DNA of 64,000 bases from Cystobasidiomycetes sp. EMM_F5 (taxonomy: Eukaryota), in assembly GCA_051047955.1 (NCBI GenBank), contig JBPGPT010000011.1:124001-188000 (forward strand), in the 5' to 3' direction. The position numbers were made by a program, and so were the translations under genes. The notes under the pieces are model-generated. The model had not been told where the DNA came from. It did not search any database and worked only from the letters and a program-made list of their open reading frames with translations. Below, in pieces: positions 1 to 64,000 of this stretch (positions are counted from its first letter, which is position 1; each line of letters starts with the position of its first letter).

Positions 1-221
1 GACATTGGATTGGCAGCATCAGTTCATGCATGCAGATAAGCGTTTCCCGTAGACCAATCAGCCAAAAGTGCCCACAGTCGTCATCGTGTGCGCATTAAAG
101 CCCTGGAGTGTTGGTAAACAATTGCGTACGACACAATACAAGGCAGCTAAGACCTCACTCCGAATGCCAGATAGTCTTGCCAGACGCCTCTGACAAAGGC
201 GATGCAGTCAGATTCAGCCAT
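1..221 (-). CDS. 5' end of a probable PaaI/ACOT13-like hotdog acyl-CoA thioesterase (runs off the window)
   Basis: ATG at 221 reads MAESDCIAFVRGVWQDYLAFG, then a GTGAGG..CAG intron, then GFNAHTMTT and another GT donor. Resembles the 'FVRxVW..G' N-terminus of fungal ACOT13-like proteins. Not in the ORF track. Confidence 0.45.
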
Positions 222-435
222 CGTGGCGTGTTTGGTAGAAGCATAGGTGAAGCTGAATGAAGCGAAGGGTAGGGAAATATCAAGTCGAATACTATGAGCA
301 ACAACACGGATATTTGTACTACGCTTCGATACACATTAATATGGACTAGGCTGATACGGGAATATTGTCTGCATAGATTGAAACTTATGAGCTACCATTG
401 CGGCGGGAAAACCGCCAGCAGAGTACTTTACTGAG

Positions 436-2462
436 CTACAGTTGGACCTTCGCCGGTGTGGGAGGAAGAGGTGTGGAGGTATCGATAATAGGCAGGGTAT
501 ACGGTAGGTCAAGTCTATCGATGATCTCGGAAAGGATTGCTCGACCAAACGATGCAGAGTGGTCGATAGCGTTTTGTGCGTGTAGCACAATAGGCCAAGC
601 AAATGCGAAATAGGTCTGTCCGTCCTCAAACAGATCCTCCGGGTTGACTGGAGCTGCGTTTGTATGCTGAGGAGGGAGAGAAGGCATGACCATGTCTTCC
701 ATCCGAACAGATACTGCTTTGTGCGCGAAACGCGATTTACGGAGTGCTGCAACGAGCATATCTTCGCCCGTAGCATTCGTCGCAGCTCGTCCATCTGGAC
801 TGTTGCGGGGAGACGTCTCGAAGCTGTTGCCAGCCAATAAGACACCCTGCGACGAGGGCCACAGAGAATGTATCTTTTCCAATTCACCTTGCATTTTGAG
901 ATAATTCTGTAGAAAGGTTTCCGTGGTCGCGTGGGGAATGGCCGAGTGCGAAGATTGACCGGATGTGTTGGATTCGCTGTCTCCGCCTGGTGGGGAAACT
1001 CCACTTGTAGGGCCTACAGATAGCATACGACCCGCTTGCGCATGCAAATTGCGCGATACTTGAGTATTGACGTGTTGCAGAATGAGTGCTTCGACCATGT
1101 GTCTGTACACGTGGATACTCAGTCTTATTCAACTCAGATCGCGATACTAGACCCACAGTATCGCAACGCCTAGCTCCATGGCTCTGGGAAACTCCTTTAC
1201 GAATCTCGGCGGGAGCGCCGGATCTGTCAGTGGACTGCTTGCGAGTTTCTCCGCTCTCGCTCTGACAAAGGCTAGGAGCTGAGTCATGGAGGACCAATTG
1301 TCAACGAGGCAGCCAGGTTTCCACGTTACAGTATGATTATCAGCCGATGAGACGGACAATGTCGAGGACGAATTAGACAATGTTCTCGATCTCTGCGCCC
1401 CGGCTGCACAGTCGTCCATCCAAAATGCAAAACTGAAGAGGAGAATAGCGTCGATAAACTCTACCATTGCAATCATTGGAGTCATTGCTCGTTGTGCGGC
1501 ACTCCACGTCGGATCGAATCGCTCGGCTGTAAAGTCACGCATGCGTGTGTCGGCTGATCTTTTGCTCTGAGTAGCCATCTTGCGTGCATGGTTGCCTGTT
1601 CGCCTGTACATGTCTGGAGAGTAGGCAGACAAGCTGAATCGTGAGGCAGAGGAAGCATTGAGCGACAGCCGTGACGATGTTGTGGTCGGGGAGGGCAGCG
1701 AAGCAAGAGGGGAGATATGATCGTCTGCGACCAGACCTCCACCTCCATATGTGCCGGTGGTACTGCTCATACCGGCGTCCGAAGCGGGCGAATGAGAATG
1801 CTTGTCGCGCCCATCCTTATCCGTCCTGGGTGAATCGGCTCTCCGAATCCTGAAGCCGTTTCTAAGAGCAAGGGCAGCGGCAGCGGACGATGTGGATGTG
1901 TATGAGGGGGATGCTTTCCTGTCGGTGGCATGATGATCTGGAGAATGCGACTCGCGCTTGATGCGTCTGTTGTCAACGCCTTAATCAGCCTGTGCGCAAA
2001 ACACCAGAGGTTAGAGTATACGCACTTTGACGCAGCGGCATGACCCTGATCCTCGTCTCTGTCCACACGACTTGGACCGCTGTCGTGCTCGTCCGACTTC
2101 TTTCGCTTGAGCGCGCTCGATGGAGGAGGGGGCGCCACAAAGAGCGACGGGATATCAGCCGATACTTTTGGCTGGAGTTGTTTGAGTATCTGCGGGTGTG
2201 AGTAGTATGCATCAGCATGCCGTTCAAGGGAATACTCGAGGTATAGTAGATTGCGAGCGAGCACTATGCGACTGAAAATAGGGGTAGATGGGTTTCCGAG
2301 GACAGAGACACTCACATCCAAGCAGGCCTTGAGGTCAGCGTCCGAGGTGGTCGTGGCCGATATTGCTGCTGATGCGAGCGCCGTGGATGGCTTTGCGGCA
2401 GGCAGTCGCCGTATACCTGGCAGTGGCTTTGTCCCGATCCGTGCCGCTGTTGCTGCAGACAT
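436..2462 (-). CDS. Putative Ebp1/AFF-family (ELL-binding) protein with a helical C-terminal domain
   Basis: ORFs 1767-2555, 1147-1770 and 436-1110 join through short GT-AG introns; the intron at ~1967-2025 restores frame. Motifs KRSADTRMR, FIDAILLFSFAFWMDD, NWSSMTQLLAFV and FAWP..ASFGRAILSE. Start uncertain. Confidence 0.55.
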
Positions 2463-3185
2463 GCTTGCTTGCAGGCCGGCTTTAGCGAATGAGAGGAGCG
2501 AGTACGCTGGCCAGCGAGACTGACTGCGTGAGTATCTTGAGATTACTCCAATCACAGTCCGCGAGTCCCAGTACCGCTGCCAGATTTGTTGTTCGGATTC
2601 CGGATCCGGGGCGTCGAGGCAGACCGATGTCGAGCAGTTGGGCAGGCGATGATGGCAGAGGTGGGGTGTGTGTCGACTACCGGATTGCGAGCAGTATGGT
2701 GCTGGTTTAACAAAGCTTCGAGCAGGCTACATGCTCTGTCTTGAAACAAGCAAACGAGGCTGGCCGGTCTTTGTGGGCAGGGCAACGATCAAAGCCGGGC
2801 ACGAAAAGCAAACAAACGAGGCGTCAACAATGGCTGGGCAATTGTTCAGACTTGAGAGGAGCTATAGCAATATTTCGAGAGCAAAGATGTCAGCTACTAG
2901 TCCTGCAATCATCCAGCAACTCTGCATCTCTCAACCTCTTTACACGGCGGAAAAGCAGGTACGGAATGTCGGCATGAGAGTTGTGGTATTCGCGGTCAAA
3001 GGCCATGCGAGCGAGGAGGCATGGTGCGTCGAGTGTTAGTTGTCACTTCCCTAGGTTGTCAGTCTAGCTGTCACAAATGGAACAAGACCTTGCAGACGAA
3101 GGCAAATTGTTTGCGTTGCGTCGTCGATCAGAAGTTCGTGACACGACGATGTCGCGCTACACGCTATACCAACTGCTCAATTGCC

Positions 3186-4232
3186 ATGTCCATACCTGAT
3201 ACATCCACGTTTGCTGACGAGTCTCACAGTGTTGACGTGTCGATATTCCAACAGAGCGATGTCGTGTTGAAGGGACAAGACGGTCGCAATGTGGCTGTCT
3301 CGGATATTGTGGATTCGTCTGGCATGCTCATTCTCGTCTTCATCCGTCACTTTAGTTGCGGATCATGCTCAAATTACGTAGAGGCTCTGGGCAAAAACGT
3401 CTCAAAAGAATAACTCGAAAGAGCAAATGCAAGACTTGTCGTCATCGGGCACGGAGAACCAAGACACTTCCAAGAATACAAAAGCAAGTAAAACCAATCT
3501 GAGCCCAACAAAATCATTCATTCTCTGCTTTCCGCGCTGCTGAATTTCATCGTGCTCTTTTGATATACAGAACGTACAAATTTCACATACGACGTTTACA
3601 CTGATCAGGATAAGGCTCTCTTCCGCAAGCTTGAGCTAGGAACTGGGTAAGTTCAAGTGGACGCGCCTTTTGTGTTGACGTGGAGCCCAGGTTTGACTCG
3701 CTCCAACGTCGAAACAGATCAGGCATGGGCATTCAGCCCTCATATACCGACAGGGGCATCCTCGCGGATGCGTACGATGCCATCACAGTCAGTCAGATCA
3801 ACGATATTTGACAGCGTGTCGCTAATGCCGAGATCACCGTCTATGCCGTCAGTGGGGCATCAAGCACAATGCACTGTTCTCTGGCGGGAGCTTCAATCAG
3901 GTATGTCAGAAGGCAGTGAGCTACATAAACAACAAGACTGATACGAGAGTCTCTTCGTATACGTGATGTTTCCTCAATAGCTGGGTGGAGAATTCGTACT
4001 GGTTACGGGTAAAAACCAATGCCGAAGTGTAGACTGTACTCGTGAAGGCTGAGTTCGCGATTCAACAGACACTTCTGGGCGCATGGAATGTCTCTACGCA
4101 CACCGGTAAGTGATGATGTCTCGGAGGAGTGCGTCTATGACAGTCTTAGATTGGATTCTCAGAATGAAGACTACACGGGATCATACTCCGCCAGAACTGC
4201 TTCTGGAGAAGATCCAGCAGGCAACCACGTAG
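3186..4232 (+). pseudogene. AhpC/TSA_2 (peroxiredoxin-like 2) redoxin gene with an in-frame TAA at 3411-3413
   Basis: LVFIRHFSCGSC..YVEAL..SKE*LERANARLVVIGHG; later exons give YDVYTDQDKALFRKLEL, GGSFNQLGGEFV and YAHRMKTTRDHT, ending TAG at 4232. Splice sites intact. Confidence 0.75.
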
Positions 4233-4550
4233 TAAGAGGTGACGGATGCGGGCAGGCAGTCTTAGTGGTCAGTAGTATTGCCAGTCTGGCGCTCTGCAGC
4301 AGCAGTCTCCACATCCGTATTAGAAATCTACCTACTCGAGAATTTCAGCGTTACCTCGTTGTTGGAAAGACTGCAGCATATGGAATGTGCTCTTTGTGTC
4401 ATGCCAAGAGACATCCGACGTTTCCCAGGCCAAACAGTATGCATATATTTGCCACCGTATTCGCGACCTATGCGTCAGCTTTCTGCCTCTACCAAGTCTG
4501 TAAAATACAAAAGTCCTGAAGTGCCCTCCTCCACTTGGCGTTAGTCGAGG

Positions 4551-7178
4551 ATGAGCTGGCTCTTTGCGGCCCGCGAGCCTGGGCTGCAGACCTTTGACGA
4601 GACTGTCGGTGAGTGCCGGTCAATCCGGTCGAGGAGACCATGCAACAAGTCCACGCAAGAACTGAGCTTACATTCACTATTTGCACGCTGAATCCGCGAT
4701 ATCGCAGACAAGGCAACATCCGAGCTCGTCCCGACGGATAGTGACGAATCGCTACTGCTATCGCTGCAGCTGAGCGACCTGATACGAAGCAAGCAGCTCG
4801 AAGCAGCTACAGCACTGAAGTCTGTGCGACGGCGCTTGGCGCACACGAATCCAAATGTCAAGATACAGAGCCTGCATGTCCTGGATGTGCTAGTCAAGAA
4901 CAGCGGCGAAGCGTTCCTCGTCGCCGTAGCGAATGGAAAGGACGGATGGGCCACGCAGCTAGAGGATACATGTAAGAGTGTACGTGTGTCCCTTGGGCAT
5001 ATGCTGCTCCGCTGCCTGTGCTCCTGCTGACCATGATGCGAAACACGGCCTTTCAATGCATCATCAGTCCAACAATGACCTCCGGCAACTGGCGCTGCAA
5101 TCTCTGCAGAACTGGGCACTGGCCTTTCAGTCTCAGCAAACCTCCAAAGAACTCTCTTCTAGCGACCTAGTAGGTCTATACAATCGACTTCGCTTCAGCC
5201 TCTCCTTTCCACCAGTTTCACAAGCCATGACGAGCAGCATGATAACGTCCATGTCTGCTCCAGAATGGGTCGATGCGGATCTATGTCAGAGATGTAGGAC
5301 GCCATTTACCGTTACAAATCGAAAACACCATTGCAGGAACTGCGGAGGCGTCTTTTGTGGAGAGTGTTCGTCTAAGAAGATGAAGCTGGAGCATCTGGGA
5401 ATAGAGCAGGAAGTGCGCGTATGTGATGGATGTCACAAGAAGCTATCTACACCAGGAGCCAAGAAGACGTACGTGTGCAGTCATCGTGGCTTGCTTCCGG
5501 TATTGGGTTGTCGAACGCTGACGTTTAGAGCTTACTCAGATCCTTCAAGCCACCATCTGATTCTTCTTCTCCCCCGCAGACATCGCGCTCATTGGCTGCT
5601 GTAGGGTCAAATGGCGCCAAGAGTCAGGAGGAAATAGATTTTGAACGGGCCATCGCAATGTCCTTGGCAGAATCCGGTCCTCAACCTGCTACAAACGGTC
5701 AACAGGCTGGTTCAAGCAGTTTGCCAGGTGTCGGATACGGTTACGGAGAACGGCCAGTACAAAGCTCGCCTTATCCGACACTACATCACGCGAAAGCGGC
5801 ACCAGCTGGGCCGTCGAAGCAGCTCGAAGAGGAAGATCCGGATCTAGCGGCCGCCATTCGTGCTTCTCTGGCCGACGTTGCAGCAGCTTCGCCCCCTGTC
5901 GCTTCCTCTTCCTCGACTCCCTACCAGCCTTACCAAGCCAGTGCTCCATATATTCCCCAAGCTCCGACAGCACCGAGCGTGCCGTCATACGAACTCGCAA
6001 TGAGCGAATTTGATGCCCTTGATGCGTTTTCCAATGTCTTACCCGCTCGCCAAGTGTCATTGGACGATGCAAACGAACTCTTCTATCGAGCAGATCGGCA
6101 TCGAGGCAAGATGCTACGAGGTTTGGAAGACAGCCGAGTGAAAGCGGAGATGCTCGATGAGCTGAACGCAAAGCTGCAGAGGGCGGTTAGACTATACGAC
6201 AGCCTCCTCGAGCGCAGATTAAGTTCGTATCGTCATTCGTACCAGCAGCCTCAACAGCAGTACAATCAGCCGTACCAGCAGCCTCGTCAACAATATTACC
6301 AACCGTCACAGCAGGCGCAGCAGAATCCGCATTCGCAATTTCAGCCTGCCAATCAACAAGATGTACAGCGGTACACATCACCTGCGCCTGCTCAACAAGC
6401 ACATACACCCTACAATCCGGTATATGGACTGCAGTATGGGGCGTCCACGTCGTCTCCTGCCCTAGATCAACAGCATACGGGGTATGACTCAGGCGCGCCA
6501 AATTTGCATCGACAGTCCTCGCTTGCTTATGACAATCAGCCTTATTCCAGTGAAGACCCTCAGCAACAGCATCATGATCATATGCATGCGCGCCAACCCG
6601 GATCTGAAGAACGTCAAAACGTCCATGTGCCTCAATATTCTGATGGTGCATACACTCCTCATCCAAGTGTTCCCTATATGTCACCCCCGTTGAACCAAGA
6701 GCCTGCCCTACACCCTGCTGGTGAAGCGGCCGCTCCCCCTTTCCAGCCGCAGCAGGACTTCAACTTTCCGACTTCACCCAGCCGGCAGATCCACGTACCT
6801 CTAGTAGCTGAGCATCAGACGATGGAAGCTGTGCCGATGAGTGACACGCCGCTGTCACAAGGCGCGCCTCATGCTGGTTTCGACGTCAATGCAAATGGCC
6901 ACCGCGATGCTAACGATGTCGTTGCTTACGGTCAACAATCTCAAGCACCAATGCAATTATTGCAACATCAGCGGCCCCCTCAGCAGCTCTTCGACGCTCA
7001 GGGACACAAACTCAAGCTACAAGGCATGTATTCTTCTGCGTCCTTTCCGTCCGTCCCGCAACTTCCAGTGGGCGGTCTACCCAACGCACACAATGGCGAG
7101 CTTACGAATTATAACGAACACAACCATGAAGCGCACGAACCAGTCAAAAAGCAGGAAGAAGCCTTGATCGAATTCTGA
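4551..7178 (+). CDS. VPS27: ESCRT-0 subunit Vps27/Hrs (VHS, FYVE, two UIMs, Q/P-rich tail)
   Basis: VHS DKATSEL..NPNVKIQSLHVLDVLVKNSG; FYVE WVD..CQRC..RKHHCRNCG..C..C..VRVCDGC; UIMs EEIDFERAIAMSLAE and EDPDLAAAIRASLAD; C-terminal ALIEF clathrin box. Confidence 0.95.
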
Positions 7179-7454
7179 GGTTGTGCGAGTATCAAGTTTC
7201 AGATTCCGAAAATGTCTGCCTTTTTGACAGCTCTTACAGCCGAAACATGTATCTCATGATGAAGTGATAAAGAATGTGACGAGAACGTATGCGGTTGCCT
7301 CGTCGAGAAGTAGTGCTCGCCATTGCCAACGTCTGTCTCAAGAGTTGCGCATCGGCACCAGCACTGAAAGTGGCCCCAACGCTCCCGTAACCATTGCTCG
7401 TCATGCCCATGCTAACCCATTCCTGCTGATAAGAATCCATCGCCCACTGATGCT

Positions 7455-9325
7455 ATGCTGGGCATCCATGGCAGCAGCTTGGTGCGCCGTGGGTGTTCGT
7501 GGAGTGCTAGGCGCCTAAAGTCGACGAGCCTGCTGCGCCGTCAGCTGCGTCGAATGCAGCAGCTGGCAGCAGGGACGGCCATGATATCGGGAGCTGTCCT
7601 TGCGACGACGCCCAAGGCGCTTCCAGAGGCACCGGATGACGAGAAGCAGCAGCCAGTTATGCCGCCACCAGCCAGGACCAACCCATCGTCCCGTCTTGAC
7701 ATTGACGCCGCAGCCTCTTCAACGCAGTATCTGAGATCACTTCCGATGACCGCCCTCCTCCGCTCCTACTTTGTCTTTCTCGCTTGTCAGAGCAGTCTGC
7801 TGGTGGGGTTTGCACCCGTGGCGATAAACAAGCTCGAACACGCCCGACACGCATTCCCATTCGGCATCGGTGAGCTGGCATGGCGGGCATTCAGATCCGT
7901 AGGTGTTCTGCCTTGATTCTGCTGCCCTGATGGTGGCTAAATGGTGCGCCTGATGTTGCCAGGTCATGCGGAACAGCTTCTTTGCGCAATTCGTAGCTGG
8001 CGAGACTGTCCAGGATAGCCTGCCGCTCATCGCTTCTCTCCAAGACAAGGGCTGCGCTACGATGCTGAATTGGTCTGCGGAGGCCGATGAGACAGAGCCA
8101 ATCGGTACCGACACGAATCAGACAATCTTGCAGGATGGTATAAATGAACTCTCGAATGCCACCCGGTCTCTGGCTGCTCTTCACCCAGACCTTAAAGTCA
8201 AGCCGAGCATGTTGGCAGTAAAGGGTGAATTGAACACAATTTGACATCTACCTACAAGCTGAATGACGTATCGAAAATGCAGTGACCGGACTGATACGAG
8301 ACGTGTCCATTCTGGAGCGTGCTTCCGAAGCTCTGCAGTCTTCAACGGCAGCTGCACGGGGCCAGAGTTCCGATGGAGCTGAGGTCGCGCCTAGTTCTCC
8401 TAATCTACACGAAAGCGACGGGGAGAGTCTCTACTATTTACACCAGAACTTACGCAGTCTATGCTCACTAGCACGGGATCAAGGAATACGACTAGTGTTT
8501 GACGCCGAGCAATCTTGGTATCAACCCTGTCTCGACCGATTAGTCAGTCTGCTGGCACGAGAATACAATGCAGGTCAACGACTGCCCGTGGTATACAATA
8601 CGTATCAAGCCAATGTTCAATGCGTTCGGGAAGTTTTGCAGCGCGATATTGAAGATGCGAGAAGTAACGACTATCCATTGGGCGTCAAGCTTGTTCGAGG
8701 CGCTTACGTGGATGCGGAGAACGCACATGCTGCACAGACTGGTAGCAAGTCCAAAGCCTGGTCTACAAAGGCCGAGACGGACCAATGCTACGACGCTTGT
8801 GTACGTTATCTTCTCCAGCAAATACATAGTTCAATCAACACGCTCGCTGTAGGCCCAAGCGTAATCTTCGCTACCCACAACATACCGAGTATTCAGAAGA
8901 GCTTGAAGCTTATGGAGGACATGGGCCTTTGTCACGAAGGTAGCTCAGATGACAAATTGGTCTTGGAGGCACAGCTCGATGGCAAGGTCATGTATGCCCA
9001 ATTATTGTGTACGCAAACGAGCACGAAGAGTTGCGCGCAACGCTAACTTTTTCTCAAAGCTATGGCTGAAAGCCTGACTGACACGATGAATGGGCTTTTC
9101 GAGCGCAAGATCGAGGGATCACCGGATCTTCGATTGCCTGTCAACTGTCTTTACGTGCCATATGGCAGCATTGATCACGTTATTCCTTACTTGCTGCGGC
9201 GGGCACAGGAGAATAAGTCGATACTTCACGGATCGGATGCCTCCGGGAAAGGCGGAGCAGCTCAGCAACGTCGCGCAATCGGCCGAGAAATTAGGCGTCG
9301 CATTCTTCCAGCTCTTTTCGCATGA
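7455..9325 (+). CDS. PUT1: Mitochondrial proline dehydrogenase
   Basis: QFVAGET, FDAEQSWYQP, VYNTYQA, GVKLVRGAY, FATHN and YVPYG..IPYLLRRAQEN motifs; Arg-rich N-terminal presequence. Confidence 0.92.
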
Positions 9326-9372
9326 GCAGTTATGGCCATGGGAGGTCCGAATTCTCCTTGACGCAGTACAGT

Positions 9373-10692
9373 TCATAGTTTCGCTTTAGCCTTGGATTTA
9401 TGCTCATCGCGCCTCTTTTGTGCCAGCTGTGCAGTATCGGACAAGTGATTCAGCACTCAGTTAGTTGGGTATGTAGTTAATCTCGGTACATACGCTCAGC
9501 AAGGCATACATGGATTGTAATCTTGGCATTTCAAATCCCCTACTTCTCGCAATCTTGACTGGGTTGCCCAGAATGACCTCCAGCTCCATCGGCCTTCCGG
9601 CCTCCCAGTCCAGCAGCATAGAGGGCTTGCCGTCAGTATTCCTAACGCCCACAACAATTTGAGCCATAGTAACCTGGTTGAACAGTGCGAGTCGCACCTT
9701 TCTGTACTCTTGAGGATGGCATCCGCTGTAGCTAACTTGGAAGGAAATGGTCTGCCGAGCACTTTCGGCGCCGTTTCGAGAACTTCATTCATGCAGGCTC
9801 GCAAGTGCTCCCGCGTCTCCGGTTCTAACGACATTGCTGCGTTACCCGTCCCGCCTGACAAGACACTGGAGGGATTCATCGAGCCGCTAGAATGATTGAT
9901 GAGCTCGCTCGGCGGCTACGGTCAAGCAGACGTGGGATAAACTTACTTGATGGCAATCTTGTGCCATCGAACAAGCTGCAAGCCTGCCTCGTCGTAAGCC
10001 TCGGCATCCTTTACACCGCCCTCTCTCAGGATGTGCACAAAGTGTGCTGTTTGCTTGTTGGAATCTTCCTCGAATTGCTTCTCTTGTTGAGACTTTGCAG
10101 TTGTTTCGGCCGCACTCCGTGTGTAAGGGCCAATGCTGATTCTGGTCCACCTGTTCTGCTTGATTTTGCCCTGATTAACTTGTGCGGCACTGATGACTGT
10201 CACAGCGCTCAGGATAGGTGTATCAGGGAATCGTTGGCGGTGGGGCTCTTCCACGCCCACCCCGTTTTGAATCAAAACGATACTTGTCCGGCCTTTCACG
10301 ATTGCCGGCTCAATTAAAGCAGAGTCGTCGGTAACGTCTGGCAGCGCTTTCGTCGTAACAACGACATAGTCGTACTGCTGAGCTCTCGCTGCTTCATCGA
10401 CAGAGCGATATACCCCGTGTGGCGTAAAGTGGTAGTTGCCGTACGAATGCGTCTCCATCTCGAAGCCAGACTGCCTTACGACATTGTAGTTGCTGCGGCA
10501 TACGACAGAAACCAGGACTTGAGGTTTGCTCTGGAGATTGTGCAGACGGCTGCCGTAGAAAGCGCCGACTGCTCCAGAGCCGACTGCAAAGCCGCAAATT
10601 AGCGACCGCTGTAAGGGCTTGGATATGCCCAGCTTCGGCTTATGCATACCTATTAGAATGTGTACGGTAGTAATGTCGTTGCTCTTCGACAT
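9373..10692 (-). CDS. Ketopantoate reductase (PanE/ApbA) family oxidoreductase ending in the PTS1 signal AKL
   Basis: ILIVGSGAVGAFYG Rossmann motif, VTTKALP, LIQNGVGVE, RWHKIAIN, KPSMLLDWEAGRPMELEVILGNP; last exon LAQKRRDEHKSKAKAKL*. Confidence 0.9.
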
Positions 10693-10845
10693 GGCTTAGC
10701 AAAGTATTGTTTCTTGGAAGGCTGCCGTTGCAATTTGGCGACAGGTCCTTCCAGTTGCATACAGTGTCGATCTTGTAAGGCTACATCCCTCAATGGGTCC
10801 GAGCGAAAGTATCTAGATACGTACAGAGGCGCGCATCTGCGCGTA

Positions 10846-13065
10846 CTATCTCCCCTGCATCCTGGCTTCAGCAGCCCTTGCTCTCCGCTCTCGCTCTAAC
10901 CTCATTCGTGCCTCAGCGGTCAAGCCTCGAAGCTCCGTCTGCTCTAGCACCTTTTGCGGTGCACCTCCTCCTAGCCTCTGCGGTCGAGTATCAGGGACTG
11001 CTCGCCTTTCTTCCTCTTTTCGTTGTGCATCCTGTGCGGCCTGTTGCTTTAAGCGGTCCTCTTCGGCCGCACGCTCTGCTTCCCTCTCAGCAGCCTTCTC
11101 GCGCATCTTGGCTTTGAGATTGGTTTTACGATCCTTGCCTTTCGCCGCCTGCTGCCCTTCCATCTCTTCCGTAAGCGGAGAAGGTACTTTTGCCTTCTCT
11201 GTCCACGAGTACCATTCCGGATGATCTGCATAGCATCTACGGAATGCATTGCGCACAGCTCGTGAAGCTGATACTTCGTAAGCTGTACGACTGTAAGGTG
11301 CTGATGCTGCGGTATCATCCACGGGAACGGTCAATGTCGGGTCCGCTCGAGCAGATTCCAACAGCCATCGTGCGACATCTGCCTGGTCATTTGCAGATGC
11401 CACATGCAGCAGTGTTTGATTATGACCATTATCTCTGACCCATGACGGAAGCAGCCCTGTCCACTGCTCCGTAGGTCTGCCTTCCGCTGCCTGCTTGTCG
11501 AAGAAGGTCAGTGCGGCATCGAGTCTACCTCGCTGTACCATATCGATGATTCTGTCCCAACGATCTCTTTCGAGCAGCTCCTCCGCGCTAAATTTCGGGA
11601 CAGCCGGCTTTGCAGCCTCGAGCTTCGGCGCCATTTGCACTGGCTTAGGCTTCGGCGCCATAGCAGCACGATAAGCGTCATCTAGCTCCCTGAGCTGAGC
11701 AGCCGTCAGATGTGAGAGTTTGACACGAGTGAGCTCGGTAAAACATCGAATGAGTTCGGCTTGCGTGGGTCGTCGAGTCGGGAAGGGGAAGCTTCTTATG
11801 CGATTATCCTCTAATGAATCATGAGCAGTGCATAGATTTAGCTCAACTGGATGTTGTCAGACTAAGTCACTCACTTCGATCCAGTACTGCATCATCATAG
11901 TCATAGAATATGCGGTGCGATGTTTTGCCGGCACGAATAAACACAAGTTCGCTCTTATCGACATACTCCTTCCAGTCTGTAAGCAGTTGTCGGATCTCAT
12001 CTCTGAGCATAGCCTCGTTGTATCGTCGAATCTGCGCTCCTGCTGATTTGGCCTTTCCCTTGGCATTGTCATTTGCGCTCTGCGCCCCTCCCTGCTTCCT
12101 CCGTGTAGTATAGCGATGATATGTCTTAGACTGCAGTATCACCACCTCCTTCTCTACCCGTCCATTCCGATTCGTCAAGCGGGGCACCAAGCTGACTACA
12201 ATCCCTGCAAAATGCCCGCCGCCCACTGCCAGCAATGTCCAGATACGAGACTTTGAGTCCGTTTCTACACCTCCACGAGCTGCCTGAGCTTTCTTGCCCA
12301 GACTTGTTGCATCCTCTGTGACTTGCAAGCGCCGTAGTTCGTCCAACCATGGTGACTCTGTTGCCTTTTTTACAGCTGATGGAAAGATGGTTCGGTATAT
12401 ACCAAACTGTGTATCTTGGACGACACCGACAGCATCAAACCATAATAAAGGTGATCGCTGGGATAGCAGCTCCGGCTTCTCGTCATCAGGGTCACCATGC
12501 CCATTCAAATCCTGCTTGGCGAGTATACGTGTCACGGCATTTGCTCCAGAAGTATCCAAGTCGGCGTCAGAGTCGTCTTCGGAAGACGAAGAAGAGGCTG
12601 AGCCGGTCAAAGAATCGCTCAAAGCTAATGGTACGGAATAGTCAGATGCGCCCGAATCGCCTTGTCCATAGGTCCAATAGCCTCACCCTGCACCATTTCT
12701 TCAAAGTCATGATGAGACACTGCAGCCTTGTGAGCGAGCTTCCTCTTGACGTTGAATCTGTGCCAGTCGGATCCGAAGTGTGTACGTTGTTCGCTGATCG
12801 AGTCGAAGGATACGATGCCGCACTGGCTGCAGCTCAACGAGCTAGTCGCTGGAGTTGGAGTCGCAGAGCCTTGTACTGCGTCTGAGGAAACATTGGAAGC
12901 ATCGTGGCTTGCAGAGCCGTTTGTCAGGTCTTGACCACCCAGCGGTGCCCGTAAAGCAATGACGTCCAGCAATTCTTGCGGCAGGGCAAAGGCATACAGC
13001 GGGCCATGGGACAGCAGTGGATGCTTGGGCGTCGCCGGCGTAGCAGGCCTCGACGCATCACTCAT
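10846..13065 (-). CDS. VMS1: Vms1/ANKZF1 ribosome quality-control factor
   Basis: C2H2 CSQC..HFGSDWHRFNVKRKL; VLRF1 GGHFAG..KTYHRYTTRRKQGGAQSANDNAKGKAKSAGAQIRRYNE; FPFPTRRPT; ankyrin TLLHVAS; C-terminal RERRARAAEARM. Confidence 0.95.
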
Positions 13066-13170
13066 ATTTGCAGACAGATTGAGCTGATTGAAGCAAACGA
13101 AAGCTGGCGATGGGTCAGCGTTTTATCAATCCGAATACTGACGGTGTCGCATTTCTGGCTGTCTGGCTGG

Positions 13171-15306
13171 ATGTCAAGATGTCTACCACCCTGCAAGATC
13201 AGATATATTGGGTACTCGCGAGATTACCGTAGCTTGGCTTGTGCCGTTTCTTCGAGATCCATTTGGACCACGTCTAGATGTTTGCAATTCACTTCAGCCT
13301 ATAATGACGGGGGTACCCCCAACTCTCCACCTCTACCACTCAGCAAACGCGACGGCTGGGTGCCGACCATTGGTCTCGAACTGCACGTACAGCTGAAATC
13401 CCCCATCAAGCTGTTCTCTTCCAGCAAGACTTCGCATGATGAGATACCCAACAGCAATGTATCTAGTTATGATGCAGCTCTTCCCGGAACCCTGCCCGTA
13501 GATCCATCTGACCTTGCCATACGATTACGCATGGTCTGACTCGTGCTCCGTTAGATACTGAATCCGGAGCCAGTCAAGTTGGCTATTCTTGCAGCACTCG
13601 CACTTGGATGTCGTGTCAATCTTCGTTCAAAGTGTGTGGCCATCAGCAGTCGCACTGTTAGAGGACCCTCATTAACTGCTAGGCGTCAGATTTGATCGCA
13701 AGCATTACTTCTACCATGATCTACCAGCTGGCTTTCAGATTACACAGAAATACGGTAAATTCAGTAAAATGACTGTCACCAGAATACTGTTGACCGTAGA
13801 GTACAGCTGCACTGGCCAACCACGGTCAAATCGAGCTGTCTCCGAGGCACGACAACCTAGCATACAACACGAAGGTTAGGATTTCGCAAGTCCAGCTAGA
13901 ACAAGATACGGCAAAATCTATGAACGATCCTACTTCTGCATCCACTCTCGTTGATCTCAATCGCGCTGGAACAGGCCTCATTGAAATAATCAGTGAAGCA
14001 GACATGCATACTTCAGCGGAAGCAGCGGCGTACGTGCGAAAAGTACAAAGTCTGCTGAGAGCGGTGGGTGCCAGCGATGCAAACATGGAGAAAGTGTGTA
14101 CGAATCGAACGAATTTCACGTCTCGGCAAGCTATTTGGCTGACTTACTGCTTTCGCAGGGATCCTTGCGGATCGACGTCAATGTCTCTGTCGCCCGTACT
14201 GGTCAGCCCATGGGCACGCGGTGTGAAATAAAAAATTTGAACAGCGTCCGCTCAATGGTTGACGCCATCGGTGAGACATAATCAATAGTCGATGTGCGAT
14301 GCCAGCTAAGGCCGTACCTTCAGAATACGAATACGATCGCCATATCGCGGTCTTGAGCAGCCCTGCCGGTACTGACGCCTCACCGCAAGTAGAGCAGCAG
14401 ACTCGAGGCTTCGATGCTACGGATGGGACAACACACCTGTTGCGAAGCAAGGCAGACGCTCCAGATTATCGCTATATGCCAGATCCTGAACTGGCTCCTT
14501 TAGTTGTCCCTTCGGTAGGTGCTAATAAGGACTGGCGGGGCATTTTCGCATGTAACCAGTATTTAATTTGCTTACAGGACGTCTTGAACGAGTTGCAGGC
14601 GAGCTTACCTGACTTGCCTGACGCCGTGCGCGCCCGTCTAGAATCTCAGTTTGGTCTTGGATCGCGAGAAGTCGACATCATTGTGCGTCTCGGCCAATCT
14701 GACACCGACGGCGCTAGCGACACGTATGGTGCAGGCGTTGCATACTTCGAACAGCTCGCACAGGGCCGTGATCCCATCGTAGCTGCAAACTGGTATGGAT
14801 GTGACATCCAGCTATGCTCATGTCTCTGAGGCATTGTATTCATCAGGCTTATTCACGATCTCCTTTCGCAACTTGGTAAACGAGGCACACCCATTTCACA
14901 ATGCCCTGTCACTCCATTGGATCTGGGAAGATTAATAGACAGTGTGGAAGCACGAACCATAGGCTGTAAGTAAGAGTCGAACGTCATATTGCACATAACC
15001 CATACTGAGTCACGAATTTCAGCGACGCTTGCTAAAAGGCTACTGGCTGAGGCTTTCGCGGATTCCGCCATACCCTTGCGAGATGCCTTGCAACATGCTG
15101 TGGAGGCTGCAGAGGGAACAAATATCGACTATTCCACCCTTGCGGCCGGAATCGTCGACAGTATGCCCAGCGAGGTAGCCAAAATTCGAAAAGGCAATGT
15201 CAACGTTTTTGCCCGTCTCGTCGGCGAAGGCATGCGCAGAAGTAAAGGGTGTGCTGACGCCAAACAATTGCGGAGCGCACTCGAAAGTAGAATGCAGTCT
15301 CGCTAA
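13171..15306 (+). CDS. PET112: Mitochondrial Glu-tRNA(Gln) amidotransferase subunit B
   Basis: [82 protein letters not shown]. Confidence 0.95.
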
Positions 15307-15431
15307 AGAAAAGATAAGCAAAGACAACCAACCTGTACATCTCCACCGGCAAAGTCCGGGCTTGCAGATACAGATAGCAAGGTTACATACAAGAGCGAAC
15401 TGATCGTAAAGGTCGTAATCCGGATCGGACA

Positions 15432-17239
15432 TCACATGAGATTCGCAGCCGCGGAACTTCTGCGCCGATGCACGTCTCGAGCTTGCGCCAACAGGGCAGA
15501 TCGCTCATCCATGTCTTCTTCGTCATCGATAGCGTCCTCGTGCAAACCAAAAAGGCGATCCATAGGCTTGCCGAGGCCAACACCTTTAGTTTCAGGTACG
15601 AAGATGACGACCCATATCAAGGTAACGAGGGCAAAACCGGCATAGACGGCATACGTGACCCAACCAAAGGAGGCCAGCAGGAGAGGCGTGATGCTGGCTA
15701 TCACTATCTGGAACAGCCATTGTACGCACGTAGTGATGGCGCAGCACTTTGCATTCAAATGCAGTGGAAAGATTTCCGCACAGATGTTCCAGCTGAGCGG
15801 GCCGAGGCTAAGGCAGAATGCCACAGTGAAGATGTAGACCATCAGGACGGAGATTATTCCAGTTACGTCGAAGGCTGTTACGGCCAAGTCCGTCGCTTGT
15901 GTATGAGGCAAGTTCATTTTTCTGACATTGTATGCTGACGAGATAGATTGTAAGAGGATCGTCAGATTTGTGATTCTGATAACTCACCTAGTATGACCAT
16001 ACTGATACCACACGCGCTGGACCCCAACTTCAGCCAGAATAAATTGCCCTTCTTGTTTACAAAGTAAAACATGAAAGCCAGAGCGGAAACAATTTTTACG
16101 AGGCCGAATAATCCAGAAAGAAAGAGAGAAGAAGAGACGGATGTGAAGCCTGCAGACATAAAGATCACAGGCGCATCTGGGCGAATTCAACATGTCAGCT
16201 ATAATAGGCTGTCTGCGCGGTGCTGCTGGCGTCAACGCTCACAGTAGTTGATGGCATTCATGCCGACCTACGTGGGCACGTCACACAAGGTCAATACGCT
16301 ACACAGCAGAGGATGAAAGGAAACCAAGCGACTTGCCATATTTTGAGCGATCATCAATCCCATTCCTACACCTAATCGCTTCCTGATCGATGGCGACAGG
16401 GCTTCTCTAACGAAGCTCGTACGCTTACGCTTTTGCATCATACGTTCCTCTCGCACGACCTCGACAAGCTGCGCCAGCTCGGCCTCCGTATCTTCGGCTC
16501 GTTGACCACGTAACCAAGCAAGTGCGCGGCCAGCTTGAGCAAGCTTACGCTGCCGAACGAGGAGCGCCGGTGTTTCCGGAATGAGTAGAGTGCCGAGCAC
16601 GAGCGATCCGCCTGGAATGAATTGGAGCGCTACGGGTAGAGTCCATTGCAAATCGTCGAGATCGTCATACACACGATGTGTCGCAAAGGAACCCCAGAAT
16701 GCTACAAGAGCACATCCCTGGAGCATGGCCTGGTAGCCAGACATGAGCATCCCACGCTTATCGGGAGGGGATATCTCGGAAATGCTGCAGGCGACGACAC
16801 AAAGGCTTTGGCATTGGCAAAATTGAGCTTGATAAGCGAAGAGGACTCACTATAGTGGACCGACCAGTGTTCCCATGCCGACACCTAAGCCGTTGATTAG
16901 TCTGCCCAGTTCGAACAATGATAGGTTGGCTCCTGAAGCCTGCAGTCCAGCTCCTAGAATATATAGCATTGCACTACTGAAAAGACCAGCTTTTCGGCCA
17001 AACTTTGAGCAAAGAGGTGTACCAATTGGAACGCCAACTGCAGCGCCGACCAGCCATAGTGTGACGATGCGTGCTTGGGCCGCCGCCAAGTCGCCTTTCG
17101 ATAATTGAGACAGACCAAAATGCGCCAGGAATGAGGGTAGGACTAGTATACCACCGATAAGGCCTATAGAATATCCAAAAAGCGCCCCCGTTAGCATGCC
17201 GACCACGGCCGACACGTATAGATTTCGATTAGAAGCCAT
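15432..17239 (-). CDS. MFS sugar-porter family transporter (quinate permease-like)
   Basis: LFGYSIGLIGG, FGRK, GRLINGLGVG, YISEISPPDKRG, IPETP, QNMVGMNAINYY, GPLSWNICAEIFP, FVPETKG. Confidence 0.9.
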
Positions 17240-17647
17240 TATTGCGGGTGAAGAACGCAACCGGGGACCTCCTAGGAAAGATGCGTTCAGACGCGTATTT
17301 GACGATGTTTTGTTACCGCTGGTACATAGTGAAGAACCGTCCAAGGTATGTTCGCGTCGTGCCCAAAGTCTGCTCAGCTGCGGAAGTGGTCGCGTCGATA
17401 ATCTTTCGGAACCCGCGTTCAGGCCCAGGCCTGGACGGTGCCCCGCAATTCTGGTAGAATATTCATCCTGCGGTGTGATAGCTATCGCTTAACTCACACT
17501 ACTGCGCATATACTCGCGCGGCTGCAACAACTTGCTTACAAGCATCGGCTGCAGCTGCCATCAAAGATGGCATTACCTTAGTTTCATCAGCTGATAACGC
17601 GCGGCTGCCTATAAAAACATAATAACCGAACGCTATTACGCAAGCTA

Positions 17648-18928
17648 CTAGTCGTCAGCTGCAGGCTTGACTAGAGCAATGAGACTGAAGTTTATGCTAT
17701 CCGAGATGCGGATATACTCCTTGACTACCTTGACCGTGGCCTGCCGGCAGCAAAAGTGTCAGCCTCAGTGATATTCATACCGTGTATGACCTCGTCCACT
17801 GCGCACTTCTAGTAAGCCGCCCTCGAGAGGACCATCTATGGAAGAAGTTACACCGGTTGTTATATATGACCGGATAGATTGGATGAGCGAGAACTACTTA
17901 CGGTCTACCGGTTTCGGCCTTCTCCCGTCCAACTCCACCAGCCTGTCCTGCCCATTCACTTTTGCAGCAACAAATGCCGAGAAGTGCTCTTCAGCAAGAT
18001 CTTCGTTTCCAGGATTGTTCGACTGCCCTCCCGAAGCCGCACTCGTGTGAGCTGCTTCCAGTTCGCGACAAGTCTCCAGATATCGAGATCGCGCAGCAGG
18101 TGTCAAGTTGGCGCAGTCGGCAAATATTCTGTGTAGAGCAGTGCCAGGCTCTGTCAAGAATTGCGATTGATGGCCGTTCAGATTAATAGCAGTAACGAAA
18201 GCGTACGCAATTCACCTTTAGGAACGGGACAATTGGCTACTGCGTGAAGTATTCCCATTGTACCTAGGTATACGTAGTTCAGTGGATGGACGCGAGACAG
18301 GAGGTCTTGCTGATTGTCGAGCTTACCACAAGCATTGCCAATCTAGTATGCGCAACATCTGTCAAACCGGCAGCTTCTGTAAAATGATCCAGTTCAAAGC
18401 TTGCTCACGGTCTGCTTGAAGAAGAGAAGGTGGTCTAGGTCGGTATGATCCTTCAACTCAGCATCTCTTGCTTTTCGCGTCTCCTCATATCGCTCGGTTA
18501 CGGGGAAAAGCATTAAAATGGCATAGACGGGTCGAGGAACGAATGCGCTGCGGACAATTGCCACAATTGCCAGAGTGAGAAGGATGTTCAGTCGACGTGT
18601 GGTGGTGGTTCTCACAGTAGATCGTCGTCCAGACCATACACATCCACAAACGTACCGTCCTCGGATTTCAAGCCCAAAGCACCGGTCCACTGAATCAGAC
18701 TGTAGAAATTAGCAGTCGTACTCCGGTCAGTAATTCGAGTGCATCACTCGCTTGCTGAAAGGTCTCCGGATTTGCTTCCAGAGGAACCTTCGCATACGGT
18801 AAACATGTTCTCTCATAATCAGCCGATGACGTGTATTTAGTTTGGCTGGCTTTCAGACGGCGCACCCAACGTATCTTTGAGCGGGCTTCTGGTTCATCGT
18901 GCATTTCCGCAGGGTTGATGTTGCTCAT
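17648..18928 (-). CDS. YUH1: Ubiquitin C-terminal hydrolase, family C12 (UCH-L3/Yuh1-like)
   Basis: W..PLEANPE, PVYAILMLFP, catalytic FKQTIGNACGTMGILHAVAN (split across small exons), HFSAFV..LVELDGRR. Confidence 0.88.
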
Positions 18929-19050
18929 ATTGTACTTTCGTCAAGACTTGAGCAGAGCAGAGCTTTATTTGCAGTCGCGTCAGTTATATCTTGACCAATG
19001 ATTTACTAGCTTGACAGCAGCGGCGGCACCTCTTACTTTGAACCTCTGAT

Positions 19051-20362
19051 ATGTCTTCTGTTATTATGCCAACATCTTCGCAGCTGGGCAATACTTCGTC
19101 CCAGCGGTGTGAGTTTTAAGTCCACTTTACGGCCTGTTGTCCAAGACTGAGATGCAAAACATCGCATAGCAGCATCGGAAGAGTCGCAGTAAACGTGTCT
19201 GACCTGACGAGATGACTTGCACAGCTACTGCGAGTGGGCGTGGTGCAGGAGAAGCTTCGATACGCGGGCAAGACTGCTACAGCACATCAAGGCTCACTGC
19301 GCCAGCTCGAAACCGGTAAAGCGAAAGGCTTCGGATATCGGGTCAGATGGTGATTGTGGGCAATACTATCTCTCTCGAGCTCAGTCTGAGTCTACGCATG
19401 CTACAGCTTCGCAAAGCCACCTTCCGCCGAGGTCTATGCTGCAAGGTCTGCGGTACGATCCGCTACCCACCACCGTGGCAGCTCAAGCAGCTCTTCCAGA
19501 CACTTCCGATACAACTGAAGAGACGCCTGCCTCTCAAGTAAACTCGGAATCATATTCGCAACCCAAACAAACGGTGGCATCGCTAGCTGCATCCGACCCA
19601 AGCTTACAGACTACTACTACTGACAGCCGAGCGAATGCGTCAGACGAATTACCGCCTCCATCCATATCCTCACAGGTTGCTGGTACGCCAATCTCGCCAG
19701 TATTTACAGATTCACAAGCGAGTGCCGCTGTAGAAGAAGCCGCAGAGCCCGTAGCTCCTGCCTTGGCTGGTGCTCTACCTGTCAACGACGAGCAAGACGA
19801 TGGATCTTCCTTTGTCGTGCAACAAGAGCTTGTTCGGACAGCCAAGAAAGCTCGACATTCCGAAGGTCCTCTGGTTTCAGTTTCGAAAGCATCGGTTGGA
19901 AGTACCCATCATAATCCGCTGTTGTCAGCCATGCTCAGTCCACCACGTAGTCTTGCTCAACCCCGGCAATCTACGTCGCCTTTGCCAGCGAACAATTCGA
20001 TTCGCAAGCAGCGTCGGGTCTCCAAAGATCCAGTGGCGACAACAGGTAGTAGTGAGACGCCCGTTGTTGACGAGAGGATCGCGCCAAAAGCGAACCTTCT
20101 GTCACCAGCACCGCCGCGACGGAGTACGAGGTCAAGCCCTAAACCTCCAGCCCGCGGCAACGCGGCTCATACTGGCGCCGGGAGTGAAAGACAGCCTAAA
20201 GGCACTACCTCTGCTAATACAAAAGAGGGTACGCCATTGCTTCAGGTTGGAGAAGGCGATGCGGAAGATCAAGAAAGCCAAGATCGTGCGGAACCGACCG
20301 AATCCCTACCTCACGATCCGAGTCCATGGGGCTTTCACTTCTCACAGATGCCGACAGATTGA
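19051..20362 (+). CDS. Hypothetical protein with an N-terminal C2H2 zinc finger and a disordered S/T/P-rich body
   Basis: CEWAWCRRSFDTRARLLQHIKAH at the start of ORF 19217-20362, preceded by a CAG acceptor. First exon and start uncertain. Confidence 0.55.
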
Positions 20363-21027
20363 AGCGCAACCTTGGTCCTAGGTACCCGTGCGATCATGTT
20401 CGTATTGCTAAGCTACTGAACGTTGTACAGCGAGCGAGGTTGTATGTGATAATGCCATGTATTCACTGAAGAAGGAGGCATTAGGCTCATTCGACAAAGG
20501 CGTCGCAGGTCGGCGTCGAGGCGGTAACATGGACTTGGACATCGCGTGCAGACTTGGAAACGCCTAGGGTGCCCTTGCGGCAACTTGCACGATTTGCCAG
20601 CTCGAATGGCCTGACTTCCGCAACCTCGCATCCAGTTTGCCTGCACCCCGACTGCTTTGACAGCAGCAAGTGCACCCTGTATCGCCGTTTGAACAGCTGA
20701 AAACTGCAGTCTGTCCAGTCAAAACATCGACAATCCCGACACTCTCAGGCTTTCTGCTGGGTCAAGACCAGTGCATGAGTCTGGCAATTCGACGAGGTCG
20801 ACGAGCTGGGATCTGTACCAGGGCAGGGGATACAGGGCAGGATAGAGGAGTACAGGCTTCCGACAGCCAATCCTTGCATCGTCTGGAGTGCGGCAGTAGG
20901 CTGGTGACGCTGCCAGGCGTAGCAGTGGTGGTGGGAAAGAACCGTCAAAAAGGGCGTCGCCATTGAGCGCCAAACCCACCGAAATCTGAGAAAGCATCGG
21001 CATTGACGGCATACGGAGCATACGACC

Positions 21028-24000
21028 ATGGCTCTGCATACCTTTGCGCACTCTTCAGCGCCTTTGCGGCGGGTAAAGACGATTCAGTTTGGTATCCTCT
21101 CGCCAGACGAAATCAAGGGTCTCAGCGTCGCAAAGATCGAATACCCAGAGACGTACGAAGAAGGCTCCCAGCGTCCCAAGATTGGTGGTCTGTCCGATAC
21201 ACGCCTCGGAACCATCGACCGAAACTTTCGATGCGAAACCTGCGCCGAGGATATGTCGGAATGTCCTGGGCACTTTGGGCACATCGAGGTGAGAAAGCTT
21301 GCCAGCGACAGCGCTTGAAATGCCTGTTTGTGCCACAAGTGACAATGCTGAGCACTCATACGGCTGTCTGCAGCTTGCACGAGGAGTCTATCATGTCGGC
21401 TTTCTGACCAAAGTCAAGAAGATCCTCGAGAGTATATGTCTCAACTGCGGCAAGCTAAAGGCAGATCCGTACGTGTACCTCGTGTGCAAGTATGAGCATG
21501 TCAAAACTTGACGAGCGTATATCATCCACATCGTACAAATAGGCGTACGGATCCGCGGATAGCAGATGTCATGCGGTATGTCCGCGACCCAAAGAAGCGA
21601 CTCGCCATAGTGCACAGTATTTGCAAGGTAAATGATTTTGAGTTCTAGTGATGACTGAGAACAGGTGAACAATGTTTACCCTGTTTATGCGCCTCTACAC
21701 ATACTACCAGACGGTCCGGGTTTGTCAAACGGACGTGCCAGACGATGACCCTACCCTGGATGAGAATGGTCAACCGATACCGAAGCCGCAGCATGGTGGA
21801 TGTGGTCACGAGCAGCCTGTCATTCGAAAGGAGGGTCTCAAGCTGTTACTCGTCAAGACGCGACAATCAGATGACGACGAAGCGACTGGCGAGAAGCTCA
21901 AGACAGAAGACCGGAAGGCACTGCCTGCGTCTGCTGCAATGCTGATACTTAAAAAGATCCCGGATGAGGATCTACACATCATGGGCCTATCGCTGGACGA
22001 AGCTCGCCCAGAGTGGATGATTTTAACAGTTCTGCCAGTGCCACCACCGGCAGTCAGACCGAGCGTTGCTGTTGATGGTGGAGCGATGAGAAGTCAGGAT
22101 GATCTGACATATAGTGCGTATGGAACCCGCATTACAGCTTGAGCAGCACTGACTAGCTTCATTCCAGAATTGGCCGACATCATCAAGTCCAATCAGAATG
22201 TGCGGCGATTAGAGCAGGAAGGCGCGCCTGCGCACGTCATCGACGAGCATGAGACGCTTCTACAGTATCATATCGCTACTTATATGGATAACGACTTGCC
22301 TGGTCAACCGCAGTCTCTGCAAAAGTCAGGGCGTCCTATAAAATCGATCCGTGCTCGGCTCAAGGGTAAGGAAGGTCGTTTGCGTGGTAACTTGATGGGA
22401 AAGCGCGTAGATTTCTCTGCTCGTACCGTCATTACTGGTGATCCGAATCTGGATCTTGATCAGGTTGGCGTACCACATTCAATAGCTCGCAACCTAACGT
22501 ATCCGGAGCGTGTAACGCCATACAACATCACATATCTCCAAGAGCTCGTGCGTAATGGACCAGACGAGTATCCCGGAGCCCGCTTCATTATCCGTGATAC
22601 CGGCGAGCGGATAAATCTGAAATACAACAAGCGCGCCGACACCTTTTTGCAATACGGCTGGATTGTGGAGAGACACTTGAAAGACGGCGATCTCGTGCTC
22701 TTCAACCGACAACCCTCCCTACACAAAATGTCAATGATGGCTCATCGAGTCAAATTGATGCCCTATTCCACTTTCCGCCTCAACCTTTCCGTAACTCCAC
22801 CATACAATGCTGACTTCGACGGTGACGAAATGAACCTCCACGTGCCTCAGAGCGAGGAAACAAGGGCAGAGCTGTCGCTCATCGCCTGGGTGCCTCGGCA
22901 GATCGTGTCACCGCAGTCGAACAAGCCTGTGATGGGAATTGTGCAAGACACGCTATGCGGTATTCGCAAAATGACACTCCGTGATACATTCATGGACCGG
23001 GACTTTGTGCAAAATCTGCTTCTCTGGGTGCCCGGTTGGGACGGTGTCCTACCGCCGCCAGCGATAATTAAACCAAAAGCATTGTGGACAGGCAAACAGC
23101 TCGTCTCGATGGTAGTGCCGAAAGGAGTAAACTACAATAAGCAGGGTGGCGGTACTCCAGATCCTCTGCAATTGGAAGATGCTAGCGTGATGATCGAAGA
23201 CGGCGAGATTATGTACGGTGTCATCGCTAAGCAGGCTGTCGGTGCGTCCGCGGGCGGTATCGTTCACATCATCTTCCGAGAGCGCGGTCCTGAAGCCTGT
23301 CGTGACTTCATCGGTGGCATCCAGAAAGTAGTCAATTACTGGCTCCTTCACAACGGCTTCTCCATCGGTATCGGTGACACTGTGCCGGATCCAGCGACTC
23401 AACAGAACGTGGTAAATTTCGTTGCTGCAGCGAGAAGGTTGGTTCATGAGACGATCGAGCTCGCGCATATGGACGATTTGGACGCAGAGACCGGTATGAC
23501 AGTTCGAGAGTCTTTTGAGAACACCGTGTTGAACTACCTCAACGATGCCCGTGACAAGGCTGGTAAATCTACGCAGCAATCTTTGAAAGAGGAAAATAAT
23601 GTCAAGCAAATGGTGGTCGCTGGATCCAAGGGTTCCTACATCAATATTGCGCAGATGTCGGCGGTCGTCGGACAACAAAACGTAGAGGGCAAGCGTATCG
23701 CATATGGCTTCAAATATCGCACCTTGCCTCACTATTTGAAAGACGATTATTCACCAGAATCTCGCGGTTTCGTCGAGAACTCGTACTTGCGGGGTCTGAC
23801 TCCTCAAGAATTCTATTTCCATGCTATGGGCGGACGCGAAGGTCTCATTGATACGGCTGTTAAAACTGCAGAGACTGGGTACATCCAGCGTCGTCTCGTC
23901 AAGGCGCTCGAGGATATTACAGTCAGCTACGACGGCACAGTGCGAAACTCGCTTGGCGACATTGTACAATTCGTCTACGGAGAAGATGGCATGGACGGCG

Positions 24001-27000
24001 CAGCTGTGGAAGAGCAGACATTGGAAACTTGCCGAATGTCGGATGATAGGTTCGAGCAGGTGTATCGTGTTGACATGATGGATCCCGACTGGACATTCCG
24101 GAAGGGTACCCTACAGGTCGGTCTAGATGAAGGAACTATCGAAGTACAAGCCCTTCTGGACGAAGAATATCAATCCTTATATGAAGACAGAAAGCTGTTG
24201 CGAGCGGATATCTTTCCTAAGGGTGACTCGACGAAGGTTCTGCCCGTCAATCTATCTCGCATAATCCGTAATGCTCAACAAATCTTCCACATCGACTTTT
24301 CAAAGCCTTCGGATCTTGCTCCTGCAGAGATTGTGGTGGCTGTCCGCGATGTGCTGGATAAACTCATCGTTATTCGAGGCAAGCGGGATGCCTTGACGAC
24401 AGAAGCGCAAGACAACGCCCTTTTACTTTTCAGTATTCTCATGCGGTCGACTTTCGCCACCAAGCGTGTCTTACAGGATTTCCACCTGAACCAGGAGGCT
24501 TTTGCTTGGATCTTAGGCGAAATCGAAACCAGATTCAATCAATCTGTCGCGCATCCAGGCGAAATGTGCGGTGTTATCGCAGCGCAATCTATCGGTGAAC
24601 CAGCCACTCAGATGACCCTAAATACTTTCCATTATGCCGGTGTCGCGTCCAAGAGTGTCACTTTGGGTGTACCGCGATTAAAGGAAATCATCAACGTGGC
24701 GACAAACATCAAGACGCCTTCGTTGACAGTATATCTTGACCCGCGATACAGCAAAGATAAGGTGTCCGCCAAAATCATTCAGTCTCAATTGCCATACACT
24801 ACTCTTAAGACCGTCACGGCAAGCTCCGAAATTTTCTATGATCCTCATGTGAACACAACGCTCATCGAAGATGATCGTGACTTCGTTCATGCGTTCTTCG
24901 AAATCCCTGATCCGGAGGTCGAGCAGAACATGCACCGACAATCGCCGTGGCTGCTTCGTTTCGAACTCAACAAACGAAAGATGGTAGACAAGGATTATGA
25001 TATGGCCTACGTCGCAAGCAAGATACAAGCTGTCTTCGAAGCGGATCTCTTCGTCATTGCGTCGGAAGACTTAGCTGAAAAGCTTGTCATTCGATGCCGT
25101 GCCTTGCAAGAGTCTGACAAGACCGCTGATGAACAAGACGAAGAGAACGCTACACCCGAGGATGTCTTCCTTAAGCAGGTTGAAGGTAGCATGCTGTCTC
25201 AGATCAGCTTGGGCGGTATCGATGGCATCGAGCGTGCCTTTATCGTCGAGCACAAGCGTGACGTGATTGGAGAGAACGGCGAGTTTAACAAAGTCTCAGA
25301 ATGGGTGCTGGAGACGGACGGCATCAACCTTCGCAAAGTGTTGACCGTTGACGGCGTCGATCCCGTTCGCACGACTTCGAACAACTGCGTTGAAATACTG
25401 GAAGTTCTTGGCATTGAGGCAGCTAGGCAGTCTTTGATGCGAGAAATGCGACACGTCATCGAAGCTGGTGGTTCCAGCGTCAATTATCGACACTTGTGCC
25501 TGCTTGTTGATGTGATGACTAACAGAGGTTCCTTGATGGCAGTCACTCGACATGGCATCAATCGAGCAGACACGGGCGCATTGATGAGATGCTCCTTTGA
25601 AGAGACTGTCGAGATTTTGATGGAGGCTGCTTCGATCGGAGAGCGAGATCACTGCACAGGTGTAGCAGAGAATGTTCTGCTCGGACAGCTTGCGCCTATG
25701 GGAACCGGTTCTTTCGACGTGGCACTGGATCTAGACATGCTGAAAGAGGTCGTCATGGATCATCGTCTCCCTACGCAGAATATGGTGGCAGCAGATGGGT
25801 CAATGACACCGGGCGGTAGTATGACTCCGTATGCAGAAATGGACGGCCACGGCGGCAGGACGCCTGGTGGCATGAACTACGACAATTTGGCACTCAATGC
25901 GCAATTCTCGCCGATCGTACAGTCCGGTGCCGAAGAGGGCGTCGGCAATATGTACGGTGGCTACGGGGCGAGTCCGTACACACCTCGAGGCGCTGGAGCA
26001 ATGAGTCCTGGCGGGTATGGAATGTCGCCCGGAGGCCAATCCCCAAGCGGCTGGTCACCTTCCTCTCCTGCGTTCTTCGCACCATCAGGTAGTCCAGGTT
26101 ACATTTCATCACCCTTCGCTTCGCAGTACAGCCCTACCTCTCCACGCATTCATATGTCGCAATCGCAGACATCGCCTGCATCACCGTCTTACGCGTCGCC
26201 GTCATTCGCATCGCCTAGCTTCTCGCCGGCGGCGGGATCGCCTGCCTCGCCACGTTTCAGTCCTCAGAGTCCAAATTACGCAAGTCCGCAGAGCCCAAAT
26301 TTCGTTTCGAGCCCGCGCTACTCGCCTCTAAGCCCGAACTTCGTGTCAAGTCCAAAATACAGTCCCTCCGCCACCTCTCCCGTCTATCATAGCCAATCTG
26401 CCTCAAGCCCGCAGTTCAGTGCGTTCCAAAGTTGTACCCGAGTGAGAGAAGAGATAGACTGACATATCTCGTACTTTGCCTCATCGTCGGATCACGTTTC
26501 TACTCTATTTTTTTCGTCTTTCGCGCTTTCACCTTTTCTCTTTCCTCCATCGGCATTCTCTCTTCGGCTCATCTCGTCCATCTTCTCTCATCTCTTCCTT
26601 TCGCTCTTCTCATCCCTGTGTGCTCTTCTATTTATATCTGATGTCCTTTTACTGCTGTTCGCTCGGTTAAAATTTTCATCTCGCACTATAATCTGCGCGA
26701 CATTCCCACACGTCAAACCCACACGACAAACCCACATGACAAACCCACACGACAAACATACAATACAACCTGTCTGCCAAAAACGCACTCTTGCGCCTTC
26801 TCCTCTACCTCGCTTCTTGTTTTTGTGGTACTTCTCTCGTCCCCAGCACCAACTTCCCCCAAATACAGTCCTCGCAGCGTAGCGTACAGTCCCACAAGCC
26901 CGCAGATGAGTCCAGGGAATGCGAGCCCAGCGTACAGCATCACTAGTCCTCAATTCAACTCTCAATACTCACCCGCGTACTCACCCCGACTCAATCAAGG

Positions 27001-27016
27001 CTATGGTCGTCAGTGA
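21028..27016 (+). CDS. RPB1: RNA polymerase II largest subunit
   Basis: [40 protein letters not shown], catalytic [24 protein letters not shown] and an S/P/Y-rich CTD. The last CTD exon (26847-27016) joins in frame after the long intron; extreme 3' end uncertain. Confidence 0.98.
26419..26846 (+). other. 428-nt RPB1 CTD intron with a distant branch point and an AG-exclusion zone
   Basis: Donor GTGCGT at 26419, ACTGAC at 26458-26463, no AG dinucleotide in 26458-26844, acceptor CCCCAG ending 26846. Splicing gives ..[15 protein letters not shown].. in frame. Confidence 0.85.
26705..26756 (+). repeat. Tandem repeat, 13 bp x4 (CCCACACGACAAA)
   Basis: cccacacgtcaaa cccacacgacaaa cccacatgacaaa cccacacgacaaa, followed by a degenerate copy catacaatacaac. 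Confidence 0.9.
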
Positions 27017-27645
27017 GGATGCTGATCGCGTCATTCAGCACCCCAGAAGAGCTGCATTTCAGTATACGTCGGCGAACGACCCGGGAGTGAGGACAAACGA
27101 CCAAAGCATGGGCAAACGACCTGAATTGGCAGACTAACAGCCCTGGTACGTGTGCGTTAGGCTTATATATGCTCAAGTGCGGGTTTCAGCCGTGTATCTC
27201 TCGACTTCTATCGATATTTGTGAGTTCGTGTCGAGGAAGTCCGAGTCAGACAATCAGGTTGATATGAATCGATAATTATGTACTTTAGTTGTACGCGCTG
27301 GCAAGCGCTTGCAGACTCAGTCAGACCTGCTAATTGGAACAAACATACTCCCGTAAACTTTTGTGCATCTGTCAACAGGGAAGCAAGGAATTCAGCTGAG
27401 TATTGATCTTAAGCACCAGAAGGGCTGTCAAAGCGGGCTATCGTTGTTGTATGTTGGATGTAGTGGTAACGAGAGTGTTTATCACGACTGCAATTACGTG
27501 CAATGCGTGTTTGCGAGGGAAGCTCCCAATATTCGTTGATATGTACCTGGTCGTCTGCCCCCTTGAACGTCAGACTTGCACCAAGTGCCAAACACTGCTC
27601 CAACACCATGCGGTAGCCTTGATACAACTTTGCAATACTGCGTCT

Positions 27646-29338
27646 ATGCCACTCGACAGCGCAAGCGCAATGCTTAGCTCAGTATCGTCGTTTGTCCGGC
27701 GTCGGCAGCGAGGCATTGCCGCTGTCGCCTCTGCTGCTGGCGGCGTATACCTTCTGGCTCGGTATGCCCGCCAGCGCTTCGCAGACCTCTCTGAACAGCT
27801 GGTATCTGACCGCGCTGCCAAAGAAAAGTGGGCTGCTGACGCGCTTGCACTGGAGTGCCCGGTATGATGCTGGTTGCTGATTTGGTTTGATGCAACAGCC
27901 TGAGGCGACGGTTTCAGCAAAATCAAGAGGATTGTGCATTCACGCTCATGGCTCTTTTGCCGGAACTCTCAAGACAGATCCTTGAAGAGTTGGATGTCGA
28001 AGCTCTTAGTACAGAACTCCAGAATAGAGCGGAGGCAGTGAAAAAGGCAAGGTCTGCTCAGACGGCAGCTACCGAAAGTCTCAATACAAGCACTGCCGAC
28101 TTGAACGCGAGCACAACTCTGCCGAATCCATCAGATAGTCTACAGCAACAGCAGGCGGAAATCAGTCAAGACAAGCTAAACAACGCGAATGCAGATGGCC
28201 CAAGTAGGTCACAAGTAGCAGTATGTCATCCCTGTCACAACTTGCTTGCGTGCTTCACTTACTCGACCGGCTTTCAGGCAGAACCGTGTAGTACACCACC
28301 GGATCCACGGAGCAAGGCGGAGTTGTGGCAGGAGCTCAAGCTTATGAGTGAGTCTGGTCGCTCGTCGTATTCCCTACGGCTCATTTTATCTGCGTCATGG
28401 CAGCCTTCCATCGTACTTGTACAGCAATGTACCTCATATGCATACTGGCAATGCAAACACATATTCAACTGAATCTCATCGGAAGACATAAATACATTTC
28501 ATCCGTGTATGAGCAGGCGACCTCCTGTGCCTCAGCTTCATCGGCGTCGGCGTCGTCTCTCCATTCCGTCCTGGATGGAGATGCCTTTTCGGAAAAAACC
28601 CAGCTGAATGGTCACAGATTAGATGGTGATCTCAATGCTATCGCTGAACGACAATACCTGACATTCACATGGTGGCTATTGCAACGTGGCTGGAAGCGAG
28701 TCAGTCAAAGGGTGCGAAAAGCAACGGAGAACGTCGTCCAGGGGTACGTGTACTGAATCTACAGACATCGACATGACTGAAAGTAGCATGATATGTGTAG
28801 CATCTCACTGAAGACGTCTCTGGATACATCCGAATTGAGAAAAATTATCGCAGACATTCGTCGTGAAGTCGAGTACGAAGACGATGGCTCAATATACAGC
28901 TTTGAAGCTGTAATACTCCCAAGTACTGCGCCGGAAGAAGCCGAAACATTAAAAAACAGCGGGCTTGTGACGTTTGAAGACGACTCAGCTTCAGTTGGAC
29001 CAGAGTTACGGCAGCTCTTGGACGAAACGCTGGACTTTATCGAATCACCAGATTTTGCAGTAGTACTGCGTTCATGCCTGAACCGGACGTTTGCGCGGTT
29101 GGCTCAGTCGCTTGCCCACCTCTTTGCCGATGCCTCGATCCCTTCCAGCACTACACGGTTCTCAGAGGTCACCGAAAGCAAAGTAAGGCTGGCGGCCATA
29201 TTACCGGCTCTTGGACGAGCGACGCACTCTGTTCTCATGGAAATGCCAAACGAGTACGCCGATGCCATTGCGCAAAATCGGGAACTGCAAGAGTTTTCCG
29301 CTGTTGTATACTCTAGTTTTCCATTGCAATCGTCATAA
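27646..29338 (+). CDS. PEX3: Peroxin-3
   Basis: RRRQRGIAAVASAAGGVYLLARYA..AKENLRRRFQQNQEDCAFTLMALLP, KAELWQELK, IQLNLIGR, YLTFTWWLLQRGW, LLDETLDFIESPDF, FSAVVYSSF. Confidence 0.95.
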
Positions 29339-29632
29339 TTGTGATACGGTCGAACTACAAAGGGCAGCTTTGCCGATGCATTTGTTGAAGTATGCGCATT
29401 CGACAGGTCACCACTCGGTACCACTCGCATCCAGGGGCGGACGATGTGATGACCCGAAGGCCGGACCAGTTCGGCCAACTCAATGCTCGCACTCACCGTC
29501 ACTGGCTTTGCACTACTCATCTCATCAAATTCCTGTATCGTGGATATCCTGACATTGCAGCTCTTCTCGTGCTCGCTGTTCTAGATCCCCGACGTCTTGT
29601 CTGCTGTGGAGGCCCGCGCGTGGCAACCAAAC

Positions 29633-30939
29633 ATGGGGGATGCTTCGGACACTCGGATTCGGATACTGCGGCTGTCGCACATGCGATACAGCTTCTCTGA
29701 TCTGGAGAAGACGCATCAATTCTTGCTGGACTTTGGGATGGAACACATCGCGACCGAAGGAAGCAAGCGGTATTATTCTGGGCAAGGGCCAGATCCATAC
29801 TGCTACATTGCGCAGGAGGTAAGCCACGACGTACGCGGATGTCCCGACTGTACCCTAACCTGCTGATCCGGCAGGGGGATGACGAATTTCTCGGCGGCGC
29901 GTTCTTGTTGGAAAGCAAGGCTGAACTGGAAAGAGCGGCACAGGTAATACCGGGCGCAAGTCAAGTACATTCGTACGATGGACCCTCTGGCGGTTATGCG
30001 GTCACTTTCAAAGATCCGGATGGCTTTCCGACGACTCTAGTGTGGGGATTGACGGACAAGAAACCAAAATTGGACGAAGAGGCCATACCCGATGTGAATT
30101 TCCCGAACCCCAAGCAGAAGCCACGAAAGGGGCAGTTCAGAAGGTATGTTAGAAAGCGTGGAATCGCTCATCCAGCTGATATCAGGCTTTACTTCTACAG
30201 GTTCGAACAAGGTCCGTGCCCGGTGTACAAGCTGGGCCACTACGGATTGTGAGAAATTACCTGCACTGACATCCATACAAAAGTCTCACTTTCGTCGTTT
30301 CTGGCAGACTCGTCAGCAATTTCGACCAGACATACAATTTCTATCGGCAGTACCTAAATCTGAAGGCGACGGATGTTCTTACTGCTCCGGACGGCAAATA
30401 TGTAGCAGCATTCTTGCATGTCGATAGAGAAGAGGAGTATGTCGACCACCATACCTTTTTCTTTTCCGAGAACTCGCAGCATTTAGGCGTACATCACTGC
30501 TCGTTCGAGGTTCACGATCCGGATGTTCAAGCCATTGGACACGATGTAGGTGCAATCCCGACTGCGTCATCGGATAATCTCACTGACGAATCATTTCCAG
30601 TGGCTGGAACACAAAGGCTACGAACTCAGCTGGGGCGTTGGACGACACATCCTTGGCTCGCAGGTTTTCGACTACTGGTATATGCCTGGTCCTGCAGGCA
30701 AGATAAGACAGATCGAACATTATAGCGATGGGGATTTAGTCAACTGTCATAATGAGACGGGGTATCTTCCTGCTGCGGACGAAGCACTAGCTAGTAAGGC
30801 TTTGCCACACACGTTTCGACAGTCGCTGACGCTACTCGTAGTATGGGGTCCAGCGGTACCAGCGGGCTTTATGGACGCAATTCCAGACAGCCAGCTGCCT
30901 ACTAATGCGGCCTCTCATGAAATACAAGCCGTAGCATGA
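29633..30939 (+). CDS. Two-domain VOC/glyoxalase-family extradiol-type dioxygenase (trihydroxytoluene oxygenase-like)
   Basis: RLSHMRY..DLEKTHQFLLDFG, FKDPDGF, VYKLGHYG, DHHTFF..VHHCSFEV, WGVGRHILGSQVFDYW, IEHYSDGDLVN, WGPAVP. Confidence 0.85.
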
Positions 30940-31381
30940 GCGTAGCATGAGTGACGCAAGTGTGATCCCGAGCATCGAGGTGAGGTACACCAGCAGCGGA
31001 CGACGTGGTTGAGTGTTAATCGGAGTCGAAATATTGGGATTGAGAGTCTGTGCCAGCCAGTCAGTCACTAGGGATTTGCGCGCCTCTAAATTGTAAACGT
31101 TCGACCGGTACGAGAAGAAGATAGGCATTTGAAACCTCGCCAGATTGTGACCGAATAAATTAATTACGTGTATAAAGCTATGCTAGTATAAAACGGCTAC
31201 ATGGCCAAATAAGAACGATATACCTCCAGTGTCTATTTTCAAATTGCTATTTTATACTGATGAACATTTTAGATTTCCGACCACTAGAACGCAAGGTTTC
31301 CACACCTTGACAGCTTGCGACAGATATGACGCGTCTCATGGTATGGCACTATGTGCTCATTCCCTTTTGGCGTATGACCGT

Positions 31382-32441
31382 TTACATCGACATGCTGACC
31401 GGGACGGAGGGAAGGGCCGCGGAAGTAGCGGAGACGAGGGCAGATGTGATTGCAGCAACAGCGCTAGAAGTAGCGTTTGTTGCGTTGGCAGCACGGGAAG
31501 TGACGGACGCAGCGACTGAAGACAGCCTAGAAGTATTTGTGGCACCGGCAATGGCGCTGGTCGGTGCTACGAGCGAGGAGGTAACGGAAGTGGTATTGGT
31601 GGTGTTGGTAGTCAAGGCAGCTTGGAGGTTTGCCAATTCGAGCTGTGCCAGAGTGGAAACAAGAACTCGTCCAGTATCCTGGTTGGAAGCGCAGAAGTTG
31701 GTGAAGAGGTTGACCAATGTTCGGTTATTGGCGGTACCGTTGGTGTTGACGCCAGTATCGCTCCACTGCAATACAGTCTGGTAGTTATTGATAGAGACAA
31801 CACCAGCGTTGTACGGACCGTTGGTACTGTTCCAGATGAAGCTTGCGTAGCCAGTTGTAGTATTGCGGGTAGTATTAACGAGGCGTTCGTTGATAGACAA
31901 ACCCATTAGGTTGATATTATGAGAAGCACCAACGGCAGAGCCGCCAGTCGCATTGGTGACATTGGGGAAGAAGCGCGAAGTAGACCAGTTGCCGAAGGCG
32001 GCCGACACACGGGATACGGCTAAGGGAAGCGTAACATTGGCTTGAGTATACGTAAGGAGGTATCCGACTGGGCATGGGTAAGCAGGGTAGCTTTGATTTC
32101 CAGTAACACCAGTGGCCGAAGGAATGAGAACGCCGGCTGTCACAAGTCTTTCGCCGTCAGTCGATTCGAAAAAAAACGTGATAGTTGCAAGACTTACAAG
32201 TCGAAGTAGCATTTCCGGTGACGGTAGCGTTCGGGGCCACAGCAGACGAAGCTCGCGAAGTAACGTTGGCTGCGACACTGCTTGCTGCACTGGCAGCGCT
32301 AGAGATAGCAGCCGTCAAGCTTGAGACTGCGCCAGTAGGGACAACCGGTGCGCTCGTGACAGTTGCCTGCCTGGCTTGAAGAGGAGAGGCATTGACTACA
32401 GACAAAGCTGCGAGAGTGATGACTGCTGCGTTGTAGAGCAT
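31382..32441 (-). CDS. Secreted Ser/Thr/Ala-rich glycoprotein with a central globular domain
   Basis: Signal peptide MLYNAAVITLAALSVVNASPLQAR, one short intron (~32139-32197), central ~170-aa domain with two Cys and many NxT/S sequons. 3' end uncertain. Confidence 0.7.
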
Positions 32442-33073
32442 GTTTTTTTGGTCGGTAGAGATACAGAGGATCTGTAAGGAATTGACGTTGGTGGTGGGGA
32501 AGGAAAGAGCGAGATACAGTCATCGGCTACGAATGTCAGAATATTTCGAAAACGTTCTTCCCGTCAACACTGCCTCCTTTTGGCATCTCGCGCAAGTTTT
32601 ACGTCAATGGTGGTGGCAAAAAGAGCCGCAGCCCCTGGACCGTAAGCTGTATGCTGGAGCGTCGACAGCACTTGAACGCCGAGTACGATAGCCTTCTCAC
32701 AGCTGTCGCTCATTCGCATTTAAAGTCGTCGTTGCAACGTCCAGCTTTTTAGCATTTGCAGACGTCGTTTACGCGCGCGTCAAACTGTCAGAATGTCAGA
32801 ATTTAAGCATCTGTCTTGTGGAAAATTTGGACGCCCAGCGGTGGTTGAGTGAAGGGCAGCACGGTATGCTGCGTTATAAAACATACTGGACTCAAGCTAG
32901 TCGGGTCTTGAAGTCTTTCTTGAATGTATATGGTCTGCCGAGCCTTTTCGGTCCAGTACTTTCTGATATCGCCAATCAAGCGAGGTCGACATTGCAAGCG
33001 ATGGAACGGCGGGATCGCAACCGTCAGCCTGCCCCTCCTTGATCCATGCCAGTGTTTCTCTGCGGGACTTATA

Positions 33074-35275
33074 ATGGCCAGCCATGATGTTCCGTCAGTC
33101 GGGGCGATGATCTACATTGGCGTAAAGCCTCTCATAAAGTCGGTTGCTTCATTGTATAGCGTCGTTGACACGCAACACCTTGCTTACCGTGTGCCGCAGA
33201 TTCGTAATACCGGTTTCGTTTGGCTTCATTTTAGGCTACAAAGACCTCTTTCCCTTGGCAGCTTCAAAGGGCGCAAGCCAGCTTATCATCAATGTGTGAG
33301 TCTCAGAGTATATAAATTCAAACCGCCTTTACCTGCAACTGACCGTCAGCGCAGCCTCATACCGTCTCTGCTGTTTGCAAACGTCATCAAATCAATCGAT
33401 ACCAGCAACGTCTCGGCCCTCGGTCCCATTACCCTCGTCGGAGCCCTCTATCAGATCCTTGGATTGGGTCTAGCTTGGCTTGTCCGCTTGACCTTTCCTG
33501 TACCAAAGAACTTCAGAAATGGAGTGAGTGAATGTCCCTCATCGCGGCCCTATACTGTATTTCAGCTGATGCAGTACAATCAGCTTCTTGTAGCAGGCCT
33601 GTTGGGTAACTGGGTACGCAGAAGTCTAGTCATGCTATCGAACCGGTCAAAGCTAAAGCAATCGCATACCCTTAGGGTGATTTGCCGTTTGCCATCCTCC
33701 AAACCGTTACCGCAGCCGCCCCTTTTGATCCGTCCACAGATCCGTCGCTTGCTCAGGCTTACGCAAGTGTATACGTCGTGATCTTTATCGTTACAATGTT
33801 CCCGTGCGTTCACAGATATGCTTAGCAAGTCTTTAGTACCCTGGCTTACATCGCACTCATTTCAGCTTGCGAGCAGTCGCTCTGTTGGCAAGAGATTACA
33901 GATATCCCTGTGCAGGAATGCACACAAATCCTCCCTTGGCGAGACTGGCGGCAAGATACATTGGACGATCAAAACAGCCAGGCAGGCCAATTCATGTCGG
34001 AATGCGCACCTCAGCAGAACAGTCAAGCGACAGCGATCATGAGGGAAAGGATATAGGAGCGCTTGAGGATAACGTCAAGGGCGTAATGCCATCCTCGACC
34101 GCGAAGGAAGGTACAGCTGGGGTCGGCATCAAACCCGGCTTCTCGACTCTCAGGAGACGAGATACGGCAGCTTCTACCAATTCTTCCATCCTCATTCACG
34201 AAGCTGCATTGGCTGGCGCAGGTCCATTTACCTTGAATGGCCCATACGACCGTCAACGTAGGCCATGTGACGATGATGCAATCCGCGAAGAACCGGACCA
34301 GCCGACTCGGCCTGGCAGCCTCATGGCCGTTGCCTCCTTAGACCGCGTTGCCCAGGCCCTGTCGCATACGCGAGGACCTCTGGTAGGCAAAGCAAGGGTT
34401 GAATCTAAATGGACACACATGCAAAGCGCGATATCCCACGAGATTGTCACTTTTGCGAAAGCTCTTCTCAATCCCCCTACACTCGCACTATGCGTGGCCC
34501 TGATTTGCGCGCTGGTCAAACCTCTAAAGGCCCTTTTCGTGACGATACCTGGATATGACGTTCATTACGCGCCTGATGGCAGTATGTACACTGCGAGATG
34601 GCAATCGATAAAGGCTGACAGTCGCACGATCACTAGAACCAGTCCTCGACGTACTTTACGAAGTCACAACATTCATGGGCGGCGCTGCAGTGCCAACCTC
34701 CCTTGTCATCTTGGGATCGGCGTTGTCGCGCATTAGTGTGCCTCGACCAATCTCGAAATTGCCTATTCGTGCCATATTCGCAATGGCAGTTTGTCGCCTG
34801 GTGCTGTTACCAATTCTCGGAATGTGAGCCGATCCAGCTCGAGCCGGACTGCTGGCCATTTGACTAATACCTTGGGCGTCTGACAGCCTTATTGTACAGG
34901 GTCTCACATTTCATACATCCATAATTCCACCCACAAACACAGTACTTCGATTCTCAATGCTTATTTTGTCCTGTGTTCCCTCCGCAACCAATCAAATCGT
35001 TCTCACAAATTTAGTGGCTCCTGATGCCGAATCCAGCAATGCGGATATTTTCGGTGGGCAGGCCTACATACGGTCATGTTCACGAGTCATTGCGCTAATG
35101 TGAGAGTTGCGGCTTTTCCTGATTATTTCTAGGTTGCTTCCTGCTTGTACAGTATGTCGGCCTATTTGTCGCTATGACTATTACTGCAGCATATTCTGTT
35201 TCTTTGGGTCAGTCATACCTCTGCTGCAATCATCTGAATGTGCTTGCTGATCTGGCTGTTGCAGTATTTGGGTAG
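33074..35275 (+). CDS. Auxin efflux carrier (AEC/PIN-like, Mem_trans) membrane protein
   Basis: VGAMIYIGVKPLIK, IPSLLFANVI, GNWGDLP, NPPTLALCVALICALVKPLKALF, FMGGAAVPTSLVILGSAL, RLVLLPILG, VPSATNQ. Confidence 0.85.
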
Positions 35276-35383
35276 TTTGAGCTTAATCCCAGCAGCCGCA
35301 TTTCCGTTATAGAAGTCGATAGACGCGTATTAGACGTAACGCAGTACCCGCTCGTATACATCGGCATTGTACATCACTGTACA

Positions 35384-36215
<832 letters not shown>

Positions 36216-36390
36216 AGCGGAGACGCAGGGCGACCAGGGTCTTGAAGTATTCGATATCTTGAGCAGTTTCCCGTTCCATTGCCCATGCTAGTCTGCGCAG
36301 ACCTGCATCGTTACGGTCGGGAAAAATCCAACCAAGTCGGGCGTTGGAGTACTCGAAGTCAGCTGGGTCTGGATTACGACAAACCGTCGA

Positions 36391-39300
36391 ATGCTTGCAC
36401 GATGGCGAAGTGCGCTACCATGCATCTGTCAGGCAGGGCGGGAATGCGCAGGTGCCAGCTATGCTGTAAAACGATGGGCGACCGTCGCAAAAGTCCCGCG
36501 AAAGCGGAAAGCAGTATCACCTATAACGACAGTGGAAGCGGAGGCTTCAGATGATACAGATACAAATGCAAACGACGATAAAATACAAGTATCAGACAAG
36601 AACGCCGCCCAGAGCGCAATCCGGTCTGAACGGCTGGCGTACTCGAAGCCGGACGTTGTCAGGTCAAGGCCACCGCTAACGACGTTCAAACGTGGAGGGT
36701 TCGCAAGAGACCTGTTGCAAAACCTCCACGATTTTCCTCACGCCTTACTTCTAACTCGCGTCGGACAATTTTACGAAGTGCGGGGCCATTTCAGCGGATC
36801 CGTCGAAAGTGCTAACATAGCTATACACACAGTCTTACTTTGATCAGGCGATTGAAGTCGCTGACTTGCTCAAGATCCGTCTCACTACAAAGAGTATGGA
36901 AAGTAAACGCTATCCTATGTGCGGTTTTCCAATAGCACAAATGGACAAGTTTCTGGAAAAGCTCGTCAGGGAACATAACCAATTCGTTGCAATCTGCGAA
37001 GAAACGAAAAAGTACAAGAAAGATGGTAGCCTTTTGAGTATTACACGCAAGGTAGTACGCGTTGTCACTCCAGGTATGATCCCCCCATCATGCGATCCCA
37101 CGTTTGGTATGAAGTGCAGTACCGATCTAACCTGCTTCAACAGGCACTCTCGTTGACGAGGCTTTTATCGAAAAGCAGGAACACAACTTTTTATTGGCTA
37201 TAAATATGATAGATCCCGATTCTTCGACAGTTGAGCTCGCATGGATTGACACTTCGACTGGCGAATTGTTTACGCAAGCCTCTTCTCCCGACCCTCGAGT
37301 CCTGTACGAAGACCTTGCACGCATAAATCCGGCAGAAATAGTACTCCCGCTATGGATGTCGCGGGCGGAGCACGGTCGCCATTCTATACACAAGTGCATA
37401 GCGGATCTTGACAGGCGCCCCAAAGTGACGCACCCTCACGTCGCCAGCACAGATGCAGAAGATGCTACTTCTAATCTATATGATGTATCTGCCCAGTCTG
37501 CAGTGCCCTTGCTTTCAGCATACATTAACGAAACGCTGCTGGAGCATCAGCCAGATCTAAGCCATCCCTTGCGGGTCAAGCCAGCAAATACTATGCGTAT
37601 CGACCGAGTCAGTCTCAAAGCGTTGGAAATGAGGCAAAACAATGATGGAGGCCGTAGCGGGACGCTGTTATCGGTGCTCGACCATACCGTCACATCGGCA
37701 GGAATGCGATTGCTGTCTGATCGCATTGCTTCTCCCAGCAAGTCACTGAGCGAAATCAATTCACGTCTATCCCTAGTTGCTCTCTTCAAAGGTGATCCCG
37801 GCCTACGTGATCAGATAATTGCACGCCTTCGCCAGCTGGATGATGAAGCACGCTTGTTGCAAAAGATGTCTATTGGAAGACCGACGGCCGATGATCTCGT
37901 CATTATGGCTAGAGCAATCCGCGTGCATACAGATATAAAAACTGTCTTGAATAGCCGCCTCCGGGACATGGCAGACATTTTCGACCAGACGGATCTGTCA
38001 GTGTTGCGGGCATTGACAGAAGATATTGTTGACCATGACAGCGTTGCTGATCACATCGAGTCTTCCGTTGATGTCCAAGCCCTTGAAGCCCGTCGGATTC
38101 AAGAATCAACTTCTGGAACCCAAATGGCGACTTCGCAACCGGAACCAGTTGACGAGAATGACGAAGAAGGTATCGATGTGTGGAATATACCCGCGAGTTT
38201 GCCCTCTCGAAAACGAGCCGCAACGACACCACCGGAAGACGCGGAAAAGACAGTCGATGCGCGTGGCAGGGCACTGCCGACCGCGATAACATGGGGTAAA
38301 CAGGAAGCCGCAGTGATGCAGCCAAAGTCGGTCTTTTTGAATTTGGCGTATGGGTGTCGAACACATGCTAACACTGCACGGCCGTCTAGCTCGTCGGCTA
38401 TAATGTCCAACATCTATGACAGCATAATCCGGGTGGAAGGGCGTGCCAAACGATTTCATCGGGACCTTCTCAAGCAGATGAATGGTACGCTTTATCTCTT
38501 CAACATCATTCCCACGCTTATTCACCCGATACCGCACAGCCCCACCTGCCGAGATCCTTCTTCGAGTGGTGCCACGCTTCGGACCAGTGCTTCGGATCGG
38601 TTGGAAGAAATCACATACTATGGCCATGCGGGACTCACTCACTGATCTTGATGATAAGGGCGTCATCACTTTGGTCCGTAAAGCGGCGTCCGCCAGACTT
38701 TACGCTCACAATGTCAGTAGAGTGAGATTATCAGAATACGACTGAAGTTACCGCACACAGCACTGGACGAAGTTGAATTCGGAAATGCAAGGTTTGCTAG
38801 TACAACTGCGGGAAGCTGAGAGTTACGCGGTCCGGGAACTGTGTGATAAGGTACGGCCGCACAGCGTGGCAGCACCACAATGTCATCAACTGACGACCGC
38901 CATTGTAGGTCCTCACGTATTGGCATACCCTTCGACGGAATGCCAACATCACAGCAGAATTAGATGTGTCAACTGCTTTAGCGAAAGCTGCAGATGCCCT
39001 AAATCTTTCTCGTCCCAATCTTGATGACAGGTAAATCCGTTAGATAATATTGACGTACACCTTTGTCTGAACTCGCATAGCAGCACAATTCTCGACATTG
39101 TGGACGGGCGCCACCCGGTCGCCGAATCCGAATTGAGCAAGGAAGGCCGGCAGTTCATTCCTAATTCTACGTATATCAGCAACGGGCAAAGATTGCATGT
39201 AGTCACCGGTCCAAACATGTGGGGCAAAGTGCGGCCCGGCAAAATGGCTACAAGCTGATATGCGATCTTTCGACAGGGGAGGCAAATCAACGGCTCTTCG

Positions 39301-40087
39301 TCAAGTCGGCATTATCGTCGCAATGGCTCAGGCTGGATCATTCGTCCCTGCCAGAGCCGCTAATATTGGCATTGTTGATCAGCTGTTTGCTCGGATTCGG
39401 TACAGCGACAACATTGCCCGCGGGAGAAGCTCGTAAGTCGGTCGCAGAGTCGCACAACACAAGTTGACAAGGCGTGCGTGGCAGTTTCCGAGTCGAGATG
39501 GATGACGCGGCCTACATCCTAGAACATGCTACCGATAGGTCTTTGGTACGTGATCCGCGAGAAAGTTGAAGAGCAAACTAACGCGCATAAATACCCGCAT
39601 AGGTATTGCTAGACGAGTTTGGCAGGGGCACTACTGCAGATTACGCAGCATGCATTGCGGAGTCTACAATCTACGCATTGGCGCATCAAATTCGCGCACG
39701 ATCCCTATTTGCAACGCATTTACATGACATTTACGACATAATCAATGACGGACACGCGGAACGTGACGACATCAAAAGCGAAGTAGCATTCTTTTGTACG
39801 CGTATGTCAGACGATACGCACCTGCAGACACCGGTAAGGGTTGGCAATCGTAACCATGCACCCATTGCTGACGCCTCGCATGAAACAGGAATCTCTTCAG
39901 TATTTATATCGCTTGGAACCCGGCGTCAACAGGAATGCCGAGGCCTTCAAGGTGCGAGCCAATTACAGGTCTGTTTGCTGATGCCACGTTAATGAGCATA
40001 ACACAGGTGGCATCACTTGCGGGTTATCCGCAAGAACTCCTCAGCAGAGCCCAGCGCATATACGCCCACAGAGGTTTGGCTTCGTGA
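36391..40087 (+). CDS. MSH1: MutS homolog, mitochondrial Msh1-type
   Basis: [42 protein letters not shown], Walker [34 protein letters not shown]; basic N-terminal presequence. Confidence 0.88.
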
Positions 40088-40128
40088 GATCATCCCTCTG
40101 CGACGTTTCCTCACATGCCTTCGTATTT

Positions 40129-43100
40129 CTATGGAAAGAGGGCTGAGTGCCGCGACTTTGTTTTGGTGCTTCGGCTTACCGCAACCATGTCTTGTGCTCT
40201 TTGTATCAATCGCGCTTGACCTCTTTTGTCCATAGTGGCAAAGGCTCTGGCCATGGCGGCAGGACTTTGATAGTCCAGGCTTTCTGCCAGCTCTGCCAGG
40301 ATCTCTGCAATGGGCTGAGTAAGAAGGATTTTAAGGGCAAGGGGCTCCTCACCTCCACGAACATCTCCGCCTTGGAACAGCATCTCGAATGGGTCCTTGT
40401 GCTCTTCGGCAGTCTCCGACTTCACTCCCTTGCTGGGTGCCCATGAGGAAGCCATTTTCATTTTCACGTTCGAAGCACGCTGATTGGAAGTGTGTCCGCG
40501 CTTACGAGCATCGCTGAATTCCTGCTCCAACCCGACGTTCAGTCTCCAAGTGACCGGTGAAACAGATACACGCACCCTGACTGCAGCTTTCGAGATCCGT
40601 TCCTCCGTAGTCGAATGGCGTACCAGGCTCTGACACACTATCAGTAAGTCATGATGCTTCCTCCGCGAACGGCGGCGCAAGTTACCGTATGTGAATGAGT
40701 ATACGTCACACCGTTGCTGCGAAGTATACGTGCGATTTCATCGTCGTCGTTTTCTTGATTCTCCCCTTTGACGCCTGACACCATGGCATCTAGTACCGCC
40801 TGATTGTCTATCAGTCCATCTTCGGTCTGGACTGGCAGTACTGCATCTTCATCCTCTTCGTCAACCGCTTTCTTCTTCCCCTTGCCCGACTTGGTGATTG
40901 TATGGTTAAGCAAAGCGTAGCTGGAGTGAGGAATCAGCGTTGCTACCCCTCAACGCGTGAGCCCGTTTCGCGTACCTTAGCTCCGAGATTTGCGCTTGTT
41001 CAATGGAGTGCTTGGTGCGGCTGGATGCCTCATTAAAGCGGAAGATGTTTTTCTGCATCCCGACAATGTCAGCCAGGCCGGTAGATCGCGAGCCGGATGT
41101 TACTTGGTCCACTGACCACGCCAAACAGCTCGCCGTGGTTGTTCGGGTCGTCCTGTACTCCGACGAACATTCGCGATGGTGCAGCTGCATTGTAGGCAAT
41201 CTCTGCCTGGTGCTGCTTGTATATTTGGCGTGTATATATGAGCTCTTCCAGCGAACCAGCGCCTATGAGTCGATAGACGAAGACATCTCTGGTCTGACCC
41301 CTGCAATGTCACCATCAGATAGGTAGATCTGCGTTATCTCTATGCGCAACGAACCAGCGATACGAGCGGTCCATGGCTTGTAGATCAGCGACCGGGTTCC
41401 AATTTGGGTCACTATGGCAAATTCAGTACGCATCGAGATGCGAAAACACCTAGCTTCGACGACTCACAATATGACCACGCGATTAGCAGCTGTGAGATTC
41501 AAGCCAACGCCCCCAGCGAAAGTTGAGATGAGAAAGATAAACTTGTTGCCCTGTGGATTATTGAATTCATCGCATAACGGTAGGCCTGAGGGAGTATTAC
41601 TGATCTGCTCTTCAGAACAGTGAGTGATAACATACGCTTCTCGGTAGGCACCTGCCCATCCAGTCTGACTAACTCATACGGAACTGGCGACAGTCCGTCA
41701 GCAATGATATCAATCGAGTGTTTCTCGCTGCGTACCCCGCTCCAGCCAGTATTGCAGGGCATCTAGGAGGCGAGTCGAACGCGAGAACAACAATACCTAA
41801 AGGCAGGTCGTGTTAAATACGTGGACATGCGAAAGGCGAGCCCTGAGCCTACCTTGTCGCCCCTCTCCTTCCATCGCGCGAGTAAGTCCTTGAGTACCTT
41901 CAGTGCGATATCATACTTAGATAGCGAATTTCCGCAAGCTCTGTTACTTACTGGCCACTTCCCGCACAATGACGAGTCCATGTCGACGAAGCTGCTGGCA
42001 TACCTTTCGGGGCCACGCGCCTTGAAGCTGTCTGGGAATGCGAGCCTTGTGATTTCCATGTCTTGTGCAAATTTGGGTGGATCCTTTACTCTATCCGCTT
42101 TGTCTGTGCAATGTTCTTAGACCGCGCAAGGATACAAGGTAGAGGAATCACATACTTGGGTAGATTAGAACAGCGTGGTTTGCCACTTTACTGAACACGG
42201 CCAGCCATTTCAACATTGGCATATACCACCTGTCATGGCAGCAGTTCTTGGCAGCGTAAGGCAGTCTGGTAAAAGACGTATTGAGTTCATGGAACGCCCG
42301 CTGTACACTTTAGCACGGACCCGGCATCATCGGTATTGCCGCATGGACAGGGTTCGTCATGGGTCAGAATAATCTGGACTTCCGGATGGCAAAGGAGTCG
42401 CTTATATGCGCTGGTTTGGTCTTCAGTGAGAGGGCAGAAGACGATTTGGTCCGTTTTCTTTGGGAGCTGTGGATTTTCGATGAGTTCTGTCCATTTCCTT
42501 GCGCAGGCTGACAGCATACCTGATCCGCTATTAACTCTTTTGTCCTATATTCGGATATCAGGTGTTGCAATGTTATGGTGGTAGATGGCACGCTGACCTT
42601 CTGAGGAAGAAGTGAGGTAGTAAATACTGGACGAGCGCTACGGCTCGCGTCTGTCAGCATCGCATGCAGTGTTAGATTGAACGAACAAAGACAACATATC
42701 TGGCTCACTCTACCAATCGCGAGTTGCGCTTGGGTAGCGTCCTTCTTCTGTGCATCTTTCAACGGGGTTTCAACATAGTCTTTCCACTGACTAGCATCGC
42801 CTATGCAGCCTGGGAAACACCAGTCAAGGAGCGTATGCAGCTCTGAATAGCGGTTCTGCATGGCTGTCCCCGTCAAGCCAAATCTCGTTTTGCAAGCGAA
42901 TTTATGGAAGGCGATGGTTGTTTGCGAGGTAGGATTCTTTACTCGATGAGCCTCGTCGACAAAGATACAGGAAAAGTCCAAGTCACAGAGATCTAATATA
43001 TTCTTCCTCACGCTCTCGACCCCCGCGATGACTGCCGGGCGTCCTGTTCAGCTGATCATCTCGGAAGGGGAAGGTAGGGTACGCACCAACGTCGAGACGC

Positions 43101-44994
43101 CCGCGCTTGAAGTTTCGGATCACATGACGTTCCTTTTCGTGCCCAGGTCTGTATATTTCAGCGGACAGATAGGTCCACTTTTCGGAGCGAGCTGAGCAAT
43201 GTGCAACGTAGTACATGCAACAAAGCTCACTGTTGCAAACTCCCTTGCCCAATTTTCGAGCACACTTGCAGGAGCGATGATGAGCGCGGTCGGCCCGTGG
43301 TCTGTCGGCTTGTTGATATTCCCAAGCATATCATCGTTTCTTTCGATGCGGCGATTTTCTTCCGAGGGCTGACACCGGTGACCTGGCGGCACGTATCAGG
43401 CCATAAGTATCATGTAGATTTACGAGTGCCTGAAAGACTTACGCATTATAGCTGCCAAGAAGGCAATGACCTGAATTGTCTTACCCAGACCTGCGCAAGA
43501 GGTCGTTCAGACTTGGTTGTACGCGACTCGTCCCGGAACTTACCCATATCATCACCGAGTAGACCGCCTTCGCCAGTACGATAGTGCTCCCAGAAGAATC
43601 TAACGCCTTCTTGCTGATACTTTCGAAGAAAGCGGTTGATGGCCTTTGGCACCTCTACGGCATGTCCAGCTGCATCTGTACCTAAGCGAAAAGGACCTAG
43701 AGCAGCCTGCTCGGATGTCTTTATGTCAAAGTGTGGTCGGGCATCCATTTGTTGGTATGGCTTGAAAGCCATTTCTGGCTTTTGTCCACGTTCGGATCTT
43801 CGCTTCATCCATGCGGCATACTTCGGGTGCGTGACTGGTAGATCCGGAACAGCGTCGCTGTCACTTTGCGTTCCACTGTCTTCGGTCTTCACAGTTTTGT
43901 CCGCTTCGCGCTGTACACTGGAAGTAGAAGTCGCAGCGGTGACGAGTTTCGATTTGAAGTTGGGCAACTGCTGTTTCGATTTCCGGCGGGCAAGCTGAGC
44001 CTTGTATCCTTCTGGATCCACAATTGGGCTGATATCTTCCGAAGAGCTGCTGTCAATCTCCGTTGCACGCAAATTATCTTGCGGGGCATCTTCTTCCTTC
44101 TTGATTGGCAATGTCATACTTCTCGCCGCATTGCGTGCGGATGGGTTGCCGTGGTCGCTGTCTTCAGTTGCACTTGAATCAGCTCGTGGCCTTTCCGGCG
44201 ATTTCTTTTGCGACATCTTCCAGCTCGGCTTTGCGTGACTCCCTATCTTTGACTGCCCAGGGAAGATCCGCTTGATGTCGGCGGCTTCGTCTTCCGAAGA
44301 TTCAGCTTTGATCTTGGCTCTTTTCCCTTCGTGAGCAGAGTGGAGATGTAGCTGTTGCCGACGGCGCCGACTTCTAGCGTAAAAGGCGCGGGAAGTGTCC
44401 GACAACTCCTTTGCGCAATCTGTATCTATAGATCCGCTAGAAGAGTCGCTATTGGACGCCATACACTCCAATTCAATGTCTGCGGACAAGCAATGTTTGT
44501 ATCTGCAAATTTGCAGGCGGAACAAGAGCACGCACCTAGTAGTTTGATGAGTGGATTGCGTCTCCTCTCGCGGATGGCCCATTTGGACGTCTTTACTTCG
44601 CGGGCCTGACCTGTTTACACGTCCGCACGGTGTGGCGTCGTCAACAACGAGCCCAGCGTTGCCCAAGCGCGTCCGCACCTTGCTTGTAAGCTTTCCGAGT
44701 CTTCTTGGTCTGCAGCTCCTTCTCAGTAGCTGGAGCTTTCTTGCGCCGTTTACCAGGATTTGCAGCTCGTTCAGCTCTCTCGACCTGATCTTGGGCAATA
44801 TCAGCCAGCATATCCTTGCCAAAGTCGTCATCATCTTGGCTGGACGAGCTGCTCTCGAGATCCATCCGCAGCTCCTCGTTGTCGTACGATACGCTGGCGT
44901 CGCGGCTCCTGCCTGCAGTCCAGTCATATTTCTTGACCGGGCGTGACGTTGTTGTGGTTTTCGCAACAGTCTGGGTCACGGCCCCGGCTGGCAT
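40129..44994 (-). CDS. SNF2-family ATPase, ERCC6L2/Rad26-like
   Basis: AINRFLRKYQQEGVRF..GGLLGDDMGLGKTIQ, DEAHRVKN, GLTGTAMQN, GVGLNLTAANRVVI.DPNWNP..DLQAMDRSYR, EELIYARQIYKQ..GVQ..GELFG. Confidence 0.88.
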
Positions 44995-45184
44995 GACCGA
45001 GACGGCTTTGTATGGACATAGACGACCGTGAGAGCTGGAATATGGAACGTAAAGAAGGGCAGCAAAGTCCTTTTGCGATTCTAACAAACGGTGTGGCGAT
45101 TCTTGAGTGTATCTTGTTACATCAACAGGACAAGCAAATACAATGTATGCTACATAGGGTGAGTGAGATAAAGTGCTTGCTAGC

Positions 45185-46687
45185 TCAAGCTGTAAACACC
45201 GTTGGTTGGTAGACAGAACTCGGCGGTGCGGGATTGGACATTTGCGCTCGCACAGAAGGGGCAGGCCCGGCAGGGAGCTCTGTTTGTGAACAGCTGAAAC
45301 CTCGAGACGGCCTCTGACCGTTATGTGCGCCTTTGATAAACATCGCATGCTCCCGTAAAGGTATCGCCATGCCAGACCGTAGGGCTCTAGCTAGCGCCTC
45401 TGTAGCATTCTGGCGGTCGTCACCGGTCTGCAAAGACGCCAATACGCTGACCATTTGCAAGCGGCGAGCAGAGGCGGTCCGCGCAGTTGCTACAATATTA
45501 ATAGACGTATTCGCATACGTTCCTGGTTCTATTGGCTGTGTTTGACCGGGTGAGGCAGCAGCCGAGAATATCACAGCGAGCTACATCAAAAGCCACATCA
45601 GGATTGCATTAGTCCATGGGAGAGAGAGCCGCTCACCCTGTCAACAATTGGCAAAACTAGGTGATCCCGAAACGATTTGAGCGCCGTTCCTCGGATGTCT
45701 ACCCCATCGGAGTCTTTCATTTGCCTGTCACTCTGTTCACTGACGCTCTTTGCGTGGTTGCGCACTTGTGCGGCGGCTTGGATTTGTCGGATAGAAGTAT
45801 CCGTACGGAGCGGGAGGAATATACCTTCGATGTAGGGAAGACAACCAATGAAGAAGAAGTTCCAGACTTCAGTCTTGGGATGTAGAGTAAGCCATTGAGT
45901 AACACTGATACGGAGTGAGAGACTCACTATACGGACTAGCAGTTTCTCGTCACTGAGGTTGATGAGTTTGGTGTTCAAAGTTAGCATCCCCATTGCCAGA
46001 ACGTCTGTCAAGTCGTTGTGCATAGTATGGATAACGGCGCTTGTTGGACCTAGTCGTTGCACCGTGTGCTTGACGTGAAGTGTTACGAGGTCATTCAGAT
46101 CTTCTAGATAGCCTCGCTGGCCTTCGCCATTGCTATCAAAGCGGCTCAGTCACGATGCGATTCTTCCAACAATTTACTCACAACAACGGCAGAGTACGAA
46201 CGCATACAGCCGTCCAAGCATCGCTGTCACCAGGGACACTGGCTCCAGACGTCAGTCCGGCATTTTGGGTGGAATTGCTGCCACCTGGCAGATTGCCGCT
46301 TGCAGAACCGAGACCGGACGTAGCTTCGATTCTATTTATTGTACTTGCTACTAGTCTAGCATCGTAGCTGCCGTGCTGGTGGCCCAACGAGGTCGCAAGA
46401 CTGGGAGGTATAAATGACGATTGACTCTGCGCCGACGAGGTGGGGACTCTAGGAGAAGCAGGCGGATGCGTTACAGGACTATCGCGGATTCCAGAGGCGC
46501 CCAGGCTGGGTGACGGAGTGCCAGAATGTCCAGCAAGCGGGCCAGCCGATGTGGATCTTACAAAGAAGTTTGGAGAGTTCGCGCCAGACAACGCGGACGA
46601 TGATGTCGACCGCACAGGATGATGCTGCATGCCAATGCCAGGCGAATGCAGGCTCTGCGATGAGTGAGACATCGGCAGCATACTCAT
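45185..46687 (-). CDS. HbrB/Bit61/PRR5-like TORC2 subunit
   Basis: DAWTAVCVRTLPL, EVWNFFFIGCLPYIEGIFLPL, DIRGTALKSFRDHLVLP, RLQMVSVLASLQTGDDRQ. Start uncertain. Confidence 0.78.
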
Positions 46688-47335
46688 TTTCGACGCGGTC
46701 CCGCCGTGGGGTGCGAAACGAACTAATGCGGACAGTACTTTCATACGCGGCAAAGATGCTGAATATATGTCGTGTATGGGACTGCGAAGACTCGTACTAA
46801 TACACTGACTGTCTGTTGTAGCCCTGACTGATGCGGAATTCAAAATTGAGCGACTCTTCACTCTGCCTGCTCGCTCATGTATTTAAAGGCAGCTGAAACA
46901 CTGTGCTGCTCAGACACTCTAACCCTTCCGTCTCTAACGTCGCAATCGTATCACTCTCTTGAAGTTGTACCAGGTCGCTGACACGTATATTCTGTATAGC
47001 CACCCAAATACGGCTTCGGGTACTGCCCTCGACTGCATCTAACGCCTCCTTTCAAGACATCCACCGTGAGTCCTGGAAAAAGGTGTATTTGGCGTTATCG
47101 ACTTGGAACCGCGGTCGCGTGCCTGGGCAGTTGCGCAAACAACAATCAAAGGCATTTAGGTTGGGTGACAGCCGTTCGTCCGTCCAAACACTGATCTCCC
47201 AGTCTTGGATGTCGCGCAACAGAATTGCTTTCAAAATCGAATCTTTCGCTGCGTCTTGGTCTTGACTTATTTTCTGGACTCGAAGAGCTCGCTCCACTAT
47301 CAATCCCAGCTTACTATCTACAAGTACCGTACATC

Positions 47336-47993
47336 ATGGGTGGGGAAGTCTCTGCAACTGTCGTCGGGTTCTTGCTGCCGATGTGCATGTGCATATGTGC
47401 GCCCTTCACCGTCTGCACTGCCCCTCAATGCGGCAGCTGACCAGCTTTCTCCATCGCAGCCTTTATGCTGGGTGCATACATTGTTCATTGGTTTGGTCGC
47501 GCGGTAAGCATGGTCTGCTCAACTTTCTCCACTAGCCACCAAACTTATCTCGACATTACCATCAGCAACGCCGCAAAACCCGCACAGCTCATGAGGAGCT
47601 TCTGAGAGAAAAGGATGCCTTTAAAGAAAAGGAAATTCTCACTCATCAAGCTGCGTCGCGTCGGTTCTCTGACGAAGCCGAGCAATGGCGCAAACAAGCT
47701 GAGCTGAACCGGGCGGCCAGTGATAATTATAAGCGCCTGCTAGAGTGAGCGCGACCTTCTTTTGCTACAAACCTCGAATACTGATAAGTGTCTGTATCCT
47801 GTATCAGCACCCATGGCATCAAGTACGAGAGGGCTACCATGCTCTTCAGCCCTGGCTCCGAAGCTACTGTATGTCTTCGAAATACAAACGCCGTTACACT
47901 CCTTCTCTGATGCTTGCGCACTTTTACCAGGCTGTAGACGGTGTCGACAATCTACGGAGCCTCTCGCAGAACTCGATGCTAAAGAACATGTAG
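47336..47993 (+). CDS. Small orphan single-pass membrane protein with a coiled-coil tail (~135 aa, 5 exons)
   Basis: Four short GT-AG introns join MGGEVSATVVGFLLPMCMCISFMLGAYIVHWFGRA|QRRKTRTAHEELLREK..NYKRLLD|THGIKYERATMLFSPGSEAT|AVDGVDNLRSLSQNSMLKNM*. Confidence 0.65.
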
Positions 47994-48313
47994 CTCCGTG
48001 ACGATCTGTGCACTGGGAGGCGACTGTGCAGTCAGTCATCTTCCGCCTATGGCTGATATTCCTGCCATCAAGTAGCATTCCGATATCTACTCATAGCCTT
48101 GCCACACTGTTGTTTGTTATCTCATAAGCATGCAAGCCAGTCTTGCGAGGTTTCGTACCTCTTTCAGCTCCACTCGCAATCGATACGGCGGTCACTATGA
48201 GCATGCGTGGAATACTCATTGGCGGTCACGACAGACACTTGAAAATAAGGTGAAATCACAGGCATGCAGCAACTTGCACCGGGGCGAAGTCAACAATCAA
48301 TCTTAGACTCTTG

Positions 48314-49929
48314 TCACAGAGATGTAGTTGCGTCCAGCTCAATTGTCGGAACGACATTTGACAAGAATTTGAGGAAGACTAAGAGATCTGTTTCAAGGTG
48401 TCAGCCATGTATGAATAAGCCAACCGGGTGCATCACATACATTGATCCACGCGAAGGCCCTCCACGTCATCCTCTGGCGCAGACTGCGCGACAGAGCTTC
48501 CCGAAGTTCCACCTACTCCAGCTACCTTCTTCACGGCACTGGTGATACCCCATCCCTTCTTCTTTGACTTGAGGTTGCCTTCTAGTGATCCAGTCGCAGG
48601 GGACACATCCATTCCACTCTCTAGGGCTTTCTGCTTACGTTGCTGTTCTCGCACAGCGTTGTTCATTCGCTCAATGACAATCTTCATCACGTTGGCATGC
48701 TTGCATGGATGCACGCTCGCAAGAGATATTCCTTCTCTGTGCGGGAACGGCTCGATAGTGACAGTCTTCTGGGCATAGTCTGCCGCGACGTCTTCGAAGA
48801 TCTCGGCCGTCGTTAGGGGTTGTCGTGTTGGCGAAAAGCCAGACAACCACATTCGAGGAGTTTGGTAGAATTTGTCGTACGTGATTGAGCAATCGTACGT
48901 GCGCACCGACAGTACATTACTGGACAGAGTCTGACCGGCAGACTGCCCTTGAGTGGCAGCAGTAGCGGCAGCTTCATCCTCAGGTTCCGTTACGCCGGTT
49001 CCTTCTAGCCCGTCATCCTCAATGTCTGGTATATCATCAATTTGCGGCACTGCACTGCCGGATGAGCCCGCGGTACTCGGATCCGCTATGGACAAGCCGG
49101 CCATGTTTTCCTGCAGAGCGCTTGTGGATGCGTGCGCAATATGGGTATTGTGATCATCTGGAATCTCTGCGGCATTGTGACGACTGTCACGATCTGAGGA
49201 GGACGTAGGAAATGTCAATGCAAGCAGCGGGAAAAGGTCGGTTTACATACGCTTTGATCCTGCATGAGTTGCGACCCATTCGTCTCCTGCATCGTCTTCT
49301 TCTCCGAGTATCTCGCTTGCTCTAAAGGTCAGCAACTCCTCCCTGTCGTCGTCTGTGCCGTCTCCAGAATAATCTTGCATCTGCGAAACTCGTCGTATAC
49401 ACGGCACTACCGGTCGGTATGTGGCGTTCGAGTGCGTGTGCGCAGCGTCATCAAATGATGGCCCGAGTCAGCGGATATAGTCTAGCGATTCTACTGGAAG
49501 TACACGCACCATTCTTCTGTGTCAAGTACTGCTTTGTTGGCGGGAGAAAGTCGCGTTGTTTGGACTTGTCGCCGCTCTCCCATTGCCAGGTCGGAAACTT
49601 GTAGACGAGAAAGTCGCCAGCAGCTACAAACTCTTCCGGAGTAATTCTGGGGTGCCATTGAATGCGTTTGTCAGTGCATTGAATGTTTGTGGGGACAGAT
49701 GATGGATACGGTTCCCCAGTCGACAAGGCCTGCCGGTGCACTACCGCCGGACGACAAAGACACTGAACTCACTTGCCAGACTCCTTGAACTTGCTGTCCC
49801 GGAGGACTGGAGCCAGATAGTCCCTGGCAGCCCAGTACTGCGTCTGAACAAGCCCATTGCCAGTTCAGCTCCTGGTCGATGCGGCGGTATGACTGGGCAG
49901 ACCTGTATTGCGTTCTGGAGCGACTGCAT
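48314..49929 (-). CDS. ATG3: Autophagy E2-like enzyme Atg3
   Basis: [50 protein letters not shown], catalytic [28 protein letters not shown]. Confidence 0.96.
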
Positions 49930-50688
49930 GGCTGGACTGGCAGTGTAGCCTGTTTACTAATAGGTGGGCGGTAAACTTCAAGTCTTGACGGCGTGGTTGT
50001 AATGCAATCCCGCTTGACTGCCGGCCGACTAGACGTACAAACGGCGCTCTTGCGATTCCCATCGTTGCATCTTTTTGCACAGCCATAAGTGCACGTACAG
50101 CATGGACACCATACTCAGAACGGCTGCCTTCTTGCGGCGACCACGGCAGCCATGGTCTTTACAGCAAAAGGCTGCGTATATTACTGCTTACCAGATAGGA
50201 TATAACTGAACGAATTGATCAAAGCTATCTGATGCCTTCACACCTCTGTCAAGATGGTCGCATCCTCGTTGCCTGCAGCGTTGTCGGTCTCTCCCAATGC
50301 CTCCAACTGTCAACATACCTTTTAAGGACTTGGCAGCTTGGCACATACGGGAGACCGCATGCGGTCGCGTTCTGGCCCGACTCTAAATGACAAATGGACG
50401 GAGGACATGCCTCCTTCGTGACTAATCTTCGTTTCAGACACGCTCTGGGCCTCCGGGCTGATGCTCCGAGCTTTGGGTTGTTGCTAAACTTTTCAAGATT
50501 CCGCGTCGCGTTTGGCTCGCAAAAGCGAACCGATGCTTTTACATGTTAGCCCATCTCTCCGACTTATTGACCAAGAGGCAACATTTGTGCTCGTTGACTT
50601 TTGATCACCCTCCCTCCCGTCGTTTTCGTCTTTACGTCGCGTTCCGATTCTCAGTCTTCTGTCTGTGCAAACGCATCTAGAAAACATC

Positions 50689-51713
50689 ATGCACGCCATT
50701 GCCATTCTGACGCTGGTCGCGCTAGCTGGCTCAGCTCTTGCAAAGTCGACGTCGGGTAGTCTCAACATCATAATCGAGTATGGGAGCTTTCGCCTTTTCC
50801 AAGCTTTGGAGGACCCAATCTCACTGATTGACTCTGTCGTACAGCGGCGTGACGTACAATGGTGCCTCTCAACCCAAGACCGGTACTCTACCGAAGAGCA
50901 TTGCCGTACGCGGACAGCACGTCAAGTTCGATATCAACCCGGCAACCCTCAGCGTAGATGATTATATTCTCACTGGTTACCCAAATGATCTTCGCCTCGT
51001 GACTGCGCCTACTGTTGTTTTTGCAAGCAAGACGCCTACCTTATCTGCTGCCCAACTAGCCGGTCTCAAGATGGACAAGTGCGACATTGGAACCGACTCG
51101 GGCGTAATCATCTTTAGATTCGCTGCCGGTAAACTCAAGTACCAATTCAACGATGCTGCTCAGGGTCAGTCATTGCAGAAGACCTGCCCCATCGTAGAGC
51201 AGATTGCTGAACTGTACCATACAGGTGGCATCTTCCAGATGGAGCCAGAGATTGGCTCGGCTGTGGAATTGGTACATACTCTTGGAGAATCGTTGTACTA
51301 CTTCAACAACAGCTTCACTGGTAAAATAAACGGCGGAGATGGCTTAGCAGCTGTCTCGAAAGCCGAGGATCCCGTCAACTACCACCAGGTTGGTGTCGGT
51401 GTGCATGCACTTTCAGAATCTGGTGACTGACTGACCGACCTGTATTACCACACAGATGCTCCTCGTCAAGGACAGTCCTCAAGTTGCGACAAAGACATTC
51501 CAGTCTGGCAAAGTCTCGAAGTGGTCAGTAACTTCTGGAGGTCGCATGGGAGGTGTTCTCGGCGAAGACGCCATAGAATTTGGCACGGGAGCTACATCAT
51601 GCACGTCACAGTGTCAAGCACAAAATCGTATCCAGGGCTCTTCTACAGTCCCACCTAATCCGACTTCGCAGAGCCCCTTGCCAGCCAAGATTCGCTTCGC
51701 CAGAGCAGTTTGA
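50689..51713 (+). CDS. Secreted hypothetical protein, beta-rich, unknown function
   Basis: Signal peptide MHAIAILTLVALAGSALA; three short introns; blocks VRGQHVKFDI, TVVFASKTP, QGGIFQMEPE and SGGRMGGVLGEDAIE..CTSQCQAQNRIQG. Confidence 0.75.
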
Positions 51714-51967
51714 GTGATTATAGCTTGTCAACGGGTATAGTTAGACATTTGTAGGGCAGTGGGCAGTCGTGGGCATCCACTGAATGCTGTTAGTGATGTG
51801 CAATATACCCCGCTCGGCCGGCTCGGTTTCGATTGAGGCCGGGGCAGTTGTCAGAACAGTATGCAAGCTTTTCTGTCGTAATACATATTGCTGCCGCTCG
51901 ACGTATTGGTGAAGTCAGACGCCGCTACCAGGCTGGCCGCTACTTCAGTGAGGTGCCGCGAGAAAGC

Positions 51968-54900
51968 ATGGATTTCTACCGGCCAAACGGGTACGCCAGC
52001 GCTCCGATATCCTGGAGCGAAACGGGAAACAACGGCAATATCGCTATACATGATGGAGGGTTTGGGAGTTCTGTATTCTCTCAGTTACAAGATGCCAGCG
52101 CTCAATCGCGCATCTTGCTGCCACAGCGAAACGGCAAAGAGGCAGCTGCGGACGACCACTATGCCAGGCAACATAAACGAGATTTATCGCAAGCTGCTGG
52201 CCCAGCATCAGAAGGCGATGCGGACGAATCCAAGCCAAAGAAGCCGCGAATGGCTTTGTCCTGTTCAGAATGCAAGCGGAGAAAGATCCGGTGCGACAGG
52301 TGAGTGGCGACCACAGCATCTCAATAATCACTAGAGTAACCGTCAATATACGTACACAGAAACGTCCCTTGCACAGCTTGCATAAAACGTGGAAGTCCAG
52401 AAACTTGCAATTGGGAGGAAGCTCGCATAGATCCGACACCGCAACCTTTCGCACTAAGAGAGGACGTTGCAGACTTGCGGGAACAGGTTCTACGCTTGCA
52501 AGCCGCCATTACAAAGTTGCAGGACGACTTTGCTAATAGCAGCAGGACCAACGGACAATTGGAAGAACATGTGCCCAATCGGGCTGCAACCGCGAACGTC
52601 AGAGGCGTCAAAGACACGCAGCTTATGGCTCTCCGAACAGGCAATACGAAGCAGCGCGAAGCGTCATCAGCTGCAGAGCAAGAGGATAATCTTGCAGATC
52701 CTGCAGAAGATGCAGCAATCGTATTGGAGTCTGTTGCATTCCACCCGCCCTCACTGCTCGATGCGGATGGTAGTCGTGTAGTGACATCGCATGAATTCTG
52801 GATAGAGAGCAATCACCCGAAGAGTGCAGACAGAGTGAAGGAAGAAGAGGTGGATAATGATAATGAACTCACTTTAGGCTTAACAAGCATCAAGGCTCCG
52901 AGATGGGATCCATGGCAAGAGCAGTTCAGTGCTCTACTTATTTCAAAAGACCTTTCCATGTCAAACAGTCTTGAAATTACCGCCATTCGTATGGAAAGCC
53001 TCAATGTGATCTACAGCAACTTACCCACTCCAGATCAAAGCCGATGGCTGCTGCAAAAGTTCAAAGAGCGCGTTCACTGGCGGATACACGTTTTACAGTA
53101 AGTCGCGGAGGTAGGATTTCGCAAGTCGTTAATTCTATACTGACAATCGGGATAGTCTTCCCTGTTTCGAAGCTGAATTGGCCAAATTCTGGGAGATGAC
53201 GGCACAGGGTCGTTTTGCAGAAATAGACCCTCTTTGGATTGCCTTGTTCCTCATGGTGATGGCCATCACTCACGATACCCGTCCAGCTTCTATCGTCAAT
53301 GACGCGGATCCTTTCAAGCCATATACCGCGAATGAATTGGAAGCACTGACGAATAGATGGCATGTTGGGAGCCTACGCGCCCTGTTCTTGGGAGACTTCA
53401 TGGGGACTCCAAGGTTCCGTACAATCCAGTGAGCTCACGGATCTGCAGATAATGATCCTATCACACTCAACTAAGTCTATGGAAGAACTATCGTGCTGTT
53501 CTCGCAATACTTCCAACAGTCTCGCGATACAAATAAGGGCCGGCGATGGATGTATTGGCTGTCTATAGGTGTGCGCACTGCCCACCTGATGGGCCTCAAT
53601 TCGCTCGGGGATGATCCCGAAATGTGAGTCGCTACCTGGTCTGGGCTAGACCTTGCTGAAACGTGCCGTCAGTATGCCTCCCGAAGATCCTGCATTACCG
53701 CGTGGAAAGAACTCTCTGAAGCGTAATTTGGCTTTGCGTGTATGGATGGCACTACAGTGGGCGGACTGGAAATGCGCCTCCGTCAATTTTCAAAGCTACA
53801 TTATCAATCCAGCTCAGACGACTACGCAGCTGGTCGACAATGTCAATGATGACGACCTATCTGCCACGGAATGGCGGATTAATGTCAAGCCAGCAGGTGT
53901 CGCGACATCGACCACATTCGAAAGATACAAATGGTCTGTGGCAAATATGTTGCGAATTACGTACGATAAGTTGGCTACAGAGGGATCAGACTTTTCGTAT
54001 GTCACCGTATTGAGTCTTGATCGTGGCTGGAGGCGTCTTCTAGACGATATGCCGTAAGTCATCAACATCAGTGACCGAGCCGGAGTTGCGGATCACTCAG
54101 TATAATCCCCGCTAGTGAATTGTTCAAGCCTCCCGAAAAGGCACCGAATGAAGAATCTGCTCTTCGGTTCTGGCTGCAACAGAGTGAGTCTCTGAGTGGT
54201 GAAGACGACACTCGAAGACGACTTGCTGACCACGATGACTAGACGTTGCTCTCGGAGGAGTAAGGATGGATGGAATTGTGCCTCTATCGTCATCTCGCTG
54301 ATTCTGGATTGATATGATGCAGGTGATGGCCCGAATCGTGCGACTACACCGGCCATTCCTTTCGCGTGGTTACGTAAAAGATTCCAAATTCGCCTACAGC
54401 AAGCAGCAATGTCTCTCCGCGGCCAAAGCTATCATCGATTGCCATCATCGTATACGTCCTGTAATTGCATCGGGTATCTTTTGGTGTGCCGCACTTCGAA
54501 TGCACTTTAAAACCGCGCGCTGACTAGCTCCATCAGGTTCATTTTCTCCCAGACCCTAGCAGCAACGATCGTTCTATACATGGATTTATTTTGGAGTATT
54601 GACAAGTGCGAGGACCTGCGTAAATCTACGCAGTCGCGTAGCTGACTCCTTCGTGACGACGACAGCAACGAGACGTCTGCGAACATTGAAGACAAGAAAC
54701 GCCTTATAGAGAAGATAAAGGATGTCTTTGCATTACACACCCAAATCAGCAACCGGTCACTCCAAGCGATCGTCAAATCAGCACACTCGGTTGTTCTGTA
54801 GGTGACCGCTTGTCTTGATATGACGAACATATGGAGCTGACGACAGACGTGCGCATGCTTAGGGGTCTGGCTGCTGAAACAGAGCACCGACAATCCAGTG

Positions 54901-55446
54901 CCACTGCCAGGGGTGTGAACCCGGACCTTGACGCCTTGTTACCAAAGCCTGAACCCTTTGCGGATGTATTGCGGCGAATATCGACGACCCTGCACTCGCC
55001 AAAGTCAGATGTGTTGGAACTAGCGAAATTGGCAAACGCCAAACAAGCAGCGAGTCAGCTGCAACCGGAAATGCAGATTCAATGGGACCAGCTGGGAGCT
55101 AGTCTGCCCAGCGATAGCAATGCAATGAGCGGTGGCTGGAGCACCTACGATACCGCATATGACTTCACTTCTGATATCTGGTCGGCTCTAGGGCTGACTG
55201 TCAGTCAGACTCTCAATGTCATGCGTCGCATTTGGCTGACATGGCACGCCCGTTTAGGATCATATGATAAACGGTACAGATGCTTCTTTCACAGCCTTTA
55301 ATCTGTCTCCCGCTTCACAGGGTGTAGCTGCCGATGGGCAACCGGATCTTTCGTTTCTAGCCGGTATAGGTGGAGACACGCGCCCTGCAGCTGCAGCTAC
55401 GAATTATTTGCTCCATCAGACAGGTGGCATAGGAGACACATTTTAG
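51968..55446 (+). CDS. Zn(II)2Cys6 fungal transcription factor
   Basis: RMALSCSECKRRKIRCDRNVPCTACIKRGSPETC binuclear cluster, coiled coil, and fungal TF middle region (RVWMALQWADW, RLHRPFLSRG). Confidence 0.92.
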
Positions 55447-55513
55447 CTTTATTGCAGCCTTTTTGGTTGTCATGTATATACCCATGTAGCATTTGTACCG
55501 CTTTCTACGCGTC

Positions 55514-57432
55514 ATGCGAACACGCCCATTCGCGAAGTGGAAACTGCTGCTATGCCTATACGTATTCCGCTGCATCAATGCCCTGATATGCCAGACCTTC
55601 TTTCAGCCCGATGAGTTCTTCCAGTCGCTCGAGGTTGCCCACAAGCTAGTTTTCGGCTATGGCTGGACGACCTGGGAATGGCGACCAGAGAATGCCCTCC
55701 GCAGTCCCGTATACCCACTCATTTTTGTCACTCCTTACTGGATAATATCTAAGCTTGGTCTGGATGATACTGCGGCTCTTGTACGCTGGTTGCAATTCGT
55801 TGCAGCAGAGAACCATTGACATATGCTTCTTATAGATCTGGGCTCCAAAGCTGGTTCAGGCAGCTGTAGCAACAGCCATCGATTACTACACGATACAGCT
55901 GACCCGGGAGCTGCATGGACATTGGCATATTGTGCCAACCGCGGTGTGTTGAGACCAGACGTCATGCCATTTGTATGCGACAGCTTATATGCGATTGCAG
56001 GTGTTTGTGACCGTCAGTTCCTTTTACAACGCAGGCGTTGCAGTGAGGTCATTCTCCAATTCACTAGAGACAGCTCTTACGGCGGCTGCTCTTTGTTACT
56101 GGCCATGGATCAACGGGTGAGACACGGTCAAAACGCCAGATACTTCCAGTCTTACTTGCGTTTCAGGCGCTACCATACCTCACTGTGGCTCGCTGGCTTC
56201 GCGTGCGTAGTCCGGCCCACCAACGCTGTAATCTGGATTTATCTATGTGTTACGGCCGCTCTACGAGACCGCTGGCACCGACGTTTCGTTGTCCAGGATG
56301 CTATTCCACCCTTGTAGGTCAATGTCTGTGCACTCTTGGTCACTTTCTAAGTGCTTTCAAAAGCCTTGGATGCATTGTTGCCTGCCTCCTGCATGATACT
56401 TGGTTTTATGGAACGGTCACATTCACGCCCGTGAATTTTGTACGCAACAACGTCCTGCACAACATATCCGTGTTTTATGGTGCAAATCCGTGGCACTTCT
56501 ATCTCACTCAAGCTCTTCCTTTTAACACGCTTGCACTGCTTCCTTTTGTGATTGCAGCAGCCTGCCACAATCGTGGCGTACTGCACTATCTCACATTCGA
56601 CAAAGCGAGAAATGTCTGCCTATGGACAGCAGGCATTCTCTCGTTAATATCACACAAGGAGTTTAGATTCATTCAGCCACTGTTGCCTGTGCTACATGCT
56701 CTGGCGGCGGACAATCTGTATAACAGTGCGGCGCAGGTAACAAACAAAAACAAAGCTCTATTTAAGTGGCCCAAAGCTATCCTGCGTCGACACGCCGTAT
56801 TCGTCTTATCGATCAACATCCCGGCGACTCTCATCTTTATTCTCGTCCACATGCGAGGTCAGGTGTCCGTAACGCGATATCTCAACAGCCTGCCACCTAA
56901 AGAGCTGTCCAGCTTAGGCTTCCTTATGCCATGTCATTCCACCCCATGGCAGAGCCATCTCCACCTGCCTCACCTCGAGTCGCTGGCACAGCCAAGCGGC
57001 TACGGCAGACGCCTGTGGGCCATAACATGCGAGCCTCCTGAGAGGTCGGTATTAGTTTCGCTCTCTGTATGAGTCATGTTACTGATATCACTTCTCAGAG
57101 GGTCTAACACGACGTACCAGTCACAGGATGATCTATTCTATAGTGATCCATTCGCATATATCCGTCAGAACTTCCCACCGAAAGTCAATGAAAGGCATTC
57201 CGCCGGTCTTCTACTCGCCAACCATGAGCATGCTTTGATTTGGCCGTCCCATCTGGTTGTTTTCGACGAGCTTCTGCATCGTATTGATACTCAGTCTGCC
57301 GAGTCGTTCGAAGCTTTGTTGCGCGAGAAAGGGTACAAGGAGGTGAAGCGGATATGGAATTCAATCTGGCATGAGGACCCCCGTCGAAAAGGCGACGTCG
57401 TTGTATTCAGGCATCGCAGTGTGTCCTCGTAA
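55514..57432 (+). CDS. GPI10: GPI mannosyltransferase 3 (PIG-B)
   Basis: TFFQPDEFFQSLEVAH..GYGWTTWEW..LRS, RSFSNSLET, RPTN, FYGANPWHFYLTQ, SHKEFRFIQPLLP, FLMPCHSTPWQSH, ITCEPP. Confidence 0.94.
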
Positions 57433-57436
57433 TCCT

Positions 57437-58365
57437 TTAAGTGAAATGAGTGAAGCGGATGACGTGTAGTGATTCTCCGCCTGCACGACGCTTCAGAATG
57501 ATCTTGCCGGATAAGCCGTGTTCTGCCATTGTAGAGATTATTATTTCGGGCCGATTCTGCTGAATTGCTACGAGATAGAAGCGACCTGTCGGGCTAAGGA
57601 GGGACTGATCTGCGATAAGCGATCTTCCCGTCTAGCGGGCATGTAGTTGAGCATAACGTACTGGTACGGCATCCAGCAAGGCGTTGGTGGTGTTCATGCC
57701 CACAGCACCTCCAGCCCACGCAGCTACTATACTAGCGCCTTTTTGCCCATGAATCTCTTCGTCCGCCTCAGTTGGCACATAGGGAGGATTAAACAGAAGA
57801 ATGTCGACTTTGCCTTGCAAGCGAGGCAAGAGCGGGTAATGTAGGGATGTCAAGATAGGCGATAGAATGCTCTATGTTCAAACAATCAGCTCAATCACGC
57901 AGCAGGTGTCGCGTTAATGGAACAACCTTGTTTCTCAAGCCTGTCTGAACTGTAGCAACCGCAGCTCTAGCATTGATATCCGTGCAGATGAAGGCTACAA
58001 ATCAACTCAGCATCTATCAGGGTGCACTAGACTGACAACATACCCGCGTTGCTGTGCCCAATGACGTTGGCCAAGAAGGCTGAAACGCACCCGGAACCTG
58101 ACCTTTGGAAGTGTACTTTGGTTAGGTGAACCTGCTGCACATCCAATAGTCGAATAGCGCACCCAATCTCTAGACATATACGCGGCTTGATCTGCTTCAA
58201 AGCTTCTTGCTCCTGTTCAAGCGCGTCCAGCAGAATGAATGTATCTTCTGCGATTCTGTATGAGCATTGCCTGTCTTGCTACCGCCAACGCGACAGACCT
58301 GCGGGCTCATATATGTGTGCGAAGTCAGATTTTGTTAGATGCGACAGATCAGGTGTGGGTAGCAT
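57437..58365 (-). CDS. MTQ2: eRF1 glutamine methyltransferase (HemK2/N6AMT1)
   Basis: MLPTPDLSHL..IYEPAEDTFILLDALE, LEIGSGSGCVS, CTDIN, LFNPPYVPT, AWAGGAVGM, LSPTGRFYLV. Confidence 0.93.
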
Positions 58366-58569
58366 TGTGGATGCAGAGTCATTGCAGATGCGACACGCAG
58401 AAGTGATAATCCTTCGCAAGCAAGCATTTCCACGTCCTAGTACCGGTGCGGCTCGGCCATCTAATACTGAAGCAGCAGTACAGCGTATAATTGTACATAA
58501 AGATACGTCGTATCGGACAAGCACATAATTTATAACCACCAAAAGTGAGGGGTAAACAGACTTGCAAGC

Positions 58570-59812
58570 TCATGACAATCCACCCTCCGCTCGATCCAGT
58601 GTCTGCTTGACGCGCCATAAGAGGTTTGTTTTCCAGGCGTCCAAGGGGCTCAGCTTGTCAAATTCGCTGATATGTTGAGTGCTGGTACAGAGATCGCATC
58701 AGCAAAACGCAACCAGGCGGAAATGACGACACTGACAATGTCTCAGCATCGCCTTGGTCTACAGCATCGGTGATGCCTTTGAGGAGCTTGAATTCGCGAG
58801 TTGTGACGAAATTTGAGTCTTGTTGCGCATACCGCTCAAGAGCGTGATGCGCCGAGACCACATCCTGTCCATCCACGTTTCAGCCTCAGTACGTTGGTAA
58901 CAGCCGGTATGCCAGACGCACGCCAGTACACAAATGACAGATGCCTGCCTTCAAGAAGTATTCCTTGACGGAATACCTGGTAAGCGGGCTGCCAAGGGAG
59001 GCGCTGGCCACCTGTAGGTTTCGATGCTCAACGAATCTTGCGATGTGCTGTCATGCTGTAGGCTTACCTGCTCGAAGCGTTGTATAGCTTTGGGATAGTT
59101 GCCAAGCTGAGCTGCAAGATCAGCTGCCTCCTTGTACATGGCATTGGCCGTTCTGAAGAGAAAACATTGTCTGTTAGTTCTGGCATTCGCGGAAGACTAC
59201 GGTAACTTGATACTCACGCTTTGGCATCTTCATTGTCGTACCATTCTCCGCTCTGTTCGTATGCCTCCATCGCAGCCTTGAGGTCAGCGCCATCTTGCTG
59301 ATAGATCTGGGCTACCTCCTCTGTAGTTTCGACTTGCAGTTAGCATTAGTGTGTCAACGACCTCGTCATCATTGCTCACTCTGTCTGTCTGCTGCCTGTC
59401 GGAACCTGCCCCGCTCCAGCAGGATGCCTATCGTCCGTTTCAGGGCAGCCACGGCGACTTGACAGCGCAGAATCCGCGCAAGAGCGAACGGCGCATCAGC
59501 AATAAGGCTCTTTGCAGCCGTAGCCAATAGCTCACGCTCAGGATGGCTCTTCTTGTAAGACTTGCTAGCGTCCCAGAAGTCGTTGGCAGCGTCATCCTTC
59601 TCCCCGGTCTTGAGTGACATTTCCGCTGCCTTGCAGAATGCGTCGCCCGACTCTTTCCATCTTGACTCGAGCTTGAATGCGTTTGCTGCCCCCTTGTACA
59701 AGTCGTGCGCCTCCTCAAACTTGGCCGTCGACGAGCCAAAGCTGCTGAAGAACCCGCCGCTGCTGTTGGCCTTCTTGTCGGCGTTGGCGAGCATCGACTG
59801 TGCGGTAGACAT
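58570..59812 (-). CDS. SEC17: Alpha-SNAP
   Basis: ADKKANSSGGFF..KFEEAHDLY..AANAFK, GRFRQAAD, RYSVKEYFLKAGICHL, D.NFVTTREFKLL, LDAWKTNLL. Confidence 0.95.
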
Positions 59813-60068
59813 GGTGGAGCCTGTCAGTGTTGCTCTTCAAGATGCAATGGCTTCCAGTTGGCTGGACGCAGAGTTCGCACTTGCATGTTATCGACACGTC
59901 CCCTATCTTTGATGACGGCCCCGCTGTGCTGTTTGGGCATGCTGCCCTTTTACACTACTACTACCAAACGACGTATACTACACTCATGGAGACTTCTGCG
60001 TTGCATTGCGTGCAAGGCCCTTCTACACGGGCCTCCGATACTTCTGGCCGAGAAACGTTTCGATTCAT

Positions 60069-63000
60069 TCAATGATGCTGCTGGTTGTAGCGTTCCCGCT
60101 CTGCCTCTGCCGCTTGAGCGTCTGGATCTATGGCATCCTTGAGTTCCTGCCGGGCTTGCGCAAGTAACGCCTCCGCGGTATCGACCACCGCTTCAAGCGG
60201 TGCGTCAGGTTCATCGCGCACATCCGGTTCATCGGCAGGTGGTTTGCGTAATCTCTGCTGCGCTTCGCCGGCGGTATCATCTCTCAGCGAATTTTGTACG
60301 GTCTCGGAAGACGGTTGGGCTTCAGATAGCCCACTTGCTTCCATACTGGCCGCCACCGTTTCGCTAGTTTCGACAGAGCCAACAGTCGATTCGTCTGAAG
60401 GTGTTGGAGCAGGGCCATCTTGAGGCAGTTGTGCTTCTCTGACATTCTCCTCCACCACTTCTTCCTTGATTTGCTCCGCGACCAGACTAGCGGGAAGTTC
60501 AGCACCCGGAATCCGCGTCGGCTCAGTCTCTTTAATCTTTGCGAGTTCTGCTGGATCCCGTTCCGCATCTTCCTTCTTCTCTGCTTCCTTGTGTGCAACT
60601 TCGGCCTGCTCAAACAAGCTCGATTCGGCCATCAAGGATTTAGGTGCAGGCGGATGGTCAGCGTCGGCAATAAAGGCATTCTTAGCAGGTGCGACGATGG
60701 GTGCGATACTAGCCTCCGATGGTGTTTCTCCTGCGCCGCCATGAACGACGGGCTTTGAGGGCGTAGGCATGGCAAGCTGATCGTAGTCAGAATACTACGA
60801 TAAGCAGGGAAGAGTCAGAGACCGGTCATGCCTACGATTGCTTCTTGCTGCGACTCACGTTATCGTGGAAATCGCCGCATGCAAAGTCCCAATTCTTCAG
60901 CCACTTGCCATCCTCACAAGCAGACTTTGTCCATGTCCCGGCATAAGTAAGCGGGCTCCAGTGCACATATGCCCAAAGCGCGCATATAAGTACTACTGCA
61001 GCGATTTGTACTCGGAACTTTGGCTTCAGTGCCGATGTAGCTAGGTCGAAGACGCTTGCGAGCAGTAAAATCGAGAAGTACAGCGCCGGGAAGTAATGGT
61101 GCAAGAAGAGCTGCCTTTGCATGATGAAGAAGGGGAAATAGTGGAGACTCCATCCGATAAACAAAAACCCACATAGACGGTCATAGAAGTCGACTGTAGC
61201 TGCACACTTCATGCTCAGCCTGACAACTTTTGTAAGCTCTAATGAATGCTTACAATTATTCAAGTCCTTGTAGCCGCGCTTTTGACGTAATATGAGCAAA
61301 CCACGTGCTGCCGCATACAGGATGACCGATAGAGAGCCTAGCCACCACACGACAGGATTCCCCAGCAAGTAGATCTGACGATGATCCTTCACCCAGAAGC
61401 TGGTGGACAAGACTCGATTAGACAGAGCGGTAAAGTGCCTGGCATACTCCTTACTTGATTCCTCGTCGCATATACGGCCATTGGTGTGGCCGCGAATCGT
61501 AAGCATGTCTGTCTGTCAAGCCAGCATTTGTTCGCCCTAGTGTGACTAACTTAGCGCCATGTAGGGTGTTGATCGCCATGCACTGCGACTTACACATGAC
61601 TCCTTGCAATTCTACAAATTTCTTGATGAAGCCCGGGCGACGATAATTGAGCATTTGTGATTTTGGCGGCACTTTGCAACGACCGTCAGCCGCAGTAAGA
61701 CAGGATGCAAGCAAAACCAGCTCACTATGCGCGTGTGTATTAGTCTCGACATACCAAATTGAGTTGGCTTTTGTCGGATTCTTGTTGCATGTAACTTCTT
61801 GCTGCTCAAAACCCCAGTCTGGAAGCTTGACCTTGTGTGAGAAGAGGTAGCAGCCAGTCAAGACGTGTCGTAGGCGGAATTTCGTCCTAATGGCCCTTAG
61901 CCGTTTCTTTGCATATCTATCCGATCCATCCGTCTCGGAATGCTCAAATTCGATTTGAAAATTGTCGTTGGCGTCGCCATCAAAGTCCTCAAACCCGTAT
62001 GCCGAGACTTCGTTTTGAAAGTCGACTTCGGATACAGGCGGGCGTACGTCGTGTGAGTGCAGCTTCTTGGCCGTCAAGGGGTGATGTAGTCGAAGAAACA
62101 TCTTGTCCGTCACGTAGGTTACGTCACTCGATATCTGAGGATCAGTGTCTTTGCCAATTTGCTGCGTTTCGTTTAGCACGATCCACTCATTGTTCTCGTC
62201 TCTGTGAGGGTACAAGGTAACCTGTTGTTCTGCAGTGCCCGATGCATTGGTTTAGTCGTAAAAGCAAAGCACTATCTCATTGCATTAACTCACGCTTGCT
62301 TCCGCCGGGATAGCTGTGAGGGTGTGAATGTAAATATCCACCCTGAGTATGCAGGTGCTTAATCGTAATGCGAGAACCGAGAACAACGTCGGCGTATGTA
62401 TCTGGCATGCCATGACCTCGAAGAGTGTGCTGAAACTCGGACGACATGAAGCCATCCCCATCGCCAGACTGGCCAAGTACAGCGAAATGCACAGCAAACC
62501 AAAACATGTATACAAAGAGTGGAAGTCCAATGAGGCATACCGCCCTTGCGACAAAATGTCTTCCAAGGGTGCGCATCGAAATTCTAGTGTCTCCCAGCAG
62601 AGACCACAACTGTTCCAGCGTCGCCAGTCCGACTGTGGCTATGGTGAAGAGGCCAACCCATTTGCACGACAGGGTTGCACCGAGGCACAGTCCAGTCAAC
62701 GCCAGCCATGCCCACCAGGTACGACTGAATGGACCGTACATGGAGGATCCAGCTCGCCGACCGTCTTCGGCTGTAAAGCCCACCCAGAAAAAGGTCGTAA
62801 GGCCAGTAAAGAGCAGCAGCGGGGAATCGAGAAGGATGAAGCGAGACTGTGTAATGAGACCATTCTCAAAGGTGAGCAGAAGGGCAGCGAGTAAGGCGGT
62901 TGCTGCGCGGCACCCTAGAGCCCTGAGAGATAGGTATGCAACGGGTATCAACGCAATGCCCATACACGCCGGTAGGAGGCGCATGGCAATATAAGGGACA

Positions 63001-63717
63001 TGATCTGCGACGTAGTCTTTTCCGATGTCCTTAAAATCGAAATCGCCTCTGTAGCCAGCAAACCAGGCTGTGAAGGTAAGAAGCATTTTGGCCAGCGGGG
63101 GATGCACATCCATGAAGAATTTGCCATTGATGTATTTGGAAGCAAAGCCTGTGTGTACGAGCGCGTAAGGATGAGTCTACTGGCTTGTCTGGCAGCTGGC
63201 ACTGACCTCCGAAATGCACCTCGTCAAACACGACGCTCGAAGGTCTGTCGAGCCGCCATAGACGCACGACACTGGCGAGGAGCGTAACCACGACGAGCAG
63301 CTTGAACTCGCCCTGACCGACCACGCCCAGTCCACCGCCATAATCGCGTAAAGGACCTCCGGCATTTGGCTTGAGCTTGCCTTTCCCTCTATCGCCCTTG
63401 TAGGCGCCAGACGTAACCCAACCACTCGCCAGCCCTTTGCCGTCGCTGCCGTTAATGCTGGCATCGAGCTTTGTCGCTGCCGTTGCTGACCCAAATGGCC
63501 GTGAAGCTGGCGCAGCGTACGGGACTGCCGCTGGGGCTACGGGAAACATATTGTGCTGCCTCTTTTCGTCCTTTGCGTCGTAGTCGTCGTCGTCGTTTGC
63601 ACCATCTCTGGCGTTCCCGTCGCTGCTCGTCCAGTACTCTGATGCCCCGACAGGCTGCGACCCATTGGCAACTCCTCTGTTTCTGGCTCGAGCTCCAGTG
63701 AGCGACGTCGCTGCCAT
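60069..63717 (-). CDS. PMT1: Dol-P-Man:protein O-mannosyltransferase, Pmt1 subfamily
   Basis: VVFDEVHFGGFASKYI..FFMDVHPPLAK, SRFILLDS, KWVGLF, MIR domains YLHSHPHSYPGGSKQQQVTLYPH, FWVKDHRQIYLLGNP, RQLFLHHYFPALYF. Confidence 0.93.
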
Positions 63718-64000
63718 ACTGTTTCGAGACGGGGCTCAGTTCAGCTGCCAACAGCCTTCGCCGTCAGAGGTCGGGGCAGGCTCAGTACGCGTCGCTGGCA
63801 GATCAAACGTGCAAACAACTTGAACATGTTTAGGCACAAAGGGCTGAACTCGAAGACCTCGAAAGGCCAAAGTGCTGCGCCAAAGCTGGAGCGAGGTATG
63901 GATTTCGTTACACGGTAATGACGATATCCTGCGCACCCTCTACGATAATCATGCCAATCGTGCTAATCAACAAATCGGAGCTTGGACCGTATTTACTAGA

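Follow-up and report, generated by a model that had tools for sequence, protein, structure and literature searches.

In a Pucciniomycotina-like basidiomycete, the CTD-coding end of RPB1, a gene located in the 64-kb stretch of DNA analyzed here (hereafter, the window), is split by a 428-nt intron that is a genuine U2-type GT-AG spliceosomal intron. Downstream of a consensus branch motif the intron is free of AG dinucleotides all the way to its acceptor. The explanation that we consider probable is a distant-branch-point intron with an AG exclusion zone, expanded from a short intron and having no regulatory role. Three of its components are what we infer from the comparisons described below: which adenine serves as the branch, that the intron arose by expansion, and that it does not regulate the gene.

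RPB1 gene model and intron boundaries

The 3' part of the gene is organized as follows:

22168..26418, plus strand: large RPB1 exon, within an ORF at 22143-26462; it ends in degenerate CTD sequence (...SSPQF) and base 1 of a split Thr codon
26419-26424, plus strand: 5' splice site GTGCGT, a hexamer shared with RPB1 intron 4 (at 22114)
26845..26846, plus strand: 3' splice site AG (CCCCAG, 26841-26846), the first AG past 26456 and the one joined in a contig of public run X1
26847..27016, plus strand: terminal RPB1 exon, encoding a 56-aa CTD tail (...GYGRQ), with the stop codon at 27014-27016; supported by frame, homology and the X1 contig, which extends up to 27020

With five introns, the RPB1 model is open throughout and encodes 1754 aa with zero internal stops. 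The resulting protein is 20 aa shorter than protein P0004 (1774 aa) and identical to it in 1372 of 1789 alignment columns. The large exon is 76.5% identical to P0004 residues 147-1706, and the terminal exon is 52% identical to residues 1706-1753 (tblastn). The terminal exon is also similar to the C-terminal tails encoded by two other fungal RPB1 loci, L001 and L002. The intron is in phase 1, and splicing keeps the frame open into the 56-aa tail; the sequence-only reading had anticipated a gain of about 55 aa of CTD and is borne out in this respect.

The 26418|26847 junction, also predicted from the sequence, is present as an exact joint in a single 315-nt contig of run X1 (depth 3.5). This contig spans 26278-26418 and 26847-27020, differs from the window by 6 mismatches in 315 nt and omits precisely the 428 nt with GT..AG ends, so that the joint is unambiguous. 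Run X1 consists of assembled contigs whose RNA nature is our guess, and it alone matched among three examined runs of one study. It covers 0.21 of the window, and no X1 contig extends across the intron or the four 5' RPB1 introns. The contig could in principle represent an intron-less allele of a near strain, which would mark the same intron boundaries even so. Thus, the GT and AG ends with a genome-like donor, the junction in a contig presumed to be RNA-derived and a homologous frame on both sides are all those of a U2-type GT-AG intron.

The unspliced reading frame is terminated by an in-frame TGA at 26460-26462, inside the ACTGAC motif. One could argue that there is no intron at all, that the gene stops at this TGA and leaves a defunct CTD-like ORF downstream, just as implied by P0001, a 1430-aa entry of a public protein collection that results from a prokaryote-style gene call and ends at the same TGA. 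However, this view is contradicted by the exact GT..AG joint in the X1 contig and by a tail exon that is open, in frame and homologous to the C-terminal tails of relatives; we consider it almost certainly wrong. Because ORF-based gene calls such as P0001 truncate Rpb1 at the TGA in the branch motif, the last 56 CTD residues are missed in annotation.

AG-free tract and candidate branch sites

Between its splice sites the intron contains these elements:

26441..26457, plus strand: purine-rich stretch with 6 AG in 17 nt, directly upstream of the branch motif
26458..26463, plus strand: branch consensus ACTGAC with candidate branch A26462, 39 nt past the donor and 384 nt from the 3' splice site
26464..26700, plus strand: first pyrimidine-rich part, with 30 A and 29 G; 3.7 AG expected, 0 observed
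26638..26642, plus strand: second consensus pentamer, CTGAT, with candidate A26641, 205 nt from the 3' splice site
26705..26757, plus strand: A/C-rich tandem repeat of a 13-nt unit, CCCACACGACAAA, in 4.1 copies with 92% matches (Tandem Repeats Finder)
26771..26844, plus strand: second pyrimidine-rich tract, adjoining the acceptor, with no consensus branch motif and with As at 26779-83, 26787, 26807 and 26830

AG dinucleotides start at 26430, 26441, 26445, 26447, 26450, 26452 and 26456, and the next one starts at 26845. In other words, 7 AG within 27 nt before ACTGAC are followed by none within 387 nt after it. The AG-free bases number 387 (26458-26844), corresponding to a 389-nt gap between AG starts. 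The positions originally assigned to GTGCGT (26419), ACTGAC (26458-63) and CCCCAG (26846), as well as the length of the AG-free run, proved exact. The 389-nt gap is the maximum across the two strands of the 64-kb window, with runners-up of 178 nt (minus) and 149 nt (plus). Nine other gaps of at least 110 nt, either AG-free or CT-free, occur in the window, and none resembles the arrangement of donor, branch and tract. The modular character ascribed to the tract from its letters, U/C-rich, then an A/C-rich repeat, then U/C-rich again, is confirmed by the tandem repeat and by pyrimidine content per 60 nt: 77-83% at 26479-26658, A/C-rich sequence at 26659-26778 and 73% at 26779-26838.

How unusual is the absence of AG? 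Given the composition of the tract (T138, C130, A69, G44), 7.9 AG are predicted, and the probability of observing none is about 3.5e-4. Shuffling in blocks of 20, 40, 60 and 381 nt produced zero-AG sequences in 2, 0, 4 and 1 of 20,000 trials, respectively, with 7.3-8.0 AG expected, and the mirror dinucleotide GA occurs 6 times in the tract. AG depletion beyond base composition therefore holds at 0-4 per 20,000 shuffles, whereas the probability near 1e-11 initially attached to it presupposes uniform composition and does not. The shuffles treat positions as independent, whereas the tract is repeat-derived (the 13-nt repeat and TCATC-like motifs), and the real probability is therefore less extreme than they indicate. 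The seed motifs may themselves have lacked AG, which would account for some of the depletion. A single base change could create an AG in the tract by any of 113 routes (AA 18, GG 5, AC 28, AT 23, CG 23 and TG 16). We also applied a model-free count of the longest AG gap to 80 fungal RPB1 3' loci (463 kb), in which coding-strand runs without AG reached at most 181 nt. At 387 nt, beyond the expectation from composition and beyond this maximum, the tract has the length and depletion that characterize an AG exclusion zone.

Candidate branch sites were sought with CTRAY and with 22 distinct branch pentamers from the S. pombe list, as given in the accessible text of PMC9508853. Only two matches, CTGAC and CTGAT, are found in the 428 nt, and there are none in the last 200 nt. 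The first, within ACTGAC, lies at the upstream edge of the AG-free zone, which begins 2 nt upstream of it, and is followed by sequence that is 77-83% pyrimidine. RPB1 intron 4 has the same ACTGAC, as does each of the four CTD introns of L063, the basidiomycete RPB1 locus that is the nearest genomic relative. Judging from these motifs, a branch far upstream of the acceptor is most likely, with A26462 as the preferred candidate and A26641 as the second choice. As just 1.9 AG are expected at 26464-26640, between the two candidates, AG depletion favors A26462 over A26641 only by about 7:1. With regard to the other end of the intron, the strong pyrimidine tract at 26790-26841 adjoins the acceptor and could support a non-consensus A26807 or A26830, which speaks against a distant branch.

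Other introns of the window provide the local norm. The four homology-supported RPB1 introns are 85, 74, 83 and 54 nt long, and their branch-like motifs are 22, 31, 52 and 15 nt from the acceptors. A further 26 candidates, heuristic and unverified, measure 42-146 nt; they were hand-picked (no longer than 150 nt, the shortest among overlapping alternatives) from a noisy relaxed ORF-based set of 48. The range of about 45-130 nt proposed earlier for the other introns is thus only partially checked by these two sets. When the 26 hand-picked candidates were combined with three RPB1 introns, CTRA[C/T/G] was present in 18 of the 29, and in 14 of these 18 it lay no more than 30 nt from the acceptor, with the reservation that 26 of the 29 are heuristic and unverified.

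Distant versus near-acceptor branch point

Past the branch, the spliceosome normally takes the first AG that it can use. If A26462 or A26641 is the branch, a new AG within the tract would be a premature, frame-breaking acceptor and would be purged by selection. The tract would then stay AG-free because of selection against AGs usable as premature acceptors, while the tract itself would probably have no sequence-specific role. Its ancestor may have been a short intron consisting of a donor, about 35 nt, ACTGAC, a T-run and an AG, in which the pyrimidine tract between branch and acceptor grew by slippage and tandem duplication.

Support for such an origin comes from the 13-nt tandem repeat with its 4.1 copies and from a short intron near the same site in L063. 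The last CTD intron of L063 (4847-4927) is 81 nt long and occupies a nearly equivalent position, about 60 codons from the stop vs 56 for the intron studied here. It contains ACTGAC followed by a T run, with AG 32 nt past the branch A. Both introns split a codon just before PTSP and share ACTGAC plus a pyrimidine run. They differ in that the L063 intron is in phase 2, has a GC donor and a branch-acceptor distance of 32 nt, whereas the window's intron is in phase 1, has a GT donor and is 428 nt long. Sequences from L002 (79% identical) and L001 (66%) have an uninterrupted CTD, but these contigs are intron-free and probably transcripts; they are therefore uninformative on whether the intron exists in their own genomes.

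Is it possible instead that this is an ordinary long intron with a non-consensus branch near the acceptor, either A26807 in CTCTACC or A26830 in TGGTACT, and that ACTGAC is a chance match? The pyrimidine tract would then drive recognition, and AG would be absent simply as a consequence of low-G, pyrimidine-rich, repeat-derived sequence, without selection. A number of observations fit this idea. The last 74 nt, adjoining the AG, are about 73% pyrimidine; 11 of the 29 candidate short introns (26 of them unverified) lack CTRA[C/T/G], and RPB1 intron 2 has TTGAC; tandem and quasi-repeats make tract positions non-independent; and distances above 30 nt are disfavored in the S. pombe reporters described in the available text of PMC9508853. 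On the other hand, neither CTRAY nor any of the 22 pentamers is found in the last 200 nt, and a branch near the acceptor leaves 26464-26770 unconstrained, where about 5.4 AG are expected and 0 observed, against 6 GA in the tract. It also does not account for an AG-free zone that starts 2 nt before a perfect ACTGAC, right after 7 AG in 27 nt. Moreover, given 113 single-base routes to AG and about 8% divergence among the repeat copies, we would expect some AG to have arisen in a neutral tract. On balance, we regard a near-acceptor branch as unlikely.

The distant-branch explanation has counterparts in other eukaryotes. AG dinucleotide exclusion zones have been described for human exons whose branch points are distant (Gooding et al. 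2006, PMC1431707, as represented in its accessible text). Like them, the intron studied here has a branch consensus followed by a pyrimidine-rich tract and a long AG-free zone up to the acceptor, and the logic of using the first AG is shared. Unlike them, it is fungal, its branch is a candidate, it lies among introns of 42-146 nt and its 387-nt zone makes up about 90% of the intron. In budding yeasts, maximum branch-acceptor distances of 166 nt in S. cerevisiae, 471 nt in C. glabrata and 185 nt in K. lactis have been given (Gahura et al. 2011, PMC3239191, in the portion available). The S. cerevisiae COF1 and UBC13 introns (PMC3239191, same portion) resemble the present case in being fungal and in having a branch-acceptor distance far above the norm. 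However, introns of the COF1/UBC13 type have a stable stem that shortens the distance and masks AGs, whereas the present spacer lacks AGs that would need masking and its predicted fold does not outperform shuffles. In S. pombe reporters, spacings of at least 30 nt are already poorly spliced according to the accessible text of PMC9508853. Unless folding brings the two sites closer together, 205-384 nt would be an extreme spacing for a fungal intron, a point against a distant branch.

RNA structure prediction was carried out for both the whole intron and its branch-to-acceptor part. The whole intron showed no special fold (z = -1.78 vs shuffles); its MFE structure pairs the purine-rich 26441-26457 with the CU-rich tract near 26584-26606. 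For the branch-to-acceptor part, the predicted MFE is -39.4 kcal/mol vs a shuffle mean of -43.0, with 75 of 100 shuffles at least as stable. Branch and acceptor are predicted to lie at a graph distance of 25, where shuffles average 41; in 32 of 100 shuffles the distance is no longer than this. A structure-bridged intron of the COF1/UBC13 type is not supported by these predictions.

Other possible identities of the tract were considered as well. A mobile or repeated element was discarded, as the only blastn match of the intron in the window was to itself and the 80 RPB1 loci gave none. Decayed CTD coding sequence was likewise dismissed: the three forward frames have no heptad-like remnants, and Rpb1 is only 20 aa below P0004. 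An Rfam search of the intron (E <= 1) gave one chance-level match on the minus strand, Six3os1_3, at 13.8 bits vs a gathering score of 40, and visual inspection of the intron revealed no box C/D pair.

Possible autoregulation and significance of the intron

The sequence-only reading had gone further and proposed an element by which Pol II regulates itself. According to this idea, exon ligation is delayed and becomes conditional because the AG lies so far from the branch, much as happens in fission-yeast TER1 or during spliceosome-mediated decay. The amount of full-length RPB1 mRNA, and thereby Pol II abundance or CTD length, would be set by how fast Pol II moves, by termination or by a protein that binds the tract. 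Several features make it attractive. A consensus branch with a very long branch-AG distance is the kind of arrangement that slows progression from the first to the second splicing step in S. pombe TER1 (PMC4299874, in its accessible part), and longer spacing weakens splicing and confers dependence on Sde2/Cactin/Tls1 in S. pombe (PMC9508853, likewise). In addition, the host gene encodes Pol II itself. Since the unspliced frame ends at the TGA within the branch motif, intron retention would yield either a PTC-bearing mRNA or an Rpb1 without the last 56 aa.

The evidence against it is broader. The sole transcript-like evidence, the X1 contig, is the fully spliced form, and no significant fold was detected. 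No conservation of the element was seen in the loci compared, and, as far as these data reach, this is one of the outcomes that the sequence-only reading had itself named as refuting it: a long AG-free CTD intron shared among fungal RPB1 genes, as an autoregulatory element would lead one to expect, failed to appear in the 80 loci, where the AG-free maximum is 181 nt, the near-equivalent site of L063 has an 81-nt intron and the closest relatives are represented only by transcript-like contigs. The tract derives from repeats and is of low complexity; neither the rest of the window nor the 80 loci contain another copy, and no Rfam match came near a gathering score. TER1 needs a full U2 complement, for which UACUAAC is the comparison motif, and the branch sequence GACTGAC is not one. 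Within the literature accessible to our search for fungal RPB1 CTD intron-retention autoregulation and basidiomycete distant branch points, no such circuit was found. Consequently, the structural part of the sequence-only reading (intron, junction, distant motifs and AG depletion) is supported, while its autoregulatory part has no support, and we consider conditional exon ligation very unlikely.

The resemblance to S. pombe is also limited in scale and outcome. As far as the available texts of PMC4299874 and PMC9508853 go, longer spacing slows or weakens the second step in TER1 and in the Sde2/Cactin/Tls1-dependent introns, a feature that the present intron may share. Yet in TER1 and other branchpoint-distant S. 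pombe introns, according to the same texts, the distances are about 20-40 nt, whereas here they would be in the hundreds. Furthermore, TER1 releases its 5' exon as a functional product (same texts), whereas the X1 contig contains the ligated product and the exon after the intron encodes conserved protein sequence.

A more specific version, in which a second-step-limited intron serves as a sensor in the Pol II gene and thereby influences how much Rpb1 is made or whether the last 56 CTD residues are present, has in our view an even slimmer chance of being correct. Equally slim is the chance of the timing it implies: branching at A26462 would occur once the first 45 nt are transcribed, and ligation would wait for about 385 more nt and the distant AG. 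The same low expectation applies to its final step, in which the share of transcripts ligated rather than discarded or retained (with the stop at the TGA) would depend on Pol II elongation or termination. Autoregulation, which is still hypothetical, would if true matter much more than a distant branch point.

We return to the distant-branch-point intron with an AG exclusion zone as the preferred explanation. No basidiomycete case of an unstructured AG-free distant-branch intron was found in the accessible literature searched. If the branch is truly 205-384 nt from the acceptor, the RPB1 intron would be a clear natural fungal example of a 'human-type' distant branch point with an unstructured AG-free spacer, in contrast to the stem-bridged distant branch points of budding yeasts. 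It would also offer a natural substrate for studying how far the fungal spliceosome can reach to a 3' splice site, and would show selection policing a growing branch-to-acceptor spacer.

RPB1 and its last intron

The window carries a basidiomycete RPB1, the gene for the largest subunit of RNA polymerase II. Its nearest public proteins show 64–67% identity over the region queried, and the nearest named ones, from Puccinia, Melampsora and Microbotryomycetes, 48–58%. We built the gene model by tblastn with P0004, the Rpb1 protein of a relative (1774 aa), combined with direct reading of the sequence. The resulting CDS (21028–27016) has five introns and encodes 1754 aa with 0 internal stops; the alignment of the modelled protein with P0004 has 1789 columns, of which 1372 are identical.

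Introns of the RPB1 model
21289–21373, + strand, intron 1, 85 nt
21469–21542, + strand, intron 2, 74 nt
21628–21710, + strand, intron 3, 83 nt
22114–22167, + strand, intron 4, 54 nt
26419–26846, + strand, intron 5 (the intron under study), 428 nt

Intron 5 is genuine, as proposed from the sequence alone. A 315-nt contig of the public sequencing run X1 covers 26278–26418 and then 26847–27020, skipping 428 nt with GT..AG ends at an unambiguous joint. Its six mismatches to the window show that its source is a near but different strain. X1 is stored as assembled contigs and is only guessed to be RNA; were it DNA, the contig would represent an intron-less allele and would mark the same intron boundaries. 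Independent support comes from homology of the tail exon (56 aa), which aligns with P0004 residues 1706–1753 at 52% identity and resembles the C-terminal tails encoded in L001 and L002, contigs of two relatives. Without splicing, the reading frame meets its stop 14 codons past the donor, at the TGA within ACTGAC. It is there that P0001, a prokaryote-style ORF call (22143–26462, 1430 aa) and the sole form of this gene in the public protein collection, stops; since it also begins at an internal Met, both protein ends are missing. ORF-based calls thus cut this Rpb1 short.

The CTD (coding region 25990–27016) is more degenerate than those of relatives, and YSPTSPS-like canonical heptads are few. 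For P0001, which lacks the tail exon, the CTD-repeat family PF05001 is absent from the precomputed Pfam list; 10 of the 11 next matches carry it. Two of the best-preserved heptads, one of them YSPTSPQ, are encoded downstream of the long intron, in the tail exon.

The AG-free tract and the candidate branch sites

The motifs noted in the sequence-only reading are exactly placed: GTGCGT at 26419, ACTGAC at 26458–26463 and CCCCAG with its last base at 26846. The AGs of the intron begin at 26430, 26441, 26445, 26447, 26450, 26452 and 26456, and next only at 26845. This start-to-start gap of 389 nt is the longest on both strands of the 64 kb, the runners-up being 178 and 149. The AG-free zone opens 2 nt upstream of ACTGAC, immediately following 27 purine-rich nt that contain seven AGs. 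Given the tract composition (T138, C130, A69, G44), 7.9 AGs would be expected, and the mirror dinucleotide GA is present six times. The probability of 1e-11 originally attached to the gap presumes uniform composition; the depletion itself is real, at roughly 1e-4, as composition-preserving shuffles in blocks of 20, 40, 60 and 381 nt gave AG-free outcomes in 2, 0, 4 and 1 of 20,000 trials each. Part of the tract derives from repeats (4.1 copies of a 13-nt unit at 26705–26757, plus recurring TCATC-like motifs); positions within it thus depend on one another, which makes the true probability less extreme than this estimate.

A search of the 428 nt for CTRAY and the 22 distinct branch pentamers of an S. 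pombe list (PMC9508853) returned only two matches, CTGAC (A26462, 384 nt from the acceptor) and CTGAT (A26641, 205 nt), and none in the last 200 nt. The homology-supported introns 1–4 have the branch-like motifs CTGAG, TTGAC, CTGAG and CTGAC at 22, 31, 52 and 15 nt from their acceptors, intron 4 sharing both the GTGCGT donor and the ACTGAC branch motif with intron 5. Of 29 short introns in a rough candidate set, 26 of them heuristic and unverified, 18 contain CTRA[C/T/G], at most 30 nt from the acceptor in 14 of the 18. Towards the acceptor of intron 5, where no consensus branch occurs, the only As are at 26767–26768, 26779–26783, 26787, 26807 and 26830. A branch near the acceptor would leave about 5.4 expected AGs of 26464–26770 unexplained. 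The first usable AG past the branch becomes the acceptor, so that a distant branch would account for the long AG-free tract. Judging from sequence, we therefore favour a branch at least 205 nt from the acceptor, with A26462 as first choice among the candidate sites; AG depletion separates it poorly from A26641, since only 1.9 AGs are expected between them. The reading of an intron with a proximal branch motif and an AG exclusion zone is supported by sequence statistics and the observed junction, while branch usage is what we infer.

In intron 3, the only branch-like motif is ACTGAG (A21658), 52 nt from the acceptor, and the interval is AG-free except for one AG 5 nt past the motif. The CTD intron may thus not be the only one in this organism whose branch lies moderately far from its acceptor.

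Fold predictions gave no sign, relative to shuffles, of a budding-yeast style stem bridging branch and acceptor. The whole intron has z = -1.78 (5 of 100 shuffles fold as well), the branch-to-acceptor part is matched or exceeded by 75 of 100 shuffles, and the predicted branch–acceptor distance through structure, 25 steps, is equalled or bettered by 32 of 100. As far as these predictions go, no special structure is encoded between branch and acceptor. Since the two ends of any long RNA tend to approach each other, branch and acceptor may still be effectively much closer than 384 nt. In the minimum free energy fold, itself not significant as a whole, GA-rich 26441–26457, just upstream of ACTGAC, is predicted to pair with CU-rich ~26584–26606 in a helix of ~17 bp. 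An Rfam search of the intron found no family (top score 13.8 bits, gathering score 40), no copies of the tract were found elsewhere in the window or in 80 related loci, and its three forward frames hold no heptad remnants.

Comparison with relatives and a possible origin

The 80 loci come from metagenomes and encode proteins related to the C-terminal part of RPB1. L002 (79% identity) and L001 (66%) are the closest, and in both the CTD runs uninterrupted to the stop; they look like transcripts and are therefore uninformative on intron structure. In L063, the nearest clearly genomic relative, four short introns split the CTD, all of them with ACTGAC and then a T run. The last (4847–4927) is 81 nt long, has its acceptor 32 nt past the branch A, and splits a codon just before PTSP, ~60 codons ahead of the stop; the window intron also splits the codon before PTSP, 56 codons ahead of the stop and one base sooner within the codon.

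Read by eye, each of the four L063 introns (4402–4927) lies between the second and third bases of a Ser codon, just before (P)TSP, and has a T run of 10–15 after ACTGAC; three apparently have GC donors (GCAAGC, GCAAGT, GCACGT). The four resemble repeated copies of a single heptad unit that carries an intron.

The sequence-only reading had proposed intron 5 as a candidate element by which Pol II could regulate itself. This idea is unsupported and fails the comparative test: the longest AG-free run on the coding strand of the 80 loci (463 kb) is 181 nt, the per-locus maxima have a median of 117, and the L063 counterpart is short. We consider such autoregulation very improbable. With the closest relatives known only as transcript-like contigs, the comparison fits an expanded short intron rather than a conserved regulatory element. 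An ancestral short intron would have occupied the site, its branch-to-acceptor pyrimidine tract may have expanded in the window's lineage, and AG-creating variants in the growing tract would have been removed.

Known parallels

AG exclusion zones are described together with distant branch points for human exons (PMC1431707), and maximum branch-to-acceptor distances are reported to reach 166 nt in S. cerevisiae, 471 in C. glabrata and 185 in K. lactis (PMC3239191). Budding yeasts bridge such distances with stems that also hide intervening AGs (PMC3239191), whereas the predicted spacer fold of the window intron is unremarkable. In S. pombe, spacings of at least 30 nt are reported for ~40 of ~5250 introns, with weakened splicing and a need for Sde2, Cactin and Tls1 (PMC9508853). 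The statement of the sequence-only reading that a long spacing uncouples the splicing steps in fission-yeast telomerase RNA was correct: release of the TER1 5′ exon is driven by a long branch-to-acceptor distance and a fully U2-complementary branch site (PMC4299874). Literature listings on RPB1 splicing autoregulation in fungi and on distant branch points in basidiomycetes contained no paper on such an intron or on RPB1 splicing feedback. The architecture has known counterparts, and the novelty lies in its setting: the RPB1 gene of a basidiomycete whose introns are otherwise short, with an unstructured spacer. The intron is a good natural substrate for testing the reach of the fungal spliceosome to the 3′ splice site.
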